Source: an uncultured bacterium (lineage in GTDB: Bacteria > Auribacterota > JACPWU01). Taken from it: a stretch of 32,000 nt of DNA. The stretch lies in the NCBI GenBank assembly GCA_964640155.1, contig CAZXEQ010000009.1, forward strand, positions 1-32,000. The letters run 5' to 3'. Shown here piece by piece: positions 1 through 32,000 of this stretch. Below the pieces are notes generated by a model, which saw nothing but the letters and a program-made list of their open reading frames with translations, was not told the DNA's origin and ran no database searches. The position numbers and the translations under genes were made by a program. Positions within the stretch are counted from its first letter, which is position 1; every line of letters begins with the position of its first letter.

Positions 1-37
1 TTGCTTATAACTGACTACTTACAACTTATCACTTTTT

Positions 38-1588
38 TTAAACTCCCTTTACATCCTTTTTCTCTTTAATGAAAAGAACGCGATTGATCGCATTCAAATA
101 AGCCCTAGCGCTAGCTTCTATAATATCTGTGGAAGTACCTTTCCCTGTCACCATGCGAGTGTCGATTTTAACTTTTACAACCACTTCACCCAAAGCATCT
201 TTACCCCCCGTAATGGCACGTAAAGCATAATCCACCAAGGTCCCTTTAATCCCGGTAATGCGATCAATGGAATTATAAATAGCTTCAACAGGTCCATCTC
301 CACATGCAGCATCTTCCAAAACCTGTTTGTCTTTTCTCACACGTACAGTTGCCGTAGGAACAGTTGTATTCCCACTCGAAATATGAAGATATTCTAAAAC
401 AAAAATTTCTGGGACTTGAGCAAACTCATCTTCTACCAAAGCCACCAAATCTTCATCATAAACTGTCTTTTTCTTGTCCGCTAAGATCTTGAATTTCTCA
501 AACAACTTATCAATCTCTTCATCTCCCAATTTAAAACCTAATTCCTTCAAGCGTTCTCGAAAAGCATGCCGACCTGAATGCTTACCTAACACCAAAGAGT
601 TTTCCAACAAGCCTACATCTTCAGGCTTCATAATCTCATAAGTAGTTCTTTCTTTCAAAACGCCATCTTGATGAATACCCGACTCATGGGCAAAAGCATT
701 TTCTCCAACAATTGCTTTATTCGGTTGCACGACTAACCCTGTCAAATTACTCACCAAACGACTGGTTTTAATAATTTGCCCAGAATTTACTTCCGTATAG
801 ATATTTGGAAAAACATCTTTTCTCGTACGAAGTGTCATAACAATTTCTTCTAAAGAGGCATTCCCTGCTCTTTCACCAATGCCATTGATGGTACACTCCA
901 CTTGTCGGGCACCATTACGAATCGCAGCTAAAGAATTTGAAACAGCCAACCCCAAATCATTGTGACAATGAACACTGATCACAGCTTGATTGACATTAGA
1001 CACATTCTCTTTTAAATATTTGATTAATTTTCCAAACTCTTCAGGAAAGGCATACCCCACCGTATCTGGAATATTAACCGTTTTTGCGCCCGCTGCAATC
1101 ACCGCTTCAACCACTTTTGCCAAAAAAGCAGGTTCTGTTCGTGAAGCATCTTCTGGAGAGAACTCAACATTATCCACGTATTTCAAGGCTTTTTGAACAC
1201 CTTCCACAGCCATGCGAAGAATTTCGTCTTCAGCTTTCTTCAATTTGTATTGCATATGAATTTTCGAAGTGGCTAAAAACACATGAATGCGTGGGCGAGT
1301 TGCTTTTTCTAATGCATGAGCAGCTTTTTCAATATCTTTATCAACACAACGCGCCAATCCAGCAATGATCGGCCCTTTGATTTCTGAAGCCATGCTTTTT
1401 ACAGCTTCAAAATCATCAGGCGAGGCAATAGGAAAACCTCCTTCGATAACATCTACATTCAGAGCGACCAATTGATGCGCAACCTCTAATTTTTCGCGCA
1501 AATTTAGACTCGCACCTGGACATTGCTCTCCGTCACGAAGGGTTGTGTCAAATATGATAATTTTTTCGTCAGATTTTGATGGTGTCAT
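38..1588 (-). CDS. leuA: 2-isopropylmalate synthase
   Basis: ORF 38..1597 (519 aa). [11 protein letters not shown] and HCHNDLGLA motifs of the HMGL-like aldolase domain, plus a C-terminal LeuA regulatory domain. Length is typical of bacterial LeuA. The first ATG is at 1588; the track start at 1597 is GTG. Confidence 0.93.
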
Positions 1589-1638
1589 AATAATCACGAA
1601 TTAATAAATAATCAGACCAACCCACTCAGGGGTTAACC

Positions 1639-2655
1639 CTAAATCAAATCACGTTTAATTTCCTTACCGCCCAACCAAGGCATCAGCTTACGAAGCTTTT
1701 CACCTACTTTTTCAATAGGGTGCTCTGCATCTCTTTTTAAAAGAGCATTGTAAGAAGGTCTACCTGCTTTGTTTTCCAAAATCCATTCTCGTGCAAATTG
1801 ACCTGTTTGGATTTCAGTCAAAATATCTTTCATCCGTTCACGTGTTTCTTTGTTCACCACACGAGAGCCTCGACTAATATCTCCATACTTTGCTGTTTCG
1901 CTGATGGATTTTCTCATATTGGATATTCCACCTTCATAAATCAAATCCACAATCAATTTAACTTCGTGCAAACATTCAAAATAAGCCACTTCAGGTTGAT
2001 ATCCTGCGTTCACCAAGGTTTCAAAACCTGCACGAATGGATTCGGAGAGACCTCCGCAAAGAACCACCTGTTCTCCAAAAAGATCTGTTTCTGTTTCTTC
2101 TTTAAAAGTTGTTTCCAAAACACCTGACCTGGCAGATCCAATTCCTTTGGCATAAGCCAAAGCAACATCTTTCGCCTTACCCGTTGCATCTTGATAAACA
2201 GCTACCAATGCAGGAACGCCTCCTCCCTCTGTATAGGTACGGCGAACCAAATGGCCAGGACCTTTAGGGGCAATCATAAAAACATCTACATCGGCTGGAG
2301 GAACAATTTGTCCAAAATGAATGTTAAAGCCATGCGCAAAAGCAATCGACTTTCCTGCTTTTAAGGATGGAGCCACTGCATCCCGATAAACTTCAGGAGC
2401 TTTCATATCGGAAACAAGCATCATGATACAGTCTGCTTTTTTCGAAGCCTCGGCTGAATCCATCACTTCAAGGCCTGCTTTCTCAGCTTCTTTCCAAGAC
2501 TTACTTCCCTTATAAAGACCGACAACAACCTTGAGTCCACTTTCTTTTAGATTCAACGCATGGGCATGTCCCTGACTTCCATAACCAAGAATGGCAACTG
2601 TTTTACCTTTTAGAAATTTTAAATCTGCATCTTTGTCATAATACATTTTAGCCAT
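1639..2655 (-). CDS. ilvC: ketol-acid reductoisomerase (class I)
   Basis: 338 aa. N-terminal Rossmann motif [13 protein letters not shown] and a KARI C-terminal domain. ATG 2655 is preceded by AAAGGAGAG (Shine-Dalgarno). Confidence 0.95.
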
Positions 2656-2667
2656 AACTCTCCTTTT

Positions 2668-2737
2668 AGTCTTGAGTCTTGAGTCTTGAGTCTTCAGTTT
2701 TCACGCATGACCCACGACGCAAAACGCACAACGATTT
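2668..2737. repeat. degenerate 7-nt tandem array filling the ilvN-ilvC spacer
   Basis: AGTCTTG AGTCTTG AGTCTTG AGTCTTC AGTTTTC ACGCATG ACCCACG ACGCAAA ACGCACA ACGATTT. Ten consecutive units in one phase: three perfect, then progressively degenerate. Confidence 0.85.
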
Positions 2738-3210
2738 TATTCTCTTAGTAATGCTACTTTCCCAGTTCTTGCTACTTCTTGTATTCCAAAAGATTTCATA
2801 AAATCAAAGAAACCATGAATTTTAGATTCATCACCTGTAATTTCAATGGTCATTGATTCATGTGCTACATCTATAATTTTAGCTCTAAAAATATCTACAA
2901 TTTGCATGATTTCAGAGCGTGTTTTGGCATTGGCTCCCACTTTCATCAAAACAAGCTCTCGCTCAACCTTTTCTTTCCCCTTCATATCAATAACTTTAAT
3001 CACTTCAATGAGCTTGTTAAGCTGTTTCACCACTTGTTCCAAAACCAAATCATCCCCTTGAACCACAATGGTCATTCTTGAAACAGTGGGATCTTGTGTT
3101 TCACCAACTGCAAGACTATCAATATTAAAACCTCGCCCACTAAAAAGACCCGAAATACGCGCTAAAACCCCAAACTTGTTCTCTACCAACACCGAAATGG
3201 TATGTTTCAT
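2737..3210 (-). CDS. ilvN: acetolactate synthase small (regulatory) subunit
   Basis: 157 aa. The ACT-domain opening HTISVLVENKFGVLARISGLFSGRGFNIDSL is typical of AHAS small subunits. TAAGGAGAAAAC lies upstream of ATG 3210. No large-subunit gene is adjacent. Confidence 0.9.
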   Translation of the reverse strand: MKHTISVLVENKFGVLARISGLFSGRGFNIDSLAVGETQDPTVSRMTIVVQGDDLVLEQVVKQLNKLIEVIKVIDMKGKEKVERELVLMKVGANAKTRSEIMQIVDIFRAKIIDVAHESMTIEITGDESKIHGFFDFMKSFGIQEVARTGKVALLRE

Positions 3211-3266
3211 GTTTTCTCCTTAGCCAAATAAGTAAAACATTATGTCAAAAAAGGGCTATTTTGTCT

Positions 3267-3529
3267 TGAGAAATGTGTATAAAATCGGGTGACCAACGAA
3301 TCCTAATGATGAGCGATCGCACTCGAGTGAAAGCAACGAAGGCAAAGACACCCCCTTTTGAAGTTCATCTATTGCTTTATCAAAAAGAAAGTTATATTAA
3401 TTTCCTTTACGGTCGCTGGAATGCGTACGAGGGAAGATCGCAAATCATGATTCGTTGGGCAGGACCCGTTCTTCTCTTTTTAAGTTCGATTGGCTCGCAA
3501 GGACAAACGAACGTGTCTGAACACTCTCA
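3267..3529 (+). repeat. GC-rich structured element, type A copy 1 (core 3287..3467 plus 3' module 3479..3527)
   Basis: The core runs GGGTGA-CCAACGAATC ... GATTCGTTGG-GCAGGACCC. Its lower stem is 10 bp, a 3-nt bulge, 5 bp, a 2x2 loop, then 6 bp, around an AT-rich centre. Outer pairing is TGAGA(aat)GTGT 3267..3278 with ACACTCTCA 3521..3529. A second hairpin is GTTCGATT 3484..3491 / AAACGAAC 3505..3512, followed by the mini-hairpin GTGT-ctga-ACAC. The core matches inverted copy 7011..7189: 1 mismatch in the first 67 nt, 1 in the last 57 nt, and a divergent centre. Confidence 0.85.
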
Positions 3530-3537
3530 TAAATATC

Positions 3538-4269
3538 CTATTCAGATATAGACTTTCTATCTTTTAAGACAGGAATCAATATATATATGCTAATAGGCAA
3601 AATCAAAATGAACGCTAAACGCTTAATTTCCATCGCTGCTTCTTTTCCAAGAACGCAATGAAGACTCCACATACGCATGAGAATAGCAACAATGATCCAC
3701 ATGCAAAAAGAACCATATTCCTTATTGAGCAATCGTTTCCAGGAAAAATTCATGTTCTGAATAGAAGTTTTGAATCCTTTCCAATTCGGCCAAATACGAT
3801 TCACACGTTGGCAATAATCCTCATATTCTGAACCAAATTTTTGTCTTAAAAAATTCTCTTCAGCGGCAATCAGCGAAGCATAAATCAAAAAAAACAATGG
3901 AATACCAATCCAATAGATCAAATGTGCGTTTACAATCAGAGAAAGGCCAACCAAAATAATAAAGTTTCCTAAATACAACGGATTCCTTGAATGAGAAAAA
4001 ACGCCTCCTGTCACCAATCGATCTGCATAAACTTTTTTGTTAACCCCTCCTCGCACAATATAATCATACCCGACTGTTAATGCCCTTAGAATCTGGCCTG
4101 CCATGGCAACAAAAAATCCACCTATCACAAGCCAAACACTTAAATCATATCTTCCACATGGAAAAATCGGTTTTGAAAAAAGCAGGAGTCCAAGAAAAAT
4201 CACGGGAAAAAGAAAATCTCGATAGTAGAAGAAAAAATTGCCCAATCGAATCAAAATTTTAGATTTCAT
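3538..4269 (-). CDS. ICMT/PEMT-family integral membrane methyltransferase
   Basis: 243 aa and multi-pass hydrophobic. LVTGGVFSHSRNPLYLGNF and EENFLRQKFGSEYEDYCQRV match the isoprenylcysteine carboxyl / phospholipid methyltransferase signature. Its ATG overlaps the cmoA stop in an ATGA arrangement (4266..4269). Confidence 0.8.
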   Translation of the reverse strand: MKSKILIRLGNFFFYYRDFLFPVIFLGLLLFSKPIFPCGRYDLSVWLVIGGFFVAMAGQILRALTVGYDYIVRGGVNKKVYADRLVTGGVFSHSRNPLYLGNFIILVGLSLIVNAHLIYWIGIPLFFLIYASLIAAEENFLRQKFGSEYEDYCQRVNRIWPNWKGFKTSIQNMNFSWKRLLNKEYGSFCMWIIVAILMRMWSLHCVLGKEAAMEIKRLAFILILPISIYILIPVLKDRKSISE

Positions 4270-5000
4270 TTAACAGCCAATATCCCACAGAAATTATACC
4301 ATTTAAAAAAAACATCTGTATGAGGGAACCCATTTTTTGTTAAGAGGTTGATATTTTCATCCACACGATAAGGAATCAAAACATTTTCAAGCGCTTCTCT
4401 TTTTTGAGCAATTTCAAGTTCAGTATAACCGTGCCTCTTTTTAAATTCATAATAAAGCTTGATAAACATGCGGTTAAAGAGAGAGTCGTTTCCTAATACT
4501 TTTTCAATCAAAATAAGACATCCATTTTCATTTAATCCTTTATAAATCGATTGAATGAGCGTGTCTCGGCAAAGAGGTCGAATAAATTGAAGAGTCAAAT
4601 TAAGGATCACAACAGAAGCATTTTTAACAGGAAAGCCCTTATTGAGATCTGCACATTGAAGGTCAAAAGAGGAAGAAGGATGAGTTAATAAAAACTTCTC
4701 TCGGCATTTGTCGAGCATGGCTTGCGAAGAATCAACCCCTACAAAATGGGCTTTGGGTCCAATGTTTTTGATTAATGTACTGAGCGTAATACCCGTCGAA
4801 CAGCCCAAATCATAGACATCAGAGCCTTCAGTTGCAAATTCTCGAGCAATCTCTCCCATCATTCTCTGCAATTCAACATACTGAGGAATACTTCTAATTA
4901 ACATGTCATCAAAAACGGCTGCCGTCTTCTCTCCAAAATTAAAATCTTCTAGTTTACGACGCTTACCCGCATAAAGCTTGTCTTTTTTCGTCATTATCAT
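4266..5000 (-). CDS. cmoA: carboxy-S-adenosyl-L-methionine synthase (CmoA)
   Basis: Colinear similarity, from memory, to E. coli CmoA: VFDDMLIRSIPQY, VYDLGCS, NASVVILNLTLQF, GYTELEIAQKREALENVL, WYNFCGILAVK. The track start at 5009 is TTG; ATG codons lie at 5000 and 4994. Confidence 0.85.
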   Translation of the reverse strand: MIMTKKDKLYAGKRRKLEDFNFGEKTAAVFDDMLIRSIPQYVELQRMMGEIAREFATEGSDVYDLGCSTGITLSTLIKNIGPKAHFVGVDSSQAMLDKCREKFLLTHPSSSFDLQCADLNKGFPVKNASVVILNLTLQFIRPLCRDTLIQSIYKGLNENGCLILIEKVLGNDSLFNRMFIKLYYEFKKRHGYTELEIAQKREALENVLIPYRVDENINLLTKNGFPHTDVFFKWYNFCGILAVK

Positions 5001-5037
5001 CTTTTCCAAAATTAGATTTTTGGATTCTGTTCAACTC

Positions 5038-5083
5038 AAAACTAAAAACTCCTACAATACTTTTTATGAAGCATTGTAAGAGT
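5038..5083 (-). terminator. intrinsic terminator downstream of the sulfite-reductase-like gene
   Basis: 13-nt arms at 5048..5060 and 5071..5083. Both mismatches on the plus strand (C.A and A.C) become G.U wobbles in the minus-strand RNA, so the stem is complete only in that orientation. The minus-strand hairpin is followed by UUUUAGUUUU. Confidence 0.65.
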
Positions 5084-5139
5084 TTTTATAATATGGATTT
5101 AGATCAGGGAATCCACCCCACGAGATTATAATTAAAGGG

Positions 5140-6936
5140 TTAAACCGCGCATTCCCCTTTTCCCACTTCCATCTTGAAAGGCTTTCCTTCATCCCCAAGA
5201 TCCTCATAATATTCAGGAGCTGTTTTATAATCAGGAATTTGTTGAAATTCTTGAACCAGTTCCCGAAATTTTGGAATGCCCTGACGTTTGATGAAGTCTT
5301 GAAAACGTTCAGAGGACTGTTTTTCTTTCAAATAGAATTTCAAAATCTTATCGACAGCTTCTGGAACACGCTTCGCAGGGATCATGGCAACTGCTGAACC
5401 AAAAGTAGCTGAGCCTTCTTTCGTTCCTCCCCCCACCAACATTTGATAATGAGGGACTTCATGATCACCTACGCGTTTACCCATTCCATAAAATCCTAAA
5501 TCTGCAATATGATGCTGTCCGCAAGAGTTGAAGCAGCCAGAGATTTTGATTTTCACATCTTGCAAAGCTTCTTCGCTTCCCAAACCATTATTGAAAAGAG
5601 GGATCAAAGCCGAAGCAAGTCCTCGAGAATGTGTGATCGCAATCTGACAAGTATCCGCTCCAGGGCATCGGGTAATGTCAGCAATTTTTTCAGCTGAATG
5701 ATGTGCAATCTGAGCTGCCGCTAAATCTTTATATAAAAAGGGCAATGCTGCTTCTGGAACCCATCTCAAAATTAAATTTTGGGAAATGGCCACACGAATT
5801 CGACCCCCACAATATTTCTTTGCAATAACCGCTACTTTCTTCATTTGATCAACAGTAATATCTCCCAATGGGCAACGAACAAGAACAGAAACATAACCGG
5901 ACTGTTTCTGTTTAAACATATTAGTCGAATGCCAACGTTTGTAGGCTGAAGTTTCCGCAGAGCTAAAAGAGGGAGCCTCTTTAGGAAGCGTCACCACTGG
6001 GGGCTTTTCTTCATAAAGTTTTACCTTGGTCATCCAAGCATTTCCATTTTGGGTTAACCATACAGACTTTCTTTCTTCTAAAACTCTTTTTTTAAATTCT
6101 TCTTCTCCCCATTCTTTCACCACAAATTTGATTCTTGCACGAGCTTTATCTTTACGATTCCCATTACGATCAAAAATACGAATGACAGCTTCTGTCGTCG
6201 CAAGAACAAATTCTTCAGGCGTAAAATCCTCAATCAATATTGCAGATCGAGGGGTAGAGCCCAGTCCTCCACCCACATAGACTTGAAAGCCACGAACCAT
6301 TTTTCCATTCACTTCTTTCATTTTGGCAACAAAACCCAAATCATGAATCGGAATACGGGCATGATCTTCAGGGCAACCTTCAAAAGCAATTTTAAATTTT
6401 CGAGGCATGTTTTGGCAAAGTGGGTTTCTTAAGAAGAAATCTGAAACCATATCTGCATAAGGCGTCACATCAAAAGCTTCTGCCGCAGAAAGTCCGGCAT
6501 AGGGACACGCTGTAACTGTACGAACTGTATTGCCGCAAGCCTCGCGGGTGGTAAGATCATTTTCTTCTAGGAGTCGTATAATTTTCGGAACATTTTGACG
6601 CTCGACATAATGATACTGAATGTTTTGACGTGTTGTCACATGACCCACTTTTTTAGGAGTGTATTTGTCAGCAATATCCGCCAAAACATCTAATTGTTCT
6701 GAGGTAAGATTTCCATATTTGATCTTCACACGAATCATGTGAAGTTTAGGTTCTCCTCGAATTCCATAAATTCCATTGGTTAATCTAAAGCGTTGAAAAT
6801 CTTCTGGCAGAGATTGTCCAGAGTCCAACATCGCAATTTCACGTTCAAAACGTTGTATCTCCGCCTCTACTTCAGGGGCAAGCTCTTTCTTATGCAACGA
6901 CTTTTCACTCATTGATTTTTCCTTTTCACTCATCAT
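5140..6936 (-). CDS. siroheme/4Fe-4S sulfite (or nitrite) reductase hemoprotein, ferredoxin-dependent type
   Basis: 598 aa. Duplicated nitrite/sulfite reductase half-domains and the Cys cluster TRCPGADTC ... CFNSCGQHH. Sequence alone does not say whether the substrate is sulfite or nitrite. Confidence 0.85.
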   Translation of the reverse strand: MMSEKEKSMSEKSLHKKELAPEVEAEIQRFEREIAMLDSGQSLPEDFQRFRLTNGIYGIRGEPKLHMIRVKIKYGNLTSEQLDVLADIADKYTPKKVGHVTTRQNIQYHYVERQNVPKIIRLLEENDLTTREACGNTVRTVTACPYAGLSAAEAFDVTPYADMVSDFFLRNPLCQNMPRKFKIAFEGCPEDHARIPIHDLGFVAKMKEVNGKMVRGFQVYVGGGLGSTPRSAILIEDFTPEEFVLATTEAVIRIFDRNGNRKDKARARIKFVVKEWGEEEFKKRVLEERKSVWLTQNGNAWMTKVKLYEEKPPVVTLPKEAPSFSSAETSAYKRWHSTNMFKQKQSGYVSVLVRCPLGDITVDQMKKVAVIAKKYCGGRIRVAISQNLILRWVPEAALPFLYKDLAAAQIAHHSAEKIADITRCPGADTCQIAITHSRGLASALIPLFNNGLGSEEALQDVKIKISGCFNSCGQHHIADLGFYGMGKRVGDHEVPHYQMLVGGGTKEGSATFGSAVAMIPAKRVPEAVDKILKFYLKEKQSSERFQDFIKRQGIPKFRELVQEFQQIPDYKTAPEYYEDLGDEGKPFKMEVGKGECAV

Positions 6937-6963
6937 CTATATCTATCCCAAATTAAGAATAGT

Positions 6964-6992
6964 ATACTATCTGGAATATTGATAATTTTCAA
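6964..6992 (-). promoter_or_regulatory. candidate sigma70-type promoter for the sulfite-reductase-like gene
   Basis: Minus strand reads TTGAAA (6992..6987), 17 nt, TAGTAT (6969..6964), about 28 nt upstream of ATG 6936. Pattern match only. Confidence 0.35.
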
Positions 6993-7010
6993 ACAAAAAC
7001 AATATGAATA

Positions 7011-7189
7011 GGGTCCTGCCCAACGAATCATGATTTGCGATCTTCTCTCGTACGCATTCCAGCGACCATAAAGAAATTGATTTAACTTTCGGTTTGCTAA
7101 AGTAAGAGATGAGCTTTGAAGAGGGTGTCTTTACCTTCGTTGCTTTCACTCGAGTGCGATCGCTCATCATTAGGATTCGTTGGTCACCC
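7011..7189 (-). repeat. GC-rich structured element, type A copy 2 (core only, inverted relative to copy 1)
   Basis: The reverse complement begins GGGTGACCAACGAATCC and ends GATTCGTTGGGCAGGACCC. Both flanks are near-identical to 3287..3467. The 55-nt centre is divergent and 2 nt shorter. Confidence 0.85.
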
Positions 7190-7240
7190 TCATTTATGAA
7201 AGAACCCTCTTTTATTTACATGAAACTTGTTGATAATGAT

Positions 7241-7379
7241 ATCGTTCAATAAAGCGTGAAGACCATTGGAAATCGAGTGAGCATGGCATCCCGATATTCA
7301 TCGGGATGAACGAGATTTCCTTTGAGTTCGTTTACCTCGCAGGGGGAAACGAACGTGTCTGAACACTCTGTTGAACGAT
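7241..7379 (+). repeat. structured element type D (different body, same 3' module as A1)
   Basis: Closing stem ATCGTTCAA 7241..7249 / TTGAACGAT 7371..7379. Hairpin 1 is GGAAATC 7268..7274 / GATTTCC 7314..7320, enclosing CATCCCGA 7287..7294 / TCGGGATG 7301..7308. Hairpin 2 is GTTCGTTT 7326..7333 / AAACGAAC 7347..7354. Segment 7321..7369 matches 3479..3527 at 42 of 49 positions, and the last 23 are identical. Confidence 0.75.
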
Positions 7380-7421
7380 TTACCATACTCTATGTATCAA
7401 TCTTTAAATCAAAATTCAGAC

Positions 7422-8492
7422 ATGCTTAATACAAAAGAAATATCTCAAAAAATTAAGAATAAAGCTAAAGACTTAGGATTTGATCTTGTTGGAATCACAA
7501 GAGCCGCACCTGCCTCTCACTTCCCCCTTTTTACTTCCTGGCTTGAAAAAGGATATGCAGGTCAAATGTCCTATTTGGAAAGAGGGACCGAAAAAAGAAA
7601 AGATCCAGATCTTATTTTAAAAGGCGTGAAGTCTATTATTTCATGCGCTATCAATTACTATACTGAAACACCTCCTGAACAAAATGAAAAGAGTCATGGG
7701 AAAATTGCAAGTTATGCTTGGGGTAAGGACTATCATAAAATTGTTTTAGAAAAGTTAGAAGCTTTAGAAAAATTTATTCTCACTGAAATCAATCCTCAAG
7801 CACAAAACAAATCTTATGTTGATACAGGAGCTATTCTTGAAAAGAATTATGCGCAAGAAGCTGGGCTCGGATGGATTGGCAAAAACACGTGTTTGATTCA
7901 TCCCAAGATTGGATCTTGGCTTTTTATTGGGGAAGTTTTGACAGATTTAGAACTCGCTTATGATACACCCTTTGCAACTGATCATTGTGGAACTTGCACC
8001 CGATGCTTAGATGCTTGTCCCACTCAAGCCTTCACGGCCCCACGAATTTTAGACGCAAGAAGCTGTATCAGTTATCTTACAATTGAACATCGTGGAGAAA
8101 TCCCTTTAGAAAAAAGAGAGATGATGGGAAGTCATATCTCGGGTTGTGATATTTGTCAGGATGTGTGCCCTTATAATCATCAACCTATTCCAACTACTAT
8201 CAAAGACTTCTACCCCAAAACTGAATTTCAAGAAAACGGATCTGGAAATATTTCTTTAGAGAAAATCTCAAAAATTACACCTGAAGAATTCCAGAAACTT
8301 TTTTTTGACAGCCCCATCAAACGGCTTAAATATGAAGGCTTGATGCGAAATGCCATCATCGCTATGGGAAATTCTGGAAACCCTTCCTTTGTTGAAACAC
8401 TAAAAATCATGAAATCAAAAATTCAAAATCCAATGTTGGAAGAGCATATGGAGTGGGCTCAAGTAAAGTTAGCTTCAAAGGGAAAAGAATAA
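7422..8492 (+). CDS. queG: epoxyqueuosine reductase
   Basis: Ferredoxin-type motifs CGTCTRCLDACP and CDICQDVCPYN, a QueG-type N-terminal domain and a HEAT-like C-terminus. Comparison with known QueG N-termini favours ATG 7422. Alternatives are ATG 7392 and TTG 7371. Confidence 0.88.
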   Translation: MLNTKEISQKIKNKAKDLGFDLVGITRAAPASHFPLFTSWLEKGYAGQMSYLERGTEKRKDPDLILKGVKSIISCAINYYTETPPEQNEKSHGKIASYAWGKDYHKIVLEKLEALEKFILTEINPQAQNKSYVDTGAILEKNYAQEAGLGWIGKNTCLIHPKIGSWLFIGEVLTDLELAYDTPFATDHCGTCTRCLDACPTQAFTAPRILDARSCISYLTIEHRGEIPLEKREMMGSHISGCDICQDVCPYNHQPIPTTIKDFYPKTEFQENGSGNISLEKISKITPEEFQKLFFDSPIKRLKYEGLMRNAIIAMGNSGNPSFVETLKIMKSKIQNPMLEEHMEWAQVKLASKGKE

Positions 8493-8547
8493 AAATTTTA
8501 AATTATACATTGCCTTATATACTTCTATTCTTGTAGATTAGCTAAAT

Positions 8548-8943
8548 ATGAAACCTCAAAATAAAAACACCAAAAAATATACCATTCACATCGAAACCCT
8601 CTTTGAGTCAGCTCACAATTTAAGAGAGTATCATGGAGTACCTGAACCCCTTCATGGACACACATGGAAGGCAGAAGTCTTTGCCGAGAGATGTGGATTA
8701 GATCATGAAGATATGGCCATCGATTTTTTAGAATTAAGATCTGCCTTAGATACGCTTATCAAACCTTTTGAACACAAGTACATCAACGACATTGCCCCTT
8801 TTGACAAGATTAATCCCTCTACTGAAAATATTGCCACTTGGATTTTCGAAGAATTAAAAAAGAAATTTGAAGGGCATCCTGCTCAAATTAAAAGAGTAAG
8901 AATTTGGGAAGGGCCTCAGTATTCAGCAAGTGTGGAAGATTAA
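8548..8943 (+). CDS. queD: 6-carboxy-5,6,7,8-tetrahydropterin synthase
   Basis: 131 aa with a PTPS/QueD fold signature: ESAHNL ... LHGHTWKAEV. Confidence 0.88.
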   Translation: MKPQNKNTKKYTIHIETLFESAHNLREYHGVPEPLHGHTWKAEVFAERCGLDHEDMAIDFLELRSALDTLIKPFEHKYINDIAPFDKINPSTENIATWIFEELKKKFEGHPAQIKRVRIWEGPQYSASVED

Positions 8944-8958
8944 AAAATTAATCGAAGT

Positions 8959-11000
<2,042 letters not shown>

Positions 11001-11001
11001 T

Positions 11002-11030
11002 GAATTATTCACACAATGTGTGAATAATTC
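11002..11030. repeat. 29-bp perfect palindrome overlapping the stop codon of the upstream membrane-protein gene
   Basis: GAATTATTCACACA-A-TGTGTGAATAATTC. Same length and same GAAT..ATTC ends as 10860..10888; centres are 142 nt apart. No U-tract follows on the minus strand. Confidence 0.9.
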
Positions 11031-11592
11031 AGGGTTTAGCAATTCCTGCAATAGCAAATCCAGCTAAAATCCATCCCATCACGAGATCTGCACACGTAAC
11101 CAATGTATATTTGATTTCAAAACCCCACCAATTCCAATAAGGAATATGCCCTACAATCGCTGCTGCCAAACCAAAAAGCGTGACAAACAAAACACGTTTA
11201 GAATAGGACAAACCTTTTGTTTGAAGTAAAAGCCATGCCACTAATAAAGAAGCAAGCACTTGAGTCAAAAATCCTATTCCCATTTGTGGCCCCATTCCTC
11301 CCTTACAACCTTTTTGATGAATAGAGGCAAAAATAAAAGGACCTTCTTTCATTTTTTCTTCCATGTTTTTTGTAGCGCCATCGGTTGTGGATTGTTCGTT
11401 GTTATTATGACAAAAAGGATACATATACATTCCATCTTTAGAGACATTATCCAAAACAACTTGTGTAACAGATGTTTCATTTCTAAAAGAATTAAGTGTC
11501 ATCATATGCCATGGTAATACCATCCAGGATAAAGAACCCCAAGCAAAAATAATAACGGCACCCGCAATTGCACTAAAGATCAATTTTTTCAT
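11029..11592 (-). CDS. hypothetical integral membrane protein
   Basis: 187 aa with an N-terminal hydrophobic segment and several C-terminal TM helices. It overlaps the upstream gene by 4 nt. I recognise no family. Confidence 0.6.
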   Translation of the reverse strand: MKKLIFSAIAGAVIIFAWGSLSWMVLPWHMMTLNSFRNETSVTQVVLDNVSKDGMYMYPFCHNNNEQSTTDGATKNMEEKMKEGPFIFASIHQKGCKGGMGPQMGIGFLTQVLASLLVAWLLLQTKGLSYSKRVLFVTLFGLAAAIVGHIPYWNWWGFEIKYTLVTCADLVMGWILAGFAIAGIAKP

Positions 11593-11945
11593 ATTGTATT
11601 TCCCCCATGTTTATCTGTCTTGTTACACTCACAAGCTCCTTTCCCTTCACTACATCCTCCATCTTTTGAAAAAGCATTGGTCAATTCAAAAATACCACCT
11701 TCTTCATCTTGAATAAAATCTACATTTAATCCTACGACATACTTTAAAGACTGAGGATCAATGTAGAGAGAAAAGTTTTCATAATTCAGAACAAGATCTT
11801 CCTGAGTTGCTTGATCAATACCTAAAACGTATTTTCCATTTTCAAGAAAAATACGCAAACCCTTTCCCTCTTCTTGTAACAAACATTCTTTAATTTTAGA
11901 AACAGCGGCTTCACTAAAGTTAACCCTATCGAGCGTACGCTGCAT
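11589..11945 (-). CDS. HesB/IscA-like protein with a Cys-rich C-terminal tail
   Basis: An IscA-like pattern is readable: FSEAAVSKIKE .. LRIF .. YIDPQSLKYVVGLNVDF .. GGIFELTN. The internal GGGCxG cysteine is missing, and three Cys sit in the tail GGCSEGKGACEC. ATG 11945 is preferred over the track TTG at 11966. It overlaps the ahbAB stop by 20 nt. Confidence 0.55.
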   Translation of the reverse strand: MQRTLDRVNFSEAAVSKIKECLLQEEGKGLRIFLENGKYVLGIDQATQEDLVLNYENFSLYIDPQSLKYVVGLNVDFIQDEEGGIFELTNAFSKDGGCSEGKGACECNKTDKHGGNTI

Positions 11946-12960
11946 ATTTTTCTTCCCATTCTTCAAAATCAGGCGAGAAATATCTCACACGCGTTTTCTT
12001 ATATTCAGTTGAGCTATAAAGTGCTTTATATTCGTGAAGACCTGTGTCTTGAGAAATGGCTTCCAAAATTTTTTCGCATTCTTCTTCTGTCTTCCCATGA
12101 ACCATGGAGAAAAGTGGATATGGCCAATCAGGATAAGTGGGTCGGCGATAACAATGAGAAACCGCTTTAAATTGCGCCATCTTTCTCCCAGCTTCATCAA
12201 CATCTCCAGAAGGAACAGACCAAACACCCATCGCATTAGCCATAAAACCTGCTCGACGATGATGAAGAATTGCAGCAAAGCGACGCATTTTACCTCTTCT
12301 GACTAAATCTTGAATAATGTGAAAAAGCATTTCTTGAGAAATTTCTAAATTCTGGGCAAGAGGCTTAAAAGGCTCTAGTGTCAGCTGTATATCTTCTTGA
12401 AGCTGACAGATGGCAGTAATATCGGAAGGAGAGAGAATTTCTTTGTTTATTTTTTCTTCATTGTAAACCCCATCTCCACTCTTTGCCAAATTGACTTCTG
12501 AAGTCATATCCAAGGTAACACCAATTTTATAAAGCTTAAGTGTGGGCATCAAACGAATAGATTCAGCCTTTGATAAAATCCCCATCAATTCTACAGTCTT
12601 TTCTAAACCCAAACGACTTTTAGGCGAAACGGCTACCGTAAACCAAAGATTAAACTCGTGATTGCGACGATAATTATGAGAAACCCCTGGATGTTCATTA
12701 ATCATTTTTGCTGTTTCAAGAATATGATCAGACGGTGCTTTTGCAGCAACCAAACTGGATTGATAACCCATGCTGCGGGTATCAAAAATCGCACTGATTT
12801 GACGAATGATATTGGCCTTCTTCATGACCTGAACTCTCTGAAGAGCTTCTTCTTCAGAAATTCCAAAAACATCTCCTAAAATTTTAAAAGGTCTTTCATG
12901 AAGAGGGAAATCTTCTTGAATTCTCGTCAATATTTGTTTATCGATTGCTGTTAATTCCAT
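11926..12960 (-). CDS. siroheme decarboxylase, fused AhbA/AhbB (NirD/NirL-like) modules
   Basis: Two tandem Lrp/AsnC-like modules of the NirD/AhbA type: ELTAIDKQILTRIQEDFPL..RPF and a second half, SPSDITAICQLQEDIQLTLEPF. ATG 12960 with an AAAGGG SD is preferred over the track TTG at 13008. Confidence 0.8.
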   Translation of the reverse strand: MELTAIDKQILTRIQEDFPLHERPFKILGDVFGISEEEALQRVQVMKKANIIRQISAIFDTRSMGYQSSLVAAKAPSDHILETAKMINEHPGVSHNYRRNHEFNLWFTVAVSPKSRLGLEKTVELMGILSKAESIRLMPTLKLYKIGVTLDMTSEVNLAKSGDGVYNEEKINKEILSPSDITAICQLQEDIQLTLEPFKPLAQNLEISQEMLFHIIQDLVRRGKMRRFAAILHHRRAGFMANAMGVWSVPSGDVDEAGRKMAQFKAVSHCYRRPTYPDWPYPLFSMVHGKTEEECEKILEAISQDTGLHEYKALYSSTEYKKTRVRYFSPDFEEWEEKYAAYAR

Positions 12961-13039
12961 TATTACCCTTTCAAGCAGCTGGAAATCAGATGCGTAAAAC
13001 TTTCTCAAAAAATAAGGATGGTTGTTCTATCTCGATTGA

Positions 13040-14083
13040 TCAACTCTTCAAGTCGTTCATTCTACGCAACGCTTCTAATTTCTTCAAGGGTTGTTTTGAA
13101 TAAAGAGATTCTCTGGATTTTTCGACTGCTTCTAGCCAATTTTTTGAGATTCCAGAGGTATAAATCAGAACAGCCGCATTCAAAATCACAAGATGGCTTA
13201 AATGATTTTGCTTTGCCTCTAAAAGATTTAACACAAATTCAGCATTCATCCCAGAGTTGATTGAATCAAACTCAAGCTCTTCAGTCCGTTCAAGGCCTAA
13301 TTCTTTGGGTTGAATTAATAAAGGATGTGTTTCATTCAAATCCAATTCAACAGCTTTGGTTGTTCTACTGATTCGACAGTCAATGGTACCTTCCACTCCC
13401 TGAACCACTAAGGCATGTGACATTTTTAGACTTTTTAATATCGCAGGAATTGTTTCTAAATAAGGACCATGATAAATAGAAATGATTTGATGAGGAGCAT
13501 TAAGAGGATTCCATAATTTTTCAATATGATTAAAAACCGTTCTCAGGCCCAATTCTTCACGGATTCTTTTAAGCTCAGCAACTCTTGGCGAGATATGCTC
13601 AATCGAAACAAATCCGACCCCTATTTCTTTTAATGCATTCTCTGTTTTTTCAAGTGTCCAATGAATCGGTAAACCCAAATCACGAAAAACATCTCTGACA
13701 CTAACACCATATTTAGGAGGAGTTTGAGATTGACCATGGAAAAGAATTTGCGCACCTGCTGCGGCAGCCACAAAAGCTGCAGCTGGACTAACATGAGGAT
13801 ATTTTACTTTCCCATCATAAGCATTACCACAATCAATCAGATGAGGAAGATCAACTTCAAGTTGATGGCAGTACTCACGAGTAACTTTTGTAAAAGCAGC
13901 AAGCTCCTCAACAGATTCTCCCTTCATTCTTAAAGGAACAAGAAGCGCTCCAATTTGAGCATCTGTTGCTTCTCCTTTTAAAAGGAGGCGAAAAGCTGCT
14001 TCTGCTTCTTCAACCGTTAAATCTCGCGAAAGTTTAGGCCCAGTTCCAACAGCCTTGATATATTTCCTAAATTCTAAATTCAT
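13040..14083 (-). CDS. TrpD2/YbiB-family protein (anthranilate phosphoribosyltransferase-like, PRPP motif degenerate)
   Basis: Glycosyltransferase family 3 fold. The N-terminus FRKYIKAVGTGPKLSRDLT..GALLVPLRMKGES parallels E. coli YbiB as I recall it. The TrpD GTGGD motif is replaced by CGNAYDG. The start is taken as ATG 14083 (MNLEFRKY). Confidence 0.7.
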   Translation of the reverse strand: MNLEFRKYIKAVGTGPKLSRDLTVEEAEAAFRLLLKGEATDAQIGALLVPLRMKGESVEELAAFTKVTREYCHQLEVDLPHLIDCGNAYDGKVKYPHVSPAAAFVAAAAGAQILFHGQSQTPPKYGVSVRDVFRDLGLPIHWTLEKTENALKEIGVGFVSIEHISPRVAELKRIREELGLRTVFNHIEKLWNPLNAPHQIISIYHGPYLETIPAILKSLKMSHALVVQGVEGTIDCRISRTTKAVELDLNETHPLLIQPKELGLERTEELEFDSINSGMNAEFVLNLLEAKQNHLSHLVILNAAVLIYTSGISKNWLEAVEKSRESLYSKQPLKKLEALRRMNDLKS

Positions 14084-14093
14084 GGGCGCTATT

Positions 14094-15020
14094 CTACGTC
14101 TGATAGGGCCCCAAATCAAGGATCATACATTTAACAGATCCCCCACCCTTTTCAAAAAACTCTGAAACATCGACTTCGATCGGGGTTACATCTCTTTCTT
14201 TAATCTGTTCTTTTAATTGCATACTCACACCTTTAGGCATGAGTAAAAACTTTCCGGTATTCGTTTCTGCATAAAATGAATTCGCCGCATAAGCAATTCC
14301 ATCTTCTGCGCTGAGTGAAATTAAATTATCATGAAAAGAGGTTTTCAGAAGACCCTGCCCTTTCTTTGAAATACCAGGTAGATACGCCAACAAAAATTTT
14401 AGCGCTGGACCAAAAGCACAAAGCGCTGTATCTCCGTGATAAAAACGTTCATCTATAAGTTCAATATCCAAAATTTGAAGATTCTTAAACTCTGAACATA
14501 ATACCTCTAGCATGTGTACATCTGTTCTAAATCCATAAACACGTTTGTAAGGTGGCAACCCCCATTTGAATTGATAACATTGACGAATAATTTTCCCATA
14601 AGTCATCATCCAATAAGGCCCTGCTGGAAAGAAATCAGCTTCTCCTTCAAAAGAAAAAGGTATTTCTCGAATTTGAAATCCTAAATTTTCAAGGAAAGGG
14701 CGATAATAATGTCCTTCTCCAGCGCGGCCAGGAATAAGTCGACTCATAAGAAAAAACTTTTCGCAAAAGGGTTTGTCGATTTCCCTATCTATGACAACAC
14801 CTGCATTGGCAGGAAAAACCATGCCTGGCCATTCTTTCTGGGGAGGAATTACAAAAACATGAAGCTCCAAATCTTCAAGCTGATCTTTGAATCGTTTCCA
14901 TTGAGCCAAAGCGCGTGATAAATCAACTCTCTTTCTAAATCCCCAACGATTGCGTGTATGAGGATTAGAGCCAGATTTAATTCGAAAGAAGGAAGGACAA
15001 CCTAAAGCAACGGCACGCAT
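14094..15020 (-). CDS. pentein/amidinotransferase-superfamily enzyme (DDAH / arginine-deiminase-like)
   Basis: 308 aa. The C-terminal GGGSVKCM carries the catalytic-Cys signature of guanidino-modifying pentein enzymes. Confidence 0.65.
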   Translation of the reverse strand: MRAVALGCPSFFRIKSGSNPHTRNRWGFRKRVDLSRALAQWKRFKDQLEDLELHVFVIPPQKEWPGMVFPANAGVVIDREIDKPFCEKFFLMSRLIPGRAGEGHYYRPFLENLGFQIREIPFSFEGEADFFPAGPYWMMTYGKIIRQCYQFKWGLPPYKRVYGFRTDVHMLEVLCSEFKNLQILDIELIDERFYHGDTALCAFGPALKFLLAYLPGISKKGQGLLKTSFHDNLISLSAEDGIAYAANSFYAETNTGKFLLMPKGVSMQLKEQIKERDVTPIEVDVSEFFEKGGGSVKCMILDLGPYQT

Positions 15021-15055
15021 CTTCGGTCTCCAGTCACCGGTTACCAGTCTCCAGT
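15021..15055. repeat. 7-nt tandem array in the AstA-like/pentein spacer
   Basis: CTTCGGT CTCCAGT CACCGGT TACCAGT CTCCAGT, five in-phase units starting directly after ATG 15020. Confidence 0.75.
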
Positions 15056-15079
15056 AAATCAGTGTCCTTACTTTGTAGC

Positions 15080-16099
15080 CTACCGGCTAGAAGTATAGTA
15101 CCAAACATGATCTCCCTTCTTTAGCAAAAGGAGTTCCACACTTTTCTGATCTAAATAAAAGCCCTTCTTTTCTGTCTTCGCATGCACAAGAGTAGCCCGA
15201 ATCTTGCCTTTTCTCTCAACTAAAGCAAGGCCTGTGGGCTTTTTATTTTCTGAACAAATTCCCGAAAAAACATAACTCTTTGTTTTCCGAATTAATGAAA
15301 TCTGATTCGTTCTCGCTCCATACAAAGGTCCCCCATCGAAGGGATCTACTTGATTTAAATATTTAAATCCTATTTTTTCTAAAAGAAGTTTGGCAGGCAC
15401 AGATTCAGTCCCCGGTTTTTCTAAAATAGCCTGAATTTTTTCTGGCAACAAACATGTATAAATCTTTTCTGACGGAAAAAGGGAAAGAATAAATTCTTTA
15501 TTAGAGGAACTTAAATGATCTGCATCATGATAAGAAAGACCCGTAAAATGTTTCCCTAAAAAATTCCAAAGAGGATTTTCTCCCTTTGCATCCAGATAAG
15601 CTAAAAGTTCAGCCAGGATTCTTTTCTGAAAACGCTGGGGATGGGCCTTCATATACATGAATCGAATATAGGAAAGGGCTTTCCCAATGCCTGTTCCTTT
15701 GCCACGAAAGTGAGGATCTACTACCAATCCACCTACTTCTGTTGCACCATCCTCGGTTGAACGAAGTTTGATATAACGATGCGTAACTTCTTTTTTTAAA
15801 GTTTTACTCTTCAGACAATCGACACCCACATCACAATAAATAAAAGGTTTTCCAGGCACCCCTCTTTTGGCAAGCACTTCAGAAGTTCCAACAATTTTTC
15901 CGGATTCCACATCTTCAGCCACAAAAACAAAACGCCCATCATGAGGATTTTTAAGAATGTTTTCGAAAGATTTTCTGGAGATTTCTATCACTTTGGAGAG
16001 AAGCTGGCGATCTTTGGGGAGATTATAAGTGTCCAAAATAGACGCCAAACGGAAGAAAGCATTAAGATCTTTTTTTTCTATGCTTCGGATGAGAAACAT
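15080..16099 (-). CDS. arginine N-succinyltransferase (AstA) family acyltransferase
   Basis: 339 aa. Colinear with the AstA family: MFLIRSIEKKDLNAFFRLAS, VDPHFRGKG, DPFDGGPLYG. Confidence 0.75.
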   Translation of the reverse strand: MFLIRSIEKKDLNAFFRLASILDTYNLPKDRQLLSKVIEISRKSFENILKNPHDGRFVFVAEDVESGKIVGTSEVLAKRGVPGKPFIYCDVGVDCLKSKTLKKEVTHRYIKLRSTEDGATEVGGLVVDPHFRGKGTGIGKALSYIRFMYMKAHPQRFQKRILAELLAYLDAKGENPLWNFLGKHFTGLSYHDADHLSSSNKEFILSLFPSEKIYTCLLPEKIQAILEKPGTESVPAKLLLEKIGFKYLNQVDPFDGGPLYGARTNQISLIRKTKSYVFSGICSENKKPTGLALVERKGKIRATLVHAKTEKKGFYLDQKSVELLLLKKGDHVWYYTSSR

Positions 16100-16253
16100 G
16101 GCTTTTCCCTCCCGCTCTTCGTATCTATTATATCAAGGATTACACTTCAGATCGAGGAAAGGATAGTAATCAGTGATTTAGATTTTGTATATAAACGTAT
16201 GCATATTTTATAGATGCGGGTGCCACTTAATTATCAAATTATCTCAAAAATTG

Positions 16254-16961
16254 CTAACTACTCATAATGAAAGGAAGTATTTCAGACAAGGTCTTTACCG
16301 TGTGGACGGGATGTCTTTTTTGACCCGAACGATCCACAAGTACAGCTTCAATGCCTAATTTTTGAGAACCTTTGACGTCATCTTTAAGACTATCTCCTAT
16401 GTGAATCGCTTCAGTGGGTTTAACTTTGGAAAGGCGTAAAGCTTCTTCAAAAATACCTGAATGAGGCTTTGAAGAACCGACAATACCTGAAGCAAGAATG
16501 AAATCAAAAGATTTTCGAATGCTTAAACCTTCACAAAGAGGAATCAGTCTTGCATCCCAATTCGATACAATTCCCAAAATAAATTCTCTTTCTTTAAGCT
16601 TTTGAATAACACTTTCAACCTCTGGAAAAAGCTTCCAATATTCTGGCCTGGCAAAAACGTCATAGAGTTCATTAAAAAATGAATCGAACTCACGAATGGG
16701 ATCATAATTAGAGAAAACATCTCTCACCAATTCATACCACCACACTTTTTCTTCTGGATGGACATCAGAATGAGGCAAATGATCACGGCGAAGCCACTCT
16801 TGTTTAAAACGTTCCTCCACTTCCTGAGGATTCAAAATACATCCATAAGGTCTCGCTATATTTGCATAGATTTCTCCAACAGAAGGATGAGGTGTAAAGA
16901 GTGTTCCTCCCGCATCAAAAAATATGGCTCTAAAACGAGATTTTTTATTCAATTTAAACAA
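16254..16961 (-). CDS. HAD-superfamily hydrolase
   Basis: Motif I FFDAGGTLF, IVSNW and GDSLKDD. The only in-frame start is TTG 16961. Confidence 0.8.
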   Translation of the reverse strand: MFKLNKKSRFRAIFFDAGGTLFTPHPSVGEIYANIARPYGCILNPQEVEERFKQEWLRRDHLPHSDVHPEEKVWWYELVRDVFSNYDPIREFDSFFNELYDVFARPEYWKLFPEVESVIQKLKEREFILGIVSNWDARLIPLCEGLSIRKSFDFILASGIVGSSKPHSGIFEEALRLSKVKPTEAIHIGDSLKDDVKGSQKLGIEAVLVDRSGQKRHPVHTVKTLSEILPFIMSS

Positions 16962-17099
16962 CCTTTATAAAATATTCACCCTTTTGAGAACAAAAAAATA
17001 TCTCAACGTTCATTTTATCATATTTTTAGAGAACTTAACGAAAGCTCTCTCTTTAAAAATTCTCCCTCTTCTTGAAGCGAATTGATATAATTACAAATT

Positions 17100-17507
17100 A
17101 TGGGTTATGAAGAGAAGCGTGGTTACGTACGTCGATACTTTGGAGCTGATGAACGCTATTTTATTGAACATAAAGTTCATGGAAAGTTTTTTCAAAGGCC
17201 CGAAGCTGCATTAACCATCAACTTAAGTGCCTCAGGTTTGCTTTTCCGCTCACCCAAAATCATTCCTGTTAATACCATTATTGATGTCAGCCTTTCCCTC
17301 CCCCACATTAAAAAACCTGTTCAATTAGTCGCTCGTGTCGTTCGTATGGAACCCACTCAGAGGCAAGGCATGTTTGACATTGCTATTTTTTATACGGAGA
17401 TTACAGATCAAAATCGAAGCATCATCGATCAATTCTGTATGGACAAAAAAGAGAGCTCAAAGAATTCTGAATCATCTATTCCTACTGAAGAAAAACCTCC
17501 CCTTTAG
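17100..17507 (+). CDS. PilZ-domain protein (putative c-di-GMP receptor)
   Basis: 135 aa. RGYVRR (RxxxR) and NLSASGL (D/NxSxxG) motifs at PilZ-like spacing. Confidence 0.7.
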   Translation: MGYEEKRGYVRRYFGADERYFIEHKVHGKFFQRPEAALTINLSASGLLFRSPKIIPVNTIIDVSLSLPHIKKPVQLVARVVRMEPTQRQGMFDIAIFYTEITDQNRSIIDQFCMDKKESSKNSESSIPTEEKPPL

Positions 17508-17523
17508 GATACCACTTTTGTTT

Positions 17524-18609
17524 TCAAGTAGAACAGCTCACTAAATCTTCTAACTTTTTTATGATTATTTCTTCTTGAACAATGTTAACAGCACTTACCA
17601 ATTGTTTAATAAGAAACCTCTGTATTGTATCAATTTGACCTAAAACCCTATCGTCTTTATCAAGGATTTCCCAAATATGACTAAAATCGACTTTTCCTTT
17701 TCCATGACGCCATAATATATAGTTTAAAATGATCTCTGCTTCTCTCAATCTTAAAGCAGCCTTTCGAAAGTCTAAATGATGTTCACATTCGTCAAGAAAT
17801 GCTGATAAATAAGCATTTGCAAGAGTAAGAAGATGCGAAAAAGCTGCCATTTCCCCTTCAAAATAAAAAGGGCCTCGAATTTGAACTCCTCCATAAGCAA
17901 GTAACTTCATAAAAGCCATGTCTGGACCTTTCCCTCTCAAAAAGTCAGACTCTTCTACCACTTGAACATCTAGAACCTTTTCTTCTCCCAAAACTTCATA
18001 TGCTAATCTCGCAGCAGAATGAAAAGGCCTTTTTTTAGTAACTATCATAAAATCTATATCTTCAGAAGCCTCCATTATTTTACGAATATAAGAAGGTTCT
18101 AATTTCAAACCAGCCCATAACCAACTGCCATATAAAAAAATGCCTTTGATATCACCTTCATCAATCCCAAAAGCATCCGCGATATCCGAAAGAACGAATC
18201 CCAATAAATCATCTGCCTCTTCAACTTTATTAAGAACATGTAATTGAAAAACGTCTCGATCCTCTGGTCTTAGTAAAATAAATCTCCAGGCTCTTTCATA
18301 AAAATTAAAGCAGCAGTGATATAGACTTTCTGGATAGGTTTTAGGAGAAGTTGTATTAAAACTTGGGAAACGTTTGGTTAGTATTGAAAAATTAGCCGAT
18401 TGAAAAACTTCTTCCAAAAGATCTTCAGAAAAACCCGTAAGTTTCGAAGCTTCTCGAGTATCTCTTTTTAATAATGCTTGGGCAGCTTTTCGAAAATTTC
18501 TTTCAAATTTTCTATTTTCTACTTTAGACCATGGAGCCAGAGCATACAGAGGGAAAGATAAAGAGAAAAAGAGAACTCCCATTAAAAGGTATCTTAAGAG
18601 AGATTTCAT
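17524..18609 (-). CDS. signal-peptide protein with a Pol-beta-type nucleotidyltransferase-like core
   Basis: N-terminal MKSLLRYLLMGVLFFSLSFPLYALA. Then LYGS .. EDIDFMIV .. LDVQVV, which reads as a GS-x(n)-DxD..D NTase pattern, followed by a helical C-terminal domain. It starts 5 nt downstream of the mqnC stop. Confidence 0.45.
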   Translation of the reverse strand: MKSLLRYLLMGVLFFSLSFPLYALAPWSKVENRKFERNFRKAAQALLKRDTREASKLTGFSEDLLEEVFQSANFSILTKRFPSFNTTSPKTYPESLYHCCFNFYERAWRFILLRPEDRDVFQLHVLNKVEEADDLLGFVLSDIADAFGIDEGDIKGIFLYGSWLWAGLKLEPSYIRKIMEASEDIDFMIVTKKRPFHSAARLAYEVLGEEKVLDVQVVEESDFLRGKGPDMAFMKLLAYGGVQIRGPFYFEGEMAAFSHLLTLANAYLSAFLDECEHHLDFRKAALRLREAEIILNYILWRHGKGKVDFSHIWEILDKDDRVLGQIDTIQRFLIKQLVSAVNIVQEEIIIKKLEDLVSCST

Positions 18610-18614
18610 GCCTA

Positions 18615-19739
18615 TTACGAAGAAACAACCGATAAATCAGAAAGTGTTTTGCTTGTGTTTTTTTGAAGTCGAAAATACGGATCACCTAAAATTTCGTATT
18701 TCATCGTACGCCGTTTGGCCTGATATCCTGCATTTTCAATCAGACGTACCATTTCTTGCTCAGTCATAAAAAAGACCGTTCCAGCTGCACGAACCACATT
18801 TTCCTCAATCATTAAACTTCCTAAATCGTCGACGCCATATTTTAAACTTAACTGGCCAATTTTAGGACCTTGTGTTACCCAAGAAGCTTGAAAATGATCA
18901 AAATTATCTAAATAAATTCTTGAGATAGCCAATGTCCTCAAATAATCAAAAGAAGAAGTTTTGCTTCCCCCCATAGGCGTATGGTCCGGCTGAAATGTCC
19001 ATGTGATAAAAGCGGTAAAACCATGCGTTTCATCCTGAAGTTGACGCAATCGATCTAAATGTTCAATACGTTCTTCCAACGTCTCAACATGTCCAAACAT
19101 CATGGTTGCTGTTGAACGCAAACCCAATCGATGTGCCACGCGCATGACATTCAACCACTCGTCGGAGTCAATTTTCTTAGGAGCTATGACCTTTCTTGCA
19201 CGTTCTACCAAAATTTCAGCCCCTGCTCCTGGAACAGAATCTAAACCAGCTTTGATCAAACGCTTGAGTGTTTCTTCAAGAGATAATTTTGAAACTTGGG
19301 CAATAAATGAAATTTCCGAAGCTGAAAAACCATGAATCCAAATAGGATATTTGGATTTGATATGCGTTAGCATGTCTTCATAAAAATCTATTTTTAAATA
19401 AGGATGATGTCCGCCCTGAAGAAGAATTTGTGTTCCTCCCAACGCTAATGTTTCTTCAATTTTTTTATCTAATTCTTCGTTAGAAAGCACATAACCATCT
19501 TTGGAACCTGGACGAACATAAAAAGCACAAAAATGACAATCGGTTACACAAAAATTGGTGTAATTAATATTACGATCAATAATGTAGGTAATGGTGGAAG
19601 GATCTGACTTTCGACAACGAACTCGATTTGCAAGATCACCCAAAAGTGGCAAATCCTGACAAGAAAAAAGTTCTAACGCTTCAGAAGGACTGATGCGCGT
19701 GCCATCAATAATTTTTGAAAGAATATTTTTCAAGCTCAT
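18615..19739 (-). CDS. mqnC: radical SAM enzyme, cyclic dehypoxanthinyl futalosine synthase-like
   Basis: CVTDCHFCAF (CxxxCxxC), LLQGGHHP and FITWTFQP. Assigning MqnC rather than MqnE relies on remembered family motifs only. Confidence 0.6.
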   Translation of the reverse strand: MSLKNILSKIIDGTRISPSEALELFSCQDLPLLGDLANRVRCRKSDPSTITYIIDRNINYTNFCVTDCHFCAFYVRPGSKDGYVLSNEELDKKIEETLALGGTQILLQGGHHPYLKIDFYEDMLTHIKSKYPIWIHGFSASEISFIAQVSKLSLEETLKRLIKAGLDSVPGAGAEILVERARKVIAPKKIDSDEWLNVMRVAHRLGLRSTATMMFGHVETLEERIEHLDRLRQLQDETHGFTAFITWTFQPDHTPMGGSKTSSFDYLRTLAISRIYLDNFDHFQASWVTQGPKIGQLSLKYGVDDLGSLMIEENVVRAAGTVFFMTEQEMVRLIENAGYQAKRRTMKYEILGDPYFRLQKNTSKTLSDLSVVSS

Positions 19740-20502
19740 ACCACCTTAAGTCCGGAAGTTTTGGAATCAAATGTTCGCGAAAAGCCATTTCATAAAAAAG
19801 CCTTAAACCTGCTTCATGTTCAGACGTCCAATCATAACAAATATTTTGAGTTAAATAAGACAAAACAAAATCTTCATTAATTTCAAGGACACTTTCTCTA
19901 GCGATCTTTTGTATATTGGCTTGTCCTCGCTTTTTTGATTTAATCAATCGAATTAAAGAAGTTTCATCAATATCATCGCTTCGTCCGGCCCAGAAAGCAT
20001 AAGTGAAAGGAAGATTTGTCAATTCCTGCCAGGCTTGTCCTAAATCAATCACCTGCCCTTTAAAATTCAAAGATTGCTTTAAAGCCTGGTCTCCTATGAG
20101 CAAAACACCATCATAAAGTTCAAGTAGCTTATCAAAACCTTGAGTCGTTACTTCATACTTAAAAGAACGTTGGAAATAATTTTGTTCCAAGACCTTTAAA
20201 AGTGCAAATCCTGTTTTAGATCTAGGATCTACTGCAATCGTCTGAGCTTCTGATAAATTCCCTTTTAAAAAAAGTAAAACTGATTTTACAGCTCCCTTGG
20301 AAGAAATAACTGCGTCAGGAACAATCGATAAATTTTTGATACGGGCATATTCAATAGAAGGGATCATTGCAATATCTACCTCCCCTTTCGCCAAAGCTTG
20401 CGCACAAGCATTGGGAGAAGCAAAAGTCATTACCATGTCCTTATTTGCAAGACCATAAGTTAATGGCTTTGCATTTAAAAAATCTGATGCTGCTATTTTC
20501 AT
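19705..20502 (-). CDS. mqnA: chorismate dehydratase (futalosine pathway)
   Basis: 265 aa with a periplasmic-binding-protein-like MqnA pattern: MKIAASDFLNAKPLTYGL .. FAFWAGR-type. It overlaps the mqnC start by 35 nt. Confidence 0.75.
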   Translation of the reverse strand: MKIAASDFLNAKPLTYGLANKDMVMTFASPNACAQALAKGEVDIAMIPSIEYARIKNLSIVPDAVISSKGAVKSVLLFLKGNLSEAQTIAVDPRSKTGFALLKVLEQNYFQRSFKYEVTTQGFDKLLELYDGVLLIGDQALKQSLNFKGQVIDLGQAWQELTNLPFTYAFWAGRSDDIDETSLIRLIKSKKRGQANIQKIARESVLEINEDFVLSYLTQNICYDWTSEHEAGLRLFYEMAFREHLIPKLPDLRWYELEKYSFKNY

Positions 20503-20512
20503 TTAAAGACCG

Positions 20513-20596
20513 TATTTCGTAGTTCGTAAATCGTAGTTAGCAAAAACGAAATACGAACTACTGTTTTTCACGAATTGCGAATTGCTAACTACGAAC
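20513..20596. repeat. 7-nt periodic spacer between mqnE and mqnA
   Basis: TATTTCG TAGTTCG TAAATCG TAGTTAG CAAAAAC GAAATAC GAACTAC TGTTTTT CACGAAT TGCGAAT TGCTAAC TACGAAC. There is a long-range inverted repeat, CGTAGTTAG 20532..20540 / CTAACTACG 20585..20593. The array runs into the last codons of mqnE. Confidence 0.7.
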
Positions 20597-21682
20597 TACT
20601 GTAGTATAAATTGCATCTCTCTCCACAGGCTCTCGTCCTGCTTCTCGAATAAGCTTGATCAAATTGTCTCTGGTCAACGCATTATCTGTCTTTGCACCTG
20701 CATCATGATAAATTTTTTCTTCAATAACCGTGCCATCAATATCATCCGCTCCATAGGAAAGAGCAATCTGAGCCAATGCAGGTGTAAGCATAATCCAATA
20801 AGCTTTAATATGATTAAAGTTGTCCAACAAGAGTCGTGAAATCGCTAAAGTCTTTAAATCTTCAACTCCCGTCGTCCATCCCAATTTTCCCATTCGGTTA
20901 TTTTCAGGATGATAGGCCAAAGGAATAAAACATCGAAAACCGTTGGTTTCGTCTTGAGCCTCTCGGAGATCCAATAAATGACGCACTCGTGCGTCGTATT
21001 TTTCAACATGACCATAAAGCATGGTTGCATTTGTTGGAATACCCAAACGATGCGCTGTTTTAGCCACTTCAAGCCATCTTGCACCCGTTGCTTTTTCACC
21101 ACAAATTTTTTTGCGAATTTTCTCATCAAAAACTTCAGCTCCACCCCCTGGCAAAGAATCAAGCCCGGCTTGTTTAAAATCACTTAAAACTTCATAAGCC
21201 GATTTTTTATAAATTTGAGAGAAGAAATCGATCTCAACACAAGTAAAGGCTTTGATATGAAGACTGGGATAAAACTTTTTAATGGTACTTAACAAATCAA
21301 TGTAGTACGGATAAGGAAGTTCAGGATGAAGTCCCCCAACCATATGAAGTTCGGTTAAACCCTGATTCCAAACCGCTTCAATTTTTTTAAGAATTTGCTC
21401 TTTATTAAGCGTATATGCATCTGGATCTTTTAAATCTCTGCGGAATGAGCAAAACAGGCAATCCACCGCACAAACATTGGTGTAATCAATATGAAGATTA
21501 ATCACAAAATAGGTTTTATTACCGTTTTTTCTTTCTCGAACTTGATTGGCAAGCGCACCTATTGCATTAACATCATGAGAATGAAACAAAGTCATTCCAT
21601 CTTCAAAAGAAAGACGTTCGCCTTTTTCAACTTTGATTGCAATAGCTGACAACTCTGATTTTTGTGTTAGCAGTTCAAGCAT
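20585..21682 (-). CDS. mqnE: radical SAM enzyme, aminodeoxyfutalosine synthase-like
   Basis: CAVDCLFCSF, MVGGLHPELPYPYY and HIKAFTCVEI. Assigning MqnE rather than MqnC relies on remembered family motifs only. Confidence 0.6.
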   Translation of the reverse strand: MLELLTQKSELSAIAIKVEKGERLSFEDGMTLFHSHDVNAIGALANQVRERKNGNKTYFVINLHIDYTNVCAVDCLFCSFRRDLKDPDAYTLNKEQILKKIEAVWNQGLTELHMVGGLHPELPYPYYIDLLSTIKKFYPSLHIKAFTCVEIDFFSQIYKKSAYEVLSDFKQAGLDSLPGGGAEVFDEKIRKKICGEKATGARWLEVAKTAHRLGIPTNATMLYGHVEKYDARVRHLLDLREAQDETNGFRCFIPLAYHPENNRMGKLGWTTGVEDLKTLAISRLLLDNFNHIKAYWIMLTPALAQIALSYGADDIDGTVIEEKIYHDAGAKTDNALTRDNLIKLIREAGREPVERDAIYTTVVRS

Positions 21683-21702
21683 ATATCCTCACGACAATAT
21701 TA

Positions 21703-21821
21703 AAAATCAAGAATCAAATATCAAAACGACAATGTAAAAATTAAGAAGATCCTCTTTTTTAGATTTTAAAATTTTTGAATTTTAATTTGTCATTTTAATT
21801 TTTGATTTTTGATCTTTGATT
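21703..21821. repeat. AT-only palindromic array of 17 in-phase heptamers between the UbiD-like gene and mqnE
   Basis: AAAATCA AGAATCA AATATCA AAACGAC AATGTAA AAATTAA GAAGATC CTCTTTT TTAGATT TTAAAAT TTTTGAA TTTTAAT TTGTCAT TTTAATT TTTGATT TTTGATC TTTGATT. The left units are reverse complements of the right units, giving an imperfect hairpin of about 120 nt. Confidence 0.8.
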
Positions 21822-23266
21822 TAAAATCCTAATTCTTTCCACATCCCATCTACTTTTGCTTTTACAGCAGCATCCATCACAATTTCATCAGGCCAATCCC
21901 GAGTAAACCCTTCTTCTTTCCACTTGCGTGTGGCATCAATACCCACTTTACTTCCTAAAGCAGGTAAGCGCGCAGCATGATCTAAAACATCTACCGGCCC
22001 ATGCGTAAAAAGAAAATCACGTTCTGGATCAATGTGATTTAACGCCTTCCAAGCTACTTCCTTGACATCATGAACATTCACATCTTTATCTACGATAACA
22101 ACTACTTTTGCGAAACAAAGTTGATTAAGGCCCCAAACAGCGCTCATCACTTTCTTAGCTTGCCCCGGATATCGCTTATCAATCGACATGATTAATAAAT
22201 TATGAAATACGCCTTCTGCTGGCATATTCATGTCCACCAATTCTGGCAATTGCTTTTTAAGCAAAGGTAAAAAAATACGTTCCGTTGTTTTACCCAGAAA
22301 AAAGTCTTCTTGCAAGGGCTTTCCAACAATAATGGTTGGATAAATGGGATTCTCTCTCATGGTCATTGCTGTCACATGAAAAACAGGGTATTGATCGGCT
22401 AATGAATAAAATCCTGTATGATCTCCAAAAGGTCCTTCTTGTCGCAATTCTGTAGGATCAACATAACCTTCCAAAACAATTTGAGAATTGGCTGGAACTT
22501 CCAAATCAATCGTCTGACATTTCACCATTTCAACTGGCACATTCCGAATAAAACCTGCCAACATCATTTCATCTACACCTTCAGGAAGAGGAGCTGAAGC
22601 TGAATAAATCACAGCGGGATCTGGTCCCAAAGCCACCGCCACTTCGACTCGTTTTCCAAGCGCTTTTGCCTTATGAAAATGAGCGGCGCCTCCCTTGTGA
22701 ATTTGCCAATGCATTCCAATTGTTTTTTCATCAAAAATTTGAAGTCGATACATGCCATAATTTGCAATTCCAGTCTCTGGATCTTTTGTAATCACGACAG
22801 GAAGTGTAATGTATCGACCTGCATCTTGAGGCCAACATTTCAAGGCAGGAATTTCAAAAAGGGAGAATTGATCTTTTTTAATAATTTCCTGGCAGGGACC
22901 TCGACGCACTGATTTTGGTTTTAATGCTCTCAAAGTTTGAAGCATGGGAAGCATTTGAACCGTTTCCATAAAACCGGAGGGCATTTTGGGTTCCAAAAAA
23001 ACATTCACACGTTCAGCCAATGCTTCAAGACTTTCAACACCTAAAGCCATTGCCATTCGCTTTTCTGTGCCAAAGGTATTAATTAAAACCGGAATGTTTG
23101 AACCTTTTACTTTTTCAAAAAGAAGCGCAGGTCCACCTGCTTTTGTCACACGATCCGTGATCTCAGTAATTTCCAAAATAGGATCCACTTCTTGAGAAAT
23201 TCTCTTAAGTTCTCCCTGTTTTTCCAAAGCTCTTATAAAATCGTTCAAATCCTGATATGCATGCAT
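21821..23266 (-). CDS. UbiD-family decarboxylase (menaquinone-associated, MqnL-like)
   Basis: 481 aa, full-length UbiD fold. It is the first gene of the mqnE-mqnA-mqnC operon. Confidence 0.85.
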   Translation of the reverse strand: MHAYQDLNDFIRALEKQGELKRISQEVDPILEITEITDRVTKAGGPALLFEKVKGSNIPVLINTFGTEKRMAMALGVESLEALAERVNVFLEPKMPSGFMETVQMLPMLQTLRALKPKSVRRGPCQEIIKKDQFSLFEIPALKCWPQDAGRYITLPVVITKDPETGIANYGMYRLQIFDEKTIGMHWQIHKGGAAHFHKAKALGKRVEVAVALGPDPAVIYSASAPLPEGVDEMMLAGFIRNVPVEMVKCQTIDLEVPANSQIVLEGYVDPTELRQEGPFGDHTGFYSLADQYPVFHVTAMTMRENPIYPTIIVGKPLQEDFFLGKTTERIFLPLLKKQLPELVDMNMPAEGVFHNLLIMSIDKRYPGQAKKVMSAVWGLNQLCFAKVVVIVDKDVNVHDVKEVAWKALNHIDPERDFLFTHGPVDVLDHAARLPALGSKVGIDATRKWKEEGFTRDWPDEIVMDAAVKAKVDGMWKELGF

Positions 23267-23368
23267 ACTAAAGCCCTCTCCTGTTTCCCACGAAGCTGTA
23301 AGTATGCTTGGTTAATCATAAAAAATCAAATATTAAGAAAGAAAATTTACAGAGATAATCCCGTATAC

Positions 23369-23494
23369 AAAAGTGTGTTCTTATTAGCTAAGAAACGGGT
23401 CCTGCCACTCGTCAGCCCCACCGTGCTCACTAAAAGTTGCGCGCGGCGGGGCTCCCCGTCGAGTGTCACCCGTATTTGTAAAGGACACACTTTT
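23369..23494 (-). repeat. GC-rich structured element, type B copy 1 (core 23397..23471)
   Basis: Core reverse complement: GGGTGA-CACTCG-ACGGGGAGCCCCGCCGCGCGCAACTTTTAGTGAGCACGGTGGGGCTGA-CGAGTG-GCAGGACCC. Outer helix is AAAAGTGTGT / ACACACTTTT (23485..23494 with 23369..23378). Confidence 0.85.
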
Positions 23495-23534
23495 TTGCAC
23501 AAGATCCAAGAAATTCTTCATTCAATTCCACAAG

Positions 23535-23695
23535 TGAAAATGGGGTGACCCGACTGGGGGTTCCCCATCGAGCGCCAGCAAGCGTCGCCTAAAACCTGAG
23601 AATCCTCATTAAATGCCCTGCCGACGCTGACCCCACAGGGGCTATAACTACATGTGCCGTCGATGGGGGTGAGGAGGGGCAGGACCCCATTTTCA
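23535..23695 (+). repeat. GC-rich structured element, type C (core 23542..23688)
   Basis: TGAAAATGGGGT-GA-CCC ... GGG-G-CAGG-ACCCCATTTTCA, with a 12-bp closing helix. Internal helices are CCCCATCGA/TCGATGGGG and AGCGTCG/CGACGCT around an AT-rich loop. Confidence 0.8.
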
Positions 23696-23831
23696 TGAAT
23701 TTTGGCAATCTCTACCATTGATTCATCTTGCTTTATGGCTCATCTTAACGTATAGAGTAGGAGTTCAATGCTGTTTTGGGATATAATTTTGTCTCTTTTG
23801 AGTCTCTTAACCCAAATTTTATGAGTCAACT

Positions 23832-24812
23832 ATGCATACAGAAATACTGAATGAACTTGAAGGCTTTATTGAAGAACAACTTCATTTGCTAAAGTCCGTT
23901 AAAGACTCTTGGCAGCCCAGCGATATTTTGCCAGACATGAGTGATGAATGCTGGCACGAAAAAGTTGAAGAATTACGCACAAAAACATCGAATTTATCCG
24001 ATGAACTTCTCGTCGTCCTTATTGGGAATACCGTTACAGAAGAGGCCTTACCCTCTTATCAAACCTGGTTAAATCGTTTTGAAGGCATGAGCGATAAAAC
24101 AGGTGTCAGCTCTAATCCTTGGTCTCTTTGGACAAGGGCTTGGACTGCTGAAGAAAACCGTCATGGTGAACTTCTTAATAAATACTTATATCTTTCTGGG
24201 CGAGTTAACATGCATGCGGTTGAAATCACCACACAAAATCTCATTAGAAATGGCTTTGATGTACGATCCGGAGACAGTTTCTATAAAGCCTTGGTTTATG
24301 CTGCGTTTCAAGAAAGAGGAACAAAAATTTCTCATCGTAATGTAGGTTTATTGGCTGAAAAATGTGGTGAAACAACCTTGAGCAAAATGTGCGTTTTGAT
24401 TGCAGGAGATGAAGCTCGACATGAAGAAGCTTACAAGAGATTTTTCGCCAAAATACTCGAACTAGATCCTTCTCGAGCTCTATGTGCTTTTGCAGACATG
24501 ATGAAACAAAAAGTCATCATGCCAGCCCGTCTCATGTCCGATGAAACAGATCGAGACTTATTTAATCAATTCTCTGTCGTTGCACAGAAAATTGGTGTTT
24601 ATACCATTCATGACTATGTTGAAATCATTGACCACTTGATTAATCTCTGGGGCATTCCAACCCTTTCTACTTCTTCCCCAGAAAGTGCGCAAGCACAAGA
24701 ATATCTTTGCAATTTGCCAGGACGGTATACAGGGAAAATTGAACGACTGGAAGAATCTTTGGCTAAACAACCCAGCAAATCTTTTCGATGGATATTTGAT
24801 CGTTGCGCTTAA
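23832..24812 (+). CDS. soluble acyl-ACP desaturase (diiron)
   Basis: 326 aa. EENRHG and DEARHE diiron ligand motifs at typical spacing. Confidence 0.85.
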   Translation: MHTEILNELEGFIEEQLHLLKSVKDSWQPSDILPDMSDECWHEKVEELRTKTSNLSDELLVVLIGNTVTEEALPSYQTWLNRFEGMSDKTGVSSNPWSLWTRAWTAEENRHGELLNKYLYLSGRVNMHAVEITTQNLIRNGFDVRSGDSFYKALVYAAFQERGTKISHRNVGLLAEKCGETTLSKMCVLIAGDEARHEEAYKRFFAKILELDPSRALCAFADMMKQKVIMPARLMSDETDRDLFNQFSVVAQKIGVYTIHDYVEIIDHLINLWGIPTLSTSSPESAQAQEYLCNLPGRYTGKIERLEESLAKQPSKSFRWIFDRCA

Positions 24813-24836
24813 ACAATTAAATTTAAAAAATCAAAG

Positions 24837-26870
24837 CTAAGATGTTTTAATATTTATATTTGATTTTGTTTTTCTCCATCCTTCTTTCCATTTTCTAGGA
24901 TCCAAACCTAAATCTCGACCCGTCAAACCCATTAAAGCCAAATGAGCATTTTCTCGCACAGAAGAATCAGGATCTTTTAAAACATCGATCAAAGATGGAA
25001 CCGCCTTTTCATTTTGAAAAATCCCCAAAAGCAGTACGCAGGTGTATCTTACTTCTGAGTCAGGATGCTTCAAAAGTTTAAGTATCACATCAAAAGTGGC
25101 CTGATCTTTTTCAGTATTAATTTGTCCTAAATATTGCACTATTTTTTTTGCATCACTTTTAGGATTTTGTAATGTTGCTAAAAGTAGTGGGAGTCGTGCT
25201 AACTCACCAAAATTTTCCAAAGCATCTTTAGCGCTCTGCTGAACTTCTAACACAGGATCGTTCAAGAGTTCTATAAGGCTTGAAATACTGATTGGATCAC
25301 GAACGGACCCCAAAGAAACGGCTGCATGGCTTCTCACCTTAGGAAATGGATCTTTTAAAGCTTCTACCAAAGCGCTCACACTGCCTTCTGCTCTTAAAAG
25401 ACCTAAAGATAAAGCTGCATTCGCACGAACCTCTGCATCTTCATCTTTTAAATGCATCATCACTTGAGGAGCAACAGAGGGATCCTGTAAAAGCCCTAAA
25501 GCTAACACCACATGTTTTCTGACTTCACTATCTTCATCTTGAATATGCGAAATCAATATTTCTTTAGCCCGTGTATCCTTTAAAATTCCAAGAAGAATTG
25601 CTGCGTGACGTCGGACCAAAGGATGAGCATCATTTAAAGCTTTTAAAGTTAATTCAAAACTCTTTTTTTCAAGTTTTCCTTTTAATTCCCGATCACGCAA
25701 TTTTTGATTTAACGTAATCACCGCTTGAGCCCTGATCAGCGGATCTTTACTCTGCAAAACCCGAAAAATAGGATCTTCGGATAATCTCTCCAATAAAATT
25801 TCTCTTTCTTGTTGGACTCCTGTTAATTTGACCTGAGCTTCATGCAAAATCTTTTTATATTCCTTTTGAGCACGTTGATGCTGAGCGACCAAATAAAGAG
25901 TCCAAACAAGACCCATTACAAGCATAATCGCTAAAGCCCAGAGCACCGCCTGATAACGACATAACTTTCGATACAACCTGATCGTCAAGGGCGTGGGGCG
26001 TGCCCAAATGGGATCCCCCATTTGAAAACATTTTAAATCTTCTACTAATTTTTGAGCAGAGGGATATCGATTTTTGGGATTTTTTTCAATGGCCTTGAGA
26101 ATGATCACTTCTAAATCCTTTGGAATCTTAGAATTAATCAAATGAGGGGCTCGAGGTTCTTCTTCCAAAACCTTTTTCAATAAAGCCAAATGATTTGCAG
26201 CCTGAAAAGGAAGCTCTTTTGTAAACATTTCATACATTAAAATCCCCAGAGAATAAACATCAACCAAATTGGTTGATGGCTCGTCGGGGTCCGATCTAGC
26301 CTGTTCCGGCGACATATACGCTGGGGTTCCCATGATTGTTCCATCAAGAGTCATAAGCGTTGCATTTTCTATTTTGGCCAAACCAAAATCCATGATCACA
26401 GGGCGACCTGTGGGATCCAGCATGATATTTGAAGCCTTAATATCACGATGAATGGTTCCATGTTCATGAGCAAAAGCAAGCGCTTCCGCTAATTTCTCAG
26501 AAATTTCAACTGCTTTTGAAAAAGGTAATCCTCCGGCTGAAAAAACTTGTTCCAAAGTTTGTCCTTCAATATATTCCATGGCAATAAAAGGACCTGTCTG
26601 AGTTTCTCCATAGTCATAGACAAGAGCAATATTGGGATGATTCATTCGAGCCGCCGCAGCAGCTTCATTGCGGAATCTTTTGACAAAGGTATGATCTTGC
26701 GCCAAATGCGAGGGAAGCACTTTTAGAGCAACTTTACGTTCCAAGCGAGGATGGTAGGCTTCGTAAACAAGCCCCATTGCACCCTGGCCAATTTGACGAA
26801 TGATTTTATAATTTTCGATTTGTTCAATAGAAGGATTTTTATTTTCTTCAGGAGGAGAAGAATCTGTCAT
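24837..26870 (-). CDS. Ser/Thr protein kinase with one TM helix and C-terminal HEAT (PBS-lyase-type) repeats
   Basis: GQGAMGLVY .. VALKVL .. HRDIKASN .. DFGLA .. GTPAYMSPE. Then a hydrophobic segment, AVLWALAIMLVMGLVWTLYLV, and repeated D..VR..A..ALG units. Confidence 0.88.
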   Translation of the reverse strand: MTDSSPPEENKNPSIEQIENYKIIRQIGQGAMGLVYEAYHPRLERKVALKVLPSHLAQDHTFVKRFRNEAAAAARMNHPNIALVYDYGETQTGPFIAMEYIEGQTLEQVFSAGGLPFSKAVEISEKLAEALAFAHEHGTIHRDIKASNIMLDPTGRPVIMDFGLAKIENATLMTLDGTIMGTPAYMSPEQARSDPDEPSTNLVDVYSLGILMYEMFTKELPFQAANHLALLKKVLEEEPRAPHLINSKIPKDLEVIILKAIEKNPKNRYPSAQKLVEDLKCFQMGDPIWARPTPLTIRLYRKLCRYQAVLWALAIMLVMGLVWTLYLVAQHQRAQKEYKKILHEAQVKLTGVQQEREILLERLSEDPIFRVLQSKDPLIRAQAVITLNQKLRDRELKGKLEKKSFELTLKALNDAHPLVRRHAAILLGILKDTRAKEILISHIQDEDSEVRKHVVLALGLLQDPSVAPQVMMHLKDEDAEVRANAALSLGLLRAEGSVSALVEALKDPFPKVRSHAAVSLGSVRDPISISSLIELLNDPVLEVQQSAKDALENFGELARLPLLLATLQNPKSDAKKIVQYLGQINTEKDQATFDVILKLLKHPDSEVRYTCVLLLGIFQNEKAVPSLIDVLKDPDSSVRENAHLALMGLTGRDLGLDPRKWKEGWRKTKSNINIKTS

Positions 26871-26933
26871 TTCTTCATTCTTTCCAATGTCATTCGTTTT
26901 AACTCCAACTTCATCATAACGATGAACTGAATT

Positions 26934-28622
26934 CTATTCTACTTTTATCAATCCCAAAGTAATGTCATCTGCTTGGGCTTCATTCTGGGCGTGTTCAGTA
27001 ATTCTATCAAGAATTTTTTCCATAATGATATGTGTTTTTTGATTCCCGATCTGAGTAATGATTTCTTTCAAGGCTTCAAGGAATTTTTCTTTTCCATAAG
27101 ATTGCTGTTTGGAATCTTGGGCTTCCTCCACACCATCTGTATATAAAATAACTTGATCCCCTTTTTTTAGGGACAAAGTATATTCTTCCGGCATTTCATC
27201 ATCCGTCCATTTTGAAAAACCCAAAGCAATGCCCTTTGGAGAAAACTCATGCAATTGAACGTCTGGACCTCGATATACAATCAAAGGTAAATGTCCTGCC
27301 CTAGAAAAAGTAAGGGTATTCTGTTTTACATCGAGAAAAGCCAAAATAGCGCTGATAAACATATCTTGTTTCATATCTGGAACCAAAAGATTGTTCACTT
27401 CTTTTAAGAGGCCTGCCGTACTCGTCGCACCCAAGGCTCTGGACTTCAATGTCGAACGAAACATCGCCATCACCAAAGCACCTGGAACCCCCTTACCACT
27501 TACATCTGCAATCACCAAAGCTAATTTTTCAGGGCTTACCCAAAACCAATCATAATAATCTCCGCCTACTTCTTGGGCTGGCAAACTTCTAAAAGAGAAA
27601 TCAAAACCTTCTATTTTTGGAAAAGTACGGGGTAATAAAATCTGCTGAATTTCACGAGCGATCTGTAATTCATGTTTGATGCGCTCCTGATCACGAATCT
27701 CGCGGTAAAGCCTAGCATTTTCTAATGCAATCGCCGCTTGACTTGCAATCGCTGTTAAAAGCTTTAGATCGTCTTCTTCAAAATGACTGATTTTAATCAA
27801 ACTATCACAATAAATAAGTCCTAAAATCTGATTTTTAATAGCAATGGGGACACACATGGCAGATTTAATCCCATACGCATAAAAACTCTCTGCATTCTTA
27901 AAACGATCATCCAAACCTGTATGGGCACAAATCACACCCACGTGTTCTTTCAAAACCGTTTCAACAATGCTACGACTGATTGCAATGGGAGAATATCCTT
28001 TTTTTTGCTCTGAACGTTTTACAATTCGAGGGACTAATTCTTGTGTTTTTTCATCTCGGAATAAAATCACGTAGCGATCCGCATGAATCACCTCCATCAC
28101 CATATCTACAATTTTTACAATTAAATTTTCTTCATTTAAAATCGAATTAAAAACATTTCCTGATTTATAAAGGATAGAAAGATTTTTTGCCGTTTTCTTA
28201 AATTGATCCAATTTCAAACTGCGTCCGTCTATATCTAAAAATGTAGAATGCTTACAATCTAAAGAGCTCGTGACACGTGTTTGAGGAGCTTCTTCTAACA
28301 CAATGGAAACTTCTTCTTTAGATAAGGATTCTAAAGAGGAATTTTCCGATACTATTTTCAAACGTGTGTCTCCTACAACAATTTCATCCCCCTCTTTAAT
28401 CACACACTGCGTTACCAGCTTCCCATTGACATAGGTACCATTTGAACTATCCAGATCTTGAAGAAAATATTGATCTTTTTGTTTTTGAATACGCACATGA
28501 ACCCGAGAAACTCTGGGGTCTTGTAAAGGCAATTGATTGGTAGGATCTCTGCCAATTGAAAGAGTTTCTCCCAGAGGAAAAACATAATCCTTCTTAAAAC
28601 CTTGCATGACTAAAACATTCAT
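26934..28622 (-). CDS. FHA-GAF-PP2C (SpoIIE-type) phosphatase
   Basis: N-terminal FHA (LSIGRD .. VSRVHV .. DLDSSNGTYVNG), a central GAF-like region and a C-terminal PP2C/SpoIIE domain (GGDYYDW .. ADVSGKGVPGAL .. DGVEE). Confidence 0.85.
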   Translation of the reverse strand: MNVLVMQGFKKDYVFPLGETLSIGRDPTNQLPLQDPRVSRVHVRIQKQKDQYFLQDLDSSNGTYVNGKLVTQCVIKEGDEIVVGDTRLKIVSENSSLESLSKEEVSIVLEEAPQTRVTSSLDCKHSTFLDIDGRSLKLDQFKKTAKNLSILYKSGNVFNSILNEENLIVKIVDMVMEVIHADRYVILFRDEKTQELVPRIVKRSEQKKGYSPIAISRSIVETVLKEHVGVICAHTGLDDRFKNAESFYAYGIKSAMCVPIAIKNQILGLIYCDSLIKISHFEEDDLKLLTAIASQAAIALENARLYREIRDQERIKHELQIAREIQQILLPRTFPKIEGFDFSFRSLPAQEVGGDYYDWFWVSPEKLALVIADVSGKGVPGALVMAMFRSTLKSRALGATSTAGLLKEVNNLLVPDMKQDMFISAILAFLDVKQNTLTFSRAGHLPLIVYRGPDVQLHEFSPKGIALGFSKWTDDEMPEEYTLSLKKGDQVILYTDGVEEAQDSKQQSYGKEKFLEALKEIITQIGNQKTHIIMEKILDRITEHAQNEAQADDITLGLIKVE

Positions 28623-28712
28623 AGGGGAAACTTTCGATATAAAGTTTCTACGAAACCATTATAGCGTTTTTAATTCTACTTTACTATCAAAATGGGGATT
28701 GTGGATCCTGTT

Positions 28713-28836
28713 AAGAGTGTGTTTTTTATATATGTGGGTGACACTCGACGGGGAGCCCCGCCGCGCGCAACTTTTAGTGAGCACGGTCGGGCTGACGAGT
28801 GGCAGGACCTACTACTTTTCAAAAAAACACACTCTT
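28713..28836 (+). repeat. GC-rich structured element, type B copy 2 (core 28736..28810)
   Basis: The 75-nt core differs from the B1 core at 2 positions. Outer helix is AAGAGTGTGTTTTTT 28713..28727 / AAAAAACACACTCTT 28822..28836, 15 bp and perfect. The linkers have similar length to B1 (13 nt; 16 vs 18 nt) but divergent sequence. Confidence 0.88.
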
Positions 28837-28988
28837 ATCTCCAGCACATCAACAATAAAAAATAAAAATCAGATATGTTTTTAGATTTCAAATCACTGTT
28901 TTTAATAGTCAATTTCAAAACATTATCTTACAATTTCTCTAACATCGTGTTACGCACTTCTCACAACGCATCACACAGAGCGAATTTT

Positions 28989-30953
28989 ATGATCGCATTT
29001 CACAACGAAATTCTTAAGAACTACGAACGTGCTTCTCGACGTGAGTGGCTTGTCACCAACGGTCTGGGCGGTTATGCTTCCTCTACTCTTTGTGGAGGAA
29101 ACACACGTCGCTATCATGGGTTACTGGTCTCAAGCATGCATCCCCCACTTGGACGCACGGTTATCCTTTCTAAAGTTGATGAAACACTTCATATCGATGG
29201 GCAATCTTACGATTTAGGATGCAATCGTTTTCCTGGAACAGTTCATCCTAAAGGAAATCAATATTTAGATCTTTTTTCTTTTGAGTTTTATCCAAAATTT
29301 ATTTATTCGGCAGGAGGCGTTAAACTAGAAAAAAATGTTTATATGATTTTTGAAAAAAATGCGACCATCATTTTTTATCGGCTCTTGGAAAGCCCCAAGC
29401 CCGTTAAACTAAGTCTCATAAGTTTTATTGCATGTCGGAGATTTCATGAACTCACACGCGAAAATACATTTTTTAATGAAGATATTGAAATCAGTGATGG
29501 GCTTTTACGCTTAAAACCTTATAAAAACGCACCCATGATTCACCTTTTTTTCAGCCCTGCACAATACGGTGAAAACCCCATGTGGTATCTCAATTTTGAA
29601 TATACTGAAGAAAAGCGACGTGGGTTAGATTATCGCGAAGATCTTTTTACTCCCGGTGATTTAACCTTTGATCTTGTCCCGGGAGGGACTTGCTTTCTGA
29701 TTGCTTCTACGGATGAGCTCTCCTCTTCCGATCTTCTGCAAGCCGAATTTAAAGAAACAGAACGCAAAAAACTGGTCCTCAAAAATTGTAAAAAAGAAGA
29801 TAAACTTTCATTGTCCTTATTTTTAGCAGCAGATCATTTTCTTGTTCAACGAGGAGAAAAAGGATCTGCATCTATTATTGCAGGTTATCATTGGTTCAGT
29901 GATTGGGGCCGAGATACAATGATTAGTCTTCCAGGCCTAACACTCGCCACAGGCCGATATAATTTAGCTAAAAGCGTTTTAACCACTTTTTCGAAATATG
30001 CTTCTGAAGGCATGCTTCCCAATCGTTTCCCAGATGAAGGTGAACAGCCTGATTACAATACAGTCGACGCCACACTTTGGTTTTTTAATGCTGTTTATCA
30101 ATATTTCCTTTACACCAATGATGACACTTTTATTCGAAACACACTTTTCCCCGTCCTCAAAGAAATGATCGAATGGCATGAACGAGGCACGCGTTATAAC
30201 ATTCATGTGGATGGGGATGGTCTTCTTTATGCAGGAGAAGAGGGAACACAATTGACATGGATGGATGCTAAAATTGGCAACGAAGTTATTACTCCCCGTA
30301 TAGGGAAACCTGTTGAAGTTAATGCCTTATGGTATAACGCTTTAAAAATTATGGAATTTTTTGCAGAACGTTTTCGTCAATTTCCAACACGTGATCGTTA
30401 CGGCGCCATGGCCGAAGCAGCTTCTAAAAGTTTTAATGAAATATTCTGGAACAAAGAAATGGGTTGCCTCTATGATTGCATCAATGGAGAAAATTTAGAT
30501 GCATCGATTCGTCCAAATCAAATTTTTGCCTTGAGTCTGCCCTTCCCTGTTTTAAAATCAGACCGCTTTCGTTCTGTCATGAAAATCATCGAAAAAGAAT
30601 TACTCACTCCTTATGGCCTTCGTAGCCTTTCACCTCTAGATCCAAAATATATTGGCAAATATGCGGGAAATGCTTTAGAAAGAGATCGTGCTTATCATCA
30701 GGGAACCGTTTGGCCTTGGTTATTAGGTCCTTTCACAACCGCTTATTTTAAAACCTATGGACGAACTCCTAAAACGATTGAAAAAGCCAAATCTTTTGTC
30801 GAAGCTTTTAGAGATCACATTTATGAAGCAGGATTAGGAACCATCTCTGAATTGTTTGATGGAGATCCTCCCCATGAACCCAATGGTACTATTTCACATG
30901 CTTGGAATGTGGCAGAGATTTTAAGAATTGTGGTTGAGGAATTGGATAAGTAA
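28989..30953 (+). CDS. glycogen debranching enzyme (GDE N-terminal domain plus amylo-alpha-1,6-glucosidase)
   Basis: REWLVTNGLGGYASST..GNTRRYHGLL at the N-terminus, and GYHWFSDWGRDTMISLPGL and HQGTVWPW in the catalytic (alpha/alpha)6 domain. ATG 28989 is preferred because the track start at 28875 adds 38 low-complexity residues. Confidence 0.85.
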   Translation: MIAFHNEILKNYERASRREWLVTNGLGGYASSTLCGGNTRRYHGLLVSSMHPPLGRTVILSKVDETLHIDGQSYDLGCNRFPGTVHPKGNQYLDLFSFEFYPKFIYSAGGVKLEKNVYMIFEKNATIIFYRLLESPKPVKLSLISFIACRRFHELTRENTFFNEDIEISDGLLRLKPYKNAPMIHLFFSPAQYGENPMWYLNFEYTEEKRRGLDYREDLFTPGDLTFDLVPGGTCFLIASTDELSSSDLLQAEFKETERKKLVLKNCKKEDKLSLSLFLAADHFLVQRGEKGSASIIAGYHWFSDWGRDTMISLPGLTLATGRYNLAKSVLTTFSKYASEGMLPNRFPDEGEQPDYNTVDATLWFFNAVYQYFLYTNDDTFIRNTLFPVLKEMIEWHERGTRYNIHVDGDGLLYAGEEGTQLTWMDAKIGNEVITPRIGKPVEVNALWYNALKIMEFFAERFRQFPTRDRYGAMAEAASKSFNEIFWNKEMGCLYDCINGENLDASIRPNQIFALSLPFPVLKSDRFRSVMKIIEKELLTPYGLRSLSPLDPKYIGKYAGNALERDRAYHQGTVWPWLLGPFTTAYFKTYGRTPKTIEKAKSFVEAFRDHIYEAGLGTISELFDGDPPHEPNGTISHAWNVAEILRIVVEELDK

Positions 30954-30982
30954 TAATCTAGCTCAAGTTTTATCATTCATAA

Positions 30983-31990
30983 TTACTCCACATCAAAATC
31001 TACTTGGTTCGATCTAATAACTCCGTGATACTCACCAGCTTTCTTTACAACCCCGTCGGTATCTCCATAGATAAACTGAAGCTTATAATGCCCTTTAGAG
31101 ACGTTGATTTGATCCTTCAGATCCAAATGAGTCTCATAATTGTCATTACGTCCCATGCCAACCATGCTCATGCCGCTATAAAATTTCTTTTGAAAACATT
31201 CTTTGCCTGAAGGACGGAATAACAAAAAGCTCACTGTATTTTGATTAAGATTTAAACTTAAACTTGATGCTTCACCAGTTAAAAACTCCAAAGTCACAGG
31301 AAAAGACTCGCCTGGTTTGTAAACTTTCTTTTGCAAAGTAATATTGAATACAACTTTAACATCTTTAGGAACACGATTAGAGTCGGATACCTGCTTAGAT
31401 TGTATATTTTCAATACTTACTTTCGCTTTTTCATCCGCACCTAGTTTCGTGAGCAACTCAACCCAATCCTTCTTTCCTTTCTCGATGCAATAACTCAAGG
31501 GTGTATAAACACCATCCGAAACGTTTAAATTTGCCTTGGCTGCTGCGAGAATTTTTACCATTTCTTTACTCGCTTCACATGCCTCAATAGCCTGTTTTTG
31601 TTGATAAAGATAAATCCCTTCCTGATTTGATCTTTCAGAAAAATAAACTCCATTTTGCACTAGAGTTAAAATAGGGGGCGTCCCGTTTTTAGGCACAATA
31701 TTTGGGTCAGAACCTGCGTCAAGGAGCATCTTGAGCAACTTAATGTCATTGCTATCATAAGGAAGTAATCTATCTTTAGTAACCACTCTAATAATCGGTG
31801 TATCAATATTTACATTTGCTTTCGCCTTAATCAAAGACTCGACTGTTTTGACTTTTCTCCAACCTACGGCCCACGACAATGCAGCTCCTTTGTTTACATT
31901 CACATCTGCTCCTGCCTTAATCAATAAGTCGACAATCTCAGCTCCCTCATCTGTATCCTGCACATGATCTTGCACAGCTGTCTCTAGCAT
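30983..31990 (-). CDS. ankyrin-repeat protein with a C-terminal beta-rich domain (possibly 5'-truncated by the window edge)
   Basis: Repeated LLIKAGADVNV / LIKAKANVNI / LLDAGSDPNI / LAAAKANLNV units. There is no in-frame stop between ATG 31990 and the window end, so the true start may lie outside the window. Confidence 0.7.
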   Translation of the reverse strand: MLETAVQDHVQDTDEGAEIVDLLIKAGADVNVNKGAALSWAVGWRKVKTVESLIKAKANVNIDTPIIRVVTKDRLLPYDSNDIKLLKMLLDAGSDPNIVPKNGTPPILTLVQNGVYFSERSNQEGIYLYQQKQAIEACEASKEMVKILAAAKANLNVSDGVYTPLSYCIEKGKKDWVELLTKLGADEKAKVSIENIQSKQVSDSNRVPKDVKVVFNITLQKKVYKPGESFPVTLEFLTGEASSLSLNLNQNTVSFLLFRPSGKECFQKKFYSGMSMVGMGRNDNYETHLDLKDQINVSKGHYKLQFIYGDTDGVVKKAGEYHGVIRSNQVDFDVE

Positions 31991-32000
31991 AGAACCAGTC

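Follow-up and report, generated by a model that had tools for sequence, protein, structure and literature searches.

A superfamily of small GC-rich hairpin repeats with a conserved asymmetric foot, probably mobile, in PVC-group bacteria and Woesebacteria

The locus and its five elements

The window, by which we mean the whole 32-kb stretch of DNA that was analysed, is ordinary chromosome of ~38.5% GC with uniformly negative GC skew. It carries leuA, ilvC, ilvN, a sulfite reductase gene, queG, queD, thiC, futalosine-pathway genes and ubiD, together with genes for an acyl-ACP desaturase, a Ser/Thr kinase, a SpoIIE phosphatase and a glycogen-debranching enzyme, all of them housekeeping genes. The closest homologues of its UbiD are 82–85% identical and are labelled ‘MAG: Chlamydiae bacterium’, and an exact-protein look-up of two window proteins returned no record.

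Five GC-rich elements are embedded in this chromosome (Table 1). GGGTGAC occurs at five sites in the window, against 1.17 expected, and every one of them is the start of an element; exact GGCAGGACC also occurs at five sites, each within one of the five elements, with a chance expectation of ~0.03 sites per 11 kb. The first-pass annotation had listed five copies at these positions and strands, all with a common start and end motif, and both claims agree with the motif counts, which match exactly those sites. The ends of A2 are 94–95% identical to those of A1, the middle being more diverged, with indels. The core of B2 differs from that of B1 at two positions, one interior and the other the last base, which reads ACCT instead of ACCC and gives a closing G-T pair. 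In total, 13 copies were seen in six genomes, a count that covers the window and individual loci rather than whole-genome scans.

Table 1. Elements, composite units and enclosing palindrome in the window
Feature	Type	Position	Strand	Length	Parts and remarks
A1	A	3287-3467	+	181 nt	P1 GGGT/ACCC, loop GA/GCAGG, P2 CCAACGAATC/GATTCGTTGG, AT-richer variable apex
A2	A	7011-7189	-	179 nt	inverted relative to A1
B1 core	B	23397-23471	-	75 nt	93 bits with model R1; P1, J1 (GA/GCAGG), P2 CACTCG/CGAGTG, 5' G-rich bulge, P3 AGCCCCGCCG/CGGTGGGGCT, 20-nt loop
B1 composite unit	B	23371-23494	-		degenerate outer inverted arms AAAAAAGTGTGTCC ... GAACACACTTTT
C	C	23543-23687	+	145 nt	P1, J1, P2a CCC/GGG, tandem GA/GA, P2b CT/AG, internal loop, P3 CCCCATCGA/TCGATGGGG, variable apex
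Palindrome around C		23535-23542 and 23688-23695		16 bp	TGAAAATG and CATTTTCA, with C at the centre
B2 core	B	28736-28810	+	75 nt	87 bits with model R1
B2 composite unit	B	28713-28836	+		outer arms TAAGAGTGTGTTTTTT ... AAAAAAACACACTCTTA, TA on each outer side

Structure of the foot

Each element is one long imperfect hairpin, whose foot runs from P1 (GGGT/ACCC) through a 2x5 internal loop to P2. In MFE folds, GGGT pairs with ACC(C) in all five window copies and the helix is lengthened outward by copy-specific pairs, as had been proposed from the sequence; the folding energy z-scores of the window copies against shuffles are −2.1 to −4.3. The loop had been described as GA/CAGG, which the folds amend to 5'-GA-3'/5'-GCAGG-3', since the first G of GGCAGG pairs with the C of GGGTGAC and the 3' side of the loop is therefore the five nucleotides GCAGG. 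The earlier CAGG count took that C-G pair twice.

A generic junction pattern (GGGTGAC N55-85 GGCAGGACC) gave at least 120 chance matches in viral contigs, where it is useful as a null control only, and 120 of these matches served as that control. The G1 pair was formed in 34% of the chance matches, any outward pair in 34% and an inner helix of 3 bp or more in 15%; among the 12 real copies tested, the G1 pair and the inner helix were present in all 12 and an outward pair in 11. In a foot alignment of 11 copies, 84% of cells were paired, compared with 26–44% when the partner was slid. Of the 14 pairs, 8 were changed on both sides and the covariation score was reached by 0 of 500 shuffles, although these counts include related copies, so that the number of independent covariation events is overstated. 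The alignment thus bears out the proposal of a strand-asymmetric junction kept on covarying helices, and it is reasonable to suppose that a common factor reads the folded single strand.

The inner helices vary in the same manner. Between the window and the relative GCA_016178005.1 (locus L126), P3 of type C has three compensatory pairs, CCCCATCGA/TCGATGGGG in the window corresponding to CCCCGCTGA/TCAGCGGGG and CCCCACCAG/CTGGTGGGG in L126. The L126 loop has itself changed from GA/GCAGG to GG/ACAGG on both strands together, an A-G to G-A swap beside P2 that is only suggestive, as it is a single evolutionary event.

The conserved foot spans ~25 nt per strand of elements that are 75–185 nt long as a whole, with the 3' strand much better conserved than the 5' strand and the apex free to vary. 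On the presumed folding strand the ends read GGGTGAC and GGCAGGACCC, and on the other strand GGGTCCTGCC. Counts of G-U pairs (32 forward vs 43 reverse) gave no overall strand bias; by MFE, the GGGTGAC strand is favoured in the short types by 1–12 kcal/mol, largely through a tandem GA step, and forward and reverse strands are similar for the long types A and C.

Two resemblances to known RNAs were considered and set aside. In a kink-turn, tandem sheared G-A pairs directly adjoin a three-nucleotide bulge that precedes them. This fold was checked following a 17.9-bit U4atac match and was rejected, as its register shifts P1 by one position and would destroy the outward pairs of 10 of 11 copies, and the tandem GA lies 3 bp off the loop. 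The 3' end of 4.5S/SRP RNA (..GGCAGGGCCC) resembles the 3' end of the elements, a likeness judged coincidental, Rfam being negative.

Relationships among the element types

The bodies closed by the junction had been regarded as three unrelated ones. Types B and C are, however, homologous at both ends: of the final 23 nt, 20 are the same in both (GGGGSTGASGAGKGGCAGGACCC), and a relationship is also evident at the 5' ends (GGGTGAC..CGAC.GGGG..CCCC). With types D and E, found in other genomes (see below), they have in common a 21-nt 3' foot, GGGSTGMSGAGBGRCAGGACC, and a related 5' foot. The architecture of B to E comprises, from the outside, P1 (GGGT/ACCC), J1 (GA/GCAGG), P2a (3 bp) and a tandem GA/GA step, in place of which type B has Watson-Crick TC/GA, followed by P2b (2–3 bp), a 5'-strand bulge rich in G, the GC-rich P3 and a variable apex.

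A covariance model built from B, D and E only (R1) finds window C (E=0.023), though C was left out of training, as well as the three C-type copies of L126 (E = 3e-4, 1.4e-3 and 0.23), so that all four C-type copies outside its training set are recovered. Type A was not found in the R1 search and has only GGGTGAC and GGGCAGGACCC in common with the other types. The identity between A1 and A2 begins exactly at GGGT and stops exactly at ACCC, and that between the cores of B1 and B2 likewise starts at GGGT and stops at ACC(C). The claim of unrelated bodies therefore stands for type A, which shares the junction only, and fails for B and C; given the homology of B, C, D and E at both ends, the contrast of one junction with unrelated bodies rests mostly on type A. 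All five islands are best assigned to a single superfamily of small (75–185 nt), non-coding, GC-rich hairpin repeats.

Copies in other genomes

The genomes that bear the elements are PVC-group MAGs (named “Chlamydiae bacterium” and Candidatus Auribacterota at NCBI) and CPR Woesebacteria. Among short-read contigs of the same organism (sample SRR8893623), Logan contig L125 starts inside B1 and L001 inside B2, the pattern that multi-copy repeats leave in assemblies. L126 holds three C-type copies in 21 kb, two of them inverted, and a B-type pattern search of GTDB genomes gave one match, a Candidatus Auribacterota MAG (PVC group) whose copy has 3 differences in 75 nt. Three loci of relatives with 82–85% identical UbiD (L127, L130 and L131; 43 kb) contain no copies, and in L131, which is syntenic, the orthologous GDE-SpoIIE spacer is empty. 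A search of JGI metagenomes with the 3' 20-mer, which like the GTDB search covered B-type patterns, gave one true locus (L123) and one chance match. Contig L123 has two copies, D and E, and is placed in the CPR Woesebacteria by its LeuRS; the last 24 nt of copy D are identical (24/24) to those of window B1. Near-identical copies within a genome, absence from syntenic relatives and presence in unrelated phyla are each support for mobility.

Wider searches added no further members. A Hamming scan for diverged copies over 153 kb of loci found nothing more, blastn against plasmids and phages gave no match, and the degenerate 3' foot gave nothing but chance matches in viral contigs, in coding DNA of 65% GC. 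Concatenated translations of every open frame of the B element, used as a protein query for ORFs that span copies, likewise found nothing. Rfam searches of the whole window at the gathering score and of three regions at E<10 returned noise only, in agreement with the earlier statement that the motif matches no named Rfam family.

Insertions in leuS

Three copies lie within the essential gene leuS of Woesebacteria, in-frame and antisense, at two sites. Copy D of L123 is located in the variable LeuRS linker that joins the catalytic part to the anticodon-binding part, as a segment of ~20–27 aa; of 14 close LeuRS homologues, 12 do not have it. In the homologue P0127 (locus L135) this linker holds an E-type copy in another reading frame, whilst in the homologue P0176 (locus L136) a D-type copy is found elsewhere in LeuRS, near the zinc-binding motif; it encodes GPAARQPQIHPQGDTPALGLPGSRHP, close to GPATRQPQIHPQGETPALVPPASRHP of L123. 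In L123 the leuS-comEA spacer is occupied by an E copy of 88 nt, with its GGGTGA providing the stop codon; in L135 the spacer is empty. Matches to the peptide ‘GDARR’ in two LeuRS homologues were considered as insertions and rejected as native sequence.

Flanking sequences and outer arms

Immediately outside the core, the −1 and +1 bases are complementary in 10 of the 11 copies; four pair types are represented, and these flank pairs vary between near-identical copies (C-G at A1 vs A-T at A2; AC/GT at B1 vs GT/AC at B2). Longer complementary flanks surround window C (Table 1) and the L136 copy, the latter with ATCC and GGAT within coding sequence. The 5' flanks are variable (ATC, TGA, TAC, TGT, ATG, TGC and others), and neither a direct target duplication nor a conserved target sequence was found at the core flanks. 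The flanks are inverted-complementary rather than direct repeats and are thus not ordinary target-site duplications.

A second, outer inverted repeat (TTTAAAAGTGTGTCC...GGACACACTTTTAAA) encloses four copies, namely B1, B2 and two in L126. The outer arms of these 4 of 13 copies are 15–21 bp long; they are perfect inverted repeats of 19–21 bp in L126 and more diverged around B1 and B2, where they are 85% complementary. Their spacing from the core is constant, at 13–14 nt on the 5' side and 16–18 nt on the 3' side (13 nt and 18 nt for B1), and TA is present at both outer sides in 2 of the 4 composites. Within these shared arms lies a B core in the window and a C-type core in L126. Between B1 and B2, the cores are 97–99% identical vs only ~65–70% for the arms. 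Elsewhere in ~150 kb the arm motif has no intergenic match and one match inside a gene. The other 9 of 13 copies (A1, A2, window C, one in L126, L122 and four in Woesebacteria) are arm-less. Constant spacing, shared arms and arms that are diverged relative to the cores suggest that the hairpins invaded an older TA-targeting MITE, or that the core is under selection or subject to gene conversion; the contrast between core and arms in B1 and B2 could accordingly reflect purifying selection, and hence a host function, or gene conversion, instead of recent movement.

The description of the elements as neither coding sequence nor a simple MITE with perfect TIRs and direct target duplications is upheld by these data. 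The first-pass annotation would have taken a lack of transcripts combined with strain-variable presence and target-site duplications as the mark of an ordinary MITE; presence is indeed lineage-variable, with filled and empty sites, which indicates a mobile repeat, and direct target-site duplications are absent.

Comparison with known families

RPEs are short, hairpin-forming palindromic repeats of several families, which occur in intergenic DNA and in-frame in genes, where they add a peptide, and whose mobilising enzyme is unknown (PMC10969869). They are the closest behavioural parallel, given the in-frame insertion in a housekeeping gene with addition of a peptide in the three leuS cases here. 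The elements have no known sequence kinship with RPEs, and they differ from them in their hosts, which are PVC-group MAGs and CPR Woesebacteria and not Rickettsiales, in being rich in GC and in combining a conserved asymmetric foot with an apex that varies.

REPs are imperfect palindromes of 20–40 nt with a GTAG or CGTC tag (PMC3733652). REPs and REPINs share with the elements an imperfect hairpin, conserved unpaired nucleotides in the foot, strand asymmetry and the lack of TSDs and, at the core ends, of true TIRs. Paired copies (B1 with C, and two inverted copies in L126) are another point of likeness, and recognition as folded ssDNA would be the working model in both cases. The elements differ in length (75–185 nt), in starting with GGGTGAC and ending with GGCAGGACCC, in having no GTAG/CGTC tag and in that some copies are intragenic; no RAYT (Y1 transposase) gene was seen in ~170 kb of window and loci.

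Bacterial MITEs (for example Correia/NEMIS, ERIC, QMITE and Nezha) resemble the elements in being small non-coding repeats that occur in multiple copies and whose presence varies from one relative to another, in combining conserved ends with a varying interior and, for the four copies with outer arms, in having TIR-like sequences. The ends of the core, however, share GGGT only and then continue as GA vs CCTGC, with indels, instead of forming true inverted repeats. Direct TSDs are absent from the core, blastn revealed no parent IS among plasmids or phages, and the matches in viral contigs were chance only. A superficial likeness to a Tn3-family inverted repeat (GGGGTCTGAC...) was rejected, as there is no 5-bp TSD and the ends differ by indels.

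The attC sites of integrons carry two core sites, R'' (RYYYAAC) and R' (GTTRRRY). They have a similar arrangement of conserved outer helix, asymmetric unpaired spacer, inner helix and variable terminal structure, and in both structure is conserved above sequence. GGGTGAC and GGCAGGACCC fit neither core consensus, and the copies described here are single or paired among housekeeping genes, not arrayed, with no integrase nearby.

PATEs, derived from IS200/IS605, have separate left and right subterminal hairpins, insert 3' of a fixed tetra- or pentanucleotide and show a bias with the direction of replication. The ends of the present elements instead pair together into one hairpin, and the 5' flanks vary. 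The window copies are on mixed strands, three plus and two minus (a small sample), despite uniformly negative GC skew, and therefore do not fit an ssDNA insertion bias of the IS200/IS605 type. We place the elements outside the named families with which they were compared, whether REP, MITE, attC or IS200/IS605 derivative.

Alternative explanations

Three other accounts of the elements need to be weighed. They could form a structured RNA family of cis-regulatory leaders or small RNAs, in which the loop and the tandem G-A would be bound by a common protein or make up a catalytic core. Of the five window copies, four are situated upstream of the next gene in the same sense, the loops are purine-rich, the tandem GA favours the GGGTGAC strand of the short types to the extent given above, the helices covary, and the core of B1 and B2 is far better conserved than its flanks, all of which would be in keeping with such a function. 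Over all 13 copies, however, orientation is mixed: five are sense-upstream, and antisense, intragenic and 3' UTR positions account for the others. The genes downstream share no function, searches for promoter- or terminator-like sites at B1/C and B2 found none, and the three leuS copies are antisense and translated within LeuRS. With no Rfam match even at E<10, syntenic relatives that have no elements, and a k-turn register incompatible with the outward extension pairs, an RNA family appears quite improbable. The catalytic RNA that the first-pass annotation had suggested is likewise not favoured, because of the mixed orientation, the antisense leuS copies and the absence of promoter- and terminator-like sites.

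At the DNA level, the composites could be ordinary DDE-type MITEs, with the outer arms (TTTAAAAGTGTGTCC ... GGACACACTTTTAAA) as TIRs of an IS630/Tc1-like transposase that targets TA sites and the hairpin as cargo. The constant distance of the arms around B1, B2 and two of the three L126 copies, the perfect repeats of L126, the flanking TA in half of the composites and an arm motif with no other intergenic match in ~150 kb argue for this; yet 9 of 13 copies, including the three inside leuS, are arm-less, identity between copies falls off at the hairpin foot and not at the arms, the same arms contain different cores (B and C-type), and the parent IS was not found in plasmids or phages, so that we consider a DDE-type MITE unlikely. 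It is more doubtful still that the elements are attC-like sites, that is, folded single-stranded hairpins marking the borders of gene cassettes that a tyrosine recombinase would insert. Apart from the similar plan of outer box, unpaired spacer, inner box and variable terminal structure, this explanation draws on several copies that border lineage-specific gene insertions, namely the desaturase gene adjoining B1 and C, which is absent from the syntenic L131, and the brnT/brnA/NTase block of L126, beside a C-type copy between ubiD and an mqn gene. Most copies, including the leuS insertions and B2, nevertheless adjoin no inserted gene, accessory genes enter the same spacers without an element (L127), no cassette array or integrase was present at any locus examined, and the RYYYAAC/GTTRRRY core sites are absent. 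An attC-like role is hence very improbable.

Mobile hairpins as the best explanation

That the elements are a mobile repeat family is highly probable. Within this, the explanation that we on balance prefer is that they are non-autonomous mobile hairpins, whose foot is a putative cis site for a structure-specific enzyme, HUH/Y1-like or a tyrosine recombinase; the class of enzyme is put forward with much less confidence than mobility itself. The best reading of the family is as a previously undescribed one, similar in kind to REPs, MITEs and RPEs and with its own sequence family, of small palindromic interspersed repeats.

In this mechanism, the foot would be a cis-acting site that is recognised on the folded single strand, more likely ssDNA than RNA, by a trans-acting enzyme encoded elsewhere, for which HUH/Y1-type transposases and tyrosine recombinases are the candidates. 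New copies may enter the centres of short palindromes or the tips of hairpins; alternatively, the 3' flank may be re-templated from the other flank by fold-back synthesis. Either route would leave flanks that are mutually complementary yet specific to each copy. Mixed orientation, the antisense leuS copies, the absence of promoter- and terminator-like sites, the strand energies and the choice of strand would together favour a selfish element acting at the level of DNA. No transposase, recombinase or HUH gene was found in the window and fetched loci (~170 kb), and the trans-acting enzyme is thus purely inferential.

A bolder reading, that the elements represent a new class of hairpin transposon in which the foot on one folded strand is read by a putative enzyme, either element-borne elsewhere or a universal host enzyme, is conceivable but not likely. 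The same reading would take in insertion at the tips or centres of palindromes, the spread over PVC and CPR bacteria, and a design fit for sitting in-frame in essential genes.

Implications

How REP and RPE hairpins move is largely unsolved. The foot described here is well delimited, with ~25 nt per strand, defined unpaired bases and a tandem G-A step, and its 3' strand is identical across phyla, which makes it a concrete substrate for an enzyme hunt by phyletic profiling or pull-down. The elements add peptides of 20–30 residues to LeuRS, which is relevant to how insertions in CPR proteins are read, and they bear on MAG quality, as short-read assemblies of uncultured PVC and CPR bacteria break at them. 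That Woesebacteria and PVC-group MAGs have a near-identical foot suggests recent exchange of DNA between very distant, probably co-occurring lineages.

Elements beside lineage-specific genes

The acyl-ACP desaturase gene (23832-24812) and two of the GC-rich hairpin elements, B1 and C, are all missing from a syntenic relative (window 23267-24836 versus 9858-10001 of L131, a locus that carries no copies), in which only 142 nt lie between the Ser/Thr kinase gene and ubiD, and B1 and C thus border a lineage-specific gene insertion. At locus L126 of the relative GCA_016178005.1 (11447-12929), the toxin-antitoxin genes brnT/brnA and a nucleotidyltransferase gene come after a C-type copy. The block separates two genes, ubiD and the radical-SAM mqn gene, that are neighbours in the window, in L131 and in L130, another locus without copies, and it is an insertion between them.

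The type A copies, A1 and A2 (3287-7189), form an inverted pair around a block of three genes (3.5 kb) with the element 3' ends facing inward, while the type B copies, B1 and B2 (23397-28810), form one around C and three genes (5.3 kb) with the 5' ends inward. Such inverted pairs could in principle mediate inversions.

Other repeats and the window at large

A second repeat family is found near the type A copies (see table), with a hairpin of its own (GTTCG...CGAAC) and the terminal sequence GTGTCTGAACACTCT, which is similar to the motif of the outer arms, the outer inverted repeat around B1, B2 and two L126 copies. Copy 1 is located 12 nt 3' of A1. Between copy 2 and A2 the distance is 132 nt, with copy 2 outside A2 and, given the orientation of A2, on its opposite side. 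The small hairpins upstream of queG in the window and of GDE in L126 may belong to a further short palindromic repeat carried by these genomes.

GC skew is negative throughout the window (1-32000; cumulative -20.7) and the majority of genes are on the minus strand, which places the window inside a single replichore, where the minus strand is the leading one. No Pfam match was found for the 361-aa ORF, whose position is occupied by other genes in syntenic relatives (DUF192 and methyltransferase genes in L131).

Coordinates of repeats and open reading frames
Feature	Location	Strand	Remarks
Second repeat family, copy 1	window 3479-3527	+	86% identity between copies over 49 nt
Second repeat family, copy 2	window 7321-7369	+
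Small perfect hairpin	window 7287-7308		CATCCCGAT-ATTC-ATCGGGATG; upstream of queG
Related hairpin	L126 about 2065-2080		CCCGAT-TC-ATCGGG; GDE upstream region
361-aa ORF	window 17524-18609	-	between PilZ-domain gene and mqn genes
Mechanical ORFs across elements (n=3)	window 3273-3551, 23192-23548, 28606-28884	+	92-118 aa

Elements and open reading frames

In L123, a metagenome contig of CPR Woesebacteria, the stop codon of leuS (1391-1396) is the TGA within GGGTGAC of an E copy located where the gene ends, and the last LeuRS residues (..IETG*) are also derived from this copy; homologues finish ..NFVV* or ..NFVI*. The mechanical ORFs spanning elements in the window arise because stop codons are rare in GC-rich sequence, and gene callers could label them hypothetical proteins.

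Follow-up and report, generated by a model that had tools for sequence, protein, structure and literature searches.

Two hairpins in the 32,000-nucleotide stretch of DNA analysed here (the window), B1 and B2, share a core that is almost constant inside flanks that are not, raising the question of what holds the core: a function at these two loci or a property of the hairpin itself. The two form an inverted pair (124 nt, 85% complementary). A preliminary description had read them as two old paralogues whose linkers drift in place while selection keeps their structure, and had proposed the GGGUGA strand as the functional one. Its comparison of the two copies stands. Same-sense alignment of GGGTGAC...GGCAGGACC(C/T) yields the two differences in 75 core positions that it had counted. 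One, a G->C change at 28787 that it did not mention, breaks a C-G pair of helix P3; the other, the terminal C->T at 28810, gives a G.U pair on the GGGUGA strand, as it had claimed. The linkers have the lengths described (13 nt on the 5′ side; 18 nt in B1 and 16 nt in B2 on the 3′ side) and have diverged in sequence. The outer helix changes in a compensated way, AAAAGTGTGT/ACACACTTTT against AAGAGTGTGT/ACACACTCTT with A-T becoming G-C at one pair, and the two pairs adjoining the GGGT/ACCC helix covary (ac/gt against gt/ac). Both strands of B1 and B2 fold far better than shuffled sequences (z −5.1 to −6.6).

The ends of the B core recur elsewhere in the window. GGGTGAC occurs exactly five times and GGCAGGACC(C/T) exactly five times, with about one of each expected, and every occurrence is one of the two ends of a long hairpin (Table 1). 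The interiors of the A (164 nt), B (59 nt) and C (128 nt) elements are unrelated or only partly related to one another, so the closing module GGGUGAC...GGCAGGACC(C/U) is their common feature. In C, P1 is extended to 12 bp, and homologues of this element occur in a short form (locus L078) and a long form (L147) among the collected loci. The five copies lie in mixed orientations, and B1 and B2 each sit between divergent gene starts. The open reading frame of the debranching enzyme beside B2 (start 28875) is about 38 codons longer than all 654-residue homologues; its true start is probably near 28989, which would place B2 about 150 nt, not 39 nt, upstream of the gene. Elsewhere in the window, a separate 49-nt direct repeat (3479-3527 and 7321-7369, 86% identical) has small hairpins of its own (GUUCGUUU...AAACGAAC and GUGUCUGAACAC); one copy lies 11 nt past A1 and the other stops 2 nt short of the queG reading frame. 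The region upstream of thiC (8959-10827, minus strand; upstream region 10828-11028) has no TPP riboswitch match at the Rfam gathering score.

Table 1. Hairpin elements of the window and the parts of B2.
Feature	Position	Strand	Description
A1 element	3287..3467	+	Common closing module; 9-bp P2 (CAACGAAUC/GAUUCGUUG); unrelated 164-nt interior
A2 element	7011..7189	-	Inverted copy of A1; arms 94-95% identical, centre diverged
B1 whole unit	23369..23494	-	Outer helix, linkers, core
B1 core	23397..23471	-	GGGUGAC...GGCAGGACCC; covariance model 66 bits, E 3.6e-13
C element	23535..23695 (23543-23687 from end to end of the closing module)	+	GGGTGAC at 23543, GGCAGGACC at 23678-23686; common closing module
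B2 whole unit	28713..28836	+	P0 28713-28722/28827-28836 (extendable to 15 bp), AT-rich linkers, core
B2 core	28736..28810	+	Covariance model 54.9 bits, E 1.2e-10
B2 P1	28736-28739 with 28807-28810	+	GGGU with ACCU
B2 module	28740-28742 facing 28801-28803	+	G5 A6 C7 facing G G C; AGG 28804-28806 bulged
B2 P2	28742-28747/28796-28801	+	
B2 G-run junction	28748-28755	+	
B2 P3	28756-28763/28784-28791	+	C.C mismatch due to G->C at 28787
B2 distal hairpin	28764-28783	+	

The hairpin is not peculiar to this organism. Scanning one genome per species with a B-like pattern returned 20 matches in metagenome-assembled genomes (MAGs), from Auribacterota, Gottesmanbacteria, Uhrbacteria, Vicinamibacteria, other Acidobacteriota, Acidimicrobiia, Omnitrophota and Gammaproteobacteria, and a pattern scan of metagenomes returned at least 120 loci. 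A looser regular expression applied to the window and at least 140 loci gave at least 164 elements (157 distinct among the matches listed), of which at least 159 lie beyond the window's five, spread over genomes and metagenomes from phyla far apart. Both B1 and B2 were recovered by a covariance model that was trained on other organisms alone (scores in Table 1). These searches establish a multicopy hairpin family in at least eight phyla, most of them uncultivated. The invariant module was found in CPR bacteria, Acidobacteriota, Actinomycetota, Omnitrophota, Auribacterota and Gammaproteobacteria; its invariance is partly imposed, since the patterns required the module and GGGGNNCCCC for all family members except six. 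Contigs often carry several copies, at densities of up to one per few kilobases, and clusters and tandem copies occur. At L040 (2719-2889) a 102-nt tandem duplication contains the element twice, at L085 (around 2450-2520) a partial extra 3′ end (GCAGGACCCGTCCAGAG) comes after a full copy, and at L140 (12082-12125) a C-type copy has lost the whole P3 hairpin, leaving the closing module and the junctions. At L006 (1832-1911 and 2005-2188) and L017 (1416-1491 and 1565-1753), copies are found no more than about 100 nt from a 6S RNA gene and a c-di-AMP riboswitch, which is probably coincidental placement in non-coding spacers. ARAGORN gave no sign of a tRNA or tmRNA. An origin in phages or plasmids was rejected: viral contigs (IMG/VR) gave only two chance matches without the structure, and plasmids (PLSDB) gave none. 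Literature searches by sequence words and descriptors returned no description of the family, which is not proof of absence.

We compared the window with related genomes. One close relative is the MAG Candidatus Auribacterota SZ_szas25bin.51, which shares 97% identity with the window in both the desaturase and the debranching enzyme. Its ubiD-desaturase spacer has conserved flanks and lacks both B1 and C; it holds an unrelated 125-nt GC-rich insert (L143 4346-4470) that forms a perfect 18-bp hairpin (z −7.8), and structured inserts seem to favour this site. The spoIIE-like/GDE spacer is without B2 in this MAG and in an 85% relative. The empty sites are not clean, the spacers being rearranged and one of them carrying a different GC-rich hairpin. 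B-type copies do occur elsewhere in SZ_szas25bin.51 (L001, L017), and their linkers resemble both linkers of B2 and the 5′ linker of B1. The family is thus polymorphic between close relatives. The absence of B1 and B2 from the orthologous spacers of a 97% relative points to recent insertions from different source copies, and the linker matches indicate that the linkers differ because their sources did, not through decay in place. One part of the preliminary reading, selection on structure and the choice of the GGGUGA strand, holds; the other, two old paralogues with linkers free to drift where they stand, does not, and neither does the local functional RNA gene or UTR element that it implied. 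The constraint would lie on a family of mobile elements rather than on two loci. We therefore favour, at somewhat better than even odds, a reading in which a non-autonomous mobile hairpin element, under selection for the fold of one of its strands, has recently inserted at both places to give B1 and B2. In line with this, a Logan short-read contig of the window organism that carries ubiD (L020) ends inside B1, near window position 23400; the hairpin repeat breaks short-read assemblies.

Alignment of the family defines what is constant. The element is a GC-rich hairpin of 65-180 nt whose constant part is its base: a 4-bp GGGU/ACCC helix with about five covarying pairs, then a fixed asymmetric module of G-C, A.G and C-G pairs with a bulged AGG. 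Beyond this, P2 covaries and leads through a bulged G-run into a C-run/G-run helix, and the distal part is free cargo. In one Gottesmanbacteria MAG, two copies (L002 6170-6245 and L011 6628-6703) have their distal hairpins in reverse-complemented form on an unchanged base. Across 106 members from other organisms, 89.8% of the cells in P1, its extension and P2 are paired, compared with 67.9% in shuffles and 36-44% when the partners are slid, and 357 cells carry double changes (0/500 shuffles); among the matches listed, P2 has 78 different pentamers. The same covariance model, run on the loci, added five copies with GGGUGGC...GACAGGACCC, and in five of these five non-pattern matches A6/G2′ is swapped to G6/A2′. 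This swap fixes the register of the module, in which G5-C3′, A6.G2′ and C7-G1′ pair and AGG is a 3-nt bulge, and on this ground a K-turn register was rejected. Three further candidates fell: a hammerhead reading of CUGACGA in B, because the heptamer is not conserved across the family; an HDV-like fold, because the core holds no complement to GGGUGAC; and cyanobacterial HIP1, which occurs inside A elements only.

Within the B clade (n=5: B1, B2 and three copies from the Auribacterota MAG), 97.1% of the cells pair and 5 of 21 pairs carry compensatory double changes (0/500 shuffles), as expected under the structural selection that had been proposed. The preliminary description had suggested setting paired against unpaired substitutions, and here the outcome is divided: variable columns are equally common in the two classes (14/42 paired, 9/39 unpaired), and the paired ones are compensated. 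Its weak inference from the single G.U of B2 proved right. Counting G.U against A.C symmetrically over all non-Watson-Crick positions, we found ratios on the GGGUGA strand of 51:10 in P2 and 19:7 next to P1 among the matches listed, and of 30:9 and 14:7 after identical helices were collapsed. The sense strand is also predicted to be the more stable one in 125 of the 157 distinct copies listed with RNA parameters and in 152 with DNA parameters. The G.U excess together with this greater stability identifies GGGUGA as the folding strand and demonstrates that the structure is kept on one strand only.

A fold of this kind could belong to a functional RNA whose production and use drive its spread, with DNA copies following: a small ribozyme, a retro-mobile template, or an RNA that binds a protein or serves as a scaffold, as omega RNAs do for RNA-guided nucleases and transposases. 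We regard this explanation as unlikely but serious. Strand-specific wobble and isosteric A.G/G.A covariation are typical of RNA, and ribozyme and riboswitch families, too, combine invariant loop nucleotides with stems that covary freely and a distal domain that may be missing. MITE-like elements are normally lineage specific; an invariant 16-nt module over eight phyla is unusual for them, and a conserved RNA-binding partner would fit equally well. In CPR-like contigs many copies stand directly before a Shine-Dalgarno sequence and ATG, and a gene follows four of the five window copies in the sense direction. The wider placement speaks against this reading: placement upstream of a gene in the sense direction accounts for 13 of 55 intergenic copies in low-GC loci and convergence with a gene for 23, so that no 5′-UTR-like preference emerges. 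The same counts, with the absence of the elements from orthologous loci, led us to reject a riboswitch or 5′-UTR leader, a candidate prompted by the four window copies. Rfam 15 gave no match at gathering score in the window or on the elements of 19 loci, and nothing but noise up to E<=10. Scans of B1 and B2, themselves of little information, predicted no sigma-70-like promoter or terminator, and no transposase, recombinase, reverse transcriptase or nuclease recurs among the neighbours (2-22 kb around each copy). Of the copies inside genes, half run antisense to the mRNA and yet keep the fold and the bias, with G.U against A.C at 15:1. Orientation, moreover, tracks GC skew rather than genes. 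The sense strand lies on the C-rich strand of the 8-kb flanks in 80 of 124 copies among the matches listed (53 of 80 with related loci clustered, p ~0.005), and the trend runs the same way for sense in-gene, antisense in-gene and intergenic copies; the bias is moderate (66-80%).

The same placement bears on a second explanation, in which the hairpin is a repeat domesticated by its hosts in the manner of REP/BIME sequences and kept by host-level selection as a stabiliser of mRNA 3′ ends, a terminator or a gyrase/IHF-like binding site. Intergenic copies are indeed somewhat commoner at gene 3′ ends (25 3′-UTR-like and 23 convergent, against 13 and 16 facing gene starts), and the outer helix of the B type is bordered by A and T runs like a bidirectional terminator. 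Yet the genes on either side of B1 and of B2 start divergently, a setting that calls for no terminator, and the terminator scan was negative, for what little such a scan can tell. One-third of the copies are within coding sequence, the elements are missing at orthologous sites of close relatives, and the REP tags GTAG and CGTC are absent. We judge this explanation improbable. More generally, the element is not a regulator of its neighbours: across the family the flanking genes are mutually unrelated housekeeping genes, and both orientations occur.

About one-third of all copies lie in long open reading frames, with the frame open through the element, 27 in sense and 26 in antisense among the matches listed; the family thus enters genes in either orientation and the frame is kept open. 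Hosts confirmed by Pfam include LeuRS, ArgRS, TyrRS, TsaD, BipA, PriA, DinB, DnaX, AddA/UvrD and ComEC, as well as a P-type ATPase, glycosyltransferases, RluB and the flexible linkers of E2 acyltransferases, one E2 gene holding one sense and one antisense copy. Two BipA orthologues that are 89% identical represent a filled and an empty site and differ by a 69-nt (23-codon) insertion, made up of a 66-nt core and about 3 nt; a similar comparison of a carbamoyltransferase did not delimit the insertion at L010. At one site in RluB (L034, L073) a 71-nt and a 69-nt version have completely different yet complementary P2 strands. That a small intron or bypass element is removed from the mRNA, or skipped in it, would account for copies in essential genes and at the same site in orthologues such as these, and the ends G|GUGA...CAG|G superficially resemble GU-AG. 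However, every in-gene copy is open and in frame, including the 26 antisense ones, for which the same RNA signals would be unusable; the BipA insertion is a whole number of codons; and the copies sit in insertion-tolerant linkers and loops, such as those of E2 and DnaX. We give this idea very little credence. Plain recent duplication within the genome with chance compensation, for which only the two differences in 75 core positions speak, is refuted by hundreds of homologues that other phyla carry, alike in fold but different in their helices, by linkers that differ strongly where the cores do not, and by the match of an independent covariance model to B1 and B2.

How might a mobile hairpin of this kind spread? 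The G.U bias on the element's own strand, the stability of the sense strand and the bias towards the C-rich strand suggest a single-stranded stage tied to replication. The element may be copied or moved as a folded single strand, most likely as single-stranded DNA at the replication fork, with an RNA intermediate possible. A putative structure-specific enzyme encoded elsewhere in the genome would recognise the folded strand through its bulged bases, much as IS200/IS605 TnpA, RAYTs and integron integrases recognise hairpins with extrahelical bases. The high identity of the B cores would then reflect selection for what stays mobilisable rather than a function for the neighbouring genes. We argue this mechanism by analogy because the insertions show no target-site duplication at the BipA junction (itself ambiguous by a few nucleotides), no conserved terminal inverted repeats, the outermost pairs varying between copies of one genome, and no conserved target motif or flank, the best position being 46% A. 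The same variation of the outermost pairs and the same BipA junction led us to reject a classical MITE. Against a mobile reading stands the sign of the orientation bias, which is opposite to that of IS200/IS605, whose active strand is on the lagging-strand template, that is, the G-rich strand. At L015, three copies lie within 2.3 kb (330-2559) directly upstream of a tyrosine integrase gene (2742-4121); an association with integrases was rejected, as it does not recur at other loci.

More tentatively, and with less confidence than we have in mobility as such, the family may be an undescribed minimal mobile element that crosses phyla: a self-closing hairpin of about 70 nt that carries only its own recognition structure, is moved by a putative widespread structure-specific enzyme or by an RNA activity of its own, and colonises essential genes in frame. 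If so, uncultivated bacteria would repeatedly gain new linker and loop peptides from it. As a rule, small palindromic repeats are regarded as curiosities of single lineages, and this family spans at least eight phyla with one module. Should a single enzyme family read that module, the enzyme would be new as a structure-specific tool for DNA or RNA and would fill a gap in what is known of mobile elements in CPR and PVC-related bacteria. For annotation the consequences are immediate. In-gene copies add 23-30 residues to aminoacyl-tRNA synthetases, helicases and E2 linkers, affecting MAG annotation and protein alignments; the textbook covariation of the hairpin can mislead riboswitch searches; and in this window neither B1 nor B2 should be given a regulatory annotation for ubiD or the debranching-enzyme gene.

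Several known systems share features with the family, and it lacks the traits by which MITEs, PATEs, REPs, attC sites and K-turns are defined. A K-turn likewise has a 3-nt bulge beside a G.A-type mismatch between two helices. Here, unlike in a K-turn, there is no tandem sheared G.A/A.G step, Watson-Crick pairs flank the bulge, the single A.G pair swaps to G.A, and in the K-turn register the position where A is expected is G. The IS200/IS605 elements, which move as ssDNA by 'peel and paste', and the ORF-less PATEs derived from them resemble the family in lacking terminal inverted repeats and target duplications, in their strand-specific hairpins and in a replication-linked orientation. They carry a pair of separate subterminal hairpins, and a fixed tetra- or pentanucleotide marks the spot 3′ of which they insert, whereas here a single hairpin closes both ends, no flank is conserved and the orientation bias is opposite in sign; no Y1 transposase was seen among the neighbours (2-22 kb around each copy).

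Closer parallels lie in two systems that work on folded strands. REP/REPIN sequences are also multicopy hairpins with long persistence and compensatory stem change, maintained by a single-copy enzyme (the RAYT, a Y1 HUH protein) that acts on folded single strands. In contrast to these extragenic 20-40-nt palindromes, the hairpins described here are 65-180 nt long, lack the GTAG/CGTC tag and the doublet of inverted REPs, have conserved asymmetric loops and are often intragenic (53 copies among the matches listed); no RAYT was seen among their neighbours (2-22 kb around each copy). Integron attC sites, too, have two paired boxes, an unpaired or bulged region whose extrahelical bases set the strand choice, and a terminal structure that varies widely, also in length, with structure conserved and sequence not. 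They differ in that the present ends are GGGTGAC/GGCAGGACC rather than RYYYAAC/GTTRRRY boxes, and in that the copies form no single-orientation arrays behind cassettes and have no IntI nearby.

In behaviour, the nearest analogues are the Rickettsia palindromic elements (RPE) and the Coxiella QMITEs (PMC5896051). Both RPE and QMITEs are short multicopy palindromes that occur between genes and in frame within genes, are read through and have no transposase of their own. The likeness to RPE is one of behaviour only: in-frame in-gene copies occur in the present family, whose translation would follow from the open frames. RPEs are confined to one genus. The hairpin family, unlike them, is GC-rich, keeps one invariant module across phyla and has strand-specific bulges and a wobble bias. 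It is thus closest to the Rickettsia palindromic elements in behaviour and to REPIN/RAYT and attC in logic. Selfish palindromic repeats as a kind were already known; an invariant module kept across phyla, a strand-specific fold and colonisation of genes on this scale were not.
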